This document shows positions 1-64,000 of a DNA stretch of 64,000 nucleotides, one piece after another (positions within the stretch are counted from its first letter, which is position 1; the number at the start of each line of letters is the position of its first letter). The stretch lies in IMG/VR virus record IMGVR_UViG_3300045988_005640; one strand, given 5' to 3'. The notes under the pieces were generated by a model. The model was given only the letters and a program-made list of their open reading frames with translations, searched no databases and was not told the origin of the DNA. A program made the position numbers and the translations under genes. The DNA is from a virus (taxonomy: Duplodnaviria; Heunggongvirae; Uroviricota; Caudoviricetes).

Positions 1-6423: not shown

Positions 6424-6765
6424 ATGAAGAAAGGTTCAGTAGGTGAAATTGCTACACAATTAGCTTTCCTCAAAAGAGGTTATGAAGTGTATTCACCAGC
6501 TACAGATAATGCAAAGTATGACTTTCTAGTTCACAAAGATGGTTTGATTGAGACTGTTGAGGTAAAATCAACATCAGTCAAAAGAGGTGAACTTTGGAGA
6601 GTGCAACTGAAAAGAGTTCATTCTAACAAGAATGAAAATAGAATAATGAATTTTGATAACTCTCAAGTTGATTACTTAGCTGTTTACATTGAACCACTTG
6701 ATAAAGTCATCATCTACAAAGCTAAAGATATCAAGTCTAAGACTGAACTTAGCTTAAAGATTTAA
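6424..6765 (+). CDS. PD-(D/E)xK nuclease, Holliday-junction-resolvase (Hjc)-like
   Basis: Track ORF 6244..6765 trimmed to the ATG at 6424 (RBS AAGG at 6412), because the upstream part overlaps tRNA-Trp-like and tRNA-Ser. Motifs GSVGE..LKRGYEVY, D-FLV, and ETVEVKST match the Hjc-type D...E-x-K core. Confidence 0.5.
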   Translation: MKKGSVGEIATQLAFLKRGYEVYSPATDNAKYDFLVHKDGLIETVEVKSTSVKRGELWRVQLKRVHSNKNENRIMNFDNSQVDYLAVYIEPLDKVIIYKAKDIKSKTELSLKI

Positions 6766-6906
6766 TACACCGTCCATGCTTGCTCGCATTTTCGGTTTAT
6801 CCCTCGTGTATTGTCGTACACACTGATAAAGCACCTAGTAGGTGTCACGGAGAAGAGATAATATCAAGCTCTCCAAAGGTTCTAGTCACCGGATTAAACA
6901 AGACTA

Positions 6907-6930
6907 TGCAAAGACCTTTTTAGGTCTTTT
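6907..6930 (+). terminator. hairpin AAAGACC-TTTTTA-GGTCTTT followed by T-run
   Basis: 7-bp stem plus T-rich tail, downstream of the nuclease ORF. Confidence 0.4.
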
Positions 6931-7010
6931 TAGAGGGCTTCTAAGGTTATTACGGCTTGTTGTGGAACCTTGTTGCTTAGGTTCTTAGAAGTTCTCTAAA
7001 AAGATTTAAT

Positions 7011-7088
7011 GGGAGATTGACGGTAATTGGTAAACCTATCTCGCTTAGAACGAGATGTTTGAGGGTTCGAATCCCTTGTCTCCTACCA
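7011..7088 (+). tRNA. tRNA-Leu (anticodon TAG), short variable loop (class-I-like)
   Basis: Acceptor GGGAGAT/GTCTCCT, anticodon stem TCTCG/CGAGA (perfect) with loop CTTAGAA, 5-nt variable loop, T-arm GAGGG-TTCGAAT-CCCTT, discriminator A, CCA encoded. Confidence 0.6.
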
Positions 7089-7095
7089 AATTAAT

Positions 7096-7171
7096 GCAGG
7101 TGTAGCAAAATGGTTATGCGGCTGACTCTTAATCAGTAAGACGATGGGTTCAATTCCCTCCACCTGTACCA
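7096..7171 (+). tRNA. tRNA-Lys (anticodon CTT)
   Basis: Acceptor GCAGGTG/CACCTGT, anticodon stem GCTGA/TCAGT with loop CTCTTAA, T-loop TTCAATT, CCA encoded; same 3-pair T-stem as the TTT isoacceptor. Confidence 0.6.
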
Positions 7172-7176
7172 AAAAT

Positions 7177-7252
7177 GGGGTCATAGTTTATATGGTTAAA
7201 ATTCGAGTTTTGCAAACTTGGGAACTGAGTTCAATTCTCAGTGACTCCACCA
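7177..7252 (+). tRNA. tRNA-Ala (anticodon TGC)
   Basis: Acceptor GGGGTCA/TGACTCC, D-stem GTTT/AAAT, anticodon stem CGAGT/ACTTG with loop TTTGCAA, T-arm CTGAG-TTCAATT-CTCAG, CCA encoded. Confidence 0.7.
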
Positions 7253-7258
7253 ATTAGT

Positions 7259-7333
7259 GCATCCATAGTTTAAACGGGAAAATTACAGTCTTCCAAACTG
7301 AGGTTGAGGGTTCGATTCCCTCTGGATGCTCCA
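7259..7333 (+). tRNA. tRNA-Gly (anticodon TCC)
   Basis: Acceptor GCATCCA/TGGATGC (perfect), anticodon loop CTTCCAA, T-arm GAGGG-TTCGATT-CCCTC, CCA encoded. Confidence 0.75.
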
Positions 7334-7340
7334 AATTAAT

Positions 7341-7416
7341 GCTCCTATCGTATAATTGGCTATTACGGTTGCCTTGTAAGCAACTTATCAGGGTTCGAAT
7401 CCTTGTGGGAGCACCA
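7341..7416 (+). tRNA. tRNA-Thr (anticodon TGT)
   Basis: Acceptor GCTCCTA/TGGGAGC, anticodon stem GTTGC/GCAAC (perfect) with loop CTTGTAA, T-loop TTCGAAT, CCA encoded. Confidence 0.7.
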
Positions 7417-7417
7417 A

Positions 7418-7511
7418 TTCAGAGGTCAAGTGAAAGACCGCTGGTGTCAACTGAAGACCGTAACAAATTCCACGGAGTTGAGTTAGCGGCACAACTTCAG
7501 ACCTCTTTCAC
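7418..7511 (+). other. stem-enclosed non-coding element containing an A-box-like motif (CTGAAGACCGTAAC)
   Basis: 7-bp stem AGAGGTC (7421-7427) with GACCTCT (7500-7506); internal pairs CTGAAG/CTTCAG; no T-loop, no ORF. Confidence 0.35.
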
Positions 7512-7586
7512 ACTCGCTTAGTTTATATGGTAAAACATCACCCTTACAAGATGAAGAAAAAGGTTCAAGTCCTTTAGTGAGTACCA
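7512..7586 (+). tRNA. tRNA-Val (anticodon TAC)
   Basis: Acceptor ACTCGCT/AGTGAGT, D-stem GTTT/AAAC, anticodon loop CTTACAA, T-arm AAAGG-TTCAAGT-CCTTT, CCA encoded. Confidence 0.65.
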
Positions 7587-7587
7587 T

Positions 7588-7665
7588 GTTCCAGTATCCC
7601 AATTGGCAGAGGATGCAAGCTCAAACCTTGTATTAGTGACGGTTCGAATCCGTCTTGGAACACCA
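7588..7665 (+). tRNA. tRNA-Leu (anticodon CAA), short variable loop (class-I-like)
   Basis: Acceptor GTTCCAG/TTGGAAC, anticodon stem GCAAG/CTTGT with loop CTCAAAC, 6-nt variable loop, T-arm GACGG-TTCGAAT-CCGTC, discriminator A, CCA encoded. Confidence 0.6.
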
Positions 7666-7681
7666 ATTTTAGGAGAACACT

Positions 7682-7789
7682 ATGAGCAATAAGTCAATTG
7701 CAAAAAAGTTTAGAGCGTCATACCTAAACAGACGTAAAAACAAAGTTTGTGAAAAACTGTATGGTGTTCTCGTAGGTAAGCAGGATTAG
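7682..7789 (+). CDS. hypothetical small basic protein (35 aa); may be spurious
   Basis: ATG at 7682 preceded by AGGAG (7671-7675); the last 10 nt overlap the 5' end of tRNA-Arg(ACG). Confidence 0.25.
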   Translation: MSNKSIAKKFRASYLNRRKNKVCEKLYGVLVGKQD

Positions 7790-7855
7790 TTCAAATGGAT
7801 AGAGCAACAGTCTACGAAGCTGTTAATAGGGGTTCGAATCCCTTATCCTGCACCA
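7780..7855 (+). tRNA. tRNA-Arg (anticodon ACG)
   Basis: Acceptor GCAGGAT/ATCCTGC (perfect), D-stem GTTC/GAGC, anticodon stem ACAGT/GCTGT with loop CTACGAA, T-loop TTCGAAT, CCA encoded. Confidence 0.75.
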
Positions 7856-7874
7856 ATTTAAAGAGGCTATTTAG

Positions 7875-8432
7875 ATGAGATATTTGAAGTATGCTTCATG
7901 GATTTTCTTAGCTTTGTTAGAGCCATTTGCAGCAATCTTAGCAGTTATCTTAGCACCTTTTGTAGTTCCATTCTACAGTGAGAAGAAAGGACACTTACCT
8001 TTCGGGTTCAGATGGATGGAGACATATGACAACCCAATTGATGGTGATGAAGGTCACGTTAAAAGATGGGCTAATATCAGATGGATTGGTAAACTAGGTG
8101 TCTACATGCAAAGAGTCGGATGGCTCTGGAGAAACAAAGCTTATAACTTCTCTTACCATGTATTAGGAAGAGATGTAAAAGATGTTACTAAGTGGAAAGG
8201 TAATATCAACGTAAGTTCTGACCCTGAAGATAATCAGACAGGTTATCTACTAATGTGGAACAGTAATGCTTGGGGATTATTCGCTTTTATCCCATCAATT
8301 AAAATCTTTGGTAAACAATTTTACTGGAGAATTTATATTGGATGGAAACTAAAAAGTGTTGTCCCAGAAGAAAGAGCATTCTCAAGGGAAAGAGTTATGT
8401 TGGCATTCTTTATTCATCCACTGAGAAAGTAA
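7875..8432 (+). CDS. hypothetical membrane protein
   Basis: 185-aa ORF with hydrophobic N-terminus (WIFLALLEPFAAILAVILAPFVVPF); sits inside the tRNA array. Confidence 0.55.
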   Translation: MRYLKYASWIFLALLEPFAAILAVILAPFVVPFYSEKKGHLPFGFRWMETYDNPIDGDEGHVKRWANIRWIGKLGVYMQRVGWLWRNKAYNFSYHVLGRDVKDVTKWKGNINVSSDPEDNQTGYLLMWNSNAWGLFAFIPSIKIFGKQFYWRIYIGWKLKSVVPEERAFSRERVMLAFFIHPLRK

Positions 8433-8440
8433 AGATTTAA

Positions 8441-8515
8441 AGGGGATTAGTTTACAAGGTTAAAACCTCGGTCTTTGAAATCGAAGAAGTTGGTTCAATT
8501 CCAACATCCCCGCCA
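8441..8515 (+). tRNA. tRNA-Gln (anticodon TTG)
   Basis: D-stem GTTT/AAAC, anticodon stem TCGGT/ATCGA with loop CTTTGAA, T-arm GTTGG-TTCAATT-CCAAC; acceptor AGGGGAT/ATCCCCG has an A1.G72 mismatch and the 3' end reads CCA without a clear discriminator. Confidence 0.55.
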
Positions 8516-8517
8516 AT

Positions 8518-8596
8518 GCTCCATTACTCCAATTGGCAGAGAGGCCAGACTTAAAATCTGTGTTATGTATCGGTTCGAATCCGATATGGAGTACCA
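8518..8596 (+). tRNA. tRNA-Leu (anticodon TAA), short variable loop (7 nt)
   Basis: Acceptor GCTCCAT/ATGGAGT, anticodon loop CTTAAAA, T-arm ATCGG-TTCGAAT-CCGAT, discriminator A, CCA encoded. Confidence 0.55.
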
Positions 8597-8601
8597 AATT
8601 T

Positions 8602-8677
8602 AGCGGCATAGCATAACTGGCAATGCAGCAGTCTCTGAAGCTGTCTTATTAAGGTTCAAATCCTTATGCCGCTGCCA
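8602..8677 (+). tRNA. tRNA-Gln (anticodon CTG)
   Basis: Acceptor AGCGGCA/TGCCGCT (perfect), D-stem GCAT/ATGC, anticodon stem GCAGT/GCTGT with loop CTCTGAA, T-arm TAAGG-TTCAAAT-CCTTA, CCA encoded. Confidence 0.7.
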
Positions 8678-8680
8678 CTT

Positions 8681-8706
8681 CTAAGGATTCTTACGAGAGT
8701 CCTTAA
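8681..8706 (+). other. conserved hairpin, copy 2 (stem TAAGGA/TCCTTA, loop TTCTTACGAGAG)
   Basis: Same loop motif as 5124-5136; begins 4 nt after the CCA of tRNA-Gln(CTG). Confidence 0.5.
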
Positions 8707-8708
8707 AT

Positions 8709-8784
8709 GTGGCCTTATCATAAACGGTAATGACCCATGCTGTGAACATGGTCTATACGGGTTCAAATCCCGTAGGTCACCCCA
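8709..8784 (+). tRNA. tRNA-His (anticodon GTG)
   Basis: Acceptor GTGGCCT/AGGTCAC, D-stem TCAT/ATGA, anticodon stem CCATG/CATGG (perfect) with loop CTGTGAA, T-arm ACGGG-TTCAAAT-CCCGT, CCA encoded. Confidence 0.75.
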
Positions 8785-8789
8785 ATTTA

Positions 8790-8866
8790 TAGTCCAAGTA
8801 GCTTATATGGTTAAAGCGCGTGTCTGAAAAACATGAGAAGAGGGTTCAAATCCCACTGGACTACCA
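8790..8866 (+). tRNA. tRNA-Phe (anticodon GAA), acceptor register uncertain
   Basis: D-stem GCTT/AAGC, anticodon stem CGTGT/ACATG with loop CTGAAAA, T-loop TTCAAAT; the acceptor pairs as TAGTCCA/TGGACTA but the 8-9 spacing is off by one. Confidence 0.5.
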
Positions 8867-9178
8867 ATTTCAAAGGTGCTTAATGAAAGAGATGACAGAA
8901 CAAGGTAAGGAGATTTTCAATCTCTTAAAAACCGGTAAAGGGTTTTCTAACCCCTTATTACTGGTGCAGCAGTTCTCGGTGGAACCGTAGCTGCCTCTAC
9001 ATCACTTGTAAGCTCTATTAGCTCTGTATCAGACCCTACAGTAAAGGATAAGCTTGTTGCTGCTGGACTTACAACAGTTCTGCTTAACAGCTTTACCACG
9101 AGTCTGACAAGCACTACATCAACTACCAAAACACTAACAGATTACGGTCAAAAATCCATTGATGAGTTTTCATCACGT

Positions 9179-9616
9179 ATGCAGGTAGCAAAAGGTTATT
9201 CTAATGTTATGGGTGCAGCAGGTGAACAAGTTGGCTGTACACCATTTAGTGGTATTATGGGTGTTGCTACAGAGTATGGTCAAAAAGCTATTGATACGAT
9301 TAACAGTGCACTAGATAGTGTTAATGGTGTGTTAAGTGACTTACAAGATGCTATTGACAAAGGTCTTGATACTATTTCTGATTTAGCTGAGCAAGCTGTT
9401 AGTAAGATTAATGAAGGTATTTCAAAAATTACAGCTTATGCAGATGAAGTTGTGCAGATGATTGAAGAAGAAGCTGCTCTTATTGCAGAGTACCTTAAAA
9501 CGAATATCAATGGGTTCTTAGCAGGTATCTTACCAGACTGGTTTGATGATGCTTGTAAAACTGGTGTAATTGACACTATTGCAACACCAGAAATGAAGAA
9601 CGCATTACAGAAATAA
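9179..9616 (+). CDS. hypothetical protein (possibly N-terminally extended)
   Basis: 145-aa ORF from the first ATG; the same frame is open from 8951 without a canonical start, and a 35-aa ORF with a good RBS (ATG 8883) lies upstream in another frame. Confidence 0.45.
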   Translation: MQVAKGYSNVMGAAGEQVGCTPFSGIMGVATEYGQKAIDTINSALDSVNGVLSDLQDAIDKGLDTISDLAEQAVSKINEGISKITAYADEVVQMIEEEAALIAEYLKTNINGFLAGILPDWFDDACKTGVIDTIATPEMKNALQK

Positions 9617-9618
9617 AT

Positions 9619-9711
9619 GGAAGATTAACCCTAAAAGGTAAGGGAGCAGTTTGCTAAACTGCCAGTAGCTGAGAAATCGGTGTACCAGTTCAAGTCTGGT
9701 ATCTTCCTCCA
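9619..9711 (+). tRNA. tRNA-Ser (anticodon GCT), class II
   Basis: Acceptor GGAAGAT/ATCTTCC (perfect), D-stem CCC/GGG, anticodon stem GCAGT/ACTGC with loop TTGCTAA, 21-nt variable arm, T-arm ACCAG-TTCAAGT-CTGGT, CCA encoded. Confidence 0.7.
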
Positions 9712-9715
9712 ATTT

Positions 9716-9791
9716 GAATCCGTGACAGAAATGGCTATGTGCCTGTCTGCAAAACAGGTTTATAAGGGTTCGAGTCCCTTCGGATTCTCCA
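9716..9791 (+). tRNA. tRNA-Cys (anticodon GCA)
   Basis: Acceptor GAATCCG/CGGATTC (perfect), anticodon stem CCTGT/ACAGG with loop CTGCAAA, T-arm AAGGG-TTCGAGT-CCCTT, CCA encoded. Confidence 0.75.
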
Positions 9792-10013
9792 ATTTATTTT
9801 ACTCTCTCTCAATTAAAATAATAATAATGCCCTGCTATAAGTATTCTTCCTTTCGCTACCGAAGAGTATTTTTAGACAGGGCTTTTTTACAGAGTTATAC
9901 TTTATAAGAAGCCTTATACAGTATGTCTCTGACGTACATTGTGGTTTCTCCTTGACGGTCTCTGTACCGTCTTTTTTAAGGGGAAACATGATTAACTATT
10001 TGGAGAAAACATA

Positions 10014-10214
10014 ATGAGCGAGACCGTTTATAAAGAACTTTATGAAGCTAATAAGAAGCTAGAATTTATGCAGAATACTATCATGGCAATTGCAGACAGA
10101 TTGTCTGTAGCAACAGGTATTGATATTAAAGAAGCATCTATGGATGCACTTCTTGATGCTGTTGATGCAAAGTTCGAAGTTAAGAAAGAAGAGACTGCTA
10201 CAGACTCTGAATAA
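10014..10214 (+). CDS. hypothetical small protein (a small terminase subunit is possible but unsupported)
   Basis: 66-aa ORF immediately upstream of the large terminase gene; RBS-like GGAGAAA upstream. Confidence 0.4.
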   Translation: MSETVYKELYEANKKLEFMQNTIMAIADRLSVATGIDIKEASMDALLDAVDAKFEVKKEETATDSE

Positions 10215-10220
10215 TTCTAT

Positions 10221-11837
10221 TTGCGGAGGCGCTTAATGGACTTAAATGCTGTTAAGCAGAAGCGAGTGGAAGATGTTAGGAAAGTCCTAGCTGGAGAGTT
10301 GGGGCTTTCTGATGAAGTAAAAGAAATTATCAAATCATTCGGTAAAGACCCCTCTAAATTCCTTCCAACTCAAATTCTGACTTTATTAAGATACACACCA
10401 GACCAAGTTAGACTTATCTTCAAATTGATGACTGATAAGAACTATGTAGCCCCTCAGCCGGGTTCTCAAGAGGTCTTTTTAAATACTAATGCTGACTTGG
10501 TTCTTTATGGTGGTGCTGCTGGTGCTGGTAAAACTGCTGCATTGTTAATGGACTCTCTAAGATTTATTGAAGACCCTAACTATAATGCTGTATATTTCCG
10601 TCGAAATACAACACAGCTACAAGGTGGTTTATGGCCTGCTGCAAAGAAACTATTTGGTAAGTTTGGTGGGATTCCTCACGAGCAGAAAATGACTATCACA
10701 TTCCCTTCTGGGGCAACTATCAAGTTTACCTACCTAGAACTTGAAAAGCACGCTGAAGGTCATCAGGGTATTGAATACTCAGCTATTTACTTTGACGAAG
10801 GTACACACTTCTCTGCTTCACAGATTTCATACCTACAAACCCGTCTACGTTCTGGTGCTGAAGGCGATTCATACATGAAGATTTCCATGAACCCAGACAG
10901 AGACCACTTTATTTACGATTGGGTAGAGCCATTCTTAGATGAAGAAGGCTATCCAGACCCTGAAAAGTGTGGTCGTATTCGATGGTATGTAATGAATGAT
11001 GGTGTGATGGTTTCTGATTGGGAAAGGGATAAGATTCTTGAAATGTTCCCTCTTGAGATTCCTCAAACATACACATTCATCTCTGGTACGATTGATGATA
11101 ACCCAATCCTTGACTTCTTAGAACCTAAGTACCGTGGTAAGTTGGAAAACAACACCCCTGTAAACGTTGCAAGACTTCGTTTCGGTAACTGGAAGGCTCG
11201 TGCAGAAGGTTCAAACTATTGGCAAAGACAGTGGTGTGAGATTGTTGATTCACTCCCAGAAGATGTATTTGATGTTAGAGCATGGGACTTAGCAGCAACT
11301 TTACCATCTGAGATTAACCCTAATCCAGACTGGACAGCAGGTGTTAAGATGGGTAAATCTAAAAAAGACGGTTGCTATTATATCATTGATGTAGTAAGAT
11401 TTAGAGATAGACCCTCTGGAGTCGAAACACAAATTAATTTGACTGCTGAAAGTGACGGTAAGCGAACTGGTATTTTTATCCCTCAAGACCCAGGCGCTGC
11501 TGGTAAATCCTACGCAACATCCCTCATCAGGAAACTTGCCGAGAAAGGTTATCGTGCAAGAGCCAAACCAACAAATAAAGATAAAGTTACCCGATTTGCG
11601 GGGTTTTCTGCTGCTTCTGAAGCTGGACTTGTGAAAGTCTTGAGAGGTAGTTGGAACGAAGCTTACTTTCAAGAGCTTGAAGGCTTTTGTGGTGATGGCA
11701 AAACTAAAGATGACCAAGTGGATGCTACCAGTGATGCTTTCAACAGTCTTAACGAAGTTAAATTATTCAAGCCACCATCAATGGGTGCTCACACAGATTT
11801 AGTGAGAGGAAACCCATATGAGGGGCTTAGACGTTGA
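10221..11837 (+). CDS. terL: terminase large subunit
   Basis: Walker A (GGAAGAGKTAAL) and Walker B (IYFDEGTHF) in the N-terminal ATPase domain; acidic nuclease-like C-terminus. Probable true start is the ATG at 10236 (GGAGG at 10226-10230). Confidence 0.85.
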   Translation: MRRRLMDLNAVKQKRVEDVRKVLAGELGLSDEVKEIIKSFGKDPSKFLPTQILTLLRYTPDQVRLIFKLMTDKNYVAPQPGSQEVFLNTNADLVLYGGAAGAGKTAALLMDSLRFIEDPNYNAVYFRRNTTQLQGGLWPAAKKLFGKFGGIPHEQKMTITFPSGATIKFTYLELEKHAEGHQGIEYSAIYFDEGTHFSASQISYLQTRLRSGAEGDSYMKISMNPDRDHFIYDWVEPFLDEEGYPDPEKCGRIRWYVMNDGVMVSDWERDKILEMFPLEIPQTYTFISGTIDDNPILDFLEPKYRGKLENNTPVNVARLRFGNWKARAEGSNYWQRQWCEIVDSLPEDVFDVRAWDLAATLPSEINPNPDWTAGVKMGKSKKDGCYYIIDVVRFRDRPSGVETQINLTAESDGKRTGIFIPQDPGAAGKSYATSLIRKLAEKGYRARAKPTNKDKVTRFAGFSAASEAGLVKVLRGSWNEAYFQELEGFCGDGKTKDDQVDATSDAFNSLNEVKLFKPPSMGAHTDLVRGNPYEGLRR

Positions 11838-11844
11838 TAGCTAG

Positions 11845-13320
11845 GTGAGAAGAATGGCAGATATTACAGAAACACAAGAAAGCTTACCACCATTTAGAAT
11901 GGGTGAAGTAGGTTCTTTGGGTCTGAAGGTTAAGAATGGAAGAATCTATGAAGAACCTCGTCAGGCACTAAGGTTCCCTGAAAGTATTAAAACTTTCCAA
12001 TTAATGATGCGTGACCCTGCTGTAGCAGCATCTGTAAATATTATTAAGATGTTTGTCAGAAAAGTCAACTGGAGATTCGTACCTCCAAAGGGAAAAGAGC
12101 AAGACCCTAAAATGCTTGAAAGAGCAGACTTCTTTAATTCTTTAATGGATGACATGGAGCATGATTGGGCAGATTTTATTAATTCTGTAATGTCATTCTG
12201 CACTTATGGGTTCTGTGTTAACGAGAAAGTTTATAAGAAGCGTCAGGGTAAAAAAGGAAAGTACCAGTCTAAATTTGATGATGGGCTAATTGGATGGGCT
12301 AAATTACCAATCAGAAACCAATCAACACTTGATAAGTGGTATTTTGACGAAGACTTTAGAAAAGTTACAGGTGTTAGGCAGAATCTGAGAAATGTTTCAC
12401 ATATTGCTGGAGCAATTAATCTCGGAGAAAGACCACTAACAAGAAAACTTCCACGAGCTAAATTCATGCTGTTCAAGTATGACGATGAATATGGAAATCC
12501 AGAAGGTCGTTCACCATTACTTAATGCTTATGTACCGTGGAAGTATAAAGTTCAGATTGAAGAGTATGAAGCTGTTGGTGTTTCAAGAGACTTGGTAGGT
12601 ATGCCAAAGATTGGTTTGCCACCAGATTATCTTGATGAAAATGCAGAACCTGAAAAGAAAGCTTTCGTACAATACTGCAAGACTGTTGTTAATGATATGA
12701 TTGCTAACGACAGAGCAGGTTTAATCTGGCCTAGATATATTGACCCAGACACTAAAGAGGATATTTTTGAGTTCTCATTAGTTTCTAGACAGGGTGCTAA
12801 AGCATACGATACAGGTTCTATTATTGACAGATATTCCAAGCAGATTATGATGGCATTTATGTCAGATGTTCTTGCTATGGGTCAGTCAAAATACGGTTCA
12901 TTCTCTCTTGCAGATTCTAAGACAAGCTTACTAGCAATGTCAGTAGATATTCTGCTTAAGCAGATTAAGAACGTAATTAACCGTGATTTAGTTGCACAGA
13001 CTTATGCTCTTAATATGTGGGATGATGAAGAACACGTACAAATTACATATGATGATATCGAAACTCCAGACCTTGAAGCAATTGGTTCTTATATTCAGAA
13101 AACTGTTGCAGTAGGTGCTTTGGAAGTTGACAAAGAACTATCTAACAAACTTAGAGAGCATATTGGTCTTCCTCCTGCTGATGAATCTCAGCCAGTATCT
13201 GAAAAGCTTTCTCCAAATAGTCAAAGCCGCTCAGGAGATGGTTATAAGACCGCTGGAGAAGGTACTGCAAAGACACCTTCAGCGAAAGACCCAAGCACAG
13301 CAAATAAGGCAAATAAATAA
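11845..13320 (+). CDS. portal protein (putative)
   Basis: 491 aa, immediately downstream of terL; size and position typical of a portal; no motif verified. Confidence 0.6.
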   Translation: MRRMADITETQESLPPFRMGEVGSLGLKVKNGRIYEEPRQALRFPESIKTFQLMMRDPAVAASVNIIKMFVRKVNWRFVPPKGKEQDPKMLERADFFNSLMDDMEHDWADFINSVMSFCTYGFCVNEKVYKKRQGKKGKYQSKFDDGLIGWAKLPIRNQSTLDKWYFDEDFRKVTGVRQNLRNVSHIAGAINLGERPLTRKLPRAKFMLFKYDDEYGNPEGRSPLLNAYVPWKYKVQIEEYEAVGVSRDLVGMPKIGLPPDYLDENAEPEKKAFVQYCKTVVNDMIANDRAGLIWPRYIDPDTKEDIFEFSLVSRQGAKAYDTGSIIDRYSKQIMMAFMSDVLAMGQSKYGSFSLADSKTSLLAMSVDILLKQIKNVINRDLVAQTYALNMWDDEEHVQITYDDIETPDLEAIGSYIQKTVAVGALEVDKELSNKLREHIGLPPADESQPVSEKLSPNSQSRSGDGYKTAGEGTAKTPSAKDPSTANKANK

Positions 13321-13820
13321 TGGCTGAAGTTATCTCTATTTCAAATGCTACACGAGTGCATTCGTATAGAGGTGTTCTTATTATCACTGACAAATTATCT
13401 GTAGAGGCTGGCTCAAGGGTCAGCCTTTCAGGTTATGTAAGTGATGGTGGAACCTCTGACGTTTTCACTATTTGTAGGTTACTTGATGCTCCAATGAGTG
13501 GAAAACCGTTTATTTCAGGAAATTGTAGTGAAATTGTTAAAATTCCATTTGACAGTTCATGCCTTTTGGGTGTAAAGTTATATAACTGCGAGAATAAACG
13601 TATCAATGTTAATAGCATTGAAGCCGCTTTCATTACCCTCGACACTGCATTTCAATCTCCAATGACAGTTAATAAAGAAACAAACAGACTTGAATACATT
13701 TTTTCACAAAATGATTACAAAGTACTTGTCAAAGGTAAAGTATATTATATGATTGTAAATGTGGTAGATGAATCTGGTAACCATTCAACAGTCCTTAAAC
13801 AAAAAGTAAGGTTTAATTAA
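13320..13820 (+). CDS. hypothetical head-module protein
   Basis: 166-aa ORF whose ATG overlaps the portal stop; between portal and protease. Confidence 0.5.
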   Translation: MAEVISISNATRVHSYRGVLIITDKLSVEAGSRVSLSGYVSDGGTSDVFTICRLLDAPMSGKPFISGNCSEIVKIPFDSSCLLGVKLYNCENKRINVNSIEAAFITLDTAFQSPMTVNKETNRLEYIFSQNDYKVLVKGKVYYMIVNVVDESGNHSTVLKQKVRFN

Positions 13821-14152
13821 TGGGAACATTAACTATTGATGGTAAGAACAAAATCCTCGCCACGCTAACCCCAACGACTATTATTTTACACAATGTAGAC
13901 CCAACGGCAGACCCTACAGCAAATAAGGTTACTCAGCCAGTGGCTATTTATTTTTCTGAACCGGATAATGGCTTAATTGCCTCAGAAGACACAGTTAACA
14001 TTACTGTCCCAGCTTCTGCAACGGTCTCACACTATAGCTTGTGGGATGCTAACGATAAATGCGTGGCAACTGGTGCTCTTAGCAAACCTCAATTCTTTGC
14101 TGAAGAAGGTATCTATGTTATCTCTTCAGTCTCTGTAGATTTAAACAAATAG
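13820..14152 (+). CDS. hypothetical head-module protein
   Basis: 110-aa ORF, translationally coupled to the preceding gene. Confidence 0.5.
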   Translation: MGTLTIDGKNKILATLTPTTIILHNVDPTADPTANKVTQPVAIYFSEPDNGLIASEDTVNITVPASATVSHYSLWDANDKCVATGALSKPQFFAEEGIYVISSVSVDLNK

Positions 14153-14163
14153 GGTGAGTAAAA

Positions 14164-15510
14164 ATGAGTTCGAATATCTTCAGACTTGCTGATAGATTAT
14201 TCAACCAACCTTTACTAGCCACTGAATCATTAGCTCACTCAGCAGCAACTTATGTGAATAACAGATTGCTGGGTGATGTCCAAGCAGCAGTAAACTTTGA
14301 TAAACCCAAAGGTGACGCAAGAAGTCTTTTAAAAGTAAAAGATGACATTGCTATTATCCCTATTATGGGTGGTTTAACTCATCGTATGACGTTCATTGAT
14401 GCAATGTGTACAGGTGGATTAAGCTCTTATGAGGGTTTACGTAGAGGCTTTGACGAAGCTTTAGCAGATGAGTCAATCAAGACTATTGTTCTGCATATTG
14501 ATTCTGGTGGTGGTGAAGCTTCAGGTTGCTTTGAATTAGCACGTCACATTATGGCTTCAAGAGGCCAAAAGAAAATTATTGCTTATGTAGATGAGTTCGC
14601 TTGTTCCGCTGCATACGCTCTTGCATCTTCTGCTGAAGAAATTATTGCATCACCAGATGCAGATGTTGGTTCTATTGGTGTAATCATGGTTCATCAGGAA
14701 TTAACTAAGGCATTTGAAAAGAATGGCGTAACAATTAACGTCATCAAAGCTGGTGAGTTTAAAGGTATGGGTTCACCATTCCAAGCACTCTCAGAAGAAA
14801 GCAAAGAAAGACTTCAAAAGAGAATTAATGATACCTACGCAACCTTTACAGGTTTTGTAGCTGAAGCTCGTAATATCTCTGAAGAAGCTGTAAAGAATAC
14901 TGAGGCGAATGTTTATTCTGCTCAGGAAGCTCTTGAACTTGGTTTAATTAACTCAATCATGTCTCAAGATGATTTCTTAAATTACTTACAAGGTTCTGAA
15001 GAGGCTCCTGTAAGTTTAAACGTTAACAATTCAGGTGAAGAAATGACTGAACAAGAAAAGCAAGAACTAGAAGCTTTGCGTCTTCAGGTTGCTCAAATGA
15101 AAGCTAAAGAACAGGAAGCTGCTTTGTCAGATTTGACTAATAAGATTTCTGCTTCTGCTGAAGCTTTTGGGTTTGATGCAAAAGAAGCTGCAACGACTAT
15201 TTTAGGTGCTGGTCTTGATAACCCTCTGAGCGTTCTGTTTATGAATGCTATGGAAGGTGCTAACCAGAAACTTAATGAAACTATCGCGTCCCATGCTTCT
15301 GCAATGGAAGAAAAAGAATCAGAAATTACCAAGCTGAAAGAAACTGCTGGTGCTGTTCTTGAACATTCCAACGCTATGGAAGAAGTGGGTAATGACGGCG
15401 AAGCTGACTTGGTTGAAGAAGAAAAAGAACCAGCTAAAAATGCTTCCGAAGACACCGCTGAACAACGCAAACTGGCTCTCCAGAATGCTCTAAAATCTCT
15501 TATCAAATAA
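14164..15510 (+). CDS. prohead protease (S49/ClpP-type) fused to a scaffold-like acidic coiled-coil domain
   Basis: Motifs IPIMGG, HIDSGGGEASG and catalytic-Ser context FACSAAY; C-terminal 200 aa is an E/K/A-rich predicted coiled coil. Confidence 0.75.
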   Translation: MSSNIFRLADRLFNQPLLATESLAHSAATYVNNRLLGDVQAAVNFDKPKGDARSLLKVKDDIAIIPIMGGLTHRMTFIDAMCTGGLSSYEGLRRGFDEALADESIKTIVLHIDSGGGEASGCFELARHIMASRGQKKIIAYVDEFACSAAYALASSAEEIIASPDADVGSIGVIMVHQELTKAFEKNGVTINVIKAGEFKGMGSPFQALSEESKERLQKRINDTYATFTGFVAEARNISEEAVKNTEANVYSAQEALELGLINSIMSQDDFLNYLQGSEEAPVSLNVNNSGEEMTEQEKQELEALRLQVAQMKAKEQEAALSDLTNKISASAEAFGFDAKEAATTILGAGLDNPLSVLFMNAMEGANQKLNETIASHASAMEEKESEITKLKETAGAVLEHSNAMEEVGNDGEADLVEEEKEPAKNASEDTAEQRKLALQNALKSLIK

Positions 15511-15521
15511 GGAACACAATA

Positions 15522-15899
15522 ATGGCATATCAAGGTTTTACTAAGTTAGGTAACAGAGAACCTCTGAATGATATCATTCTTTGGGAACAGATTACCCCAA
15601 CAGGCCACTCTCGTAAAGAGTACACTCCAGTTGCTTCAACAGAATACCGCGTAGGTGAAGTTCTGAAAGCAGATGGTACTAAGGTACAAGCTGGAGAAGA
15701 AGCCCAAGCAGACTCTGTATGTATCGTTAATTTCTACGCAGACCTGCAACTGTCTTATCATGGTCAGTTGAAAGTGGTAGGTATCCACCGTGATGCAGAA
15801 CTGAAAGACCTGCTAACTCTTGAATCAAGCGTTGATGCTACTGAAGTCAAGAAAGCTCTGGCTGCTAAAGGTATTGATTTCGTACCAACTGGCCTGTAA
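15522..15899 (+). CDS. hypothetical protein (possible head decoration or accessory protein)
   Basis: 125-aa ORF between protease/scaffold and capsid genes. Confidence 0.5.
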   Translation: MAYQGFTKLGNREPLNDIILWEQITPTGHSRKEYTPVASTEYRVGEVLKADGTKVQAGEEAQADSVCIVNFYADLQLSYHGQLKVVGIHRDAELKDLLTLESSVDATEVKKALAAKGIDFVPTGL

Positions 15900-15932
15900 T
15901 AACAATAATAAGACATTCTGGAGAATTTTACA

Positions 15933-17039
15933 ATGTTGACTAATTCTGAAAAAAGCAGATTTTTCCTTGCTGACCTGACTGGTGAAGTCCAGTCTATCCC
16001 AAATACTTATGGGTATATTTCCAACTTAGGTCTGTTCCGTTCAGCACCAATCACCCAAACTACTTTCCTTATGGACTTGACTGATTGGGATGTTAGCTTG
16101 CTTGATGCGGTAGACCGTGATAGCCGTAAAGCAGAGACTAGCGCACCTGAGCGTGTTCGTCAAATCAGCTTCCCAATGATGTACTTCAAAGAAGTTGAAA
16201 GCATTACTCCTGATGAGATTCAGGGTGTACGTCAGCCAGGCACTGCAAACGAACTGACTACTGAAGCTGTAGTACGTGCTAAGAAGCTGATGAAGATTCG
16301 TACCAAGTTCGATATTACTCGTGAGTTCCTGTTTATGCAAGCTCTGAAGGGTAAAGTTGTTGATGCTCGTGGTACTCTGTATGCTGACCTGTACAAGCAG
16401 TTCGACGTTGAGAAGAAGACTATTTACTTCGACCTTGACAATCCTAATGCTGACATTGACGCTGCTATTGAAGAACTGCGTATGCACATGGAAGACGAAG
16501 CTAAGACTGGCACTGTAATCAACGGTGAAGAAATTCACGTAGTTGTTGACCGCTTATTCTTCAGCAAACTGGTTAAACACCCTAAGATTCGTGACGCTTA
16601 TCTTGCACAGCAGACTCCGCTGGCTTGGCAACAGATTACTGGTTCTCTGAGAACTGGTGGTACTGACGGCGTTCAGGCTCACATGAACACTTTCTACTAC
16701 GGTGGTGTTAAGTTTGTCCAGTACAACGGTAAGTTCAAAGACAAGCGTGGTAAGGTTCACACTCTGGTGAGTATTGATAGTGTAGCAGCAACTGTTGGTG
16801 TAGGTCATGCTTTCCCTAACGTTTCTATGCTGGGTGAAGCAAACAACATCTTCGAAGTGGCATATGGTCCATGTCCTAAGATGGGTTATGCAAATACACT
16901 TGGTCAGGAACTGTACGTATTCGAATACGAAAAAGACCGTGACGAAGGTATTGACTTTGAAGCTCACTCTTACATGCTGCCATACTGCACACGTCCTCAG
17001 TTGCTGGTAGACGTTCGTTCTGACGCTAAACCAGACTAA
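15933..17039 (+). CDS. major capsid protein (putative)
   Basis: 368 aa, strong RBS, directly downstream of protease/scaffold; assignment is by position and size only. Confidence 0.6.
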   Translation: MLTNSEKSRFFLADLTGEVQSIPNTYGYISNLGLFRSAPITQTTFLMDLTDWDVSLLDAVDRDSRKAETSAPERVRQISFPMMYFKEVESITPDEIQGVRQPGTANELTTEAVVRAKKLMKIRTKFDITREFLFMQALKGKVVDARGTLYADLYKQFDVEKKTIYFDLDNPNADIDAAIEELRMHMEDEAKTGTVINGEEIHVVVDRLFFSKLVKHPKIRDAYLAQQTPLAWQQITGSLRTGGTDGVQAHMNTFYYGGVKFVQYNGKFKDKRGKVHTLVSIDSVAATVGVGHAFPNVSMLGEANNIFEVAYGPCPKMGYANTLGQELYVFEYEKDRDEGIDFEAHSYMLPYCTRPQLLVDVRSDAKPD

Positions 17040-17060
17040 TATTCTTAAGGAGGGTTATGA

Positions 17061-17510
17061 ATGTGCTATACAGGCGACCCAGCCAATAACCCTCTTGATA
17101 GAGTAAGAATCCTCTGCACAGACACCAATAATGATGAAATTCTTATTGAACAGTCTGTGCTAGAGTGGTTCTATCTAGAATCTGGAAAGGATGAAAAGAA
17201 AGCAGCCATCAAAGCTCTTAAATATTTACTCTTTCAAGTAGCCAAGATGGGAGATGAGAAGGTTGGTGGTGTTTATTTACGTAACTCTTCCAGATTCAAA
17301 TCTCTGAAAGCTGTTTATGACGACCTTGTTAAAAGCTCTGTTTCAGGACTACCCTATGCAGGTGGTATTAATCAGTGTGATATTGACATGCGTCGTCAGA
17401 ATCCTTGCTCTGTCAAGAAATACACAGAATATGGTGATGCTGCCAGATACGAAGGCAGAGATTACTGCAACCGTGTTAATGGCGTATTTATTATCGAGCG
17501 AGATGAATAA
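17061..17510 (+). CDS. hypothetical head-tail joining protein
   Basis: 149-aa ORF with RBS AAGGAGG (17047-17053); neck-module position. Confidence 0.5.
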   Translation: MCYTGDPANNPLDRVRILCTDTNNDEILIEQSVLEWFYLESGKDEKKAAIKALKYLLFQVAKMGDEKVGGVYLRNSSRFKSLKAVYDDLVKSSVSGLPYAGGINQCDIDMRRQNPCSVKKYTEYGDAARYEGRDYCNRVNGVFIIERDE

Positions 17511-17992
17511 TGGTTAAAAGGGTTATTCACCCCGCGAGAGCAAAATTAGTCGGGGCTATGAAGAACTTGCAAACGGCTAATGCTCAAGTTGGGTATTTTC
17601 AAGAACAAGGTCAACATAGCTCTGGTTTTTCTTATCCTGCTTTAATGTATTTACAAGAAGTTATTGGGGTTCCTTCAGCTTCTGGTAAAGTATATCGTAG
17701 GTTGTTTGAAATCACTATGATGCTAAACAAACAGACCTTGTTAGAGCAGACTAAGAAGAATCTATATAAGCAACTTAGCAGTCTCAACACAGACCCTTCA
17801 AATACCTTAGAAGCATTTGCAAAGAATGCTCAAAAGGCAATTAAAAGGGGTTTTGGTAATTCTGCTATCCTCCCTCCTAACGCACCTTCCACAGTCAAGA
17901 AAAAAGGCTTTAACGCACCTCTTGTTGAGACAGGTGACTTAAGAGATAACCTTGCTTATAAAATTTCTACTAAGAAGGGTATTAAGAAATGA
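17510..17992 (+). CDS. hypothetical neck/head-completion protein
   Basis: 160-aa ORF, ATGA start/stop overlap with the upstream gene. Confidence 0.5.
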   Translation: MVKRVIHPARAKLVGAMKNLQTANAQVGYFQEQGQHSSGFSYPALMYLQEVIGVPSASGKVYRRLFEITMMLNKQTLLEQTKKNLYKQLSSLNTDPSNTLEAFAKNAQKAIKRGFGNSAILPPNAPSTVKKKGFNAPLVETGDLRDNLAYKISTKKGIKK

Positions 17993-18390
17993 GACTCTTA
18001 AACAGACACAGCTTTGTAGTAAAGCGTAAAGTCTCTGAAGACGGTTATTATAACGATGATGGTGATTGGGTAGCTTCACAAGATATTGTAGAGGTTAACT
18101 GTAAAGGTAATATCCAGCCATACATCAAAGGTTCTGTAAAGAATGGTACACAGATTGCTTTACCGGAAGGTATCAGGCTTACCGATACAAGAATCCTGTA
18201 TACCACATATAAACTTAGAACTTCAGATGATGTAGAGTGGAATGAGTCTGATATTGTTATGATTGATGGTCATGAGTATGAAGTATTTATGACTATGGAT
18301 TGGTCACAACAATTAGCCCATACGTCCCATTATGAATATATCATTATTAGAAGGGATAAAATGAATGCAGTTAGAAACAGCAGAACTTGA
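17989..18390 (+). CDS. hypothetical neck protein
   Basis: 133-aa ORF, overlapping coupling. Confidence 0.5.
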   Translation: MRLLNRHSFVVKRKVSEDGYYNDDGDWVASQDIVEVNCKGNIQPYIKGSVKNGTQIALPEGIRLTDTRILYTTYKLRTSDDVEWNESDIVMIDGHEYEVFMTMDWSQQLAHTSHYEYIIIRRDKMNAVRNSRT

Positions 18391-18964
18391 AAAAGGTCTA
18401 GTTAGAACCTTAGTGGATGTTATTGGTCACAGATTAGCTCGTGATAAAAATAATAGGCCAAACGTAATTAGGGCTTACCCTTCTGATAACTCAAATGACA
18501 AAGGTTTAAAACCTGACCAGCCATTTATCACCGTATATTGTCAGGATGCTGCAACACCTTATGGTTGGGTTCTTGATAAGTTTGTTGAGGATGATGTAGT
18601 TTGCTACAGAATTGCTTTTCAGATTCCAGTATTAATTACGGTGAATGGTAAAGGTGCTCACAGTATTATGCTTGAGCTTAAACAACGATTAGAGATGAGT
18701 TCAGTCAGAGATTTAATCCTTGAAGAAACAGGAGCTACAGTACTGGACACTGGAGCAATCCCAAATGATTACACTTATCTCAATACAGATTTCGAAAATT
18801 CTGCACCTCTTGTTGTAACTCTTGTAAAAAACTCAGTCCTGAAAGATGAACGTGGAAGTATTATTGAGCGTGTCATTGTTGATGGTGAGTTAGTTTATGA
18901 AGAAGGACAAGAGCCACCAGAATATATTATCCATCTAGATGTAGACTCCAAAGGGGTAAAATAA
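18365..18964 (+). CDS. hypothetical tail-completion protein
   Basis: 199-aa ORF immediately upstream of the sheath gene. Confidence 0.5.
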   Translation: MQLETAELEKGLVRTLVDVIGHRLARDKNNRPNVIRAYPSDNSNDKGLKPDQPFITVYCQDAATPYGWVLDKFVEDDVVCYRIAFQIPVLITVNGKGAHSIMLELKQRLEMSSVRDLILEETGATVLDTGAIPNDYTYLNTDFENSAPLVVTLVKNSVLKDERGSIIERVIVDGELVYEEGQEPPEYIIHLDVDSKGVK

Positions 18965-20317
18965 ATGTGGAATCCAATTGTTAATGTAGATATTACATTG
19001 AACACCGCAGGAACTACAAGAGAAGGTTTTGGTTTGCCACTATTCTTAGCTTCAACAGATAACTTTGAAGAAAGAGTCCGTGGTTACACTTCCTTAACTG
19101 AAGTTGCTGAAGATTTCGATGAAAACTCTGCTGCATATAAGGCTGCTAAACAACTTTGGAGTCAGACTCCTAAAGTAACTCAGCTTTATATTGGTAGACG
19201 TGCTATGCAGTACACTGTATCAATTCCTGATGCCGTTACCGAAAGTACAGACTACTCAATTACTGTAGCTGCTGGCGGTGGAATTTCTCAACCATACCAG
19301 TACACAGCACAAGATTCAGACACTGCTGAGGTAGTGTTGCAACAGTTTAAAACACAGATTGAAGCTGACCCAACAATCAAAGATAAGGTTTCTGTGAATG
19401 TAACTGGTAGCAATGGCTCTGCCACAATGATTATTACCAAAGCTGGTGATAATGACTTTGTGAAAGTAACAACCACAGCACAGACTGTACATATTGCAAG
19501 TACAACTGCCGATACAGCATCAACTGCTCTGGCAGCTATCGAAGCTTATTCTACCGACTGGTATTTCATTGCAGCAGAAGACAGAACTCAACAGTTTGTC
19601 TTAGCAATGGCTTCTGAGATTCAGGCTCGCAAGAAAATCTTCTTTACAGCTAACTCTGATGTAGCAGCACTGCAAGGGACAGAATTAGCCAGTGCAAATG
19701 ATGTTCCAGCACAGCTTGCTAAGAATATGTACACTCGCACAGTTTGCTTGTGGCATCACGCAGCAGCAGAAGATTACCCAGAGATGGCATACATTGCTTA
19801 TGGTGCTCCATATGATGCAGGTTCAATTGCTTGGGGTAATGCTCAGCTAACTGGTGTAGCAGCTTCTCTACAACCTTCTAATCAGAGACCTCTGACAAGT
19901 ATTCAGAAGTCAGCTTTAGATGCACGTCACTGTAACTTTATTGACCTTGATGGTGGTGTTCCAGTGGTTCGTAGAGGGATTACTTCTGGTGGGGAATGGA
20001 TTGATATCATCCGTGGTGTTGACTGGTTAGAATCAGACCTGAAAACTTCTCTGAGAGACTTGCTAATTAACCAGAAGGGTGGTAAGATTACTTATGATGA
20101 TACTGGTATTACCCGTATTCGTCAAGTCATTGAAACCTCTCTGCAAAGAGCAGTCAACAGAAACTTCCTGTCATCTTACACAGTTAATGTTCCTAAAGCC
20201 TCTCAAGTTGCTTTGGCAGACAAGAAAGCTCGTATCCTGAAAGATGTTACCTTCGCAGGTATCTTAGCAGGGGCTATCTTGGATGTTGACTTGAAAGGTA
20301 CAGTGGCTTACGAATAA
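18965..20317 (+). CDS. tail sheath protein (putative)
   Basis: 450 aa, first of the sheath/tube pair upstream of chaperones and tape measure; positional call. Confidence 0.55.
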   Translation: MWNPIVNVDITLNTAGTTREGFGLPLFLASTDNFEERVRGYTSLTEVAEDFDENSAAYKAAKQLWSQTPKVTQLYIGRRAMQYTVSIPDAVTESTDYSITVAAGGGISQPYQYTAQDSDTAEVVLQQFKTQIEADPTIKDKVSVNVTGSNGSATMIITKAGDNDFVKVTTTAQTVHIASTTADTASTALAAIEAYSTDWYFIAAEDRTQQFVLAMASEIQARKKIFFTANSDVAALQGTELASANDVPAQLAKNMYTRTVCLWHHAAAEDYPEMAYIAYGAPYDAGSIAWGNAQLTGVAASLQPSNQRPLTSIQKSALDARHCNFIDLDGGVPVVRRGITSGGEWIDIIRGVDWLESDLKTSLRDLLINQKGGKITYDDTGITRIRQVIETSLQRAVNRNFLSSYTVNVPKASQVALADKKARILKDVTFAGILAGAILDVDLKGTVAYE

Positions 20318-20332
20318 TAGAGGTAAATTGGA

Positions 20333-20779
20333 ATGGCTATGTATCAGCAATATTCCCCTAAAGACGTTGTATGTAGCTGGAATGGTATTGCCATTGAAGG
20401 CTTTGCCCCAGATTCATTCTTACGTCTACAGAGAACATCACCACTTGTGACACCAGTTGTTGGTGCAGGTGGTCAGGTTGCTCTGACAAGAAATGCAGAC
20501 AAGACAGGTACTATTGAGATTGAGCTAATGCAGACTTCTCTCTCTAACCAGATGCTTTCTGCAATTCAAGCTAAACAAGACAATATGGAACTTGAAGAAG
20601 ATATCTCTTCTAACTTCGTAATCTACGACCCATCAGGCTCTGTTCTGGCAACCGGTATTAATGCTTGGTTGCAGGAATTACCACAGATTGAACTTGGTCG
20701 TGACCAGAACTCTAAAACTTGGATTTTTGGTTGTGAGAAGCTAGACTACACTTCTACAATTCCAGCGTCAAGTGTTTAA
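20333..20779 (+). CDS. tail tube protein (putative)
   Basis: 148-aa ORF after the sheath, followed by a strong terminator. Confidence 0.5.
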   Translation: MAMYQQYSPKDVVCSWNGIAIEGFAPDSFLRLQRTSPLVTPVVGAGGQVALTRNADKTGTIEIELMQTSLSNQMLSAIQAKQDNMELEEDISSNFVIYDPSGSVLATGINAWLQELPQIELGRDQNSKTWIFGCEKLDYTSTIPASSV

Positions 20780-20791
20780 TAAATCCTATAA

Positions 20792-20824
20792 GGGGGAGAC
20801 TTTAAAAGGTCTTCCCCTTTTTTG
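20792..20824 (+). terminator. rho-independent terminator
   Basis: Stem GGGGGAGAC / GTCTTCCCC with loop TTTAAAAG, then TTTTTT. Confidence 0.7.
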
Positions 20825-20852
20825 TTTCTTTTAAAAGTATTAAGGAATCACA

Positions 20853-21251
20853 ATGAAAACAGAATCTAGAGTAATTAATGGCAAGAAAGTAAATATCGTT
20901 CTGCTTGGGGCAAGAGATGGTATTAAGATGTCTATGAAGTTGGGTAAAATTGTTGTTCCAACTTTTGCACAGATGCTGTCAAGTCTGACTGACAAGGGTA
21001 AGAAAGAAGCTCCAATGGTTCCATTTAAAGAACTTGTTGAAGCTTGTTTTGACAGAATTGAAGAAATTAACCTTGAAGAAATGGCTACCCTGTTATTTCA
21101 AGGGGCAACTGTTGATGACTTCCCACTTAATATTGATACATACTTCCAAGCAAACTATGGTGAATTTATTGATTACTTAGCATTTGCGCTGGAGGCAAAC
21201 TTCGGAAGTTTTTTCGAAGCAAGCATTTTCAAAAGCCTAACTTCTCAGTAA
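20853..21251 (+). CDS. tail assembly chaperone (putative)
   Basis: 132-aa acidic ORF between tube and tape measure. Confidence 0.45.
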   Translation: MKTESRVINGKKVNIVLLGARDGIKMSMKLGKIVVPTFAQMLSSLTDKGKKEAPMVPFKELVEACFDRIEEINLEEMATLLFQGATVDDFPLNIDTYFQANYGEFIDYLAFALEANFGSFFEASIFKSLTSQ

Positions 21252-21253
21252 AC

Positions 21254-21492
21254 ATGGGTAACACTCTACAGACACCACTAACTGATGCTGCTGTAGAGGC
21301 AACCTATGAAGAAGCAGACGAGATGAAATTTGTGCTTGCTATTTATGGTATGGAAGGGTGTAAAGAAACACTTGACCAACTCTTTGCTATGACATTCTCT
21401 GATTTATTATCATTGAGACAATTTCTTGAAATTCAGAGGTCGTATAAAGAGGAAATTGCTTACAACGAACTTAGAAGAGCAGGAAAAATGTA

Positions 21493-21493
<1 letters not shown>
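21254..21493 (+). CDS. tail assembly protein (putative)
   Basis: 79-aa ORF directly upstream of the tape measure gene; no overlap or slippery site seen. Confidence 0.4.
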
Positions 21494-29521
<8,028 letters not shown>

Positions 29522-29523
29522 TA

Positions 29524-30711
29524 ATGGCGGTAGGTGAAATTCAAATTAGTGCCTTGCCTCAAGCAGCCTTACCAATTGACCTTAGTGATATCTTCCATCT
29601 TAAGCAGGGTATTGAGGATAAGAGATGTACTCTTGAGCAATTACTTGCTCCACACTCAAGCCTAAGAAATAACCCTCATGGTGTTACTAAAACACAAATT
29701 GGTTTAGATAACGTTATCAATGCTCTTCAGTTAGTTGCTGCAAATAACTTATCAGACGTTACTAATGTAGCTCAGGCAAGAGCAAATCTACAGATTATGT
29801 CTTCAGAAGAGGTTAATAATCTTGTTCAACAGCATATTCAGGACAAGAGCAACCCACATAATACAACTAAGGCACAGGTAGGATTGAGTAATGTTCAGAA
29901 CTGGACAACATCTAACCTTTATAACGAAGATGCAGATAAGTATGCTACAGCAAGAGCAGTAAATAACTTGTACAAGGCTGTTCAGGCTTCCTATCCAGTA
30001 GGTACTATCCATCTTTCCATGAACTCTGCAAACCCTTCTACATATTTAATTTGTGGAGGTACTTGGGAGTTAGTTTCAAAGGGTAGAGCATTGGTTGGTT
30101 ATGACTCTGACACAAGACCAGCAGGTTCTGTATTTGGTGCTTCAACTGTCACTTTGTCAGTTAATAACATGCCTCAACACTCTCACTCTGTGTCTCTTAG
30201 TGGTGGTGGTCATACTCATAATGCAACTGTGTCAATTTCAGCTTTTGACTATGGAACTAAGACTACCAACTCTTTTGACTATGGAACTAAGACCACTAAC
30301 ACAACTGGTAACCATAACCATGTTGGTAGTGGGTCAACAAGTTCTGCTGGTGCTCATAACCACAGATTGACCTATGAAGCAGGCGGTGGCCTATCGGAAA
30401 GACCTGCAATGGTTTGGTCTACAAGGAATGACCAATCATGGTACTCAGCAGATGCTGTCTGTGAAGTAGCTGGTGCACACACCCACTCTTTCAGTGTTAC
30501 CACTAATACAACTGGTAACCACAACCATACAGTTGGTATTGGTGCTCACAGCCATACAGTTGGTATTGGTTCACATACACACAATGGCACTGTAACAGTT
30601 TCTTCTTCTGAGCATACGCATAGCGGGAACACTAACAGTGTTGGTGGTGGACAAGCTTTTAACATTGAGCAGCCATCCTTCGTACTGTATGTATGGCAGA
30701 GAACAGCTTAA
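29524..30711 (+). CDS. tail fibre protein with phage tail-collar domain and C-terminal His-X-His repeat region
   Basis: Tail-collar-like segment (PSTYLICGGTW..NNMPQHSHSV) followed by repeated GNHNH/AHTHS/AHSHT/SHTHN/EHTHS motifs; tandem FDYGTKTTN duplication. Confidence 0.7.
   Translation: MAVGEIQISALPQAALPIDLSDIFHLKQGIEDKRCTLEQLLAPHSSLRNNPHGVTKTQIGLDNVINALQLVAANNLSDVTNVAQARANLQIMSSEEVNNLVQQHIQDKSNPHNTTKAQVGLSNVQNWTTSNLYNEDADKYATARAVNNLYKAVQASYPVGTIHLSMNSANPSTYLICGGTWELVSKGRALVGYDSDTRPAGSVFGASTVTLSVNNMPQHSHSVSLSGGGHTHNATVSISAFDYGTKTTNSFDYGTKTTNTTGNHNHVGSGSTSSAGAHNHRLTYEAGGGLSERPAMVWSTRNDQSWYSADAVCEVAGAHTHSFSVTTNTTGNHNHTVGIGAHSHTVGIGSHTHNGTVTVSSSEHTHSGNTNSVGGGQAFNIEQPSFVLYVWQRTA
30241..30300 (+). 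repeat. tandem direct repeat, 2 x 30 bp (27/30 identical) inside the tail-fibre gene
   Basis: GCTTTTGACTATGGAACTAAGACTACCAAC / TCTTTTGACTATGGAACTAAGACCACTAAC, encoding AFDYGTKTTN-SFDYGTKTTN. Confidence 0.85.
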
Positions 30712-30720
30712 TTTCTTTAC

Positions 30721-30741
30721 AGGGGCTTGATAGCCCCTTTT
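30721..30741 (+). terminator. rho-independent terminator
   Basis: Stem AGGGGC/GCCCCT with loop TTGATA, then TTTT. Confidence 0.55.
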
Positions 30742-30757
30742 AAGAGGAAAATTTATA

Positions 30758-33139
30758 ATGGCAGATTACAAGTTGAGTGAATTAAACTCAATCGATACAA
30801 TCCGTTCAGACGACCTTCTTCATGTCAGGGTTAAAAAGAGACCTGAAATGCTGGGTGATGAAGACCGTCGAATGACCTATCAAGACTTCTTAGCATCTTT
30901 TAAACTTGAAAGATTTGTTCAGATTGCTGGTAGCACTATGGCGGGTGACTTAGGGATTGTTAAGCTACTTTATGGTGGTAAGGTAGTATTTGACCCTACA
31001 GGCTCTTCTGAGATTAATATTGGGGATGTTTTAAAGACTTTTAAAATTAACGCAAATGGTCTTAAACTAACTATTGCAGATGCTTCAAGGTCAGCAACTG
31101 TTTACCATACTCTGAATAAACCAAGTCCTAATGAGCTTGGGATGAGAACTAATGAAGAGAATGATGCGAGATACGCAAGGCTTGCTGTTACAAATAACTT
31201 CAGCATTAGACAAGCAATTGTAACTGATGGTGAGCAGTTAACCCTTAAGAAAGCAACCAATGCAGGTGCTTCATATATTCAAGGTAGGGATGCTAATAAC
31301 CAGCAAACTTGGTATGTTGGACAAGGAAATGCAAACAATACTAATGTCTATTTGTACAATCATGCCACTGGCTCAATGTTGACACTTGATGCAACAGCAT
31401 CGTTTAACAAGACACTAAGAGTTATGGGTCAAGTTCAACCTTCTGACTTCTCTAACTTAGATGCTAGGTACTTCACTCAGACAGTGGCTAATCAGAGATT
31501 TGCACAGTTAAATGCTAGTAATGTTCTTTATGGTGCTAATACATTTAAAAAAGATGTTGTATTTAACTCAGATATCCCTGTCATTCTTAAGAATCTAACA
31601 GCTAACAAACCATTATATATTCTAGGTAGAGATGACCAAAACTCCAACTTGTGGTTTGTTGGTAAAGGTGGTTCGGGGACAGAGATTAAATTTTATAACT
31701 ACTCTAGTGATACGGTTTTAGAGTTGTCTGAGACGGCAAGATTTAATAAAACTTTGAGGATTACTGGTCAAGTTCAACCTTCTGATTGGACTAACATTGA
31801 CTCTAGATACATTCCAGCAGCCACTTTGAGTAATCTTGCTAAACTTAATGTGGCAAACACTTTCGTGAATGTGCAGACTATCGTATCAAATAACGAAGGT
31901 TTAGTATTAAGAAACTTGACACAGGGGCAACCACTATATATCCGTGGTGTGGATACCGCGAACGTATCGAGGTGGTGGTTAGGTGTAGGTGGCGCAAACT
32001 CTAATGTGGTAACCTTAAACAATAGTTACTCTGGTACTCAAATTGCCCTTGAACCATCAGCAATTGTTGCGAATAAGAATTTAGCCATTACTGGTAAAGT
32101 TCAACCTTCTGATTGGTCTAACTTAGATGCTAGATATTTTGTTAAAACTCAGTTATTAAACCAATCTTTAATGACTGTCTCTGTAGATAACCTTGGAAAC
32201 CCTTCAGGTTTTAATCTTGGATATTCAGGTTTTGTCAGAAACAATGCGGTTACTAGTGGACTGAAAGAATTGGCAATTCATGTTGCGCACTCTAATAAGA
32301 CTGCTGCACATGCAAGAGGAATCTCTTTTGTGTATGGCTCAAATGGACTGGCAACATTTACCTATGCCTATGACAAAAATGGTGACTATGCTGGAGAAGC
32401 ACAGATTTATACAACTGATTTTAAACCAACCCCTTCAGATATTGGTGCATACACTAAAGCTGAAACTGACCAGAAGATTGCACAGGCAGTAAGTGACTCT
32501 ACAGACCTTAACAAAATCTATCCAGTAGGTATTGTAACGTGGTTTAACAGTAACGTTAACCCTAATACAGCACTTCCTGGTCTAACTTGGACGTACCTGA
32601 ACAATGGTGTTGGTAGAACTATCAGGATTGCAGCAGCAAATGGTTCAGATGTTGCTACAACAGGTGGTTCAGACTCTGTGACGTTAGCTGTTGGTAACTT
32701 ACCTTCACACACTCATAGCTTCTCTGCTACCACTTCATCTTTTGATTATGGTACGAAGAGCACTAATAGTACTGGTGGTCATACTCACTCTGTAAGTGGT
32801 ACAACAAGTGCTGCTGGTAACCACGCTCACCACTTAGGTCTGCTATTGGTTAATGGTGGTGATGCTCAGTACGGTTATACAACTGTTAGCAATAACAAGA
32901 CAAGAACTCTTGACTGGCTTGACAGAACTGATAACAAATTCCCTAACACTAACACAACTGGTAACCATACACACACATGGTCTGGTACTACAAGTAACAC
33001 TGGTGCTCACACCCACTCTGTAGGTATCGGTGCTCACACTCATACAGTTAGTGGTAACACTGGTGGTACAGGTTCTGGTTCAGCATTTAGTGTTACTAAC
33101 CAGTTCTACAAGTTAATGGCTTGGGTAAGAACTGCTTAA
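30758..33139 (+). CDS. long tail fibre protein with three internal domain repeats, tail-collar domain and C-terminal His-X-His repeats
   Basis: 793 aa; three copies of ..FNKTLR(V/I)xGQVQPSD(F/W)(S/T)N(L/I)D(A/S)RY..; tail-collar-like [11 protein letters not shown]; HTHS/NHAHH/NHTHT/AHTHS/AHTHT repeats; same C-terminal ending (..WVRTA / ..WQRTA) as the upstream fibre. Confidence 0.75.
31380..32160 (+). repeat. three tandem intragenic repeats (period about 340 bp) in the long tail-fibre gene
   Basis: Repeat cores start near 31400, 31738 and 32075 (GTTCAACCTTCTGA(C/T)T..). Confidence 0.7.
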
Positions 33140-33218
33140 TCCCTTGTTGACTGATTGTTGAGATGGTGTTAATATTCTTTATGGGTATTCTCACCATCTT
33201 GGCTGATGAGGTGATTAA

Positions 33219-33413
33219 ATGCCTACAATCCTAGCAATTCTTCTAAAAAATCTAGGTAGCTTCTTCTGGAAACTCATTTTATCCCTTCTAAGTGAATACA
33301 TGATTGAGAAAGTGTTCTTTAAGCTTGCAAGACACCTTGCGAGTAAAACAGACACACCTATTGATGATGAGTTCGTAGATAACTTAGAAAAAGCTTTTAA
33401 GGGGGAGAAATAA
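33219..33413 (+). CDS. hypothetical small hydrophobic protein (holin-like?)
   Basis: 64 aa, hydrophobic N-terminus and charged C-terminus; no endolysin found nearby. Confidence 0.4.
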   Translation: MPTILAILLKNLGSFFWKLILSLLSEYMIEKVFFKLARHLASKTDTPIDDEFVDNLEKAFKGEK

Positions 33414-33785
33414 ATGAAGTGGCTAGAGGAAGCTTTTAAAAATAATATTGGTGCAATTGTAGTTGGTATTTTTAGTGTTATTGGGATGTATACCACGATG
33501 CAGGTTTCAAGTGGTAAACAAGAAGTGTCTGTCACAACAAAGTTACAGCAGCTAGATAATTATTCCAAAAGTAACTATTCAGCTATTCGTGATTTACAGT
33601 CTGACATGAGACTGATTCAGCTAGGGATGGAGAACCAGAAAGTTCAGTTAGAGAATGTTAAGGGTGAAAACGCAAAACTTACCAAAACTCTTGATAAATT
33701 CTCTGACAGTGTGAATAATCTGGCTCAATCAGTATCAGCCCTCCAAGCTATTACTGAAAAGAACACAAAGAATACTGAAAAATAA
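33414..33785 (+). CDS. hypothetical membrane protein with coiled-coil C-terminus (lysis-associated or spanin-like?)
   Basis: 123 aa; one N-terminal TM-like segment (IGAIVVGIFSVIGMYTTM) then a predicted coiled coil. Confidence 0.45.
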   Translation: MKWLEEAFKNNIGAIVVGIFSVIGMYTTMQVSSGKQEVSVTTKLQQLDNYSKSNYSAIRDLQSDMRLIQLGMENQKVQLENVKGENAKLTKTLDKFSDSVNNLAQSVSALQAITEKNTKNTEK

Positions 33786-33792
33786 AGTTTAA

Positions 33793-33818
33793 GGCTCCTT
33801 TTTACGGGAGCCTTTTTT
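33793..33818 (+). terminator. rho-independent terminator at the convergent gene junction
   Basis: Stem GGCTCC/GGAGCC, then TTTTTT. Confidence 0.65.
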
Positions 33819-33821
33819 GTT

Positions 33822-34721
33822 TTACTTGCCTACTGACAGAGGTGCTTCAATCTTCCCTGCATGTTGGTAGTTGTTAATGCCACCAATAAAATCACTTGCA
33901 GTAAGATGTTTTAAGTCACTTAAAGTGTTAAGCTGTACACCAATCTCAAAAGTAGGTGCATGGAACTCTTCATTGTTCATCAGTTCATAAACCTGCTTCA
34001 TATGGTTCTGATAAATCTGAGTATCTCCAAAGACACCTATCAAGTATCGTGGAGTGTATCCAGTCATCTTACAAAGAACTTCCAGAATAAAACCATAAGA
34101 TGCAATGTTAAACGGAAGTCCTAAAAATGTGTCTACAGAACGCTGATACCATTGCAAATCTACTTCACCTTCGTTGGTGATATAAATCTGAAACAGAACA
34201 TGACAAGGTGCTAAAGCCATCGAGTTTGCTGCAATATCTGCTGCATTCCAAGCATTAACAAGCATGTAGCGGTCTGTGATATCACCTTTCATCTTTGTTA
34301 CTAAGGTCTCTAACTGGTCTACAACACAACCATTATGACCTTCAAAGTTTCTCCACTGAACCCCGTAGATTCTCCCACCTGCATCTTCTAACCAATCTTG
34401 TTCAGAAGAATAATTAGAGCTTAACCAGCGTTTAAAATCATCTGACCAGATAGTCCAACGCTCCCCATCATTTTCACCCCAAGTACGATAACGGAGTTCA
34501 CCAAGTTTATTCTCACCATTCAGGAACCATAAAGCTTCCCCAATAACTTGCCGTGTAAACACCTGTTTAGATGTTAAGAGTGGAAAACCAGTACGCATAT
34601 CAAAGCGAAACTGTGGTGGAGCAAATGCAGAGATAACATCTCCAGTTCGTGTAGTACGCAGTTCACCAACGGATAAAACATGGTTCAGGATATTTTTGTA
34701 ACTCAAATCAGCTTGTGACAT
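33822..34721 (-). CDS. thyA: thymidylate synthase family protein
   Basis: 299 aa; motifs RTGxxxxSxF..RFD, FPLLT, active-site Cys context (ALAPCH), QWYQRS.D.FLGLPFNIASY. Confidence 0.85.
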   Translation of the reverse strand: MSQADLSYKNILNHVLSVGELRTTRTGDVISAFAPPQFRFDMRTGFPLLTSKQVFTRQVIGEALWFLNGENKLGELRYRTWGENDGERWTIWSDDFKRWLSSNYSSEQDWLEDAGGRIYGVQWRNFEGHNGCVVDQLETLVTKMKGDITDRYMLVNAWNAADIAANSMALAPCHVLFQIYITNEGEVDLQWYQRSVDTFLGLPFNIASYGFILEVLCKMTGYTPRYLIGVFGDTQIYQNHMKQVYELMNNEEFHAPTFEIGVQLNTLSDLKHLTASDFIGGINNYQHAGKIEAPLSVGK

Positions 34722-34722
34722 A

Positions 34723-35268
34723 TCAAAAGTGTCCTTTTACTTGTGGAACATAGATTTCAAAGGTTGCTTTACCATCTACTGATGGTTTTGACTGAATCTT
34801 AGCGAAAATTTGACGGTCATGCAACTTATCAAAGAAATTCTCAAAAGGTAGATGCACAGTTGCCTCTTCAGTAACTTCATGGAAAACTGTATGGAACACT
34901 ACATCAGCATACGGTAAAGCACTGACAAGAATACCTACACCACCAATTACGAAGACGTCTTCTTCAATATTACTATCAAGATACTTTAAAAATGCTCCAA
35001 AAGAATCTTGATGCGCCTTAGCAAACATAACATCATCTTTGGTGAAGTCCATACCATAATAAGGCACAGAATTTGTTAAGATGAGGTTTGTACGTTCTGG
35101 TAAAGGTTTACTACCCAGAGTCTTAAAAGTCTCATTACCCATGACTACTAAATTGTCTTTAGTGAGTCTCTTAAACTCTTGCATATCTTGTTTATGTCGA
35201 GGCCACGGCATACCAGTTGGAGTACCAAACTCCCCATTTTCACCACTTGCAAAGATTAATTTAATCAT
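34723..35268 (-). CDS. folA: dihydrofolate reductase
   Basis: 181 aa; MPWP, VVMGNETFKTLG, PLPERTNLILT and VIGG motifs. Confidence 0.8.
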   Translation of the reverse strand: MIKLIFASGENGEFGTPTGMPWPRHKQDMQEFKRLTKDNLVVMGNETFKTLGSKPLPERTNLILTNSVPYYGMDFTKDDVMFAKAHQDSFGAFLKYLDSNIEEDVFVIGGVGILVSALPYADVVFHTVFHEVTEEATVHLPFENFFDKLHDRQIFAKIQSKPSVDGKATFEIYVPQVKGHF

Positions 35269-35525
35269 TTTGTAAACCCTTTCTTAATGAACCAGTTGAT
35301 AACATTCTTCACAGCTTTATTGCTATGGTAGATTAAGTGCGGTGTAGGTTGGTATGAACCATAAGCCCAGAAAGCAATGATTTCATTACATCCTGTACAC
35401 CTTGTACTCTCTTCAGCAATATGACCGTTGACTATTTCACTTACCTCACCTTGTAAGTCTGTACACCCACAATGTGGACATCGGATAGGTGTTCCATCAG
35501 ACTCATAGCAGTGTTCAATTTTCAT
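35265..35525 (-). CDS. hypothetical Cys-rich (zinc-ribbon-like) protein
   Basis: 86 aa with CPHCGC...CTGC. Confidence 0.5.
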   Translation of the reverse strand: MKIEHCYESDGTPIRCPHCGCTDLQGEVSEIVNGHIAEESTRCTGCNEIIAFWAYGSYQPTPHLIYHSNKAVKNVINWFIKKGFTK

Positions 35526-36041
35526 TTACTTAACCTCAAAAACTGGCTCAAGAACCAATATAAAGTCTACACAGTCATCTTCTTCATCCAGAATACCATC
35601 AAAGTTCTTAGGAACGAAGTCGAAGAGGCTCATCACAAAGCAGTCAGAAGTGACCTTGATAGTTCCTCCCATGTTCTCTACAGTTAACACTGTACGACTT
35701 TCTTTTACCTCCCTCAGAAGATTACCCACAAAGTCATCTAAGAAGTACTTCATCAGTGACTTAAAACCTTTAGGATAATCTGTACCAGAGTATGTTTCAA
35801 TCTGAGGCACAAGCTTAACATTTATACTAGTCTTTGTTAAGAACGTGTTAGAGAACATACTATCAGGTAACTTACAAACACTCTTTCCAGTACCTTCATG
35901 TTCAATCTCAACAAAACCAGCTTCGTCGCCACATGTAACTATTTTAAAAGATGCTTCATTCTCATACTGTGAAGCCATAAACTTTTTAAGCATCTCTTTA
36001 AGGAAATCTGCATGAGCATCTTGTAAGTAGATATCAATCAT
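35526..36041 (-). CDS. hypothetical protein
   Basis: 171-aa ORF in the leftward block. Confidence 0.5.
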   Translation of the reverse strand: MIDIYLQDAHADFLKEMLKKFMASQYENEASFKIVTCGDEAGFVEIEHEGTGKSVCKLPDSMFSNTFLTKTSINVKLVPQIETYSGTDYPKGFKSLMKYFLDDFVGNLLREVKESRTVLTVENMGGTIKVTSDCFVMSLFDFVPKNFDGILDEEDDCVDFILVLEPVFEVK

Positions 36042-36054
36042 AGTTAATCACCTA

Positions 36055-36414
36055 TTATGGGAACAAACACTTAATGTCATCGTTTTTGAAAACGAAACTT
36101 GTGTAGTTATAACCATCAACATCCAACCAAACAGCCTGAACATCTACACCATCAAGATTCTGGTAAAGCTCTTTGATGAAGTGGTCTTTCACAATCTGGC
36201 TACTAGTGGTTTCCAGCTTGATGTTTGAGATTGCTGAACCTACAGCCATATAGCCCATGACACGTTTCTTCTCAGTGTGCTTAATCTTACCATCTTTGTA
36301 AGCCATAATGAGATTGGAGAGAATCTTCACACCATAATACTTTTCAAGGTGAGTTGGTACGCCATAAAAGCCTAATGCGAAGTTTTCAGAGTGGATAATG
36401 TTTTCACGTTTCAT
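36055..36414 (-). CDS. hypothetical protein
   Basis: 119-aa ORF. Confidence 0.5.
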   Translation of the reverse strand: MKRENIIHSENFALGFYGVPTHLEKYYGVKILSNLIMAYKDGKIKHTEKKRVMGYMAVGSAISNIKLETTSSQIVKDHFIKELYQNLDGVDVQAVWLDVDGYNYTSFVFKNDDIKCLFP

Positions 36415-36415
36415 A

Positions 36416-36745
36416 TTAATCTGCCAACCTTAAATTGAAATTAACACCAAATTTTTCACATACTTCCAACATATACTCAAGGGAGACGTTACCAGTGAGA
36501 TGGATTATGTTGGATACACGAGCCTGAGAGATACCACAAATTTTAGCAACTTGCTCTTGAGAAAGACCTCTGGATTTAATCTCTCTCTTAAAACGATGTG
36601 CAACGAAGTCTCTCATTTCGTCTACATCCATTGGACAAATATAACTCTCCATTTCAGCCTCTCTATCAGCCTCCCAATCATCTTGTGGGGCATAAGGGTC
36701 AAAAACCTCATTCATCTTTCTTCTTCCGTTTGCGTGAAGTGTCAA
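36416..36745 (-). CDS. helix-turn-helix (XRE-like) DNA-binding protein
   Basis: 109 aa; LSQEQVAKICGISQARVSNII fits an HTH; acidic N-terminus. Confidence 0.6.
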   Translation of the reverse strand: MTLHANGRRKMNEVFDPYAPQDDWEADREAEMESYICPMDVDEMRDFVAHRFKREIKSRGLSQEQVAKICGISQARVSNIIHLTGNVSLEYMLEVCEKFGVNFNLRLAD

Positions 36746-36920
36746 TCAATGAATCTATGTTTGTAGCCCTAACCTTTTCACGTTCATCATTAAGATAATC
36801 ATCAAGAGCCTTTTCAATCTGTGAATCATCTTGACAGATAACTGTAAAGACTGTAAATCCGTCTGTATCGTCAATTATCTTACCATAACCGCTTCTGGGA
36901 TGTAACTTTTTAAGAGCCAT
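36708..36920 (-). CDS. hypothetical small protein
   Basis: 70-aa ORF, C-terminal KRKKKDE. Confidence 0.4.
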   Translation of the reverse strand: MALKKLHPRSGYGKIIDDTDGFTVFTVICQDDSQIEKALDDYLNDEREKVRATNIDSLIDTSRKRKKKDE

Positions 36921-36921
36921 A

Positions 36922-37305
36922 TTAGATACCTGTGCAGCTTCTGTTTTCTAAGAAATATTCAACACCGTACATAGATTTTTGCATCAAATCTTCTTTAAAC
37001 TGGATACGATGGTTGAGCATAGCCTGTACATCAATATCGTCATGGTGCTTCTCTTTAATATTTGCAGATTGCAGGAAATACTCTGCAAGAACGCGATACT
37101 GATAGTCAGTTACCTTATCAGTCATCTCTGTTAAAGACTCTTCAGAGATTGGTTTAAGTAGTTCACCATTAGATAGAGCAACACCTTTTACAATCTGGCA
37201 AGTGTCTTCTGGAACACCTGATAAGTCCACATTTGGAAGTTCTGTTGCATTGACTGGTAAATTCATTGCCATAACCATTGCAGCAGCTAATAAAATCTTT
37301 TTCAT
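36922..37305 (-). CDS. hypothetical secreted protein (N-terminal signal peptide)
   Basis: 127 aa; MKKILLAAAMVMAMNLPVNA looks like a Sec signal peptide. Confidence 0.55.
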   Translation of the reverse strand: MKKILLAAAMVMAMNLPVNATELPNVDLSGVPEDTCQIVKGVALSNGELLKPISEESLTEMTDKVTDYQYRVLAEYFLQSANIKEKHHDDIDVQAMLNHRIQFKEDLMQKSMYGVEYFLENRSCTGI

Positions 37306-37576
37306 AATGACCTCAAAGTTATATTAAATTTTGTATTACGTTGAGTATAAAAATAAGCTATAACACCTGACTTGTCAACAGATTTTATAGCTTATTTGGC
37401 AGATTTTTTATAAGGCTACTGCCATCCTTCCATACCAGACCACACCATGCAAAACCAGACTTCACATCACCTTACCGTGCAATACATCACTTAAAACCCT
37501 CTTAGAAGACTCTTAAGTGATGCTGGTGAGTACCCGTTGGTTTATGCTGCTCAGTATACTCACCAAATTTTCTATG

Positions 37577-37765
37577 TCAACAACTTTCTAATAAAGTTTT
37601 ATGAAGATTTTGCTTAACAACCCGCCTCACATGCCTGTGCTCTTTCTTAATAAAGAGTGACCTCTTCTTGATAGAGCGCCTATTCTTGTAAGTGTTGCTA
37701 GGGTACTTATCATGAACCGGACAACAACTACCCGTATTTGTAAACTTGATAATCTCTCTTTTCAC
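37577..37765 (-). CDS. hypothetical small basic protein
   Basis: 62-aa ORF directly downstream of the ligase gene. Confidence 0.35.
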   Translation of the reverse strand: MKREIIKFTNTGSCCPVHDKYPSNTYKNRRSIKKRSLFIKKEHRHVRRVVKQNLHKTLLESC

Positions 37766-38868
37766 TATTCATAATCCCTAATAACTAGCCCGACAGGGAA
37801 CTGTAAAGAACCCTTACGAGTCATCTTCTGGAACTGTACTGTTAAAGGCTTCCCGATAAACTCATCAGGATGCTCAGCAAGATACTGTTTCTTCTCATGA
37901 GTAGTCTTCCATGAGACATCTACAAAGACGTTAGGAAGAGTCTCTACAACGAACTTGCCATGACCACGTTTATCAGTCTTTACACCAGTCACTTTAAACT
38001 CTTCAGTGTGCATCTTCTTGTGCTTAATCAAGAAGTATGAACGGTGACAACACTCATAGAAGGAGTCTTCAGAGATTGAACGGTACATTGCGCCTTCAAA
38101 CTTAGCTTCAACCCACTTATCATGAGCTTCATCAAACTCTTCCCAAGAGTTAACACGACGAGATTTAACAGGGACAACTTTACAGCCATCTCTAAAGTCA
38201 TTCAATGGTGAAGTCTCAATAATATCTCTACGCTCAGGCCACGTCTTAGTACTATCACAGATATCGTACCAGTAAAACTTGAGTAGATGTCGGTCAGGAT
38301 TGTCTTCATTTTTAATCATAGAGACAATATCTTCTAAGTCCAACCCATGAGCATAAATCTCACCATCAAACTCATCAACATCTTTGTGGAGCCTTAGCAT
38401 TGCCATAATGTCAGGTATTAGCTCAGTAGGTATTTTATAAACAGTATTCTCACGAGAGTATGCTGTAAATACACTACCGATGCTCAAGTGTCTTGAAATT
38501 CTACAACGGACACCATCAAGTTTTGGTTGAGCATCAGCAGGGAACTTCAAATACTTTGCATGGCTAACCTTTGCAGCATCATGAGCAAGCTGTACACCCA
38601 CCTTCTCAGTATTCTGTGCAGACTCTTTTGTGTAAGCATAACCTTTGCGGTCAACCTGCTTTTTATACTTTGCAGCAACTTCAAAGAGAGCTTGCTGTTC
38701 AGCGTTACGCTCATTCTTTTTACCGATGTTTTTAGGTTCTGCTGTATACTCTTCAAACATCATCTTGCCATTTTCTTTGCCATACGTGGTAACAACTTTG
38801 TCACCTACAGCGACACATGACCAGACATTAAAAGAACCATCTTTATTTTGTTTGTATAGAATTGTCAT
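37765..38868 (-). CDS. ATP-dependent DNA ligase
   Basis: 367 aa; nucleotidyltransferase motif I KxDGxR (AQPKLDGVRC); size matches T7-type ligases. Confidence 0.75.
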   Translation of the reverse strand: MTILYKQNKDGSFNVWSCVAVGDKVVTTYGKENGKMMFEEYTAEPKNIGKKNERNAEQQALFEVAAKYKKQVDRKGYAYTKESAQNTEKVGVQLAHDAAKVSHAKYLKFPADAQPKLDGVRCRISRHLSIGSVFTAYSRENTVYKIPTELIPDIMAMLRLHKDVDEFDGEIYAHGLDLEDIVSMIKNEDNPDRHLLKFYWYDICDSTKTWPERRDIIETSPLNDFRDGCKVVPVKSRRVNSWEEFDEAHDKWVEAKFEGAMYRSISEDSFYECCHRSYFLIKHKKMHTEEFKVTGVKTDKRGHGKFVVETLPNVFVDVSWKTTHEKKQYLAEHPDEFIGKPLTVQFQKMTRKGSLQFPVGLVIRDYE

Positions 38869-38873
38869 TCAAA

Positions 38874-39431
38874 TTACCTTAGCATGTGTGATTTTACTGG
38901 AATAAAGATACCAAATTGTGAGACTGCTAAACCAGATAGTGACATACACTGTTCAGGTAAGTACACAAAAACCCCTGTGTAGAAGTCTATAAAAGAACCA
39001 TCATCTTGTTTGCAGGCTAGTTTTCCATAACCATAGTTGTACAACTTTAATGAACCATCATCATACTTTAAGTAGTTCTTGAACTGAACATTAAAAGCAT
39101 ATTCAGAGAACCTTGTGTACAGGTCATAAAGCAATCCAATACTGTCGTCGACTATTGCTACACCAAACTTTTTACAAATATCTACATAGTTTTTGTATAA
39201 TTTATTATGATTTTCAGGTGTTGCAAAGTTTGTATACCAATGTTCTAAGATAGATAACTTAATTGGCTGATTTTTAGAATATTCTAATACCTTTATGTCA
39301 TACCAAGATTTCCTAAGTCTGACATCATCTAGCCTTAAATTTTGAGACACTTCGCGGAAGTTTTTGATGATTATATTTCTGCGCCTATTGTCAATCATAA
39401 TCAATCCTCTGAGTGATACCAAGTGTTGCAA
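38874..39431 (-). CDS. hypothetical protein
   Basis: 185-aa ORF. Confidence 0.5.
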   Translation of the reverse strand: MQHLVSLRGLIMIDNRRRNIIIKNFREVSQNLRLDDVRLRKSWYDIKVLEYSKNQPIKLSILEHWYTNFATPENHNKLYKNYVDICKKFGVAIVDDSIGLLYDLYTRFSEYAFNVQFKNYLKYDDGSLKLYNYGYGKLACKQDDGSFIDFYTGVFVYLPEQCMSLSGLAVSQFGIFIPVKSHMLR

Positions 39432-39592
39432 GCATTACATGCGTAAAGCTCTAAGTCATTTTTATCTGGTTTATGAAAACAGTTCGCTCCGCAGTGACAA
39501 CGAAATGGTTTTCCACCAACTGTCAGAATGAAGGATTGAACCTTTCCATCAGGAGTTCGTACAGCATTTTTATGCTTGTCTTCTTTATTCAT
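39401..39592 (-). CDS. hypothetical zinc-ribbon protein
   Basis: 63 aa with CHCGANC...CNAC. Confidence 0.4.
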   Translation of the reverse strand: MNKEDKHKNAVRTPDGKVQSFILTVGGKPFRCHCGANCFHKPDKNDLELYACNACNTWYHSED

Positions 39593-39748
39593 TTGTGCTA
39601 TTGCCTTTGTCAGATTTCATATAGGACATGTTACTACACCTTTTAATAAAATGTACAACGCATTTTGGTGTATCCTTTGCGTCTTTGATGTGCAATCTCT
39701 CGAAACTGTGTACTGTGAAGGTTGCATCTGTCATTGTTTGCTTAGGTT

Positions 39749-40054
39749 TCATTTTCTCTTACCACCAATCTCTACGTCAATAACTTGAACATCACCAGCA
39801 ACATCAAACTTATGAATGATGCTTTCCACAGTGTAAGTCAAACCCTCAATGCGAACCAATTCACCTTCTCGTGGGACGATTGGGTTACGTTGAGCTACAG
39901 TTGTAGTGGAGTGAACAACATCATAACAATAGATATAGTTTACTAGGACTTCCATCGTGAAAACCTCACTCAATAACCGTAGTATGTGATTGTCCATTTT
40001 TGCCATAGCTGTAAGATGTTGTTGTTTGAGAGTTTGGACATCTGACAACAACAA
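39749..40054 (-). CDS. hypothetical protein (true start probably an internal Met near 39955)
   Basis: Track ORF overlaps the upstream lipoprotein ORF by about 90 nt; starting at Met34 (39955) removes the overlap. Confidence 0.4.
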   Translation of the reverse strand: MLLSDVQTLKQQHLTAMAKMDNHILRLLSEVFTMEVLVNYIYCYDVVHSTTTVAQRNPIVPREGELVRIEGLTYTVESIIHKFDVAGDVQVIDVEIGGKRK

Positions 40055-40223
40055 TATCTCTGCTTATAGCATCACCATGTAACTTGTATACTCTGCAATC
40101 TTGCATCTCTGGTGGGAGGCTATAAGAAGCATTTTTATCTTCATAAGAAGGGTTGCAGCCAGATAGAAAAATTACTCCAAGTGCAACCATTGCTTTCACA
40201 CAACTCTCAACCTTATTGTTCAC
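39966..40223 (-). CDS. putative lipoprotein
   Basis: 85 aa; lipobox-like VALGVIFLSGC. Confidence 0.45.
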   Translation of the reverse strand: MNNKVESCVKAMVALGVIFLSGCNPSYEDKNASYSLPPEMQDCRVYKLHGDAISRDIVVVRCPNSQTTTSYSYGKNGQSHTTVIE

Positions 40224-40355
40224 GATAGTCTACCTCTCTGTATGTTTTTAAATAGTGAGTGATGAGTTCTGGTAATTCACTACGTTTAACGTTTGAACGA
40301 AGAAGTGTCCAGTCAAAACCTTTACCAACCCTTCCCCAGAGACTGTACATTTTCT

Positions 40356-40589
40356 TCATAGCAACTCCAGAATATCAATACGTTCACCTTTGAGTACTCC
40401 AGTACGGTCTTTTGCAATCTTACCTTCAACAATAAGAATGTGTGCAGACCTTAAAGTGTCACTGTTAAAGGTTTTTACGAACTTGCTAGGCATCACTACA
40501 ATACACATCTCCTGAATCAACTCTGGAGTATAGCAGTTGTCGTGAAGTTGCTGAATAACGTCTGCAAGTGTCATTTTTGATGTCTCCAA
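40356..40589 (-). CDS. hypothetical protein
   Basis: 77-aa ORF. Confidence 0.45.
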   Translation of the reverse strand: METSKMTLADVIQQLHDNCYTPELIQEMCIVVMPSKFVKTFNSDTLRSAHILIVEGKIAKDRTGVLKGERIDILELL

Positions 40590-40780
40590 TACTCAATGTC
40601 AATAAGTTCTTGTGCAATGCTTTTCAGATTACCTTTCAAGAAAACCTTCTCAGAACCTGAAAGAGATGAGTTGTCAATTAACCTGTTCATTCTCTCAAAC
40701 AACTTCTGCTTACGATTTTTGATAGTCTCCTTTGAAGCACCTTTCATCATCGCTGCATGGGTTCTTCCACGATGGCTCAT
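40571..40780 (-). CDS. hypothetical small basic protein
   Basis: 69-aa ORF upstream of the previous gene. Confidence 0.4.
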   Translation of the reverse strand: MSHRGRTHAAMMKGASKETIKNRKQKLFERMNRLIDNSSLSGSEKVFLKGNLKSIAQELIDIEYWRHQK

Positions 40781-40841
40781 AAGCCCTCCTATATAAGATA
40801 CAGTATAAGGTACTCTTCCATGAGCACCTTGTCAATACTAA

Positions 40842-43541
40842 TTAGTGAACCTCAAGCCAGCTTTTACCAACCTTACCAGTACCTGTAACAAGTGTTTCTT
40901 TCTTAAGACCTAAGTTCTTAGAAGCTTGTCCATAATACCAGTCAGTAACCGCTTTCACCTCTGCCGTCATGCTTTCTGGACATTCCCAACTCGTCTCATC
41001 GTGATATGCGCAGAGTAAACGAGCACCAATAGCTGGTTTGCGACCATTCAACTTCATCAAGCCTTCGTCAATCATACGACGACAAGCAAGGTTAATCGCC
41101 TCATTTTGAATCTGAGCCTCTGAACCCATCAAAAGATAGTTCAATAATTTGTGTGGAGATTTACACCACAACCAAGCTCCAGCAACCTTTACAAAACCCC
41201 CTTTAGAGATTGCAGCGGTCTTACCAAACACCTCTTCAAGTGCCTTTTTAGTTGCTTTGTAGTCAGCTTCCAAGTCATCTAACAGCTTCTTAATTTTAGG
41301 CAAACGTATAAAGTAAGTTTGTTTAGTCAGTGCACCTTCCTGAGTAGTTGCAGCTTTAATCGTCTTAGCAAACTTCTCATCCCCTGCACCGAACAGCAGT
41401 GCATAGATACCATTCTTAGCTTTCTTACGACCCTTACTAATCTCATGGAGAAGATTCTCATCCTGAGTAGCTCGACAAGTCAAGATATCCTGCTCATCAT
41501 TCAAGCTAAAGTAAATACTGTTCAGTGTATGTGCATCAGTCCCTGAATAGACAACGTACAGGTCATTCTCAGAGTCATAACGAAGGTACTTATCAATCTC
41601 TGGGTTTAGGTACTCATCAAAGTGTTTGCAGTAATAGCGTCCATCTTCTTGACGAATGAACTCAATTTCTTCTTTACCTTGCGTTACCGCTTTGGTGAAG
41701 TCTTTATCACCCATAAAGTTACAAAGAAGAACTAGCTGGGCTGAGTTCATATCTACAGAGACAACGTTAGTACCTTCCTCACAAATCCACACTGCCCTCA
41801 TTGGTTCCCCATAGACAGCAGCACCAGACGGTACGTTTACAATACCATATTGTGTCATACGTCCAGTTGAAGTACCAAACACCATTGCACCAGCACTAAG
41901 GCGACCATCAGGACGAATCTGGTTCAACCAACCTTTTTCATCATCCTTTGAGTTCTCAATAGTTCTGCGTCGGTGCATCAAAGTATAGTACTTAGCAATC
42001 TTCTGTCCAAGTTCACCTTCAATCGTATCATAAGATGATTCAGTAAGTTTTGGTGAAGTACGGATTAAGCAAGGCTCAAGTAAATCTGTGTATTTCTTCA
42101 CAGACCAGTTATGCTCAATGTACTGGACACCTTCATGCTCAACATAGCTCAAACCACACCGCTCAACCATTTCCTGCCACTTAGGATGTTTTGTAATCAT
42201 CTTTTTATTGTCTTTGAAACGACAAACTTTGACAGGGCGACCGTCTGAGTCTTTCTTGTAGTTCCAGTCATCTGGAATCCAACCAACTGATTTCAAGTAG
42301 TCTTTAACAACTGCTACCTGAGTCATACGAGAAACTTCAAACTCAATTGGTGTATATGGTGCATCAATCAAACCTGTGTAGCGACTTGACTCAAGTTCAA
42401 AGTGGTTAACAACGTGGCTGTTATAGTACTTCACAGTTTTGACTGTTTTTACTGGCTTCCAGTCTTTGCACTTCTTACCAATCTTTGCATTCAACTCATT
42501 GCAAATTGCACGAGCATCCCTCATTGCTACAAAACCTTCCTTGTACTCTTCACCAGTTACAGAATTGGTTGGTGTATAGCAATTCCTTTTTTCAATGTTA
42601 AAAATCTTTGTAGTTGGCTTACCAAATGGCTTGATTTCGTATGTCTGCATCTCACCGTTACGCACCTGTTGACGGTACTTCGTCTTAGGGTACTTGGTAA
42701 TTCTCTTCAACCCATCTGCATGACCAAATGTTTCAACATACTCATTCCAAGCCTTTGCAAACTCTTCACCAGTTACTTTACCTTTGGTCTTAATAGTTGG
42801 AGGTAGATGTGGTTCAACCTCTGAAGCAAGCTCATTAGTCAACTTGTCAAGTTCCTTTACATGGAACTCCATAAGTTCTTTATCAGCTTTCCAACCATTG
42901 ATAGCTTGCTGGCTCATCCAGAAAGATGTTTCTTTAGCTCGCATGTAGGTTTCATAAGTATCTATGCCACACTTCTTAAGCTTGAGATACTCATTATCAA
43001 GTGCCCGTTTAGTTTTGGCGTTAATACGGATATCTTCTACAACACGAGTGAAGATTTCTGCATTCCACACACCCCAATGTTCAATCTCTGGTTTACGAAC
43101 ACCAACACGAGCACCCCATGCAGCCAAACCATGAGCACCTTTATAACCCTTTGGAGTTGGTCTATCCATCCACTGAACACGAGACTGGATAAGAGAATCC
43201 TGAAAGAAATTACTCCACGGTTTACACTTTGGGTTATCAAAGTTCCATAAATCAGGTGCAATGTGATTGAAAACCCACCAGTCATAACCGAGACCGTTAT
43301 GGATGCAAAGACGTTTTGCCTTTAACGCAAACTCAATACCTTCACGTAAGCCACCCTTAATATACTTGGTATACTTGTGACCGAGGATAGGCTCATCTGT
43401 AAAGACCCATACAGGTGGCTCTTCATCGTCAGATTTATAGTCTGCGAAAGCCATTACGTGCACTTTAGTGAACTCAAGGAGTAAACCATCAGTTTCTGTA
43501 TCACCAACTAAATGTAAGTTTTTAAAATCTACGTTTTCCAT
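40842..43541 (-). CDS. DNA polymerase, family A, with 3'-5' exonuclease domain
   Basis: 899 aa; Exo I (VGDTETDGL), O-helix-like KAKNGIYALLFGAG, motif C YHDE. Confidence 0.9.
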   Translation of the reverse strand: MENVDFKNLHLVGDTETDGLLLEFTKVHVMAFADYKSDDEEPPVWVFTDEPILGHKYTKYIKGGLREGIEFALKAKRLCIHNGLGYDWWVFNHIAPDLWNFDNPKCKPWSNFFQDSLIQSRVQWMDRPTPKGYKGAHGLAAWGARVGVRKPEIEHWGVWNAEIFTRVVEDIRINAKTKRALDNEYLKLKKCGIDTYETYMRAKETSFWMSQQAINGWKADKELMEFHVKELDKLTNELASEVEPHLPPTIKTKGKVTGEEFAKAWNEYVETFGHADGLKRITKYPKTKYRQQVRNGEMQTYEIKPFGKPTTKIFNIEKRNCYTPTNSVTGEEYKEGFVAMRDARAICNELNAKIGKKCKDWKPVKTVKTVKYYNSHVVNHFELESSRYTGLIDAPYTPIEFEVSRMTQVAVVKDYLKSVGWIPDDWNYKKDSDGRPVKVCRFKDNKKMITKHPKWQEMVERCGLSYVEHEGVQYIEHNWSVKKYTDLLEPCLIRTSPKLTESSYDTIEGELGQKIAKYYTLMHRRRTIENSKDDEKGWLNQIRPDGRLSAGAMVFGTSTGRMTQYGIVNVPSGAAVYGEPMRAVWICEEGTNVVSVDMNSAQLVLLCNFMGDKDFTKAVTQGKEEIEFIRQEDGRYYCKHFDEYLNPEIDKYLRYDSENDLYVVYSGTDAHTLNSIYFSLNDEQDILTCRATQDENLLHEISKGRKKAKNGIYALLFGAGDEKFAKTIKAATTQEGALTKQTYFIRLPKIKKLLDDLEADYKATKKALEEVFGKTAAISKGGFVKVAGAWLWCKSPHKLLNYLLMGSEAQIQNEAINLACRRMIDEGLMKLNGRKPAIGARLLCAYHDETSWECPESMTAEVKAVTDWYYGQASKNLGLKKETLVTGTGKVGKSWLEVH

Positions 43542-43602
43542 TTTTACTCCCTCTAAAAATCATTAACCTCATACATTACTGCAAAAAATTATAAAAAGCA
43601 AG

Positions 43603-43680
43603 TTGACAATGCACTTGACAAGGTGTTAATCTTTGCGAAGTGGGTTTTTACTTAAAAGGTTACTTAACAGTTTAACTATA
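43603..43680. promoter_or_regulatory. divergent regulatory region, copy 2 of the conserved module
   Basis: TTGACA at 43604-43609 and 43615-43620, CTTGACAAGGTGT, TTACTTAAAAGGTT; sits between the leftward polymerase gene and the rightward 43800 gene. Confidence 0.5.
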
Positions 43681-43799
43681 CAGATACTTTAAAACTCTTA
43701 AAAGATTATTTAATAGCTTTTAAAAAGCTTTAAAGTATAACGTATAGAATACGTTAAGATAAAAGATTAAAACTTAATAGTTACTTAAAAGAGGCTTAC

Positions 43800-44222
43800 A
43801 TGCAGAAAATGTTTGTTCACCCAGACATAGCTGACTTTGTTAGAGCTTTGCAGAAGTTGGAAGAACTTGACATTGCTGCTCAACGGGAATATGCTCACCA
43901 TCACAGGAGAATGGTTGATATACAACATGAAATAGAGTTGTCTGAAAACTATGAAGATGACTTAAAATGCTCTGTATTTGAGCATATGAAAGATGTTGCT
44001 ACAGCGAGGCGTAAAGCTAAAGACACAGTTGCTTTACTAGATTCTCTTAAAAAGAGGTTGCAAAGTGGCACAGACCTGTGTAATCTAGCGTCACTAATTA
44101 ACGATGTTGAAACTTCTTGGGATAGACACTATTATCCACGTTCTGAAAAGACACTTGACTTTTCTTCATCAGAAAACTTAAAATGTTCTAGAAAGAAACT
44201 TAACCAACTGAGAGAGAAATAA
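43800..44222 (+). CDS. hypothetical protein
   Basis: 140-aa ORF with RBS AAAAGAGG upstream. Confidence 0.55.
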   Translation: MQKMFVHPDIADFVRALQKLEELDIAAQREYAHHHRRMVDIQHEIELSENYEDDLKCSVFEHMKDVATARRKAKDTVALLDSLKKRLQSGTDLCNLASLINDVETSWDRHYYPRSEKTLDFSSSENLKCSRKKLNQLREK

Positions 44223-44223
44223 T

Positions 44224-45036
44224 ATGAATATCGATGTAGAAAAGATGCTTGAAGAAAAAGGTATTGACGAAGCGTTCTTAATCAATGCCGTAGAAAGCAT
44301 GGCTATGATTCTTCGTGGTAACAACTACACAGAACAGTTTATGCCTGCAAGCTATAACTTGCCTGAAGACAAGTCTGATAACGGTGCTTTTGCAGAACAG
44401 GTTAATTTGATGTTGACAGACACTACACTTGCTCTAGCATCTATTGCGGTTGGTGTTGATGCACTTGCTGAGTTCATTTTTTATGAAATGCAAAAGAATG
44501 ATTATATCAGGATGTCAGACGAAGATAAGGAACTGTTGCTGACTAAGGACACTGATTTCATTATTGATACACTTATCTCATCAACAAGTGCTGTTATGGC
44601 TGTTCTTGAGAAGCGCATGGAAGAGAAACTTTCACGATATGAAAAACTTGATTGGGGCGTAGAAGAATTAAACCCACGAATCAAAGAGATTATACAGCAA
44701 ACTAAAGAGTCTTTGGAAGAAGCTGTTGAAAATGACTCTGTAGCTGATATAGAACCACTTCAGGTGAAAGTTGCACTGATGATTCCAGCTATCTCCACGA
44801 TGATGAATATCGTTGCACTAATCCAGCTTTCACAGATGATGGGCACAAGCATTGAGTTCATTGAGAGTATGACTGGTGGTGTGAGTATGCAAGCAATCAA
44901 TGATGTTCTGGTGAGCATTGGTGCTTCAATCATTGAAGAGAAGCTGCGCATTAACTTTGGTGATGATTTTGTGAAGCAAATCTCAGCTATGGCTGAAAAA
45001 GAGTATTCACAGACTAATACTGACCAACTGCACTAA
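44224..45036 (+). CDS. hypothetical protein
   Basis: 270-aa acidic ORF, coupled to the upstream gene. Confidence 0.55.
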   Translation: MNIDVEKMLEEKGIDEAFLINAVESMAMILRGNNYTEQFMPASYNLPEDKSDNGAFAEQVNLMLTDTTLALASIAVGVDALAEFIFYEMQKNDYIRMSDEDKELLLTKDTDFIIDTLISSTSAVMAVLEKRMEEKLSRYEKLDWGVEELNPRIKEIIQQTKESLEEAVENDSVADIEPLQVKVALMIPAISTMMNIVALIQLSQMMGTSIEFIESMTGGVSMQAINDVLVSIGASIIEEKLRINFGDDFVKQISAMAEKEYSQTNTDQLH

Positions 45037-45054
45037 GTCTTTATAAATCTTACA

Positions 45055-45078
45055 AGCCTCCTTAGTTGGGGGCTTTTT
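45055..45078 (+). terminator. rho-independent terminator
   Basis: Stem AGCCTCC/GGGGGCT (with a G.U pair), then TTTT. Confidence 0.5.
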
Positions 45079-45097
45079 AGTAATTAATGGAGATAAA

Positions 45098-45841
45098 ATG
45101 AGTAATATTATAGCATTTACTGGAAAGGCGCGTTCTGGAAAAGACACCTCATGCTCTATTGTGAAGAACATCTTAGAGGATGAGTATGGCTACAATGTTG
45201 TTGTAATGGCCTTTGCAGACAACCTTAAACTATCTGCATCAAAGATATTTGACTTGACTTGGAATGACCTGTACGGTGAAACTAAAGAGACTCCACAGGT
45301 TTTTGACTTATCATATCCTGAACTGATGTTTAAAGTTACGGAAGCTATGGAGTTCACCTTCAGAGATGAACGTTACCATATGGACTTCAAGCTTATGTCA
45401 GAGTTAACCGGACGATTAATCATGGAGCTTAAGAAGGTTGCTAAACCGACTCTATTGACACGTCTGGGGTTTAGTAAAAAGTATAAATTCTCATCAAGAC
45501 AAATTCAACAGATTTGGGGTACTGAAGTTGTCCGTAAAGTAATGGGCGACAAGTTCTGGTCTAAAGACCTTGAAAAAAGAATGGTTAGATTCCATGAAAT
45601 GTGCTCACTTAGAAACCAATATGGCTTTGTCTTAATCAGTGATTTAAGATTTGACTCTGAAGCTGAATGGCTGAGTAGATTTGCACACCAAACTATTGAA
45701 GTAAAAAGAGACAATGTGGACAAAGTTTCATCACATGTTTCAGAAAATGGGATTTCTACAAAATATGAGCGTGACATTATTCATAATAATGGTACTCTTG
45801 CAGACCTTGAGAACAAGCTAAGAGCCATCATTAAAGTTTAA
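45098..45841 (+). CDS. deoxynucleoside monophosphate kinase
   Basis: 247 aa; P-loop FTGKARSGKDT resembles the T4 gp1 dNMP kinase P-loop. Confidence 0.7.
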   Translation: MSNIIAFTGKARSGKDTSCSIVKNILEDEYGYNVVVMAFADNLKLSASKIFDLTWNDLYGETKETPQVFDLSYPELMFKVTEAMEFTFRDERYHMDFKLMSELTGRLIMELKKVAKPTLLTRLGFSKKYKFSSRQIQQIWGTEVVRKVMGDKFWSKDLEKRMVRFHEMCSLRNQYGFVLISDLRFDSEAEWLSRFAHQTIEVKRDNVDKVSSHVSENGISTKYERDIIHNNGTLADLENKLRAIIKV

Positions 45842-45849
45842 AAGAGAGA

Positions 45850-46050
45850 ATGAAGATGAGAGTAAAAGACAATTTTAAAGTTATTGACCACCGTTTAGTG
45901 GAACTCTCATCTCTTTCCAATGAGGTAATGATTGAACGTCTTAAGAGAGTTGAATCACGAAGGAAAGAGATTGCAGATGAAATTCATGAACTGGACAAGA
46001 TTGAAAATGGATTGAAGGCAGAACTACAACGAAGAGGTGCTAATGTCTAA
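45850..46050 (+). CDS. hypothetical small protein
   Basis: 66-aa coiled-coil-like ORF. Confidence 0.4.
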   Translation: MKMRVKDNFKVIDHRLVELSSLSNEVMIERLKRVESRRKEIADEIHELDKIENGLKAELQRRGANV

Positions 46051-48028
46051 AGGTCGTAAATTGAAAGAGGCTGGTCAGTTTGTTGGTCATTGTGCATGTC
46101 CACGTTGTGGTTCATCAGATGCTGGTTCAATCTATCATCATGACGATGATTCTTATTCAATGACTTGCTTTAGTTGTAACAAAGGTTTCCCAGAGTGGGA
46201 TTTTGATAAAGGGCAAATCGTGAGCACTTATTCTACTGGTTCAGACAATAAAAACCGTACTTTCCGTGGAATGGATTTAGACGATGTAAAAGAAAACCTT
46301 GAAGCAATGGACTTAAAGGATAGGAAGATTCCTGCAAAAGTCCTTGAACGCTTAGGTATCAAGGTTGACATTGACAGTGACGGTGAAATTGATGCGCACT
46401 TCTATCCAACTTACAAACGTAATGAAGATGGTAAGCTAGAGCACGTTGGCTACCGTGTACGTCATCGCTATCCAGAAGACCATCCAAAAGAACACCTACG
46501 AGGTAAGCTAAAAGACTTCTCAGGTGGTGTTGGAGACATTAAAGGCGAACTGGCAATGTTCGGTTCATGGATTGCTCCAGAAGGTGGTAACCGTCTATTC
46601 ATCTGGGAAGGTGAGATGGAATGTGCGACAGCAATCTATATGACTTCTCTTGCGATTAAGGACAAGTCTCGTCGTAAGAATTACTGTCACGTATCTGTTC
46701 CATCGGGTGCAAACATTAAGTCTATCAAAGACAACTATCAGTACATCACATCATTTGACGAGATTTACTTGTGCTTTGATAACGATGAAGCAGGTGCTAA
46801 AGCTACCAAAGAGGCTGCTGGTATCCTACCTATTGAGAAGGTTCGTTTATTCCAGTATCCAGAAGGTGTAAAAGACCTTAACGAATGGTGGACAAAGTTC
46901 TATAAAGAAAAAGATACAGTTCTGGAAGGATTTAAGCAGCGTATCTACAATGCACCCCGTTACTGCCCTGCTGGTATCAAGAACTTCGCAGATGGTTTTG
47001 AGGCAATGAAGAATCGTGGTCAGATTCCATTGATTCCTTTCCCAGAATCTTTCGGAGATTTGAACAGACTGACTTATGGTGGTTACGGTTTAGGTGAGAT
47101 TACAACTCTGGCAGCACCCTCTTCAGTGGGTAAATCTGCATACACTCGTGAAATGATTTATACTGCTTGGAAAGATACCGATTACAATATTGGTGTAATT
47201 CCTGTAGAAGATACCTATGAAGAGTTGATGGAGATGCTCTGTGCAATCCACCTGAGCAAGCAGATTTCTGAGATTCCTTATGACGAACGTGATTGGGATG
47301 AATTGAAGAAGGCACACGCAGAACTGTCTAAAGGTCGTCGTATCCACATCGTTGACCATCAAGGGGCAATTGACCAAGATAACTTGCTGGAATTTGTTGA
47401 CTATCTTGTTAACAGTTTAGACTGTAAGATTATTATTCTTGACCCTATTACGTTGGCTCTGTCACGTTCAGATACGGATGAAGAGGAAGTTTTGTCTGAG
47501 CTATTGCGCCGTTGCAAACGCTACCAGTATGCACAGGTAAACGTCTGTCACGTTCGTAAGAGTGCAGGTGGTCAGAAAGCTAACTCCGAAGGTGGAGATA
47601 TCTCTGAAGAGGATATAAAAGGTTCTGGTGCGTATTTCCAGATTTCTATGAACAACATTCTGTTAATGCGTAACAAGGTTGACCCAGACCCTGTTAAGAA
47701 AAACTTGACAAAAATCAAGTTAACTAAATGTCGTCGTCACGGTAAGTCAACAGGTATTGCTGGTCATACTTGGTACAATCCAGATACAGGACGTCTCATT
47801 AAAGCCTCTGGTTGTGGAGTTGACATTGATGGTGCAGCAGAAAATATTCGCCAACAGTTTGGTATTGGTGAAGCTGAAGACCATTACGATGACTCTTTGC
47901 CACATTATGAGGATGAAGTGTTTGACCGTGAGACTGGTGAAGTCTATACTGAAGAGCAGCGTCAAAGCTCAACGATTCCACCTGTATTAAGTGAGGATGC
48001 AGATGACTGCCCGTTCGAAACTGAGTGA
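46037..48028 (+). CDS. DNA primase-helicase (T7 gp4-like)
   Basis: 663 aa; N-terminal zinc ribbon (CPRCGSSDAG..CFSCNKG), TOPRIM-like (IWEGEMECATA, CFDNDEAG), helicase Walker A (APSSVGKSAY) and Walker B-like (IIILDP). Confidence 0.85.
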   Translation: MLMSKGRKLKEAGQFVGHCACPRCGSSDAGSIYHHDDDSYSMTCFSCNKGFPEWDFDKGQIVSTYSTGSDNKNRTFRGMDLDDVKENLEAMDLKDRKIPAKVLERLGIKVDIDSDGEIDAHFYPTYKRNEDGKLEHVGYRVRHRYPEDHPKEHLRGKLKDFSGGVGDIKGELAMFGSWIAPEGGNRLFIWEGEMECATAIYMTSLAIKDKSRRKNYCHVSVPSGANIKSIKDNYQYITSFDEIYLCFDNDEAGAKATKEAAGILPIEKVRLFQYPEGVKDLNEWWTKFYKEKDTVLEGFKQRIYNAPRYCPAGIKNFADGFEAMKNRGQIPLIPFPESFGDLNRLTYGGYGLGEITTLAAPSSVGKSAYTREMIYTAWKDTDYNIGVIPVEDTYEELMEMLCAIHLSKQISEIPYDERDWDELKKAHAELSKGRRIHIVDHQGAIDQDNLLEFVDYLVNSLDCKIIILDPITLALSRSDTDEEEVLSELLRRCKRYQYAQVNVCHVRKSAGGQKANSEGGDISEEDIKGSGAYFQISMNNILLMRNKVDPDPVKKNLTKIKLTKCRRHGKSTGIAGHTWYNPDTGRLIKASGCGVDIDGAAENIRQQFGIGEAEDHYDDSLPHYEDEVFDRETGEVYTEEQRQSSTIPPVLSEDADDCPFETE

Positions 48029-48284
48029 TAGCTATAAAAGAGAGGGGTTCACACCCTTCTTTGAAGAAAAAAGTTTAAATAAATTTCATGAAGAGTGTTT
48101 GACAAAGATTGATAGGTTCTATAGAATGCTCCACATGAAATGCGATGGAGAAGTTGAAATAGAACAACAGTTCCATCAAAGTATGATTACAGTCATCATT
48201 ACACTGCCTCAGCATAATATTGGTTGGCTGTTTATAATGAAAGAAAATGTGTTTGAATATCAAGTATATCGGAGAATATCATGA
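47991..48284 (+). CDS. hypothetical protein
   Basis: 97-aa ORF overlapping the 3' end of the primase-helicase gene. Confidence 0.35.
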   Translation: MRMQMTARSKLSDSYKREGFTPFFEEKSLNKFHEECLTKIDRFYRMLHMKCDGEVEIEQQFHQSMITVIITLPQHNIGWLFIMKENVFEYQVYRRIS

Positions 48285-48427
48285 AACACTCTAAAGCATT
48301 TGAAAAAGTTTTTGGGGATTCCTTAAAAGCCACTGCTGGAAAACCAGCAAAATACTATGAAGAAAAACGTGTAAGAACTGGAAAAACTGCACGTAAAGCA
48401 GCTTCTAAAGATAAGCACAACTTCCAG
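48281..48427 (+). CDS. hypothetical small basic protein (48 aa, not in the ORF track)
   Basis: ATG at 48281 with RBS GGAGAA (48271-48276); translated by hand. Confidence 0.3.
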
Positions 48428-48502
48428 TAATTAGTATTTGACAATAGGGTATCAACAAATTAGAATTGGTACTCTTCATAAATTGAGATAGAGGTTTAAA
48501 TA

Positions 48503-49360
48503 ATGTCTAAAGTTGTTAAAATGAAAGCTCCGGTAGAGAAGTACAACGGTACTGAACGTCAAACTCTGCGTTACCTGCTGAAAGATGTCTGGTTTTATTA
48601 CCTGAACACTTCACCACGTCCGGGAAAAGGTAAGTCTATTGATAAGAAATTCCCAGGCAAGGACTGTAACTACAGCGTATCAATTCTGGCAGAAGACGGT
48701 AACAAACTGTTTAAAGAGTTTACTAAGTCTAAGAAAAACCCAGAGGGTTGGGATAAAGTTACCACTGAAGCAGTTGATGCAGACGACTTTGAAGAGAAGT
48801 TTGGTTGTAAACCACCTTTTGAAGCAGACACTTACTACATCTTGAAAGTAAGTCGTGCAGCAGCTTATAAAGATGGTGCTGTATGGACAGCTAAACAGTC
48901 ATTCCCTGTAATGCTGATTGAAGAAGTAAACGGTAAACGTGTAGCTGTTAAACAGCCGATGAAGAAAATCAAAGCTCAAGCATCTGATAAGCATGAAGAT
49001 GATAAGAACTATGATGTAATTCATCCAGATATCGCAGTTGGTAACGGTTCTTTTGGTAGTGTGATTCTTTCTACTCACTTCTACACTTTTGAGAACAATG
49101 TTCTGACTAAACCTATTCAGGAACAGTTTATCATTGATACTCTTGTACCTTACACTGGTGGCAACGGTGCTAATGGTGAACCTGAACTGGATGAAGATGA
49201 ACTGGCTATGCTTGGTCTTGATGGTGTCGAAGATAACGGTGAAATCACTGAAGAAGACGCAACAGACCATAAATCTTCGAATGATTCTGATGATGGTGAT
49301 GATGAAGATTTGCCAGACCCAGATGACGAAGAGGATGAAGACTTCGATACAGAAGATTAA
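48503..49360 (+). CDS. single-stranded DNA-binding protein-like (acidic C-terminal tail)
   Basis: 285 aa; strongly acidic C-terminus ending DEDFDTED, as in T7 gp2.5-type SSBs; adjacent to replication genes. Confidence 0.5.
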   Translation: MSKVVKMKAPVEKYNGTERQTLRYLLKDVWFYYLNTSPRPGKGKSIDKKFPGKDCNYSVSILAEDGNKLFKEFTKSKKNPEGWDKVTTEAVDADDFEEKFGCKPPFEADTYYILKVSRAAAYKDGAVWTAKQSFPVMLIEEVNGKRVAVKQPMKKIKAQASDKHEDDKNYDVIHPDIAVGNGSFGSVILSTHFYTFENNVLTKPIQEQFIIDTLVPYTGGNGANGEPELDEDELAMLGLDGVEDNGEITEEDATDHKSSNDSDDGDDEDLPDPDDEEDEDFDTED

Positions 49361-49379
49361 TCTCTAAAGTTACTTTAAA

Positions 49380-49405
49380 GCCCTGTACTCCGTATGGGGC
49401 TTTTT
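49380..49405 (+). terminator. rho-independent terminator (moderate)
   Basis: Stem GCCC/GGGC with 13-nt loop, then TTTTT. Confidence 0.45.
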
Positions 49406-49421
49406 CATATGGAGAGCCATA

Positions 49422-50468
49422 ATGGAGAAGTACACATTAACAAAACTTCCCGATTCAGTTACACATGTTTTTATTGACTCTGACAGTATTGCCTATAAAG
49501 GTGCTTGTGTAGTTGAGAAATCAAAATATAAATACGTCAATAAACTCACCGCAGAAGAATCTGAGCCATTTGATAATGCGAAAGATGCTGCAAGATGGTT
49601 AGCAGACCAGAGAATCCTTGTAGAAGAACTTGGCCTGACATTTGATGAAGATGAATGGGAAAGACAGACTTGGAAAGAAGCTAAGAGTGAAAAAGAAGCT
49701 ATCATGGCTACTCAACAGGTGCTTCAGGAATGGCTTAAGGTTGTTGGTAAAGAGAGAACTTGGGTAGGCTATTTAACAGAGAAAGGTGTGCATAAACATA
49801 AAGACATTAAAGGTCTTGAGCACCAATATCAAGGTAACCGTAAAGATGCTGTCACACCAACACACTTAGTTGCTTGTCGTGAATACCTTCTGTCAAGACC
49901 AGAGTTCAAACTAATTCTTGATGGATTTGAAGCTGACTCTATCGTAATTGCTAAAGCTGAAAAGATGGGTAAAAAGGCTGCCTTAATGAGTATTGATAAA
50001 GACCTTCGACAAGCTGAAGGTACTTACTGCATTGATATGACCTATGAAAAATCACCTTTAATTTTTATTGCTGATAACAACGTTGGTGAAATTTGGGATT
50101 GCCCAATAAAATCAACACCAAAAGCTAAGAAGACAGTTGGGGTAGGTTTTAAATTTCTTTGTTATCAAGCTGTGGCTGGTGATAATGCAGATAACTATTT
50201 TGGTTTAAAGGGCGTTGGTAAGGTTGCTGTAATGAAAGCCCTTGAAGGTAAAACTACTTACAAAGAGTGTCTTGATGCAATTTATGAGCTTTATGCTAAG
50301 AAAGAGTCATACACTTATGTCTCGTGGGATGGTCAAACAATTACCAGAACACCTTTAGAGTTAATGCAGCAACACTTTTTCTTAGCTTATCAGGAAAGAA
50401 ATAAGAAAGATGATTTTACTTTTGATAAGTATGGGTGGACACCAAATGTTAACTCAACAAACTCTTAA
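49422..50468 (+). CDS. 5'-3' exonuclease / flap endonuclease (FEN family)
   Basis: 348 aa; N-terminal HVFIDSDSIAYKG and downstream GFEADSIVIAKA match FEN/Pol I 5'-nuclease motifs. Confidence 0.65.
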   Translation: MEKYTLTKLPDSVTHVFIDSDSIAYKGACVVEKSKYKYVNKLTAEESEPFDNAKDAARWLADQRILVEELGLTFDEDEWERQTWKEAKSEKEAIMATQQVLQEWLKVVGKERTWVGYLTEKGVHKHKDIKGLEHQYQGNRKDAVTPTHLVACREYLLSRPEFKLILDGFEADSIVIAKAEKMGKKAALMSIDKDLRQAEGTYCIDMTYEKSPLIFIADNNVGEIWDCPIKSTPKAKKTVGVGFKFLCYQAVAGDNADNYFGLKGVGKVAVMKALEGKTTYKECLDAIYELYAKKESYTYVSWDGQTITRTPLELMQQHFFLAYQERNKKDDFTFDKYGWTPNVNSTNS

Positions 50469-50937
50469 AGAGTACCTACATTATGACCCCGAAACAGGGG
50501 TCTTTACTTGGATTAAGAAATCTGCTAGACACACAAAAATTGGCTCTGTTGCAGGTACAAACTTAAGAGGGTACACCAGAATTTATTTGTTTGGTAAGGG
50601 CTATTATGCACATACCCTAGCCGTTCTGTATATGGATGGATACCTACCTGAGTGTGTTGACCATAAAAATCATGTAACACTAGACAATCGCTGGGTAAAT
50701 CTTAGGGCATGTACGTTATCAGAGAACCAATGTAATAGGTTGCTCAATAAGAACAATAAATCAGGTGTTAAAGGTGTGTACTACAAAAAACAGTATGGTA
50801 AGTGGTCTACACAGATAACTTTTAAGAAGAGGGTCTACTTCTTCGGCAACTATGACACTATTGATGAAGCAGCAGAGGTTGTAAATAGGGAACGTCAACG
50901 TTTACACAAAGAGTTTGCTAATAAAGGTGATGAATGA
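50410..50937 (+). CDS. HNH homing endonuclease with AP2-type DNA-binding domain
   Basis: HNH motif (VDHKNHVTLDNRWVNLRACTLSENQCN) plus AP2-like GVKGVYYKKQYGKWSTQITFKKRVYFFGNYDTIDEA; 5' end overlaps the exonuclease gene. Confidence 0.8.
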   Translation: MILLLISMGGHQMLTQQTLKEYLHYDPETGVFTWIKKSARHTKIGSVAGTNLRGYTRIYLFGKGYYAHTLAVLYMDGYLPECVDHKNHVTLDNRWVNLRACTLSENQCNRLLNKNNKSGVKGVYYKKQYGKWSTQITFKKRVYFFGNYDTIDEAAEVVNRERQRLHKEFANKGDE

Positions 50938-51434
50938 GAAAAATAAAAGGTTTTGGCAATTGCCCTGAATATGGACATTGGGTTTCACTATGTGGTGAAG
51001 TTGACCCAGCAAAGCACTTTGGTTTTGTCTACCTAGTGTACTGCAAAAAGACTGGACAGTACTATTTGGGTAAGAAACAGCTTAACAGTGTGACAAAAAG
51101 AAAAGTTGCTGGGAAGACTCGGAAGAAGGTAGTCACTAAGGAGAGTGATTGGATGACTTACGAAACCTCTTCTGAGTATATTAAAAAAGATATTGAAAGC
51201 TTTGGAAAAGAATCTTTTGATTTTTACATTATTCAAACCTACTACACAAAAGGTGGTCTAGTCTATGGTGAAGCAAACCTTCAACATAAATTCGATGTAA
51301 TGACAAAAAGGATTGACTCGAAGCTCAGGCTCTTCTACAATGCCAATATTGCAGCAATTAAGTTTATTACTAAAGAAACTTATGAAGATGCTGAAAAAAG
51401 AATCCATAAGGTAATGAAAGCAAATTATGCTTGA
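50934..51434 (+). CDS. putative GIY-YIG-like homing endonuclease
   Basis: 166 aa; N-terminal FGFVYLVYCKKTGQYYLGKK resembles a GIY-x10-YIG module; ATGA coupling to the HNH gene. Confidence 0.45.
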   Translation: MRKIKGFGNCPEYGHWVSLCGEVDPAKHFGFVYLVYCKKTGQYYLGKKQLNSVTKRKVAGKTRKKVVTKESDWMTYETSSEYIKKDIESFGKESFDFYIIQTYYTKGGLVYGEANLQHKFDVMTKRIDSKLRLFYNANIAAIKFITKETYEDAEKRIHKVMKANYA

Positions 51435-51440
51435 TAACTA

Positions 51441-51704
51441 TTGAGAGAGAATAAAATGTTTAACAAAAGCAAAGCTGTGAGTCATGTAGCAAAAGTTGAC
51501 AGCAAGATTGAAGAACTTGAGCGCATTCTTGCAAATGCTAGAGAGTCAATAATTAAAGAAGTTGAAGCTGTTGAATCTCAAATGCAACACCTAATGCTTA
51601 AACGTCAAGAGCTACGTGAGCATCTAGAATATATCGAAACACGAGAGCTAAAGGTTAACAGATATTTTAAGGAGCCAAAATGTTTAACTCAAGAGAATCA
51701 GTAA
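51441..51704 (+). CDS. hypothetical protein
   Basis: 87-aa coiled-coil-like ORF. Confidence 0.45.
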   Translation: MRENKMFNKSKAVSHVAKVDSKIEELERILANARESIIKEVEAVESQMQHLMLKRQELREHLEYIETRELKVNRYFKEPKCLTQENQ

Positions 51705-52435
51705 AAAACTGGAACCTTCGTTGTGGAAACACTCAAAAGCAACCTTACAGTAATGAGTATTGGGAATCTTTAAAATCTCAATCTCTGTGTATGCTTGAAG
51801 AAGCAAAAGAGCTTGTAAAAGCAATTGAAGAGAAAGACCCCATTGAGACACTGGATGCTCAGGCAGATTTACAATATGTTCTTGACGGTTTGATTTACCT
51901 GTCACAACATGACCATAACGGTGCTATGGAAGCTGTTTGCCATAATAATGACCTGAAGTACACAGATGACTATGAAGAAGCTTTAAAACGTCTTGCAGAC
52001 ATTGAAAAGCGTACTGGTCAAGAGTGTATTATTCGAATGTCAGTGGTTGATGGTAAAGAGTGGTATGCGATTGTCCGTGCAGCCGATGGGAAGATTATGA
52101 AGCAATCAAATCTCCCTAAAGTACAGCTTGGTGAATACATTGTAGAGCTTGAAAGCCAAGAACTTTTTGTGGTAGTATCTGAGACATGCGTTATCTGCAA
52201 AGGTATTGTAGGTAGCTTAAAGGATTTGGGTGTAGATGGTTTTGTAGAAGTTAATCCAATTACCTCTAAAGCAGATAAAGACTTCTGTAAAGAGAATGGA
52301 CTATGGATTGCAGATATTGTCTACTATGATGGTGAGCAGTTCCATGTAACCTCATACCCGAAACTGAATTATGATGCTAATAACCTGAAGTGCTGGTTAA
52401 AAGGGGTTGGTTATAATGGATTCACAGAACATTAA
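51680..52435 (+). CDS. hypothetical protein (N-terminal MazG-like NTP pyrophosphohydrolase motif, tentative)
   Basis: 251 aa; LEEAKELVKAIEE..DLQYVLDGLIY pattern resembles the MazG/HisE all-alpha fold. Confidence 0.4.
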   Translation: MFNSRESVKNWNLRCGNTQKQPYSNEYWESLKSQSLCMLEEAKELVKAIEEKDPIETLDAQADLQYVLDGLIYLSQHDHNGAMEAVCHNNDLKYTDDYEEALKRLADIEKRTGQECIIRMSVVDGKEWYAIVRAADGKIMKQSNLPKVQLGEYIVELESQELFVVVSETCVICKGIVGSLKDLGVDGFVEVNPITSKADKDFCKENGLWIADIVYYDGEQFHVTSYPKLNYDANNLKCWLKGVGYNGFTEH

Positions 52436-52739
52436 TAAAGAGGGTGTGGCTCAGAAGAGCCACTTCTCAAACTACAATATTTCTATGACGGTGTTTATGA
52501 ATGACCCGTTACTTGAAAAGTATGGTGAGACTCCAGATACACTTCTGGATAATGAACAAGTTTTAAAAGCAGTCCTGTACAAATACGGGATTGACATTGA
52601 GAAAGAGTATTCTTTTGAAATCTGCCAACACAGGAATACTTTTGGTAAAGTTGTGATGGCTCCACTTTTTATGGGTGTAGAAAGGACTGACTACGGTTGG
52701 TTATATCTAAAAAGAAACTTGGAGAAATACCGTGTTTAA
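52407..52739 (+). CDS. hypothetical protein
   Basis: 110-aa ORF. Confidence 0.45.
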   Translation: MVIMDSQNINKEGVAQKSHFSNYNISMTVFMNDPLLEKYGETPDTLLDNEQVLKAVLYKYGIDIEKEYSFEICQHRNTFGKVVMAPLFMGVERTDYGWLYLKRNLEKYRV

Positions 52740-53067
52740 AGCAAAGAAGTTAGATTACGATGCCATTATCTCTGGTGCTAAATTAGGTGTTGACAGTCTC
52801 GGACGGGACGTTAAACACGGAGACACAGTTATGTACTGTGATGACCGAAGAGGAAGAAGTGCAATCTTGTTTGGAAAAGTTGTATGTAAAATACGCGGTA
52901 ATTATGTTGTTTCAGATATGGATGGCAACGTCGCACAAAAGCTCAAAATAATCATGGATAGCAAGACTCCATCATGGCTCTTAAATTGTATGCACGCTTC
53001 GTCTATCACAAAAGTAAGTGATAAGTTTTACGATATGTGGCAGAATGAGCAAATTTTCAAGATTTAA
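52732..53067 (+). CDS. hypothetical protein
   Basis: 111-aa ORF. Confidence 0.45.
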   Translation: MFKAKKLDYDAIISGAKLGVDSLGRDVKHGDTVMYCDDRRGRSAILFGKVVCKIRGNYVVSDMDGNVAQKLKIIMDSKTPSWLLNCMHASSITKVSDKFYDMWQNEQIFKI

Positions 53068-53071
53068 ACTA

Positions 53072-53096
53072 GGGAGCCTCTTCGGAGGCTCTTTTC
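53072..53096 (+). terminator. rho-independent terminator
   Basis: Stem GAGCCTC/GAGGCTC, loop TTCG, then TTTT. Confidence 0.7.
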
Positions 53097-53113
53097 ATCT
53101 GTAGGATTCGAAA

Positions 53114-55348
53114 ATGATTAAGACAATTAAAAAATCAAATGGTACAGTAGTAAGCTTTGACCCAGAAAGACTGAATAAGTGGGCATCATGGGCAGATAAA
53201 CGTGGAATTATCTGGTCAGAAGTCACTATGGAAGCTATGAAACGTGTCTATGAAGGTTGCACTACAAAAGAGATGCACCAAGCCATGATTGATGTTTGTG
53301 TTGATAAACAAACGCAAGAGTACTCAGATATGGCTGGACGGCTACTTCTGGGGATTATCTACAAAGAAGCCTTTGGAGGCTTTACTAAGGTTCCTACACT
53401 GATTACCTTCGTTAAAAATATGGAGAGGGCAGGACTTTGGGAGAAGATGGATTATTCACAGGAAGAACTTGAATACCTGCAAGGTTACATCGTACACTCA
53501 AAAGATATCTCTTACGGCTATGCGGTCTTGAAACAGTTCAGAGACAAGTATGGTATCCGTGATATTAAAACGGGAAGACTTTTTGAGTCACCACAATTTA
53601 TGTTTATGGGTATGGCTATGAAAGCCTTTGAGAAGCAACCAAAGCACCGTAGACTGCAAGATGTTATCAAGCTGTACACTTACCTATCTGACCTGAAGAT
53701 TAACGCTCCTACACCTTATTTAAACGGTTTAAGAGCAACTAAATCAGGTTATGCGTCATGCTGCTTGATTAAGGCAAACGATACTGCTGAATCACTTGGT
53801 ATTGCTGCAAAGGTTGCTTATGATATGACTACAAAGCAAGCTGGTATTGGTATGCTGATGGAGACACGTACTATTGGTGATGGTATCCGTCAAAATACTA
53901 TTGAGCACATGGGTAAGCTACCTTATTACAAGCTTGTACGTTCATCTGTAGAGGCAAATAAACAGAAGAGTCGTGGTGGTTCAGCTAATAACTTCTACAC
54001 TGCTCTAGACCCGCAGATTGAAGATTTACTGCGTTTGAAGCACCCTACAACGGTTCCTTCTAAACGTATTAATGAGATGGACTACTCATTCGGCACAAAC
54101 GATTATTTCTGGCAGTGTGTTCAGTATGATACAGATTGGTTGCTATTCTCTTACAAAGATGCACCAAAACTCTATGACATGTTCTACACAGCATCTGCTG
54201 ATGAGTTTGCTATGGCAGTTGGTCACGCAGTACATTCAGGAGTTAAGCACAGACGAGTCAAGGCTCGTGAAATTGCTAAGCTGTTTATTCAACAGCGTTA
54301 TGCTACAGGTCGTGTGTATCCATTCTTCACTAACAACGCAAACACACATACACCATTTAAAGAGCCTTTGAAGATGTCAAATCTTTGTATGGAAATTGTG
54401 TTGCCAGTGTACGGCTTTGAGAAAGAGACAGACCTTTACAGAGATGATGCTGTGAAAGAGGATGGTGAGGTAGCTCTTTGCTTCCTAGCTAGTTTGGTTG
54501 CAGGGAGAATTTCAGAAGATGAATACGCTGACGTTGCTTATTATGCTCTTGCAATGGTTGACTCCGTTATTGACCTTATGGATTATCCGTATCCGTCGAT
54601 GCGTAACCATGTTCAGAAGCGTCGTTCTGTTGGTATTGGCCTTACAAATGTGGCTCATTACCTTGCGAAGAACTACGTGAACTACTCTTCACGAGCAGGT
54701 AAAACGAAACTTCATGAACTGGCAGAGATGCACTCTTACTATCTGCATGAAGCCTCTCTGAGACTTGCTAAAGAGCGTGGCGTTCCAGAGTACATGAAGT
54801 TCACTAAGTATCCTGAAGGCTGGGTTCCTCCAAAGACAGCTAACAAGAAGATTGATGAAAAGCATGATGCAAAACTACGATATGATTGGGATGACTTAGC
54901 ACAACGTATCAAAGAAAATGGTGGAATCCGAAACTCTGTATTAGAAGCTTACATGCCTAATGAGAGTTCTTCACTAGCAACTAATACGACAAATGGCTTG
55001 TACCCAATTCGTGACTTTATTTTAACTAAAAAGTCTGCAACTGGTAACGTGCTGTTTATTGTTCCAGATTATGAAGAGTTGAAGTATGTATATGAAATTG
55101 CTTGGGGTATTGACACCTTTGACCTGATTGATTGTTATGCAATTGTTCAAAAGTTCACTGGTCAAGCTATCTCTTCAGATTTCTATGTTGACTATGCAAA
55201 GTCTAAGAAGGTATCATTGGCTCAAGCTTTGAAGTACATGATTTATGCTAACTCGGTAGGTATGAAAACCATGTACTACCTTAACAGTCGCATTGGTGTA
55301 GGTAAATCTGCACTGCAAGATGCTTATTGCGAGGGTTGTGGTGTTTAG
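53114..55348 (+). CDS. nrdA: ribonucleoside-diphosphate reductase large subunit (class Ia)
   Basis: 744 aa; N-terminal ATP-cone, catalytic SNLCMEI motif, C-terminal redox Cys pair (CEGCGV). Confidence 0.9.
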   Translation: MIKTIKKSNGTVVSFDPERLNKWASWADKRGIIWSEVTMEAMKRVYEGCTTKEMHQAMIDVCVDKQTQEYSDMAGRLLLGIIYKEAFGGFTKVPTLITFVKNMERAGLWEKMDYSQEELEYLQGYIVHSKDISYGYAVLKQFRDKYGIRDIKTGRLFESPQFMFMGMAMKAFEKQPKHRRLQDVIKLYTYLSDLKINAPTPYLNGLRATKSGYASCCLIKANDTAESLGIAAKVAYDMTTKQAGIGMLMETRTIGDGIRQNTIEHMGKLPYYKLVRSSVEANKQKSRGGSANNFYTALDPQIEDLLRLKHPTTVPSKRINEMDYSFGTNDYFWQCVQYDTDWLLFSYKDAPKLYDMFYTASADEFAMAVGHAVHSGVKHRRVKAREIAKLFIQQRYATGRVYPFFTNNANTHTPFKEPLKMSNLCMEIVLPVYGFEKETDLYRDDAVKEDGEVALCFLASLVAGRISEDEYADVAYYALAMVDSVIDLMDYPYPSMRNHVQKRRSVGIGLTNVAHYLAKNYVNYSSRAGKTKLHELAEMHSYYLHEASLRLAKERGVPEYMKFTKYPEGWVPPKTANKKIDEKHDAKLRYDWDDLAQRIKENGGIRNSVLEAYMPNESSSLATNTTNGLYPIRDFILTKKSATGNVLFIVPDYEELKYVYEIAWGIDTFDLIDCYAIVQKFTGQAISSDFYVDYAKSKKVSLAQALKYMIYANSVGMKTMYYLNSRIGVGKSALQDAYCEGCGV

Positions 55349-55661
55349 TTTTAACAACTATGAGGGTCGTAAAAGACCCTCTAAAAATAACTTTGGAGAG
55401 ACCATGAAAGATTTAATAGAAAAACATGAGCGACCAATATACTTGCTCTACAAACCCCGCAAAACATTGTACTATGTGAGCAGCACAGGTATCATGATAA
55501 AGCAGAATGATGACTTATGGGTCACCGGAGCCTCTTACATCTCTACAGCAGATGGTAAAATCTACGCAAGACCTTATGAAATGTTTAACAAAGAAAATTG
55601 GGAAGTTTTAGACAGAAAACAAGCCTTAGAAATGATAAAGAAAGGAGAAATCACGCTATGA
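55320..55661 (+). CDS. hypothetical small protein between nrdA and nrdB (probable start ATG 55404)
   Basis: RBS GGAGAG before MKDLIEK; stop overlaps the nrdB start (ATGA at 55658). Confidence 0.35.
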   Translation: MLIARVVVFSFNNYEGRKRPSKNNFGETMKDLIEKHERPIYLLYKPRKTLYYVSSTGIMIKQNDDLWVTGASYISTADGKIYARPYEMFNKENWEVLDRKQALEMIKKGEITL

Positions 55662-56731
55662 TTAACCAGCACCCAATCTTTTTAGGTGGTGAGAGAAAAA
55701 CTTTTGACTCACTCAATAAGCACTACCCAAAAATCTTTGAACTTTATAAACAACAAAAAGCACAAGACTGGTCAGAAGATGAGTTCCCTTTTGAACAATC
55801 ACGTCTTGATTTTGAGAGTGTCCCAGCATCAATGTCAGGTGTAATGCTTGAGATTCTTAAGTGGCAATGGGAAGCAGACACCCAAGTTGCTAAGAGCTTG
55901 GCATTTGCCTTTGCACCTTTCATCTCTGATGACATTTATGCGACTGCAATTATGAAGCAGTCTGAGATTGAAAACCTACATGCTCTTACTTACTCAGAGA
56001 TTGTAAGGCAATGTATTAAAAACCCTGAAACAATCTTAGATGAGATTAACCAGAATGTTGCTGTGCAAGACCGATTAAAAACTGTGAATCGTGTTCTTGA
56101 AGAATTACTGGATGAAGGCATAAACTATCGTCTCAGTTATGTGCGTGACTCACTTCTGGACAAAGACCCATTACACTTCCATAAAGTGATTCTAAAAGGT
56201 CTATTTGCAGTGACTGCACTTGAAGGTATTTCCTTCATGGCATCCTTTGCATGTACCTTTGCACTTGATGCTCAGGATAAATTTCAGGGTATTGCTCAAG
56301 CTGTCCAGAAAATTATGCTTGATGAAATCCTTCACACCAAGATTGATATTGAAGTTTTAAAAGAAACTTTAAGAGATGATGAGTGGCAGAAAGCTTTTCA
56401 ACAAATTCTTCCAGAGATTAAAGTAATCTTAGATGAAGTAGTTGAAAGTGAAGAGAAATGGTCGTATTATATCTTCTCCGAAGGACGTGCTGTAGTTGGC
56501 TTAAATACAAAACTTCTTCATGAGTGGGTTTACTATAATGCTGCCCCACTGTATGATATGTTTGGCATTCCCAGAGATTTTGTAGCTCCTAAAGAACCAC
56601 CTTTGAAGTATATGATTAAGAAGATGGAAATTGATAAAGAGCAGAATGCTAATCAGGAGCAACAGAACGGTGCGTACCTGTTGAATACTGTTGTAGATGA
56701 TTTGAATAGTGGATTTTTAGAGGTTCCTTAA
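55598..56731 (+). CDS. nrdB: ribonucleoside-diphosphate reductase small subunit
   Basis: Position directly after nrdA and size of a class I small subunit; probable true start ATG 55658 (MINQHPIF), about 357 aa. Confidence 0.8.
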   Translation: MGSFRQKTSLRNDKERRNHAMINQHPIFLGGERKTFDSLNKHYPKIFELYKQQKAQDWSEDEFPFEQSRLDFESVPASMSGVMLEILKWQWEADTQVAKSLAFAFAPFISDDIYATAIMKQSEIENLHALTYSEIVRQCIKNPETILDEINQNVAVQDRLKTVNRVLEELLDEGINYRLSYVRDSLLDKDPLHFHKVILKGLFAVTALEGISFMASFACTFALDAQDKFQGIAQAVQKIMLDEILHTKIDIEVLKETLRDDEWQKAFQQILPEIKVILDEVVESEEKWSYYIFSEGRAVVGLNTKLLHEWVYYNAAPLYDMFGIPRDFVAPKEPPLKYMIKKMEIDKEQNANQEQQNGAYLLNTVVDDLNSGFLEVP

Positions 56732-56973
56732 TGACTTATGTGATTTACTCCAAAACTGGATGCCCTCAGTGTGAGACTGCAAAGAATTTTGCAAAAGCTC
56801 GTGGTATTGACCATGTTGTGAGAATGTTAGGGCAGGACTATGAACTGTCAGACCTGATGGATATTGCACAGATGCCAGTTCGTCAGATGCCATTCATCAT
56901 GAAAACTGATGGACAAAACCTAAAACCTGTTGGGACGCTACAGAATTTTATGGCAGAGGTGAATAATGCTTAA
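56731..56973 (+). CDS. glutaredoxin-like protein (NrdH/NrdC-type)
   Basis: 80 aa; CPQC active-site motif near the N-terminus; coupled to nrdB. Confidence 0.65.
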   Translation: MTYVIYSKTGCPQCETAKNFAKARGIDHVVRMLGQDYELSDLMDIAQMPVRQMPFIMKTDGQNLKPVGTLQNFMAEVNNA

Positions 56974-57172
56974 ACGCATTTGGGAAGGTTTGGTTGTCGA
57001 TGCACCAGCTATTGTGATTGGTATGCTGATTGTTAACCTATTTACTGATTTTGAACAAGGTTCATTGTTTGGGGCCATGTTACTATGGGTTATCTTTGAA
57101 ATATTAGAGATACAGCTAGGCATCACTGAAAAACTGAGAAAACTCGTTTCTAAGTTTTCTAAAAAGATTTAA
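56966..57172 (+). CDS. hypothetical small membrane protein
   Basis: 68-aa hydrophobic ORF. Confidence 0.35.
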   Translation: MLKRIWEGLVVDAPAIVIGMLIVNLFTDFEQGSLFGAMLLWVIFEILEIQLGITEKLRKLVSKFSKKI

Positions 57173-57180
57173 AATGAAAG

Positions 57181-57201
57181 GGTCTCTTCGGAGACCTTTT
57201 T
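57181..57201 (+). terminator. rho-independent terminator
   Basis: Stem GGTCTC/GAGACC, loop TTCG, then TTTTT. Confidence 0.7.
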
Positions 57202-57220
57202 AGCATGTAAAGGGGCAATA

Positions 57221-59365
57221 ATGAACAAAGTACAGATTATTAAAAAGAATGGCTCACTTGAAGAACCTGATATCAAAAAAGTTTTAGCAGCAGTCACAAA
57301 GTCAGCTAACAGAGTTGGTTATAAAGAGCTTCCACCAGATGTTACTCAAGCTCTTGAGTCAGCATTTATGAGGATTCTGGTAAAGTCCACTAAGCAGAAT
57401 AATTTGCTAATTTCGGTAAATGATATTCACAGTATTGTTGAGGGTGCTTTGGCAGAAGTCAATCACGAGATTTATGAGTCTTACTCAACATATAGAAATT
57501 ACCGTAAAGAGGTTGCTCAAAATTGGGATGAACTCTACCAGAAGACTAAAGATACACTCTTCTTAGGTGACCGTGAAAATGCTAACTTTGACAGCAGTTT
57601 AATTTCTACGAAAGGTTCAATTATCCGTGGTTACCTGACTAAAGAAATCTTTAAACAGTATCATCTAACACCAGAGGAACTTGAAGCCATTGAGAAAGGC
57701 TTTATCTATATCCATGATTTAAGAGACCTGATTTTTGGTGGTATTAACTGTTGCCTGTTTGACATTGGTAAAGTCCTGAAAGGTGGCTTTGAAATGTCCG
57801 GCATTGAGTACTGTGAACCTAAATCTGTACTGTCAGCGTTGCAGGTTATTGGTGACGTAGTACTTTCAGCAACTGCACAGCAATTTGGTGGTTTTACTTT
57901 AGCAGAGATTGATAAGGTACTTGTACCGTATGCTAAGAAGTCTCTACGCTATCATGCTGAGAAAGCATCATCTTATGGTATTCCTAAAGAGCATTACCAC
58001 AATTATGTAATGGAGCAGTTACAAATTGAATTAACTCAAGGTTTTCAGTCACTTGAAATGAAACTGAACACTGTACCTTGTAGCCGTGGTGATTTCGCAT
58101 TCACAACTTTAACATTTGGTTTACTTGACTCAGACATGTCTAATGAAGACAACCGGCTACAATACATGATTGCAAACACCATTCTTGATGTTCGCATGAA
58201 TGGACAAGGTAAGAGTAAGAAGCCTGTTGTATTCCCTAAACTGGTTTATATTCATGACCAGAAGAGACACGATGAGAATATCTGTCAAGGCCAACTGTAC
58301 AGTAAAGCTATTGAGTGTTGCTCTAAAGCAATGTATCCAGATTTCTTAAGCGTATCTGGTCATGGTGCTGTAGCAGAGGCTTTTGAGCGTTCTGGCAAGG
58401 TAATTTCACCGATGGGTTGCAGAGCTTTCTTATCCCCATATCTTAACGAGAATGGAGAAGAGTTCTACGTTGGTCGTGCTAACATTGGTGCTGTGTCTTT
58501 GAACTTACCAATGATTTACCAGTATTCTAAAGAGAATGGTTTAGATTTCTGGAAAGAGCTTGACAAGTACCTAGAGATGATTCGCAGCTTCCACAAGAAA
58601 CGCTACGAAATGATTGCTAATATGCCAGCAAGCTCTAATCCTCTTGCATTCACACAAGGTGGTCTGTACAAAGGGACCAAGAAACCTACTGACAAGGTTG
58701 GTTGGGATATCGTGAAGTCTTTCACAGCTTCTTTTGGGGTTACTGCGCTTGATGAGTTATCTGTTCTTGCTGAAGGTAAACGGCTGCATGAAGTTGGGAG
58801 CTATAGTTTTGCATACGATGTTCTGGCATACATTAACATGAAAACTGAAGAGTTTAAAAATGAAGATGGCTTCTTATATGCTGTCTATGGTACTCCAGCA
58901 GAATCACTTTGTGGAACTCAGCTAAAACAGTTCAGAGAAATGTTTGGTGTTATCAAAGGTGTTTCTGACAAGGAATACTTTACAAACAGTTTCCATATGA
59001 ATGTTGCAGCAGACATCTCACCATTTGAGAAGCAGGACTTAGAAGAGCCATTCTTCCATATCTGTAGAGGTGGCAGAATCCAGTATGTCAGGGTAGCTAA
59101 CCCAGAAAACTTACCAGCACTTAAAAGCTGTATTACCAGAGGGATGTTGAAAGGTTTCTATCAGGGACTTAACTTTGACTTAGCAATCTGTGAACATTGT
59201 GGTAACAGACCAAAATCAGATGTTGAAGAGTGTGAAGTTTGTCACTCACATGATATCTCTGTGATTAACAGGGTGTGTGGTTATCTTGGATGGACTAAGA
59301 TTAAAGGTGAATCACGAATGAATGATGCAAAAATCGCTGAGATTCGTGACAGAGTTTCTATGTAA
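57221..59365 (+). CDS. nrdD: anaerobic ribonucleoside-triphosphate reductase (class III)
   Basis: 714 aa; C-terminal zinc site (CEHCGN..CEVCH) and glycyl-radical motif (RVCGYLG). Confidence 0.9.
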   Translation: MNKVQIIKKNGSLEEPDIKKVLAAVTKSANRVGYKELPPDVTQALESAFMRILVKSTKQNNLLISVNDIHSIVEGALAEVNHEIYESYSTYRNYRKEVAQNWDELYQKTKDTLFLGDRENANFDSSLISTKGSIIRGYLTKEIFKQYHLTPEELEAIEKGFIYIHDLRDLIFGGINCCLFDIGKVLKGGFEMSGIEYCEPKSVLSALQVIGDVVLSATAQQFGGFTLAEIDKVLVPYAKKSLRYHAEKASSYGIPKEHYHNYVMEQLQIELTQGFQSLEMKLNTVPCSRGDFAFTTLTFGLLDSDMSNEDNRLQYMIANTILDVRMNGQGKSKKPVVFPKLVYIHDQKRHDENICQGQLYSKAIECCSKAMYPDFLSVSGHGAVAEAFERSGKVISPMGCRAFLSPYLNENGEEFYVGRANIGAVSLNLPMIYQYSKENGLDFWKELDKYLEMIRSFHKKRYEMIANMPASSNPLAFTQGGLYKGTKKPTDKVGWDIVKSFTASFGVTALDELSVLAEGKRLHEVGSYSFAYDVLAYINMKTEEFKNEDGFLYAVYGTPAESLCGTQLKQFREMFGVIKGVSDKEYFTNSFHMNVAADISPFEKQDLEEPFFHICRGGRIQYVRVANPENLPALKSCITRGMLKGFYQGLNFDLAICEHCGNRPKSDVEECEVCHSHDISVINRVCGYLGWTKIKGESRMNDAKIAEIRDRVSM

Positions 59366-59375
59366 AACTTGACAT

Positions 59376-59415
59376 GGTGGTGTGAGTCTTGATAGGCTTA
59401 CATCACCTTTTTTAT
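59376..59415 (+). terminator. rho-independent terminator after nrdD
   Basis: 13-bp stem GGTGGTGTGAGTC / GGCTTACATCACC (with G.U pairs), loop TTGATA, then TTTTTTAT. Confidence 0.6.
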
Positions 59416-59519
59416 TGGATGTTAGATATGGCAGAGAGTATTATTGGGTTGTTCATAGGTTCTGTCTTACTAGGGTTCTTTTTAGGACTCTCTTATTGTG
59501 AATTAAGAGGCAAGTTAAA

Positions 59520-59720
59520 ATGTTTAAAATATCAAAAGCGTTGATATACATTCTCCACATTCTAATCTTCTTCTTTGGGGTTAGTGTTATGGTATGGGGT
59601 TTTTCAGACCCACAATGGAGTTTCGCATATCAGGGTCAGATGGATTTATGGTCATGCTTCAAACCATTTTTAGGGTTAGTCATAGCATTCAGTGCATTGC
59701 CAACTAAGGTGAAATTATGA
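59520..59720 (+). CDS. hypothetical small membrane protein
   Basis: 66 aa, two hydrophobic segments. Confidence 0.4.
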   Translation: MFKISKALIYILHILIFFFGVSVMVWGFSDPQWSFAYQGQMDLWSCFKPFLGLVIAFSALPTKVKL

Positions 59721-60112
59721 TTAAGTTGAACAAAAAACAGTTAGAGTGGATTAAAGATTATGCCTCAGAGTGTGGCTCTTGCGAAAAGAATCACGTAAGA
59801 TATTCAACATTCCATACGACCTTCACATTGTACCTCAGCGACAACGTTCTAAGTGATTCCGTAGAAGATGGTGTAGCGTTACCTAATGAATTGCTTGACA
59901 AATTAGCTGTAGTCTCTGGAACTTGGTCTGAAGAAGACGGTCATGAATTATCTAACGATGTTGTCTTCTACACTCTTGAAAACATTATGAATCCAGAGTA
60001 CATTATACTAATGACTTGTGCACAAGATTGTGTGCCATTACAAAACTTCATTAAAGAACACTGCGAAGAATTTATTACTAAACAGGTTCCTTGTCAGGTG
60101 GTGTTTGAATGA
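59717..60112 (+). CDS. hypothetical protein
   Basis: 131-aa ORF, ATGA coupling. Confidence 0.45.
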   Translation: MIKLNKKQLEWIKDYASECGSCEKNHVRYSTFHTTFTLYLSDNVLSDSVEDGVALPNELLDKLAVVSGTWSEEDGHELSNDVVFYTLENIMNPEYIILMTCAQDCVPLQNFIKEHCEEFITKQVPCQVVFE

Positions 60113-60408
60113 GTAAAACAATTCGAAGAAAAGGTTTAAAGAACGTTCATGGACTCTATGAGTGGAGAAATGAGGTACGTAACAGAGAAAATGCTTCAGA
60201 TGTCTACTTCCATTCTGATATGATGTCCAGAAAAGGTGGCTCTTACGACTTCACAAGCCAGCCTTGTAGAGAGATTAAGAAGGCCACTAAACGTCTTACA
60301 AGAACACAAATAAGGCAGCTTTCTAAGACATCCTTCTTAGATGAAGATTTTGATATTGATAGCAAGTCTCCAAAGAAAGCCGCTAAGAACACTTATATGT
60401 ATTGGTGA
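60109..60408 (+). CDS. hypothetical protein
   Basis: 99-aa ORF, ATGA coupling. Confidence 0.45.
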   Translation: MSKTIRRKGLKNVHGLYEWRNEVRNRENASDVYFHSDMMSRKGGSYDFTSQPCREIKKATKRLTRTQIRQLSKTSFLDEDFDIDSKSPKKAAKNTYMYW

Positions 60409-60417
60409 GGTAACTAG

Positions 60418-60903
60418 ATGAATTACATGGAGATTCGACCATTTGACACAGCTAATGGTGAAGGGGTTCGTGTAAGCCTCTTCGTAGCTGGTTGTAAGCA
60501 TCACTGTGAAGGTTGCTTTAATAAGGAATCTTGGAAGTTTAATGCTGGTAAAGAGTTCACTTATGCAAACCTTTATGGCATCATTAAGTTAATGGATGAT
60601 AATGCCATCAGTGGGCTGTCAATACTTGGTGGAGAACCTCTGGATGATAGAAACATTCAAGAGGTTACCAACATATGCAAACGTATTAAAACCGTTTACC
60701 CAGAAAAATCTATCTGGCTCTGGACAGGTTTTCAGTTACATGAAAAAATTCACCTTGATGTGATGAAATATGTTGACGTGGTGATTGATGGTAAGTATGA
60801 TTCATCTAAACCAACAGTTAAACCGTATCGTGGTTCAGATAACCAAAACCTCTGGAGAAAAGAGTACGGATGGCAAGGTGATTGTCAGTGGAGAGCAGAG
60901 TGA
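60418..60903 (+). CDS. nrdG: anaerobic ribonucleotide reductase activating protein (radical SAM)
   Basis: 161 aa; N-terminal CKHHCEGC cluster typical of NrdG activases. Confidence 0.8.
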   Translation: MNYMEIRPFDTANGEGVRVSLFVAGCKHHCEGCFNKESWKFNAGKEFTYANLYGIIKLMDDNAISGLSILGGEPLDDRNIQEVTNICKRIKTVYPEKSIWLWTGFQLHEKIHLDVMKYVDVVIDGKYDSSKPTVKPYRGSDNQNLWRKEYGWQGDCQWRAE

Positions 60904-60999
60904 TTATTCTGGCAAATGGACTAAGGTATAACTCCAATTGGTATCACTGAAGAAGAACTTCATAAGTTCTGTATTAAACTTTAATGAGAGAGACTAAAA

Positions 61000-61266
61000 A
61001 TGGGAATTTTAGGTAATATGAAAGCTGGATTCTTGAAGGCACTGGAAAAAGCAGCAGCAATTGTTTCTATGACTGGAAAGCAGGTCGGTGTAGATGCTTC
61101 AGCGGTTGCACAGGTTCTTGCAAGCCAAATTGAACAGCAGCCTTACATCTACGTAGGACGTGGTAAAGGTGGTAAGAAACAAGCCCACCGCCAATCTGGT
61201 GCAGCAGCTATTAAACGAGCAGCTAAGAAAGCTCGTAACCGTAAACGTAACAAGAAGGTTAAATAA
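61000..61266 (+). CDS. hypothetical protein with highly basic C-terminus
   Basis: 88 aa ending AAKKARNRKRNKKVK. Confidence 0.45.
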   Translation: MGILGNMKAGFLKALEKAAAIVSMTGKQVGVDASAVAQVLASQIEQQPYIYVGRGKGGKKQAHRQSGAAAIKRAAKKARNRKRNKKVK

Positions 61267-61268
61267 CC

Positions 61269-61589
61269 ATGAGCAAAGTTTATAACACTCGTAAATTACA
61301 GATTTTCGTACTGTGCCAGTTTATGGCTAAAGAATACAACTTCTACTATTGTGGTACAGGTTTTATTAGCGATGATGATGGCTCATACCTCCCATTCAAA
61401 GAAGCTGTAAAACTCTTTAATGAAGAGAAAAGCTCTAAGAAAGATATTGAAAAGGTTAAGCTAACCTACAGCAAGAAAGATAAGAAGATTATCTGCCTAG
61501 ATAACTTTGTGAAAGTTACTGGAGAAGCAAAAGAGTTTATGGATGAGAGTGATATTTCATTCACAAGCATCTTGAAAGTAGCTCAGTAA
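61269..61589 (+). CDS. hypothetical protein
   Basis: 106-aa ORF. Confidence 0.45.
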   Translation: MSKVYNTRKLQIFVLCQFMAKEYNFYYCGTGFISDDDGSYLPFKEAVKLFNEEKSSKKDIEKVKLTYSKKDKKIICLDNFVKVTGEAKEFMDESDISFTSILKVAQ

Positions 61590-61602
61590 ACAGATACTAT
61601 AA

Positions 61603-61626
61603 GGGGACTGTAAAGGTTCCCTTTTT
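61603..61626 (+). terminator. rho-independent terminator
   Basis: Stem GGGGAC/GTTCCC, then TTTTT. Confidence 0.5.
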
Positions 61627-61640
61627 ATTTTGGAGGTAAA

Positions 61641-62156
61641 ATGTATCTGTCAAACCTGAAACGTTCGGTTGCAATGTCAGTTCTAAGACTCAGCTTTGAT
61701 GAGCGTCAAGAGTTTATAGACTCCCACAAATATGACCCTTCAAATTCTAATCACATGGTTCTTTGGAATCGTGATAACTTCCGTGAAAGAGCACTTGTCC
61801 GTTATTACCCACACTACACAATAGATAACCTGTATGAATGGTGTGTTGTGAAGAACACCATTGCAACACTGAACAATCTTTGCAGGTATACGGGTAAGCA
61901 AACATTTACATTAGGTCATCACAAACCTGTTACAAAAGGTGGTGAACATCACTGTGCAAACTGGTTTATCCAAACTAAAACTGATAACCAGAAGCAAGGA
62001 GATAGCCTCCTAAGTATCCCTAAGATGACCTATGAAGAGCAAGAGAAATATATCAAAAATAATATGCCAGATGTGCTTGACAACAACTATACAGATTTGG
62101 CAATATCTCTCCTGTTGAAGTTCGAGACAGTTTATAGGGCAACTTATAATGGCTAA
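61641..62156 (+). CDS. HNH endonuclease
   Basis: 171 aa; H-N-H motif LGHHKPVTKGGEHHCANWFIQTKTDNQKQGD. Confidence 0.75.
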   Translation: MYLSNLKRSVAMSVLRLSFDERQEFIDSHKYDPSNSNHMVLWNRDNFRERALVRYYPHYTIDNLYEWCVVKNTIATLNNLCRYTGKQTFTLGHHKPVTKGGEHHCANWFIQTKTDNQKQGDSLLSIPKMTYEEQEKYIKNNMPDVLDNNYTDLAISLLLKFETVYRATYNG

Positions 62157-62427
62157 AGAAAAGTGGGAGATTTTACCATTAGTCAGTGAAGGAGGTAATG
62201 GTTGTGAAATGTACATGATACGTGGTCATGTTCCAGAGCCAATTGCACTTGAGATGGTAAACAACTTTACAGATGGTTCTTACAAAGACTTAGGCGAACC
62301 AACTGTCAAGCAACAATGGGTTAAACCTGTACCAGACAGCACAGGTAACTGTAGTGTACTTTATCACGTTGTAGACCCTGCAAAATGCAAATCTGCAATG
62401 GCAGTAACAAACGTAACTTTTGATTGA
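62149..62427 (+). CDS. hypothetical protein
   Basis: 92-aa ORF. Confidence 0.45.
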   Translation: MAKEKWEILPLVSEGGNGCEMYMIRGHVPEPIALEMVNNFTDGSYKDLGEPTVKQQWVKPVPDSTGNCSVLYHVVDPAKCKSAMAVTNVTFD

Positions 62428-63320
62428 GAGAGAAAACTATGAAAACATCTATCCGTGTTACAGTTCATTCACCAACTAAAGGAACTCATGAAGAAGAGTT
62501 TAACATCATCCAATTTCCTTCTGGTGAGATTGGTGGACACTTTTCTCCAGAGTTTGTTGATTTCACTGCTTATGCAGCATCATCCATCAACAATGTGATT
62601 ATGATTGTAAAAGGTTATGATAAGGATACATTGTTTGCTGTGGCACTTGCTAAAGAAGCAATTGATGATTTAATTCCTCATGATTATGCTTTAAAGACTG
62701 TCATCTTTTACTACTTACCAAATGCACGTTATGACCGTCACATGTTTAAAGGCGACGCAGCAGCTTTAAAGGTTTTTGCTAAACAGGTAAATGCAATGGG
62801 ATTTGGTGCAGTCTGTGCAGTTGACCCTCACAGTTACGTTCCAGATAACCTGTTTAACTGCTTCCAGAGTATTCCTCAAAAGGAGATTGCAGTTCACTAC
62901 GCAAATGACCCACTGATTGATTACTTAGTAGCCCCAGATGCAGGTGCTGCTAAGAAGATTGCAGAGACTGCTAAAGAGGTGGATAAACCATACATCACAA
63001 TGTCTAAGGTGCGTAACCTTAAGACTGGTGAAATTACTGGTATGCGAATCCTTGACGATGTTGATTTGACAGATAAAACTGTCATGATTCTGGATGATAT
63101 TTGTGATGGAGGTCGAACCTTCATAGAAGCAGCCAAACATCTTCGTGAAGCAGGTGCAAAACGTGTGGAACTCTATGTAACTCATGGTATTTTCTCTAAA
63201 GATGTTGAAAACTTGCTTGACAATGGTATTGACCATATCTACACTACAAACTCTTTAGGGGAAGCTAAAGACCGTGGCTTAACACATTATAGCCAAGTTA
63301 CTGTAGCAAACCTTGATTAA
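62424..63320 (+). CDS. prs: ribose-phosphate pyrophosphokinase (PRPP synthetase)
   Basis: 298 aa; DPHS motif and PRPP-binding loop ILDDICDGGRT. Confidence 0.85.
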   Translation: MREKTMKTSIRVTVHSPTKGTHEEEFNIIQFPSGEIGGHFSPEFVDFTAYAASSINNVIMIVKGYDKDTLFAVALAKEAIDDLIPHDYALKTVIFYYLPNARYDRHMFKGDAAALKVFAKQVNAMGFGAVCAVDPHSYVPDNLFNCFQSIPQKEIAVHYANDPLIDYLVAPDAGAAKKIAETAKEVDKPYITMSKVRNLKTGEITGMRILDDVDLTDKTVMILDDICDGGRTFIEAAKHLREAGAKRVELYVTHGIFSKDVENLLDNGIDHIYTTNSLGEAKDRGLTHYSQVTVANLD

Positions 63321-63329
63321 AACTTTATA

Positions 63330-63350
63330 GGGGCTTCCAAGCCCCATTTT
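63330..63350 (+). terminator. rho-independent terminator (moderate)
   Basis: Stem GGGGC/GCCCC, loop TTCCAA, then ATTTT. Confidence 0.5.
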
Positions 63351-63365
63351 GAGAGAGATTAAAAG

Positions 63366-64000
63366 ATGACTAAATCACTTTATGCAGTACCAGCAGGTTT
63401 AAATGCAGATGCTTACAAATCTGGTCATGTTTACCAGTATCCTAGCGCAACAGAGTACTTGATGTTCAATCTGACACCACGTAGCGACAAATGGTTTAAC
63501 AGCCCCTTAGCAATTGACGGTGTAGTGGCTTTTGGTATTCAACGTTTTGTTAAAGATTACTTGATAGACCACTGGAATGCCACTTTCTTTGAACGTGATA
63601 AAAAAGAAGCCATTGATGAAATCTTAGAAGTCATGAATGGTGTTCTGGGTAAAGATGCTATCGGTCGAGAGCATTGGGAAGCACTTCACGACTTAGGTTA
63701 TCTACCAGTTGAAGTATACGCTGTAGAAGAAGGCACAGTTGTTCCAATGCGTGTCCCGATGATTGTCTTTCAGAACACTGTTTCAGGTTTTCATTGGGTA
63801 GCAGGTTATCTGGAAGATGCTTTCTCTGCTGAAATTTGGAAGGCTTGTACCATTGCAACTATTGCATTGCATTACAAACGCATCTGTAAGAAGTGGGCTG
63901 ACCTTACTTGTGACAATGACTTACATTTACCTTATCAGTGCCATGATTTTGCTATGCGTGGTATGTCCGGCTTTACTGATGACGCATTTAACGCTGTAGG
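63366..64000 (+). CDS. nadV: nicotinamide phosphoribosyltransferase (NAMPT/NadV), 3' end beyond window (partial)
   Basis: Hand translation from ATG 63366 is open to the window end; MTKSLYAVPAGLNADAYKSGH.., LPVEVYAVEEGTVVP and HDFAMRGMS match conserved NAMPT segments. Confidence 0.8.
   Translation, partial: MTKSLYAVPAGLNADAYKSGHVYQYPSATEYLMFNLTPRSDKWFNSPLAIDGVVAFGIQRFVKDYLIDHWNATFFERDKKEAIDEILEVMNGVLGKDAIGREHWEALHDLGYLPVEVYAVEEGTVVPMRVPMIVFQNTVSGFHWVAGYLEDAFSAEIWKACTIATIALHYKRICKKWADLTCDNDLHLPYQCHDFAMRGMSGFTDDAFNAV

Follow-up and report, generated by a model that had tools for sequence, protein, structure and literature searches.

Textbooks and recent papers on LeuRS alike describe bacterial cytoplasmic tRNA-Leu as a long-armed molecule, and the E. 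coli enzyme as one which charges that type only. A phage which infects E. coli and whose tRNA-Leu genes have no such arm raises the question of whether these genes encode leucine tRNAs at all and, if so, which enzyme would charge them. The stretch of DNA analysed here (the window, 64 kb) is that of a Felix O1-like myovirus, a phage of E. coli/Salmonella, and ARAGORN places 26 tRNA genes in it at 4419–9791, all on the + strand. An original prediction, made from the sequence, had described three tRNA-Leu genes in this array with variable loops of 5–7 nt and discriminator A73, alongside Tyr and Ser genes which keep long arms. ARAGORN, Rfam and a hand parse anchored on the structure reproduce the coordinates and the short loops, and the structure parse bears out both A73 in all three genes and the long arms of the Tyr and both Ser genes. 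The features are as follows.

7011..7088, + strand: tRNA-Leu(UAG), class I, 75 nt + CCA, G1.U72, A73 (ARAGORN, Rfam, structure parse)
7046..7048, + strand: Leu(UAG) anticodon TAG, loop CTTAGAA (ARAGORN, structure parse)
7056..7060, + strand: Leu(UAG) variable loop TGTTT, 5 nt, U48 last (structure parse)
7588..7665, + strand: tRNA-Leu(CAA), class I, 75 nt + CCA, A73 (ARAGORN, Rfam, structure parse)
7622..7624, + strand: Leu(CAA) anticodon CAA, loop CTCAAAC (structure parse)
7632..7637, + strand: Leu(CAA) variable loop ATTAGT, 6 nt, U48 last (structure parse)
8518..8596, + strand: tRNA-Leu(UAA), class I, 76 nt + CCA, G1.U72, A73 (ARAGORN, Rfam, structure parse)
8552..8554, + strand: Leu(UAA) anticodon TAA, loop CTTAAAA (structure parse)
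8562..8568, + strand: Leu(UAA) variable loop GTTATGT, 7 nt, U48 last (structure parse)
4917..5004, + strand: tRNA-Tyr(GUA), internal control, 15-nt variable arm (ARAGORN, structure parse)
6314..6400, + strand: tRNA-Ser(UGA), internal control, 16-nt variable arm (ARAGORN, structure parse)
9619..9711, + strand: tRNA-Ser(GCU), internal control, 21-nt variable arm (ARAGORN, structure parse)

Three compact cloverleaves

The ARAGORN coordinates of the Leu genes count in the encoded CCA, without which the UAG, CAA and UAA genes are 75, 75 and 76 nt long. Their scores on RF00005 are 44.5, 44.0 and 47.5 bits, respectively (E ~1e-7 to 1e-8), all above the curated Rfam gathering score of 29 bits, with every other class I tRNA in the array scoring higher. 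All three genes are clean cloverleaves, each having an acceptor stem in which all 7 bp are intact, A73, a CCA encoded in the gene and a T-loop of canonical form, and with variable loops of 5 (UAG), 6 (CAA) and 7 nt (UAA) in the structure-anchored parse. In two of the genes the D arm is of the Leu type, a 3-bp stem TCC/GGA enclosing the loop CAAUUGGCAGA in Leu(CAA) and a CUC/GAG stem enclosing CAAUUGGCAGA in Leu(UAA). The A36-A37-A38 motif (PMC4615657) is interrupted by C38 in Leu(CAA), and Leu(UAA) carries a C27.U43 mismatch.

Where class II is taken to mean a variable region of at least 10 nt which forms a stem-loop, none of the three genes belongs to it, their variable regions being 5–7 nt. 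Indeed, with 75–76 nt before the CCA, an arm of 10 nt or more cannot fit beside four normal stems. The notion that the gene finder or the original prediction overlooked a long arm, which would emerge on refolding, is thus excluded by the sequence, since three independent methods leave 5–7 nt between the anticodon and T stems and the RNAfold MFE folds of the three genes, searched for an extra hairpin, contain none.

Leucine identity elements outside the variable arm

The known determinants of E. coli LeuRS are A73, A15-U48, G18G19, A20a and the tertiary pairs of the D and T loops, and neither the sequence nor the folding of the variable arm was correlated with leucylation, armless variants being still active (PMC9976931). 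Leu(CAA) and Leu(UAA) contain A73, U8, A14, A15, G18G19 four nucleotides into the loop, A20a, U48 and the T-loop TTCGAAT. Judged by sequence, therefore, the complete published E. coli LeuRS identity set is present in both. Within it, U8:A14 and A15:U48 lie in the standard register, and G18G19 occupies the Leu-specific position, with A20a, in a loop which reads C-AAUUGG-C-A-G-A. In Leu(UAG), U8:A14 and A15:U48 are present in the MAFFT, Rfam or bulged-stem register. The structure parse gives T54, T55, C56 and A58 in the T-loop TTCGAAT, together with a GG in the D loop, for all three genes, such that the D-loop/T-loop pairs G18:U55, G19:C56 and U54:A58 would be expected to form in each of them.

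This set of features discriminates well. Six elements of the Leu set occur together in 209/262 class I Leu and 141/168 class II Leu genes, as against 0/116 Ser, 1/55 Tyr and 5/1098 others; in other words, in 80–84% of Leu genes and in 0.5% of non-Leu genes across ~1,700 tRNAs. Published tRNAscan-SE 2.0 isotype scores for phage Sf14 point the same way, with Leu at 49.1 and the next isotype at 36.1 for the CAA gene, and 60.2 and 54.2, respectively, for the UAA gene (PMC12482277). The CAA gene of the window is identical to that of Sf14 and the UAA gene differs from it by 1 nt, so that the comparison with isotype models, which the original prediction had proposed as a check, places Leu first for these two. 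The UAG gene scored in Sf14 is a different one from that of the window.

Two classifiers were also applied. An all-position naive Bayes classifier (stems included; class II Leu used for training without regard to the arm) called Leu for 0/3 genes, its top calls being Pro, Arg and Glu; the Leu genes from which it learned were a narrow set, for the most part of the UAA kind and drawn in by one pattern, and the stems dominated the score. A core-feature classifier, trained on class II Leu and 19 other isotypes with the stems, the anticodon loop and the arm length left out, called Leu for all three genes and placed Leu 17th–20th of 20 for 22 of the 23 other tRNAs in the window. The latter was devised after the all-position result was known and is to be weighted accordingly.

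A recurrent family of compact tRNA-Leu

By alignment, compact tRNA-Leu is a real and covarying family, found in phages and in actinobacteria. Other members of the Ounavirinae and T5-like coliphages have genes of this type, and so, among the matches listed in two scans of sequence collections with the class I pattern (at least 120 matches each, ca 30 of which are class II genes with GTTC in the arm), do diverse viral contigs and Actinomycetota chromosomes, many of the last having tRNA-Leu(UAA/CAA) genes of 74–77 nt. When 78 diverse class I Leu genes are aligned, 98.3% of cells are paired, as against 61.5% in shuffles, with compensatory changes at 20/20 stem pairs, and U8:A14 and A15:U48 are invariant in all 78, the three window genes included. 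A covariance model of class I Leu, built from 73 independent genes, gives 75.5 bits for Leu(CAA), 73.5 bits for Leu(UAA) and 61.5 bits for Arg(UCU), which is the best non-Leu tRNA of the window; in Sf14, phiEa104 and DT571/2, the genes for class I Leu score 67–83 bits. The variable loop is of 5 nt in 209 of 262 family members (80%), 6 nt in 43, 7 nt in 8 and 4 nt in 2; of the window genes, UAG has the common 5 nt, CAA 6 and UAA 7, each with U48.

The statement that bacterial tRNA-Leu is class II, from which the original prediction started, holds for E. coli K-12, whose five species (leuV/P/Q, leuZ, leuW, leuX, leuU) are 85–87 nt long and class II, but not for the many Actinomycetota with compact Leu(UAA/CAA) genes. 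Similarly, the rarity which it implied for an armless tRNA-Leu was overstated for a type which recurs in phages and actinobacteria, although the type is indeed absent from the tRNA-Leu set of K-12. A class-neutral pattern, which covers UAA anticodons with an AATTGG D loop alone, returned compact Leu in 5/92 genes overall and in 4/33 of those in tRNA-rich loci, a narrow frequency of ~5–12% drawn from 4–5 genes.

The actinobacterial genes, including the type I Leu(CAA) of Streptomyces coelicolor, have the same sequence signature as Leu(CAA) and Leu(UAA) of the window, namely a variable loop of the 5-nt type, a 3-bp D stem, an unpaired 13:22, the D loop C-AAYUGG-C-AGA, A15:U48 and A73, and the D arm CCCAAYUGGCAGAGG is common to both groups. 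They differ in loop length (5 nt, as against 6 in CAA and 7 in UAA) and in setting, being chromosomal genes which the host LeuRS is shown or presumed to accept, whereas those of the window are phage genes in an enterobacterial host whose own tRNA-Leu are all class II. These host genes (leuZ, leuX, leuW, leuU, leuQPV) resemble those of the phage in their anticodons UAA, CAA and UAG, in A73 and U48, in G1.U72 (leuZ and leuU) and in the D loop AAUUGG-Y-AGA with A20a, but have variable arms of 13–17 nt and G13/U20 where the phage has C13/C20. On the class I Leu model the E. coli genes reach 48–61.5 bits, compared to 73.5–75.5 for phage CAA and UAA, and their overall similarity to the phage genes is below blastn detection. 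Indeed, a blastn search (word 11) of 5,426 E. coli genomes for a source of Leu(CAA) gave no match.

Within the phages, conservation is tight. Leu(UAA) reaches an identity of at least 99% in 216/273 phage records and Leu(CAA) in 160/303, the latter with 100% identity in each of Sf14, Moogle, SUSP2 and Felix O1. Of the 310 records which match the surrounding 1.8 kb, nearly all do so at 90–99% identity (95–99% in 188, 90–95% in 119). Between genera, CAA is 100% and UAA 98.7% identical, with the whole array ranging from 55% to 100%. Compact genes, tightly conserved, are the only tRNA-Leu genes carried by hundreds of sequenced phages which infect E. coli, Salmonella, Shigella and Citrobacter (the Felix O1-like phages and many of the T5-like ones), and our searches of the literature gave no account of this type from phages.

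Probable charging by the host enzyme

The reading which best fits these observations is that the three genes encode functional, compact (class I or type I) phage leucine tRNAs, which are probably charged by the host LeuRS and used in translation. This was one of the two possibilities put forward in the original prediction, and it is favoured by the full determinants of CAA and UAA, by their high conservation and by the coding content of the phage, since a LeuRS sought among the ten largest ORFs of the 64-kb window (genome ~87 kb) was not found there, all ten matching other families; the assignment of UAG is the weaker part. From their sequences, all three tRNAs are most likely charged with leucine by the host enzyme to read UUA, UUG and CUA. 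In such a mechanism the Leu tRNAs would be transcribed after infection within the 26-gene array, the host LeuRS would add leucine to the 3' CCA already encoded in the genes, the UAA and CAA anticodons would decode UUA/UUG and UAG would decode CUA/CUN. These codons are common, and indeed enriched, in the phage and are served in the host by single-copy minor tRNAs. In this regard, the GC content of the phage is 39%, and the shares of the Leu codons in the window are 27.5% for TTA, 13.3% for TTG and 11.2% for CTA, with CTG at just 14.5%. In phage Sf14 the RSCU of TTA and CTA is significantly above that of the host (PMC12482277).

Precedents for an armless tRNA-Leu exist elsewhere. Engineered armless E. 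coli tRNA-Leu (Asahara 1993/1998; Larkin 2002; the TrmL 'VLAD' variant) established that E. coli LeuRS and TrmL can act on a tRNA which has lost the arm (reviewed in PMC9976931 and PMC4615657); these variants were built in the laboratory from E. coli tRNA, whereas the phage genes occur in nature and differ in their stems. Animal mitochondrial tRNA-Leu, compared here through the literature alone, is also armless, with its identity resting on A73 and A14 (PMC9976931), but belongs to another lineage with a dedicated mitochondrial LeuRS. The Streptomyces type I tRNA-Leu has been leucylated experimentally by its own LeuRS, whereas E. coli LeuRS, described as acting on type II only, failed in vitro to charge a transcript of the type I tRNA-Leu(CAA) from S. 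coelicolor (PMC6614811). For Aquifex tRNA-Leu, affinity fell on removal of the arm (PMC2377443).

Points which speak against charging by the host enzyme are this failure of E. coli LeuRS on the Streptomyces tRNA and the effect of arm removal in Aquifex. To these may be added the 0/3 result of the all-position classifier, the irregularity of the UAG gene and the 6- and 7-nt loops of CAA and UAA.

Should the tRNAs be charged, as the evidence suggests, they would be natural proof that an enterobacterial LeuRS accepts class I tRNA-Leu, and ready substrates for finding out why the Streptomyces type I tRNA fails. A clean rule for arm loss in phage tRNA sets would also follow, that it affects Leu and never Ser or Tyr. 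This pattern may be ascribed to LeuRS being the sole synthetase of class II tRNAs which is able to dispense with the arm.

A possible link of arm loss to host defence

An addition to leucine charging by the host, rather than a replacement for it, is that loss of the arm is an adaptation against host defence and goes beyond a tolerated simplification, which we regard as unlikely. The variable arm of class II tRNAs is a site of recognition or cleavage for several toxins and anti-phage systems, and an armless tRNA-Leu would sustain translation while that of the host is under attack. MenT3 anchors on the variable arm of tRNA-Ser (PMC11541572), and the abortive-infection toxin AbiEii seems to favour class II tRNAs (bioRxiv 10.64898/2026.01.19.700257). 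Compact Leu also recurs in unrelated phage lineages, the Leu(UAG) slot has been repeatedly replaced, each time by class I genes, and the type is commoner in tRNA-rich loci (4/33, as against 5/92 overall), albeit on very small counts. Conversely, our literature searches gave no E. coli or Salmonella system aimed at the arm of tRNA-Leu, class I tRNA-Leu is an ordinary chromosomal gene in many Actinomycetota with no context of phage defence, and T5 itself copes with a class II Leu gene. The fuller version of the idea, in which armless Leu genes have spread horizontally among phages, coliphages with hosts of exclusively long-armed tRNA-Leu included, as they go unseen by nucleases and nucleotidyltransferases which dock on or cut the class II arm, is one we hold to be quite improbable. 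Were defence the reason for arm loss, Leu would be the sole class II tRNA open to it, LeuRS alone not needing the arm, and a testable link would be made to the growing list of defence systems which attack variable arms. Models for such systems are Septu and retron-Eco7, which act on tRNA-Tyr, and toxins of the MenT/AbiEii type, which act on class II tRNAs.

The irregular UAG gene

Leu(UAG) is the least regular of the three genes, and its assignment to Leu, as far as its sequence suggests one, is weaker than that of CAA and UAA. Its D region is of 20 nt (TGACGGTAATTGGTAAACCT), with one extra nucleotide, which sits between the acceptor and D stems, and with a D stem mismatched at C.C or C.U. It contains the motif AAUUGG-U-A-A, in a register which varies with the assumed fold; in a fixed register, A14 and the position of G18G19 fail unless a bulge is allowed and the D stem shifted in register. 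On the class I Leu covariance model the gene scores 59.1 bits, between Arg(UCU) at 61.5 and Glu at 57.3. By identity it is nearest to the class I Leu(UAG) of the T5-like phage DT571/2, at 0.79, with the best non-Leu tRNA at 0.75. A sequence identical to it is annotated as tRNA-OTHER in NBSal004, which exemplifies how isotype models derived from long-armed Leu can mislabel compact genes.

The T5-like class I Leu(UAG) genes (DT571/2, Tequintavirus; Salmonella Demerecviridae), at 79% identity the closest relatives of the window gene, share with it an identical T arm GAGGGTTCGAATCCCTT, the D region TGAYGG.AATTGG, a 5-nt loop ending in TTT and the same hosts. They differ from it in their D region, which is regular, 19 nt long and has its 3-bp stem paired; in the window gene a U is inserted and G24 is replaced by C. 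In T5-like coliphages such as DT571/2 a 77-nt Leu(UAG) occupies the slot of the 85-nt class II gene of T5. An origin of the former by deletion from the latter was considered and rejected, as the two sequences are unrelated outside the conserved tRNA positions, and gene replacement is therefore indicated.

Across Ounavirinae at least three different alleles or genes occupy the UAG slot. Two of the alleles differ in the entire anticodon stem (TCTCG/CGAGA in one, CCATC/GTTGG in the other) and are otherwise identical; the stem of the window allele is a perfect 5-bp helix, and that of the other has 4 pairs and the U.U mismatch typical of its lineage. Alleles which differ only in the anticodon stem, with pairing kept, point to selection on structure. 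The MFE fold, with a 7-bp anticodon stem and a 3-nt variable loop, was set aside, its two extra pairs being unconserved in the T5-like relatives, and the 5-bp stem was kept.

It might be argued from these irregularities that one or more of the Leu genes, most plausibly UAG, is no working translational tRNA and is instead a pseudogene in decay, a decoy which draws off enzymes directed at tRNAs or an RNA of some other role. The extra nucleotide and mismatched D stem, the tRNA-OTHER label in some records, a family score which overlaps those of non-Leu tRNAs, the multiple occupants of the slot and the bottom rank of the three genes on RF00005 are all consistent with this. We nevertheless consider it improbable, since CAA and UAA rank with the best-conserved genes of the array, the exchange of anticodon stems between the UAG alleles is itself a sign of selection on structure, and the intact acceptor stem, A73, CCA and T-loop are kept in all three genes.

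Probable decoding as leucine

The second possibility in the original prediction, an identity other than that implied by the anticodon, finds no support. It would have the three tRNAs charged with another amino acid, such that the phage partly recodes UUA, UUG and CUA. This is a formal possibility, suggested by a class I shape which is that of most non-Leu tRNAs and by the Pro, Arg and Glu calls of the all-position classifier, and we rate it as very improbable. The 3:70 pairs of the three genes are G-C, U-A and U-A, the G3:U70 of AlaRS identity being absent, as are the long arm and G73 which are features of SerRS recognition, and the other synthetases need anticodons which these tRNAs do not have (identity rules, PMC9976931). 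The Leu-specific core is present, the isotype models for the Sf14 genes give Leu, and the host tRNAs decode the same codons as Leu. Moreover, the conserved proteins of the phage place UUA, UUG and CUA at Leu or hydrophobic sites, and mischarging would therefore harm them: in phage NrdA, 12 of the 25 aligned sites with TTA, TTG or CTA are Leu in E. coli NrdA, and the remaining ones are mostly other hydrophobic residues (V, I, M, F).

Structure of the three leucine genes

The window belongs to a Felix O1-like myovirus, and the 1.8 kb around its leucine genes share 96-97% identity with Escherichia phage pinkbiff, Salmonella phage Felix O1 and ~300 other Ounavirinae records. ARAGORN finds 26 tRNA genes here, on the + strand, between 4419 and 9791. 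The three tRNA-Leu genes, referred to below by their anticodons (UAG, CAA and UAA), are called exactly where they had been predicted, all above the 29-bit threshold of the general Rfam tRNA model:

7011-7088, + strand, tRNA-Leu(tag): ARAGORN; Rfam 44.5 bits; variable region TGTTT, 5 nt
7588-7665, + strand, tRNA-Leu(caa): ARAGORN; Rfam 44.0 bits; variable region ATTAGT, 6 nt
8518-8596, + strand, tRNA-Leu(taa): ARAGORN; Rfam 47.5 bits; variable region GTTATGT, 7 nt

By structure-anchored parsing, the acceptor stem of each is 7 bp long, the discriminator is A73, CCA is encoded and the T arm is canonical; the parse agrees with the original prediction that all three combine A73 with a variable loop of 5-7 nt, and that the Tyr gene (15 nt) and both Ser genes (16 and 21 nt) of the same array are long-armed. 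The genes measure 75-76 nt before the CCA, such that a hidden long arm would not fit in any of them; nor is an extra arm seen in their MFE folds, so the suspicion that refolding might uncover an overlooked one falls away. Their Rfam scores are the lowest of the array's short-arm tRNAs. The E. coli K-12 tRNA-Leu genes (leuV/P/Q, leuZ, leuW, leuX and leuU, as fetched) are all 85-87 nt, which sets the compact (class I, or type I) phage genes apart in class from every host leucine tRNA. The G1.U72 wobble of the UAG and UAA genes is also found in leuZ and leuU.

Hundreds of records already list these genes as tRNA-Leu, and Streptomyces and mitochondria provide known cases of type I tRNA-Leu. The searchable literature yielded no statement that the arm is lacking in tRNA-Leu genes of phages, coliphages or others.

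Evidence for leucine identity

The determinants recognised by E. coli LeuRS are A73, A15:U48, G18G19 plus A20a in the D loop, and the tertiary pairs between D loop and T loop. The anticodon is not read, and the sequence and folding of the long arm are uncorrelated with activity, armless variants being still active (PMC9976931). In this regard, the CAA and UAA genes both have U48, A73 and a Leu-type D arm, in which the stem has 3 bp, 13:22 is unpaired and the loop is C-AAUUGG-C-AGA, where E. coli has G-AAUUGG-U-AGA. A census of ~1,700 distinct tRNAs drew on the window, on named phages, on viral contigs and on bacterial genomes; in it, the combination of A73, A14, A15, G18G19 in register, A20a and U48 occurs in 209 of 262 compact and 141 of 168 long-arm (class II, or type II) Leu genes, as against 0/116 Ser, 1/55 Tyr and 5/1,098 other tRNAs.

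A classifier restricted to the discriminator, D-loop architecture, tertiary positions, T-loop and 1:72 pair, with long-arm genes as its only Leu examples, ranks Leu first for the UAG, CAA and UAA genes alike and 17th-20th of 20 for 22 of the 23 remaining array tRNAs; cross-validation gave a Leu call for 6 of 1,236 non-Leu tRNAs. An earlier version including all stem positions called Leu for none of the three genes, and because the restricted design was chosen after that failure, its calls are supportive rather than decisive. The original prediction had allowed that isotype models might assign another amino acid. For the CAA and UAA genes, published tRNAscan-SE 2.0 scores point to leucine: Shigella phage Sf14 has an identical CAA gene and a UAA gene with 1 base different, for which Leu ranks first at 49.1 vs 36.1 and 60.2 vs 54.2, respectively (PMC12482277, a paper in which the variable arm is nowhere mentioned). 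Neither G3:U70 (AlaRS) nor G73 plus a long arm (SerRS) occurs in any of the three window genes.

Compact tRNA-Leu as a family

The compact form is a family and not a one-off in this window. By blastn, the UAA gene matches the full-length 77-nt tRNA-Leu(UAA) of Rhodococcus phage Dorin (82.5% identical) and, more weakly, genes of Aeromonas and Myxococcus phages, all 74-77 nt. A compact-Leu(YAA)-specific pattern finds at least 120 loci in IMG/VR, where, among the matches listed (120 loci), 167 of 210 Leu genes are compact. Anticodons outside the pattern follow suit in the same listed matches (UAG 32/40, GAG 8/9, CAG 4/5 compact), and the long arm is kept in Ser (94/96) and Tyr (36/40). With a class-neutral pattern, compact genes make up ~5% of viral tRNA-Leu(UAA) with that D loop, and ~12% in loci of at least five tRNAs (figures based on only 4-5 genes), which suggests that they are a minority.

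The same compact pattern, run on one-genome-per-species bacterial contigs, again finds at least 120 loci; those among the matches listed are mostly single chromosomal 74-77-nt tRNA-Leu(UAA/CAA) genes of Actinomycetota (Gordonia, Nocardia, Mycobacterium, Rhodococcus, Corynebacterium, Bifidobacterium and Arthrobacter relatives), with the same CCCAAYUGGCAGAGG D arm. These fit the reports that the type I tRNA-Leu(CAA) of Streptomyces coelicolor is charged by its own LeuRS (PMC6614811) and that only tRNA-Leu-2, 3 and 5 of M. tuberculosis have long loops (PMC11541572). A few listed bacterial contigs or MAGs contain 10-26 tRNAs in 8 kb with every Leu gene compact (for example an Acidobacteriota MAG, L256, with 25 tRNAs), and are probably phage or prophage arrays.

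When 78 diverse compact Leu genes are aligned, 98.3% of stem cells are paired (61.5% when shuffled, 33-46% with partners slid), the 100% of the acceptor stem not being independent since that stem was pre-filtered for pairing. Compensatory changes occur in 20 of 20 stem pairs, and U8:A14 and A15:U48 are invariant. A covariance model of 73 of these genes, leaving out the window genes and their closest relatives, scores the CAA gene at 75.5 bits, the UAA gene at 73.5 and the compact Leu genes of Sf14, phiEa104 and DT571/2 at 67-83, with the best non-Leu tRNA at 61.5 and E. coli long-arm Leu genes at 48-61.5.

The UAG gene and its slot

On the same model the UAG gene scores 59.1 bits, within the non-Leu range, and phage NBSal004 has an identical copy that carries the annotation tRNA-OTHER. 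Its D region, 20 nt (TGACGGTAATTGGTAAACCT), differs from the regular TGAYGG-AATTGG-NATAC-RT of T5-like Leu(UAG) by an inserted U and a G24-to-C change, so that the D stem must either contain a mismatch (C.C or C.U) or, in another register, have C11 bulged out. The gene closest to it, at 79% identity and with an identical T arm, is a 77-nt Leu(UAG) from DT571/2, a T5-like coliphage, and ~168 mostly T5-like records match this compact type at 60-80% identity. The DT571/2 gene (L362, 5997-6073) adjoins tRNA-Ala(UGC), and at the same position T5, likewise a Tequintavirus, has an unrelated gene, an 85-nt long-arm Leu(UAG) (L001, 11625-11709). In Ounavirinae the slot takes at least three forms, all three compact:

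Form 1: the window allele, anticodon stem TCTCG/CGAGA
Form 2: whole anticodon stem replaced by CCATC/GTTGG, remainder of the gene unchanged
Form 3 (Sf14): a quite different, regular compact Leu(UAG)

The stem of form 2, a Felixounavirus/Mooglevirus allele, has a U.U mismatch typical of the T5-like lineage. Since Sf14 has a different Leu(UAG), its published isotype score is inapplicable to the window UAG gene. The slot is a replacement hot spot (window, Sf14, DT571/2 and two further collected loci, L364 and L366), and the closeness of the window gene to those of T5-like phages suggests exchange between unrelated coliphage families.

Proposed charging and decoding

The three genes would be expressed along with the array and charged with leucine by the host LeuRS via A73 and elbow geometry, adding decoding capacity for UUA, UUG and CUA. 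The arm would be missing from Leu alone because LeuRS can do without it, as SerRS and bacterial TyrRS cannot; this independence is established identity knowledge (PMC9976931) and matches the isotype-specific pattern in the viral loci, where most Leu genes are compact and most Ser and Tyr genes long-armed, and in the tRNA census. We consider this account probable overall, most likely for the CAA and UAA genes and less so for UAG. Against it count the Streptomyces type I tRNA-Leu(CAA) transcript, which E. coli LeuRS did not charge (PMC6614811), and the reduced affinity on arm deletion in the Aquifex system (PMC2377443). Armless phage genes are at odds with the idea of an E. coli LeuRS that accepts long-arm tRNA-Leu only, and whether it charges the compact form is easily tested.

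Loss of the arm could also be an escape from defences acting on class II variable arms, given that Septu and retron-Eco7 cleave the tRNA-Tyr variable loop, MenT3 anchors on the tRNA-Ser arm (PMC11541572) and AbiEii seems to favour class II tRNAs (bioRxiv 10.64898/2026.01.19.700257); but the literature searched revealed no system aimed at the tRNA-Leu arm in enterobacteria, and compact Leu is also ordinary in actinobacterial chromosomes, making this a low-probability lead.

As regards the decoding role, the window (39% GC) uses TTA for 27.5% of leucines, TTG 13.3%, CTT 27.8%, CTC 5.7%, CTA 11.2% and CTG 14.5%; in Sf14, TTA and CTA usage is significantly higher than in the host (PMC12482277). 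In the host, the UAA, CAA and UAG species have one gene apiece and the CAG species has several. In NrdA, TTA/TTG/CTA codons of the phage face Leu of the E. coli protein at 12 of 25 positions and mostly other hydrophobic residues elsewhere, a match rate no lower, in these small numbers, than that of other Leu codons. The ten largest window ORFs (terminase, portal, tape measure, baseplate, tail fibre, DNA polymerase, primase-helicase, two ribonucleotide reductases and a DUF2828 protein) include no synthetase. The CAA gene is at least 99% identical in 160 of 303 records and the UAA gene in 216 of 273, and both are more conserved than their surroundings, where most matching records show 90-99% identity. 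Compared with Mooglevirus Sf14, the window CAA gene is 100% and the UAA gene 98.7% identical, with other array members at 55% to 100%.

Other features of the array

The CAA anticodon loop (7620-7626, CUCAAAC) has C38 in place of the A38 of E. coli tRNA-Leu(CAA), which breaks the A36-A37-A38 motif required for i6A37 and then TrmL methylation (PMC4615657); all three phage genes have C32 vs U32 in the host. tRNA-Glu(UUC) (4503-4580, +) resembles Leu in its D loop and core (A14, A15, G18G19 in register, A20a, U48) but has G73, not A73, and scores 57.3 bits on the compact-Leu model, near Leu(UAG). Directly upstream of Leu(UAG), a hairpin (6916-7010, +) gives a sub-threshold match to the plant microRNA family RF00778 (29.1 bits; gathering score 52), which is almost certainly coincidental, the hairpin being a terminator-like or processing one. 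Small ORFs lie between the tRNA genes at 7876-8433 (+), 185 codons, annotated in relatives as a hypothetical protein, and at 7683-7760 (+); in Felix O1 and some others the interval contains additional DNA, with annotated features including an HNH endonuclease. The ORF directly upstream of the array (2838-4253, +) has matches to both DUF2828 and DUF7788; its homologue in Sf14 carries the annotation RNA-binding protein, and the adjacency of the ORF to the array may be meaningful.

Between tRNA-Arg(UCU) and tRNA-Ser(UGA) lies a conserved tRNA-like element (6220-6294, +), called by neither ARAGORN nor Rfam at gathering score (17.8 bits on the compact-Leu model; 23 bits, E 0.066, on RF01852). It has an acceptor GGGACG/CGTCCC, a T arm GGGGTTCAACTCCTC and a stem AACGG/CCGTT closing a 9-nt loop, CCUCCAAAA, that includes CCA, the Trp anticodon; no tRNA-Trp is found in the window array. 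In Sf14 (L361, 2488-2563) the element is 94% identical, with a compensatory T-stem change of G..C to T..A.

What the first reader, a model, noticed from the sequence alone, without database searches (positions are those of the whole stretch)
29524..33139. Two tail-fibre proteins with tail-collar domains and long C-terminal His-X-His repeat tracts
Both fibre genes end with a tail-collar-like segment (NMPQHSHS / NLPSHTHS) followed by many spaced HxH motifs (GNHNH, AHTHS, AHSHT, SHTHN, NHTHT) and near-identical C-termini. Spaced HxH repeats are the metal-coordinating signature of some phage fibre tip domains (T4 gp37 and gp12). A 2 x 30-bp tandem duplication at 30241-30300 (FDYGTKTTN twice) and shared repeat cassettes between the two genes suggest ongoing recombination at the receptor-binding end.
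Basis: partly seen in the sequence, partly recalled or inferred. Interest (0 to 1): 0.45.

Follow-up and report, generated by a model that had tools for sequence, protein, structure and literature searches.

The report
Felix O1-type phage fibres, T4-like tips
These are the short and long side tail fibres of a Felix O1-like phage, each ending in the already described T4 gp37-type metal-stapled needle with a swappable receptor-binding head, so the finding is real but ordinary.

Summary
ORF1 (29524-30711, 395 aa) and ORF2 (30758-33139, 793 aa) are the short and long side fibres of a Felixounavirus, syntenic with Bas63 gp26 and gp27. Both C-terminal parts match the solved T4 gp37 tip (2XGF, E=5e-26 and 6.5e-20). 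ORF1 has 9 HxH motifs and ORF2 has 6; shuffled sequences give about 1.4 and 0.4. Seven ORF1 motifs align one-for-one with T4's seven iron-binding HxH motifs, with matching spacing.

This collar-needle-head architecture was published for Bas63 in 2025 and the gp37 homology for VpaE1 in 2015, so it is already known.

- The C-termini are about 41% identical, not near-identical.
- The 2x30-bp FDYGTKTTN doublet is fixed at two copies in all 24 relatives and also occurs in T4.
- The repeats shared between the two genes are only motif codons.

Recombination at the tip is still supported, by other evidence. The central head cassette is either at least 93% or at most 21% identical across relatives whose baseplate is 94-99% identical. 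The window's long-fibre tip shares a 316-nt tract (87% DNA, 90% protein identity) with a T4-like phage's gp37. Trimer structure and metal content could not be tested.

The parts
29219..29521 (+). 100-aa homologue of Bas63 gp25, the baseplate platform to which the long fibre attaches
   Evidence: 99% identical to Bas63 gp25 and in the same gene order. The role is taken from PMC12609058. PHROG 4141 has no annotated function.
29524..30711 (+). ORF1, the short side fibre (homologue of Bas63 gp26, Sf14 gp52 and VpaE1 gp74), 395 aa
   Evidence: for the ORF. PHROG 2097 tail fibre, E=1e-136. 74.6% identical to Bas63 gp26. 2XGF match E=5e-26.
29524..29943 (+). ORF1 aa 1-140: conserved N-terminal baseplate-binding and helical shaft part, with an internal repeat NPHGVTKTQIGLDNV / NPHNTTKAQVGLSNV
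   Evidence: 91-100% identical in 22 of 23 relatives and 81% in L015. Helices are predicted. The baseplate-binding role is inferred from Bas63.
29944..30177 (+). ORF1 aa 141-218: collar domain (T4 gp37 D10 / gp10 C-terminal fold)
   Evidence: Pfam Gp10_C 67.5 bits. Matches T4 gp10 structures 2FKK and 5HX2 and the 2XGF collar. This is the best-modelled part of the AF2 model, pLDDT 84-87.
30178..30363 (+). ORF1 aa 219-280: ascending needle strand with 4 HxH motifs and two 10-aa FDYGTKTTN units
   Evidence: His 230/232, 264/266 and 278/280 align with T4 883/885, 915/917 and 929/931. 219/221 is an extra motif at the collar exit, 96-98% conserved.
30241..30300 (+). 2 x 30-nt in-frame tandem repeat encoding (A/S)FDYGTKTTN twice
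   Evidence: Exactly two units in all 24 relatives. T4 gp37 has [19 protein letters not shown] at the same place.
30364..30477 (+). ORF1 aa 281-318: head (tip) cassette, the hypervariable putative receptor-binding end where the chain turns back
   Evidence: Aligns with the T4 tip subdomain 932-959. Identity to relatives is 95-97% in 4 loci and 11-21% in 19 loci. 7 head types were found among the short fibres. This type occurs only in Felixounavirus records.
30478..30639 (+). ORF1 aa 319-372: descending needle strand with 5 HxH motifs
   Evidence: 319/321, 333/335, 342/344 and 351/353 align with T4 966/968, 980/982, 989/991 and 998/1000. 364/366 is extra.
30513..30570 (+). 2 x 27-nt tandem repeat encoding the 9-aa units (VGIGAHSHT / VGIGSHTHN); the returning-strand partner of the 30-nt tandem
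   Evidence: TRF. The count of 9-aa-spaced HxH pairs equals the count of DYGxK units in nearly all complete fibres examined.
30640..30711 (+). ORF1 aa 373-395 plus stop: C-terminal strand that closes the collar (...QAFNIEQPSFVLYVWQRTA)
   Evidence: 78-100% conserved in 22 of 23 relatives and 61% in L015. It resembles the T4 gp37 end ...IAFNYIVRLA, which belongs to collar D10 1010-1026. The structural assignment is inferred.
30758..33139 (+). ORF2, the long side fibre (homologue of Bas63 gp27, Sf14 gp53 and VpaE1 gp75), 793 aa
   Evidence: for the ORF. PHROG 4277 tail fibre, 1242 bits. 60.8% identical to Bas63 gp27.
31148..32497 (+). ORF2 aa 131-580: shaft with three gp37_trimer-type repeat domains, mosaic between phages
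   Evidence: Pfam gp37_trimer x3, E=5e-66. 78-nt DNA repeat family at 31394, 31733 and 32060. Segment identities switch between about 45% and about 95% independently of each other. aa 158-225 weakly resemble the T7 gp17 tip 4A0T.
32498..32707 (+). ORF2 aa 581-650: collar domain
   Evidence: Gp10_C 23.2 bits, below threshold. Aligns with the ORF1 collar. 93-100% conserved in 20 of 21 relatives and 66% in L015.
32708..32833 (+). ORF2 aa 651-692: ascending needle strand with 3 HxH motifs and one [10 protein letters not shown] unit
32834..32965 (+). ORF2 aa 693-736: head (tip) cassette
   Evidence: 93-100% identical in 3 loci and 5-16% in 18 loci. 8 head types were found among the long fibres.
32966..33139 (+). 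ORF2 aa 737-793 plus stop: descending needle strand (3 HxH motifs) and collar-closing C-terminal strand
   Evidence: Pfam Phage_fiber repeat at aa 756-768, 22 bits against a cut-off of 20. The last 23 aa are 100% conserved in 19 of 21 relatives.
32733..33048 (+). 316-nt tract shared with gp37 of the T4-like phage AV122 (87% DNA, 90% protein identity); begins in the SFDYGTK unit and ends in [10 protein letters not shown]

Best explanation
ORF1 and ORF2 are the short and long side tail fibres of a Felix O1-like myovirus (genus Felixounavirus). Each is expected to form a homotrimer. The conserved N-terminus docks on the baseplate and the C-terminus is a T4 gp37-type receptor-binding tip.

In that tip the chain leaves a collar domain and runs outward as one strand of a thin needle. 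It turns at a small head domain and runs back, and its last roughly 20 residues close the collar. Three chains therefore make a six-stranded needle. Each HxH motif from the three chains would give six histidines that hold one metal ion on the fibre axis. In T4 the metal is iron. This predicts about 9 metal sites in the short fibre and about 6 in the long fibre. The metal ions act as internal staples, not as a catalytic or receptor-binding site.

Needle length is set in steps. Each 10-residue DYGTK unit on the outgoing strand is matched by one 9-residue G-x-H-x-H unit on the returning strand.

The head between the two strands is the host-specificity determinant. It is exchanged as a cassette by homologous recombination through the conserved motif-coding flanks. 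Exchange occurs between related phages, between the two fibre genes of one genome in some relatives, and with T4-like phages.

What is shown and what is inferred:
- Shown here: homology to the solved structure, motif alignment and spacing, conservation of the histidines, cassette-like variation, and the tract shared with a T4-like phage.
- Inferred: trimer geometry, which metal is bound, the receptors (probably LPS core structures, as reported for relatives), and sequential use of the long fibre and then the short fibre.
For: - Genome identity: megablast gives 254 phage records, nearly all Felixounavirus or Felix O1-like, the best at 96%. Gene order and neighbours are 96-99% identical to Bas63 gp23-25 and gp28-29.
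- Homology to the solved T4 gp37 tip 2XGF: ORF1 aa 146-367 E=5e-26 and ORF2 aa 649-772 E=6.5e-20. The collar also matches T4 gp10. Pfam gives Gp10_C, gp37_trimer x3 and Phage_fiber.
- HxH enrichment: 9 and 6 motifs against 1.4 and 0.43 in shuffles, with 0 of 5000 shuffles reaching the observed count.
- HxH spacing: ORF1 is 34,14 | head | 14,9,9 and T4 is 32,14 | head | 14,9,9. ORF1 H278/H280 align with T4 H929/H931, which were shown experimentally to bind iron and to be essential.
- Conservation: across 49 homologues down to 30% identity, motif histidines are 87% conserved, other needle residues 47% and the head 16%.
- Published structure: cryo-EM and AlphaFold 3 work on Bas63 describes exactly this collar-needle-head architecture with HxH motifs for gp26 and gp27 (PMC12609058).
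- Cassette behaviour: baseplate J is 94-99% identical in most relatives, while head identity is either at least 93% or at most 21%.
- Exchange: the same head occurs in both fibres of L012, L013 and L025, as a 200-nt tract at 91% in L025. The window's long-fibre tip is 90% identical over 107 aa, and 87% over 316 nt, to Tequatrovirus AV122 gp37.
- Unit pairing: 1/1, 2/2, 3/3 and 4/4 in nearly all complete fibres examined.
Against: - No trimer prediction or coordinates could be obtained. The AF2 monomer model is poor (pLDDT 63, pTM 0.27) and Foldseek found nothing at E<=0.001.
- Metal occupancy and identity are untested. Two of the nine ORF1 motifs (219/221 and 364/366) have no T4 counterpart, so their metal binding is extrapolated.
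- T4 gp37 needs the chaperone gp38, and no gp38 homologue is in the window. Assembly must therefore differ in some respect.
- No receptor data exist for this phage.
- Only 24 loci and about 70 cluster representatives were analysed for variation, and no formal recombination test was run.
Confidence: 0.9

Rival explanations
1. The 2 x 30-bp tandem at 30241-30300 is a recent, unstable duplication. On this view it is a repeat-number switch that currently varies in the population and alters host range.
For: The two copies are 27/30 identical at the DNA level, the highest value among the phages compared. More distant lineages carry 3 or 4 units. Glycine codons tend to match between the two copies within a genome, a weak hint of occasional gene conversion.
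Against: All 24 related loci have exactly two units. The 13 closest cluster representatives all have the same 395-aa length. T4 gp37 has the same doublet. Mean within-genome copy identity (23.4/30) is barely above between-genome identity (22.0/30). A change in unit number would require a matched change on the returning strand, so a single slippage event should be disfavoured.
Confidence: 0.03
2. The histidine tracts are not structural metal staples. They would instead be a catalytic or sensing site, for example a metal-dependent glycan-modifying site or a pH sensor, or simply low-complexity sequence.
For: Metal binding was not measured here. Some database sources name homologues 'microcystin-dependent protein'.
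Against: There is direct residue-by-residue homology to the T4 needle, where these histidines coordinate axial iron and are needed for folding. The exact 14/9/9 spacing and the preceding glycines are conserved. No enzyme family is hit in Pfam or PHROGs. The variable middle residue of HxH is only 27-59% conserved, which fits a geometric rather than a catalytic role.
Confidence: 0.03
3. The two fibres are parallel alternatives and not sequential partners. Each tip would independently recognise a different receptor or host type, broadening host range, instead of the long fibre making first contact and the short fibre locking on afterwards.
For: The two heads in this window are unrelated. The heads assort independently among relatives: L018 shares the window's short-fibre head but not its long-fibre head. 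Sf14 authors suggest the two fibres may bind different receptors. In some relatives both fibres carry the same head, which fits poorly with a two-step, two-receptor scheme.
Against: Both fibres are present on every virion at different radial and length positions (430 and 630 Angstrom), as in T4 where long and short fibres act in sequence. No adsorption data are available to decide.
Confidence: 0.35

Closest known systems
T4 gp37 long tail fibre receptor-binding tip (PDB 2XGF; domains D10 and D11)
   Same: Collar, a needle that runs out and back, and a central tip. The seven HxH motifs of T4 align with seven of ORF1's nine and five of ORF2's six at the same spacing. The DYGTK doublet and the 9-aa VGIGxHxHT units are shared. 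The C-terminal strand resembles T4's.
   Different: ORF1 has two extra HxH motifs at the needle base. ORF2's needle is one unit shorter on each strand. The head sequences are unrelated to T4's. The tip sits on much shorter single-protein fibres (395 and 793 aa, against 1026 aa as one of four fibre proteins in T4). No gp38 chaperone gene is in the window.
Bas63 (JohannRWettstein) short fibre gp26 and long fibre gp27, cryo-EM, PMC12609058
   Same: Orthologous genes in identical synteny. The neighbours are 96-99% identical. The same collar-needle-head description with HxH motifs applies. The long fibre has 6 HxH motifs plus an adjacent extra His.
   Different: ORF1 is only 74.6% and ORF2 60.8% identical. 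Bas63 gp26 has a different tip type (2+5 HxH, three DYG units) from the window's (4+5 HxH, two units). The heads differ, and the window's long fibre has HxHH where Bas63 has HHxH.
VpaE1 gp74/gp75 and Sf14 gp52/gp53 (Ounavirinae fibre pairs)
   Same: The same two-gene arrangement and sizes (390 and 784-807 aa; 391 and 792 aa). Homology to the T4 gp37 adhesin was reported in 2015. LPS outer core is reported or proposed as the receptor.
   Different: The head cassettes differ. The VpaE1 long-fibre head is T4-tip-like (YIEAWNGTG...) and the window's is AV122-like.
gp37 of Tequatrovirus AV122 (OR352952)
   Same: aa 919-1025 are 90% identical to ORF2 aa 658-764, including the head. The DNA is 87% identical over 316 nt.
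   Different: The rest of the protein and genome is unrelated. AV122 has three DYGTK units and five descending HxH motifs, and it is followed by a T4-type gp38 chaperone gene.
T4 gp10 C-terminal domain and gp12 short fibre collar-type domains
   Same: The collar of ORF1 matches gp10 structures (2FKK, 5HX2; E about 1e-5) and Pfam Gp10_C. From my own knowledge, gp12 has an HxH zinc site in its receptor-binding domain.
   Different: No gp12 structure was matched by sequence. gp10 is a baseplate protein without a needle.

Membership tests
T4 gp37-type receptor-binding tip (collar-needle-head, 2XGF) | Significant sequence homology to the solved tip across collar and needle | tested here: met
   ORF1 aa 146-367 E=5e-26. 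ORF2 aa 649-772 E=6.5e-20, needle only. The ORF2 collar is linked through ORF1.
T4 gp37-type receptor-binding tip (collar-needle-head, 2XGF) | HxH motifs at the positions and spacing of the iron-binding motifs of T4 | tested here: met
   Seven of the nine ORF1 motifs and five of the six ORF2 motifs align with T4 motifs. Spacing is 34,14|14,9,9 against 32,14|14,9,9 in T4.
T4 gp37-type receptor-binding tip (collar-needle-head, 2XGF) | A variable tip subdomain between the ascending and descending stem strands | tested here: met
   The insert at ORF1 281-318 and ORF2 693-736 aligns with the T4 tip 932-959. It is 16% conserved, against 47% for the needle.
T4 gp37-type receptor-binding tip (collar-needle-head, 2XGF) | Homotrimer with an interwoven six-stranded needle and axial His6-metal sites | not testable with these tools
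   Only monomer AF2 was available, giving pLDDT 63 and no significant fold match. Cryo-EM and AF3 evidence exists for the Bas63 orthologues.
T4 gp37-type receptor-binding tip (collar-needle-head, 2XGF) | Dependence on a gp38-type chaperone encoded next to the fibre gene | tested here: not met
   tblastn of AV122 gp38 (98.9% identical to T4 gp38) against the window gives a best E of 0.22. None of the 30 spread-sampled gp38 matches in the phage collection is an 84-90 kb genome. gp57A was not tested.
Felixounavirus short fibre (Bas63 gp26) and long fibre (Bas63 gp27) | Orthology by synteny and full-length similarity | tested here: met
   The gene order matches gp23-gp29. Full-length alignments are 74.6% and 60.8% identical.
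Pfam PF07484 Phage Tail Collar domain | Match to the family profile | tested here: not met
   No hit at E<=0.1 for either protein. The structurally related Gp10_C PF21939 is hit instead, at 67.5 bits in ORF1 and 23.2 bits in ORF2 against a cut-off of 27.
Pfam PF03335 Phage tail fibre repeat (GxHxH unit) | Match above the gathering score | tested here: inconclusive
   ORF2 aa 756-768 scores 22.0 bits against a cut-off of 20. ORF1 is not reported at E<=0.1 although it carries the same motif.
Hypervariable tandem-repeat (contingency-type) locus | Repeat copy number differs among close relatives | tested here: not met
   All 24 loci have two FDYGTK units, and close homologues keep a constant 395-aa length. 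Different unit numbers occur only in divergent tip types.

The most novel reading that the evidence does not exclude
Three observations made here may not yet be in the literature.

1. The long-fibre tip of this Felix O1-like phage is a module recently shared with T4-like phages (316 nt at 87% identity; window 32733-33048). Its ends fall in the DYGTK and GxHxH motif codons. gp37-type heads would therefore travel between unrelated myovirus families, and this phage may recognise the same receptor as a Tequatrovirus. That receptor could be a porin such as OmpC instead of LPS only.
2. Such a tip is built here without a detectable gp38-type chaperone gene in this window.
3. Needle length follows a strict rule: one outgoing 10-aa DYGTK unit for each returning 9-aa HxH unit. 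This constrains how these repeats can expand.
Probability: 0.3. Interest if true: 0.4.

Novelty: already known. Interest (0 to 1): 0.15.

Why it matters
The fibres decide which bacteria a Felix O1-type phage can infect, and these phages are used for Salmonella and E. coli typing, biocontrol and therapy. The architecture is already published, so this window adds no new kind of system. Its practical value is a map of the exchangeable part (ORF1 aa 281-318 and ORF2 aa 693-736, bounded by conserved motif codons). That map is useful for host-range prediction and for engineering head swaps. The link to T4-like gp37 tips suggests that receptor knowledge could be transferred between phage families.

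Tried and rejected
- **AF2 structure prediction** of full-length ORF1 as a monomer with a 49-sequence alignment gave pLDDT 63 and pTM 0.27. Only the collar was confident.
- **Foldseek against the PDB** gave no match at E<=0.001. The top weak hits were gp10 and the Bizionia C24 tip. This is uninformative, as expected for one chain of an interwoven trimer. No trimer prediction was possible, and I did not use the second prediction job because it would have the same limitation.
- **Primary papers not available:** the T4 gp37 tip structure paper (PMC2996694) and the T4 fibre review (PMC5899708) are not held. T4 residue numbering was taken from Islam 2019.
- **'His box' literature search** found no paper using the term. 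The idea that conserved GxHxH-coding 'His boxes' act as recombination sites in T-even gp37 (Tetart, Desplats and Krisch, J Mol Biol 1998) therefore rests on my own knowledge.
- **Recent gene conversion between ORF1 and ORF2 in this genome** was considered and rejected. The best tract is 76% over 71 nt.
- **The FDYGTKTTN doublet as a recent duplication** was considered and rejected.
- **A gp38-like chaperone** was searched for and not found in the window.
- **Bas63 accession:** two guesses were wrong before MZ501086 was found.


Full report
**What is there**

The window is part of a Felix O1-like myovirus genome (genus Felixounavirus).
- A megablast of 29219-33600 finds 254 phage records, nearly all Felixounavirus or Felix O1-like phages of Escherichia, Salmonella, Shigella and Citrobacter. 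The best hits are 96% identical.
- They follow a Baseplate_J homologue (26881-28350), a second wedge protein (28353-29219) and a 100-aa protein (29219-29521).
- They are followed by two small genes. The coding strand then switches, with thymidylate synthase and dihydrofolate reductase on the minus strand.
- This is the gene order of phage Bas63 (JohannRWettstein, MZ501086) from gp23 to gp31. The flanking proteins are 96-99% identical to Bas63 gp23, gp24, gp25, gp28 and gp29. ORF1 is 74.6% identical to gp26 and ORF2 is 60.8% identical to gp27.

**Checking the observation**

The parts that hold:
- ORF1 has nine HxH motifs and ORF2 has six. Shuffled versions of the same proteins average 1.4 and 0.43, and none of 5000 shuffles reaches the observed number.
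- NMPQHSHS and NLPSHTHS are present.
- The 2 x 30-nt tandem at 30241-30300 is real and in frame, and encodes AFDYGTKTTN-SFDYGTKTTN.

The parts that are overstated:
- The C-termini are not near-identical. About 9 of the last 22 residues match, and the two C-terminal regions are 35% identical overall.
- The repeats shared between the two genes are 20-50 nt at 62-87% identity, which are simply the codons of the GxHxH and DYGTK motifs. The best inter-gene blastn tract is 76% over 71 nt.
- Pfam's Collar family is not hit. The structurally related Gp10_C family is hit, clearly in ORF1 and below threshold in ORF2.

**What it is**

Both C-terminal parts match the crystal structure of the T4 long tail fibre tip, gp37 residues 785-1026 (PDB 2XGF). 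ORF1 aa 146-367 matches at E=5e-26 and ORF2 aa 649-772 at E=6.5e-20. The ORF1 collar also matches T4 gp10 structures.

In T4 the layout is as follows (Islam 2019):

| T4 gp37 element | Residues |
|---|---|
| Collar (D10) | 811-881 and 1010-1026 |
| Stem of the needle | 882-931 and 960-1009 |
| Tip | 932-959 |

Seven iron ions lie along the needle, and H929 and H931 are iron ligands essential for function.

Through the alignment, the ORF1 motifs map onto T4 like this:

| ORF1 His pair | T4 His pair |
|---|---|
| 230/232 | 883/885 |
| 264/266 | 915/917 |
| 278/280 | 929/931 |
| 319/321 | 966/968 |
| 333/335 | 980/982 |
| 342/344 | 989/991 |
| 351/353 | 998/1000 |

- The spacing is almost the same: ORF1 is 34,14 | head | 14,9,9 and T4 is 32,14 | head | 14,9,9.
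- ORF1 has two further motifs at the base of the needle, 219/221 at the collar exit and 364/366 on the way back.
- ORF2 is one unit shorter on each strand, with spacing 24,14 | head | 14,9.
- Across 49 homologues reaching down to 30% identity, the motif histidines are 87% conserved on average. Other needle residues are 47% conserved and the central insert 16%.
- ORF2's shaft carries three gp37_trimer repeat domains and a weak resemblance to the T7 gp17 tip region.

**Already published**

- The 2025 cryo-EM study of Bas63 describes a 430-Angstrom short fibre (gp26) and a 630-Angstrom long fibre (gp27).
[quoted passage not shown] The chain doubles back at the head.
- It also notes high variability of the tips across the genus.
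- The Sf14 study describes the same two fibres in a sister genus and notes the lack of Mu-type chaperones.
- The VpaE1 paper reported in 2015 that both fibre proteins are homologous to the T4 gp37 adhesin.

**The tandem duplication**

- All 24 related loci have exactly two FDYGTK units at this position. The 13 closest cluster representatives all have the same 395-aa length.
- T4 gp37 has the same doublet, [19 protein letters not shown]. It is an old structural repeat, not a recent or unstable duplication.
- It has a partner. Tandem Repeats Finder also reports a 2 x 27-nt repeat at 30513-30570 on the returning strand, encoding VGIGAHSHT and VGIGSHTHN.
- In nearly all complete fibres examined, the number of DYGxK units on the outgoing strand equals the number of HxH pairs spaced exactly 9 residues apart on the returning strand. 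The one apparent exception, the L015 long fibre, looks like a motif variant missed by the search pattern.

| DYGxK units | 9-aa-spaced HxH pairs | Found in |
|---|---|---|
| 1 | 1 | the long fibres |
| 2 | 2 | ORF1, 19 related short fibres and T4 gp37 |
| 3 | 3 | Bas63 gp26, L006, L011 and AV122 gp37 |
| 4 | 4 | the L015 short fibre |

Unit number does vary, but only between divergent tip types, and it changes on both strands together.

**Recombination at the tip**

- Baseplate J is 94-99% identical in 23 of the 24 loci and 85% in L015. The fibres range from 52% to 98%, and the two fibres vary independently.
- Segment by segment, the central insert behaves as a cassette:

| Segment | Close to the window | Unrelated to the window |
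|---|---|---|
| ORF1 aa 281-318 | 95-97% identical in 4 loci | 11-21% identical in 19 loci |
| ORF2 aa 693-736 | 93-100% identical in 3 loci | 5-16% identical in 18 loci |

- The ORF2 collar stays 93-100% identical and its last 23 residues 96-100% identical, except in the most divergent locus L015 (66% and 87%). The ORF1 collar and C-terminal end are 79-100% and 78-100% identical, again apart from L015.
- The 24 loci hold 7 short-fibre and 8 long-fibre head types.
- In L012, L013 and L025 the two fibres of one phage carry the same head. In L025 the heads are 100% identical in protein and lie in a 200-nt tract at 91% DNA identity. Heads therefore do move between the two paralogues, though not recently in this window.
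- The ORF2 shaft is also mosaic, as the Bas63 authors noted.

**A link to T4-like phages**

- The window's short-fibre head type occurs only in Felixounavirus records: 32 records at 92% identity or more, with the next best a VR7 gp37 at 48%.
- The long-fibre head type also occurs in about 167-kb T4-like phages.
- ORF2 aa 658-764 is 90% identical to gp37 aa 919-1025 of Tequatrovirus AV122, with no other similarity between the proteins.
- At the DNA level the shared tract is 316 nt at 87% identity (window 32733-33048). It begins in the SFDYGTK unit and ends in [10 protein letters not shown].
- The VpaE1 and L009 long-fibre heads are close to the T4 tip sequence itself.
- The conserved motif codons therefore look like the crossover points. 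From my own knowledge, this is the mechanism proposed for the 'His boxes' of T-even gp37 by Tetart, Desplats and Krisch (1998). I could not retrieve that paper.
- AV122 gp37 is followed by a gp38 chaperone 98.9% identical to T4's. The window has no detectable gp38 homologue.

**Mechanism, and how sure**

- I am about 90% confident that both proteins are trimeric side fibres whose tips are gp37-type needles held together by axial His6-metal sites, with a swappable head that determines receptor specificity.
- Shown here: homology, motif alignment, conservation, cassette variation and the shared tract.
- Inferred: trimer geometry, the metal (iron by analogy with T4), the receptors (LPS core by analogy with VpaE1 and Bas63), and the order in which the fibres act.
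- The monomer structure model was too poor to test the geometry.

**Verdict**

This is a correct reading of an ordinary, already described feature, so interest is low. The cross-family tract, the missing gp38 and the unit-pairing rule are modest additions that may or may not be new.

Noticed in passing
window 29129-29157 (inside 28353-29219): A 9-nt tandem (GGTGATTAT) gives GGDYGDYG in the wedge protein (Bas63 gp24 homologue). The window's protein is 288 aa, but it is 284-285 aa in all 24 relatives, which have a single GDY (or GAY). This is a real repeat-copy difference specific to this phage among those compared.
   Followed up: partly
window 30241-30300 and 30513-30570; loci L001-L026, L030: The number of 10-aa DYGxK units on the outgoing needle strand equals the number of 9-aa-spaced HxH pairs on the returning strand in nearly all complete fibres examined (1/1, 2/2, 3/3, 4/4), including T4 and AV122 gp37. 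Needle length therefore changes in paired steps.
   Followed up: partly
L025 (short fibre nt 748-947 and long fibre nt 1990-2189 of the genes); also L012 and L013: In these relatives the short and long fibres carry the same head cassette. In L025 the heads are 100% identical in protein and lie in a 200-nt tract at 91% DNA identity, which indicates exchange between the two paralogues.
   Followed up: partly
L001 (VpaE1) and L009, long-fibre head: The head sequence YIEAWNGTG(R/A)GG(D/S)KMSSYAV(S/A)YR(T/A)[10 protein letters not shown] is close to the T4 gp37 tip subdomain [34 protein letters not shown]. VpaE1 infects E. coli B, whose LPS T4 also uses.
   Followed up: no
window 31148-32497 (ORF2 aa 131-580): The shaft repeat modules of the long fibre are mosaic. 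Neighbouring segments switch independently between about 45% and about 95% identity among relatives. For example, L020 is 94% identical in aa 131-240 but 36-48% in the rest of the shaft. The Bas63 authors also remarked on this.
   Followed up: partly
window 29671-29715 and 29851-29895 (ORF1 aa 50-64 and 110-124): An internal repeat, NPHGVTKTQIGLDNV / NPHNTTKAQVGLSNV, lies in the N-terminal shaft of the short fibre. Many PHROG tail-protein families match this region.
   Followed up: no
L017 and L022, long-fibre gene: The long-fibre ORF is truncated to 541 aa and 453 aa in these two viral contigs, so the tip is missing from the first ORF. This may be a frameshift, an assembly error or a split gene.
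   Followed up: no
window 33219-33785 and about 33800 onward: Two small genes (64 and 123 aa, PHROGs 402 and 4038, no annotated function) follow the fibres. Their N-terminal stretches look hydrophobic by eye, and some records annotate one of them as holin. The coding strand and GC skew then flip at about 34 kb, with thymidylate synthase and dihydrofolate reductase on the minus strand.
   Followed up: no
KT184316.1 (phage XTG1), region matching window 29219-33600: The XTG1 record annotates a 'cos site' within or next to the region matching the fibre genes. I did not examine it.
   Followed up: no

What the first reader, a model, noticed from the sequence alone, without database searches (positions are those of the whole stretch)
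62424..64000. NAD salvage module: PRPP synthetase adjacent to nicotinamide phosphoribosyltransferase
Adjacent prs and NAMPT genes would let the phage make NMN from nicotinamide and PRPP. Published work describes phage NAD-reconstitution pathways that counter NAD-depleting defence systems; the NMN adenylyltransferase partner that would complete such a pathway may lie just beyond the window.
Basis: partly seen in the sequence, partly recalled or inferred. Interest (0 to 1): 0.5.

Follow-up and report, generated by a model that had tools for sequence, protein, structure and literature searches.

The report
Known phage NAD-rebuilding operon (NARP1)
The two genes are real, but they are the already published two-enzyme phage pathway NARP1 (Adps plus Namat), which rebuilds NAD+ directly from ADP-ribose and nicotinamide, so no third NMN adenylyltransferase gene is needed and none is present.

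Summary
A 293-aa Prs-family gene (62439-63320, +) is followed after 45 nt by a Nampt-family gene (63366 to the window end, first 211 of 593 codons).

The window is a Felixounavirus, 99.8-99.9% identical to phages LF82P5 and KhF2. The pair is orthologous to genes 79-80 of Felixounavirus Bas63. Those genes are the founding example of NAD+ reconstitution pathway 1 (NARP1; Osterman et al., doi 10.1101/2024.02.11.579819). The Namat fragment is 100% identical to Bas63's and the Adps is 78% identical. The identical Adps protein from KhF2 is already listed in that paper's Table S1.

In NARP1, Adps pyrophosphorylates ADP-ribose using ATP. Namat then swaps the pyrophosphate for nicotinamide, which gives NAD+ directly.

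I found no NMNAT-like sequence in the window or in the rest of a near-identical genome. The genes downstream are two small hypothetical proteins, then rIIA and rIIB.

Verdict: real, correctly linked to anti-defence, wrong chemistry, already known.

One side observation: the N-terminal 175 residues of this Adps are a distinct allele, 67-71% identical to those of other Ounavirinae, and that allele has not been tested experimentally.

The parts
62439..63320 (+). adps: ADP-ribose pyrophosphate synthetase (Prs-family, 293 aa), first enzyme of NARP1
   Evidence: ORF listed; ATG start as annotated in KhF2 and Bas63. 100% identical to the KhF2 protein, which Osterman Table S1 lists with 'Namat within 10 genes: Yes'. 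78% identical to Bas63_0079. Scores 99.8 bits against the biochemically characterised SPbetaL1 Adps, versus 61 bits against E. coli Prs. K190 aligns with the essential K162 of SPbetaL1 Adps. All Prs equivalog models score far below their cutoffs.
63321..63365 (+). 45-nt adps-namat spacer, with a small GC hairpin (63330-63335 pairs with 63340-63345) followed by AUUUUG, and a GAGAGAG ribosome-binding-like motif
   Evidence: Sequence. Fold of the 54-nt stretch 63315-63368: -12.6 kcal/mol, z -2.1. The stem is conserved in Bas63 and KhF2 while the loop differs. The terminator scan did not call it. In FelixO1, phiSUSP1 and Moogle an HNH homing endonuclease gene lies between adps and namat.
63366..64000 (+). 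namat: nicotinamide ADP-ribose transferase (Nampt-family), 5' part only (211 of 593 codons), second enzyme of NARP1
   Evidence: Translation. 100% identical over 211 aa to Bas63_0080. The best solved structure is SPbetaL1 Namat 9W5W/9W5X at 176 bits, versus 62 bits or less for Xcc and mammalian Nampts (PDB codes confirmed). Residues D15, Y17, F195 and R198 align with the nicotinamide-pocket residues D13, Y15, F189 and R192. K42-W43 lies at the position of the selectivity-clamp loop residue R40. The full-length gene in KhF2 and Bas63 carries the Namat signature GSYTYQYMTRD.

Best explanation
This is a two-gene NARP1 (NAD+ reconstitution pathway 1) operon of a virulent Felixounavirus. NAD-depleting host defences such as SIR2-HerA, DSR2, type I Thoeris or Kongming cleave NAD+ into ADP-ribose and nicotinamide. 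Adps (62439-63320) then transfers pyrophosphate from ATP onto the terminal ribose of ADP-ribose, giving ADPR-PP. Namat (63366 onward) replaces that pyrophosphate with nicotinamide and regenerates NAD+ in one step. No NMN intermediate, no PRPP and no NMN adenylyltransferase are involved.

Shown here: orthology, gene order, conservation of the diagnostic residues, and absence of an NMNAT.

Shown by others on orthologues: the anti-defence phenotype and ADPR-PP production in Bas63 infection, and the enzyme activities of the SPbetaL1 proteins.

Inferred: that this particular Adps allele has the same activity.
For: - The window is 99.8-99.9% identical to Felixounavirus LF82P5 and KhF2.
- Namat residues 1-211 are 100% identical to Bas63_0080. 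Adps is 78% identical to Bas63_0079, with identical length and position.
- Deleting Bas63 genes 79-80 sensitised the phage about 20-fold to SIR2-HerA and deepened NAD+ loss. The phenotype did not depend on host pncC or nadR, and ADPR-PP was detected only with both the operon and the defence system present.
- SPbetaL1 Adps made ADPR-PP from ADPR plus ATP. SPbetaL1 Namat made NAD+ from ADPR-PP plus nicotinamide and preferred ADPR-PP over PRPP.
- The identical Adps protein and the 98%-identical Namat of KhF2 are catalogued as NARP1 in Tables S1 and S2.
- Namat-specific features are present: the K42-W43 clamp loop inside the window, and GSYTYQYMTRD in the near-identical full-length genes.
- The window Adps scores higher against SPbetaL1 Adps (99.8 bits) than against E. 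coli Prs (61 bits), and the catalytic Lys is conserved.
- No NMNAT was found in the window or in the rest of the KhF2 genome.
Against: - No enzyme from any Felixounavirus has been assayed in vitro. The Bas63 Adps did not purify well, so the biochemistry comes from SPbetaL1 proteins that are only about 36% identical.
- The window's Adps N-terminal domain (residues 1-175) is only 68% identical to the genetically tested Bas63 allele.
- Namat keeps some Nampt activity on PRPP in vitro, so a minor NMN side-route is not excluded.
- Two thirds of namat, including the catalytic Arg, the catalytic His and the SCH motif, lie beyond the window. They are inferred from relatives.
Confidence: 0.9

Rival explanations
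1. A true PRPP synthetase and a true Nampt make NMN from ribose-5-phosphate, ATP and nicotinamide. An NMN adenylyltransferase, from the phage or the host, finishes NAD+. This would be a NARP2-like or classical salvage route.
For: Family-level annotations: TIGR01251, Pfam Pribosyl_synth and NAMPT_N. GenBank records name the genes prs and nadV. Namat can make NMN from PRPP in vitro when ADPR-PP is absent.
Against: - This hypothesis was tested and rejected for the orthologous Bas63 operon, where protection persisted in a host lacking pncC and nadR.
- The SPbetaL1 orthologue showed no Prs activity.
- No NMNAT-like sequence was found in the window or the rest of the genome. The best E-value was 0.19, while the positive control was recovered.
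- The downstream genes are small hypothetical proteins, rIIA and rIIB.
- In phages, true Nampts form a separate clade that pairs with Nmnat and lacks Adps.
- Prs equivalog models score 40-104 bits against cutoffs of 296-536 bits.
Confidence: 0.04
2. The pathway is NARP1, but the distinct N-terminal domain of this Adps allele changes its substrate range, its regulation, or its susceptibility to a host factor, compared with the tested Bas63/FelixO1-type allele.
For: Residues 1-175 are 67-71% identical to the Bas63, FelixO1, phiSUSP1 and Moogle alleles. Those alleles are 77-95% identical to each other. Residues 176-293 are 87-99% identical. The divergence has sharp boundaries, about 62446 to 62960. 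The database is bimodal: 155 records at 90% identity or more and 91 records at 60-80%.
Against: dS is saturated (about 2.0) and dN is 0.23. That pattern indicates old divergence under purifying selection brought in by recombination, not recent adaptive change. The residues invariant across Adps and Prs (F26, G29, E30, R97, D99, R100, H131, and others) are all kept. A homing endonuclease site next to the gene gives a neutral explanation for the mosaicism.
Confidence: 0.05
3. The pair mainly boosts nucleotide precursor supply (PRPP) for phage DNA synthesis, as part of the neighbouring ribonucleotide reductase cluster, and is not an anti-defence module.
For: The genes sit directly after nrdA, nrdB, nrdD and nrdG.
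Against: NARP1 made no excess NAD+ when no defence system was present. ADPR-PP appeared only when SIR2-HerA was present. A Nampt-family partner has no role in nucleotide synthesis.
Confidence: 0.01

Closest known systems
NARP1 of Escherichia phage JohannRWettstein (Bas63), genes bas63_0079 and bas63_0080 (Osterman et al., doi 10.1101/2024.02.11.579819)
   Same: Same genus. Same gene order: nrdG, small ORFs, 171-aa ORF, 92-aa ORF, adps, namat, small ORFs, rIIA, rIIB. Same protein lengths (293 and 593 aa). The Namat N-terminus is 100% identical, Adps is 78% identical, and the intergenic hairpin is the same.
   Different: The Adps N-terminal 175 residues are a different allele (68% identity, nucleotide identity falling to 52-77%). 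The window's nrdD is uninterrupted, whereas in Bas63 the nrdD coding sequence is annotated in two joined pieces around a homing endonuclease gene.
NARP1 of Bacillus phage SPbetaL1: Adps WIT26982.1 and Namat PDB 9W5W/9W5X (Lan et al., PMC12774641)
   Same: Same two-enzyme architecture. The catalytic Lys of Adps is conserved (K162 aligns with K190). The Namat nicotinamide pocket is conserved. The Namat SCH motif follows the GSxPhixPhixPhiTRD pattern in the full-length relatives.
   Different: Only about 36% (Adps) identity. The clamp loop uses K42-W43 instead of R40, which is the Bas63-type solution described. The Felixounavirus Namat is about 100 aa longer, with an insertion of about 77 aa at residues 351-427.
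NARP2 of Vibrio phage KVP40 (Nampt plus bifunctional Nmnat/Nudix)
   Same: It also restores NAD+ against NAD-depleting defences and uses a Nampt-family enzyme.
   Different: NARP2 starts from PRPP, needs an Nmnat and lacks Adps. Here Adps is present and no Nmnat is detectable.
Extended NARP1 variants: NARP1-AP (Macro-domain ADPR-1''-phosphatase Adpp) and the RyDEP-containing NARP1 of mycobacteriophage DyoEdafos
   Same: The core Adps plus Namat pair.
   Different: No Macro-domain or RyR-domain (PF02026) protein is found among the two genes on either side. This is the plain two-gene form, which according to the aRES preprint should not overcome aRES.
Cellular ribose-phosphate diphosphokinase (Prs, e.g. 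E. coli b1207)
   Same: The fold family and the ATP and ribose-phosphate binding motifs are shared: FxxGE, RxDR, the DPH/DLH motif, and the DDxxDxGxT loop.
   Different: 29% identity over the C-terminal 190 residues only. It fails every Prs equivalog cutoff. No Pribosyltran_N Pfam match. The flexible-loop sequence differs: SKVRNLKTGEI versus DKRRPRANV.

Membership tests
NARP1 Adps (ADPR-PP synthetase) | Prs-family fold with the catalytic lysine of the flexible loop (SPbetaL1 K162, equivalent to B. subtilis Prs K197) | tested here: met
   K190 in SKVRN aligns with K162 in HKQRN. K162A abolishes activity.
NARP1 Adps (ADPR-PP synthetase) | Closer to experimentally supported Adps proteins than to cellular Prs | tested here: met
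   480 bits and 78% identity to Bas63 Adps; 99.8 bits to SPbetaL1 Adps; 61 bits to E. coli Prs. Prs equivalog HMMs score far below their cutoffs. I did not build a formal tree. The identical KhF2 protein is in the published Adps/Prs table.
NARP1 Adps (ADPR-PP synthetase) | A Namat homologue within 10 genes (97% of the Adps clade) | tested here: met
   namat starts 45 nt downstream on the same strand. Table S1 records 'Yes' for the identical KhF2 gene.
NARP1 Adps (ADPR-PP synthetase) | Pyrophosphorylates ADP-ribose, not ribose-5-phosphate, using ATP | not testable with these tools
   This needs a biochemical assay. It has been shown only for the SPbetaL1 enzyme, and indirectly (ADPR-PP in vivo) for Bas63.
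NARP1 Namat (nicotinamide ADPR-transferase) | Nampt-like nicotinamide pocket (SPbetaL1 D13, Y15, F189, R192) | tested here: met
   D15, Y17, F195 and R198 align in the window fragment (with residue roles).
NARP1 Namat (nicotinamide ADPR-transferase) | Selectivity-clamp loop (SCL) with Arg, Lys or Tyr at its third position and a stacking residue | tested here: met
   In the window sequence TPRSDKWFNSPL, K42 aligns with R40 of SPbetaL1 and is followed by W43. This is identical to Bas63, which Lan et al. cite as the Lys-type case.
NARP1 Namat (nicotinamide ADPR-transferase) | Selectivity-clamp helix motif GSxPhixPhixPhiTRD with aromatic residues at the x positions | tested here: inconclusive
   The motif lies beyond the window end (residue 488). 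It is present as GSYTYQYMTRD in KhF2, Bas63 and FelixO1. KhF2 is 99.8% identical to the window over the 3.6 kb before the window end.
NARP1 Namat (nicotinamide ADPR-transferase) | Closer to a proven Namat than to true Nampts | tested here: met
   The window fragment scores 176 bits against 9W5W (SPbetaL1 Namat) versus 62 bits or less against Xcc and mammalian Nampts. The full-length relative scores 430 bits versus 180 or less.
NARP2 (Nampt plus Nmnat) | An Nmnat (NMN adenylyltransferase, usually fused to Nudix) encoded in the same phage genome | tested here: not met
   tblastn with KVP40-like Nmnat, E. coli NadD and E. coli NadR against the window plus KhF2 1-34600 (together one genome equivalent) gave a best E-value of 0.19. 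The positive control was found. Sensitivity is limited to what tblastn can detect.
NARP2 (Nampt plus Nmnat) | The Nampt-family gene is not associated with an Adps gene | tested here: not met
   adps lies immediately upstream.
Canonical Prs (ribose-phosphate diphosphokinase) | Reaches the curated equivalog thresholds and has a recognisable N-terminal Prs domain | tested here: not met
   Only the broad subfamily model TIGR01251 passes (123.5 bits, cutoff 113). The equivalog models score 40-104 bits against cutoffs of 296-536. Pfam Pribosyltran_N was not reported.
NARP1-AP and RyDEP-extended NARP1 | A Macro-domain phosphatase (Adpp) or RyR-domain glycosidase (PF02026) within about two genes of the operon | tested here: not met
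   No Pfam match at E <= 1 to Macro or RyR domains in the two upstream ORFs of the window or the two downstream ORFs of KhF2 and Bas63.

The most novel reading that the evidence does not exclude
The window-type Adps carries an N-terminal domain (residues 1-175) more divergent from the tested Bas63/FelixO1 type than the alleles of other Ounavirinae genera are. About 155 database phages share this type. It might be a functionally distinct variant, for example with a different substrate range among ADPR derivatives, different regulation, or escape from an unknown host factor that targets Adps. The alternative is a neutral recombinant allele.
Probability: 0.06. Interest if true: 0.5.

Novelty: already known. 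Interest (0 to 1): 0.12.

Why it matters
This matters mainly as a correction. Public annotations, including GenBank records and the PDB molecule names for 9W5W and 9W5X, still call these genes prs and nadV/Nampt. That labelling leads readers to the PRPP/NMN model, which has been refuted by experiment, and to a search for an NMNAT that does not exist.

Recognised as NARP1, the operon predicts two things. This phage should resist defences that split NAD+ into ADP-ribose and nicotinamide, such as SIR2-HerA, DSR2, type I Thoeris and Kongming. As a plain two-gene form without Adpp, it should remain sensitive to aRES-type cleavage that yields ADPR-1''-phosphate.

No new biology is revealed.

Tried and rejected
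- NMNAT beyond the window. I retrieved the near-identical KhF2 genome and Bas63. Downstream are small hypothetical proteins, rIIA and rIIB. tblastn with three NMNAT classes over the whole genome equivalent was negative.
- Accessory NARP1 genes (Macro-domain Adpp, RyR-domain RyDEP) in the neighbouring ORFs. No Pfam hits.
- The 92-aa ORF just upstream as a possible third component. Its homologues occur only in Ounavirinae-type phages that share the whole syntenic block, so co-occurrence says nothing.
- The intergenic hairpin as a terminator. It is only moderately stable (z -2.1), has a 4-U tail, and the scan did not call it. I leave it as a possible attenuator or a leftover of the homing endonuclease insertion site.
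- Positive selection on the Adps N-terminus. dN/dS is about 0.1 with saturated dS, which indicates an old allele moved by recombination.
- A published Adps structure that would give sharper diagnostic residues. None was found in the library.
- The large protein and metagenome searches and structure prediction were not used, because the answer did not depend on them.
- Three accession guesses (MZ501111, MZ501078, MZ501084) were needed before I found Bas63 at MZ501086.

Full report
**What is there.** The mechanical ORF list shows a 298-codon ORF at 62424..63320 (+) with a TTG start. An open frame follows that starts at ATG 63366 and runs off the window end. The start annotated in close relatives for the first gene is the ATG at 62439, which gives 293 aa. 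Both ATGs have a GAGAGAG motif upstream, 6 nt before the first and 8 nt before the second.

The first protein matches the ribose-phosphate diphosphokinase subfamily TIGR01251 (123.5 bits, cutoff 113) and Pfam Pribosyltran and Pribosyl_synth. It also matches phrog_619 (E 4.6e-97). The 211-aa fragment of the second protein matches NAMPT_N, PRK09198 (E 2.7e-50) and phrog_16547 (E 2.3e-108).

**Where it comes from.** The region 60400-64000 is 99.9% identical to Felixounavirus LF82P5 and 99.8% identical to Enterobacteria phage KhF2. More than 230 FelixO1-like phages share it. In KhF2 the second gene is complete at 593 aa. It is followed by 111-aa and 58-aa hypothetical proteins, then rIIA and rIIB.

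**What it is.** Osterman et al. (doi 10.1101/2024.02.11.579819) described this operon in the BASEL Felixounavirus Bas63 (JohannRWettstein, MZ501086), genes 79-80. I fetched Bas63. The window's second protein is 100% identical to Bas63_0080 over all 211 residues. The first protein is 78% identical to Bas63_0079, with the same length. The full KhF2 orthologue is 98% identical to Bas63_0080.

It rejected that hypothesis on these results:
- Deleting genes 79-80 reduced plating about 20-fold on SIR2-HerA cells and deepened NAD+ loss.
- Wild-type Bas63 still overcame the defence in a host lacking pncC and nadR.
- Infected defence-carrying cells contained a new metabolite, ADPR-pyrophosphate.
- The SPbetaL1 orthologue of gene 79 gave no product in the assay for Prs activity, but pyrophosphorylated ADPR with ATP.
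- The SPbetaL1 orthologue of gene 80 joined ADPR-PP and nicotinamide into NAD+, and preferred ADPR-PP over PRPP.

The enzymes were named Adps and Namat, and the pathway NARP1. The KhF2 Adps protein is 100% identical to the window's. It appears in the paper's Table S1 with "Namat within 10 genes: Yes". The KhF2 Namat is listed in Table S2 as "Adps-associated".

**Membership tests done here.**

*Adps.*
- An alignment with Bas63 Adps, SPbetaL1 Adps, a Pseudomonas phage Adps and E. coli Prs places K190 opposite the essential K162 of SPbetaL1 Adps.
- The same alignment shows loop sequences shared by the four phage Adps sequences and not by E. coli Prs: SKVRNLKTGEI versus DKRRPRANV, and PDAGAAK versus PDIGGVV.
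- BLASTP gives 99.8 bits to SPbetaL1 Adps and 61 bits to E. coli Prs.
- All Prs equivalog HMMs score far below their cutoffs.

*Namat.*
- The window fragment alone scores 176 bits against 9W5W/9W5X. These are the SPbetaL1 Namat structures of Lan et al., PMC12774641. It scores 62 bits or less against Xcc and mammalian Nampts.
- D15, Y17, F195 and R198 align with the nicotinamide-pocket residues.
- K42-W43 occupies the selectivity-clamp loop. Lan et al. cite Bas63 as an example of this Lys-type arrangement.
- The clamp-helix signature GSxPhixPhixPhiTRD lies beyond the window. It reads GSYTYQYMTRD in KhF2, Bas63 and FelixO1.

**The predicted NMNAT.** I recovered a KVP40-type Nmnat (341 aa, L011:3128-4153) through a primer sequence given in the paper. 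I took NadD and NadR from E. coli K-12. tblastn of all three against the window plus KhF2 1-34600 gave nothing better than E = 0.19. The positive control was recovered. The window and that KhF2 stretch together make one genome equivalent. None of the four neighbouring small proteins has a NUDIX, cytidylyltransferase-like, Macro or RyR Pfam match. So this is the plain two-gene NARP1. It is not NARP2, and it is not the extended forms NARP1-AP or RyDEP.

**Caveats.**
- No Felixounavirus enzyme has been assayed in vitro, because the Bas63 Adps did not purify well.
- The window's Adps differs from the genetically tested allele mainly in its N-terminal domain.
- Namat keeps some Nampt activity in vitro.
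- Two thirds of namat lie outside the window.

**Side observations.**
- The divergence between the window and Bas63 is sharply localised. Nucleotide identity is 92-100% up to 62430. It drops to 52-77% for most of 62430-62910 and returns to about 90-98% afterwards.
- At protein level, residues 1-175 are 67-71% identical to Bas63, FelixO1, phiSUSP1 (Suspvirus) and Moogle (Mooglevirus). Those four are 77-95% identical to each other. Residues 176-293 are 87-99% identical.
- dS is saturated (about 2.0) and dN is 0.23, so this is an old allele introduced by recombination.
- In the phage collection the window type is the commoner form, with 155 records at 90% identity or more against 91 records at 60-80%.
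- FelixO1, phiSUSP1 and Moogle carry a 163-aa HNH homing endonuclease gene between adps and namat. The window has a 45-nt spacer with a small conserved hairpin instead. Homing-associated recombination is a plausible neutral cause of the mosaic pattern.

**Verdict.** This is a real feature that was correctly flagged as NAD-related anti-defence. Novelty: already known. Interest: low.

Noticed in passing
window 62446-62960 (Adps codons 3-175): A sharply bounded divergent cassette. Nucleotide identity to Bas63 is 52-77% for most of this stretch and 92-100% in the flanks. At protein level it is 67-71% identical to every other Ounavirinae allele examined, which is more divergent than those genera are from each other. 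dS is about 2.0 and dN is 0.23, so it looks like an old recombinant allele. This allele has not been tested experimentally.
   Followed up: partly
window 63321-63365; L015:4681-5172, L013:3391-3882, L014:4680-5171: FelixO1, phiSUSP1 and Moogle have a 163-aa HNH homing endonuclease gene (T7 gp3.8-like) between adps and namat. The window, KhF2 and Bas63 are endonuclease-free here. Their 45-nt spacer carries the hairpin GGGGCT-TCCA-AGCCCC, whose stem is conserved and whose loop varies.
   Followed up: partly
window 62149-62427 (+): A 92-aa ORF (phrog_4726, no Pfam match) ends 11 nt before the adps ATG and sits immediately upstream of adps in every relative whose annotation was fetched. Its homologues are confined to FelixO1-like phages, so a functional link to NARP1 cannot be judged from co-occurrence.
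   Followed up: partly
window 61641-62156 (+): A 171-aa ORF (phrog_3500) with a weak HNH endonuclease match (phrog_2214, E 2.2e-6). Some relatives annotate it as a putative HNH homing endonuclease. A terminator-like hairpin at 61601-61623 lies just upstream, so this ORF, the 92-aa ORF, adps and namat may form one transcription unit.
   Followed up: no
L001:12017-12247 (KhF2 Namat residues about 351-427, beyond the window): The Felixounavirus Namat (593 aa) has an insertion of about 77 aa relative to SPbetaL1 Namat (the matched PDB chains are 491-496 residues) and to Nampts. The insertion splits the match into two stretches. Its function is unknown.
   Followed up: no
window 4419-9791 (+): A cluster of 26 tRNA genes, typical of FelixO1-like phages. 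It includes tRNA-Arg(tct), tRNA-Ser(gct) and tRNA-Cys, which are not among the tRNAs annotated in the fetched part of the KhF2 record.
   Followed up: no
window 57221-59365 and 60418-60903 (+): nrdD and nrdG (anaerobic ribonucleotide reductase and its activase) lie just upstream. The window's nrdD is one uninterrupted 714-aa ORF. In Bas63 the nrdD coding sequence is annotated in two joined pieces around a homing endonuclease gene.
   Followed up: no
public records (KT184314, MZ501086, PDB 9W5W/9W5X): Annotation lags behind the literature. Most GenBank records listed still name the genes ribose-phosphate pyrophosphokinase and nicotinamide/nicotinate phosphoribosyltransferase. The PDB molecule name for the SPbetaL1 Namat structures is also 'Nicotinamide phosphoribosyltransferase'. 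KhF2 also carries an 11-nt 'attP' feature upstream of adps that looks doubtful.
   Followed up: no
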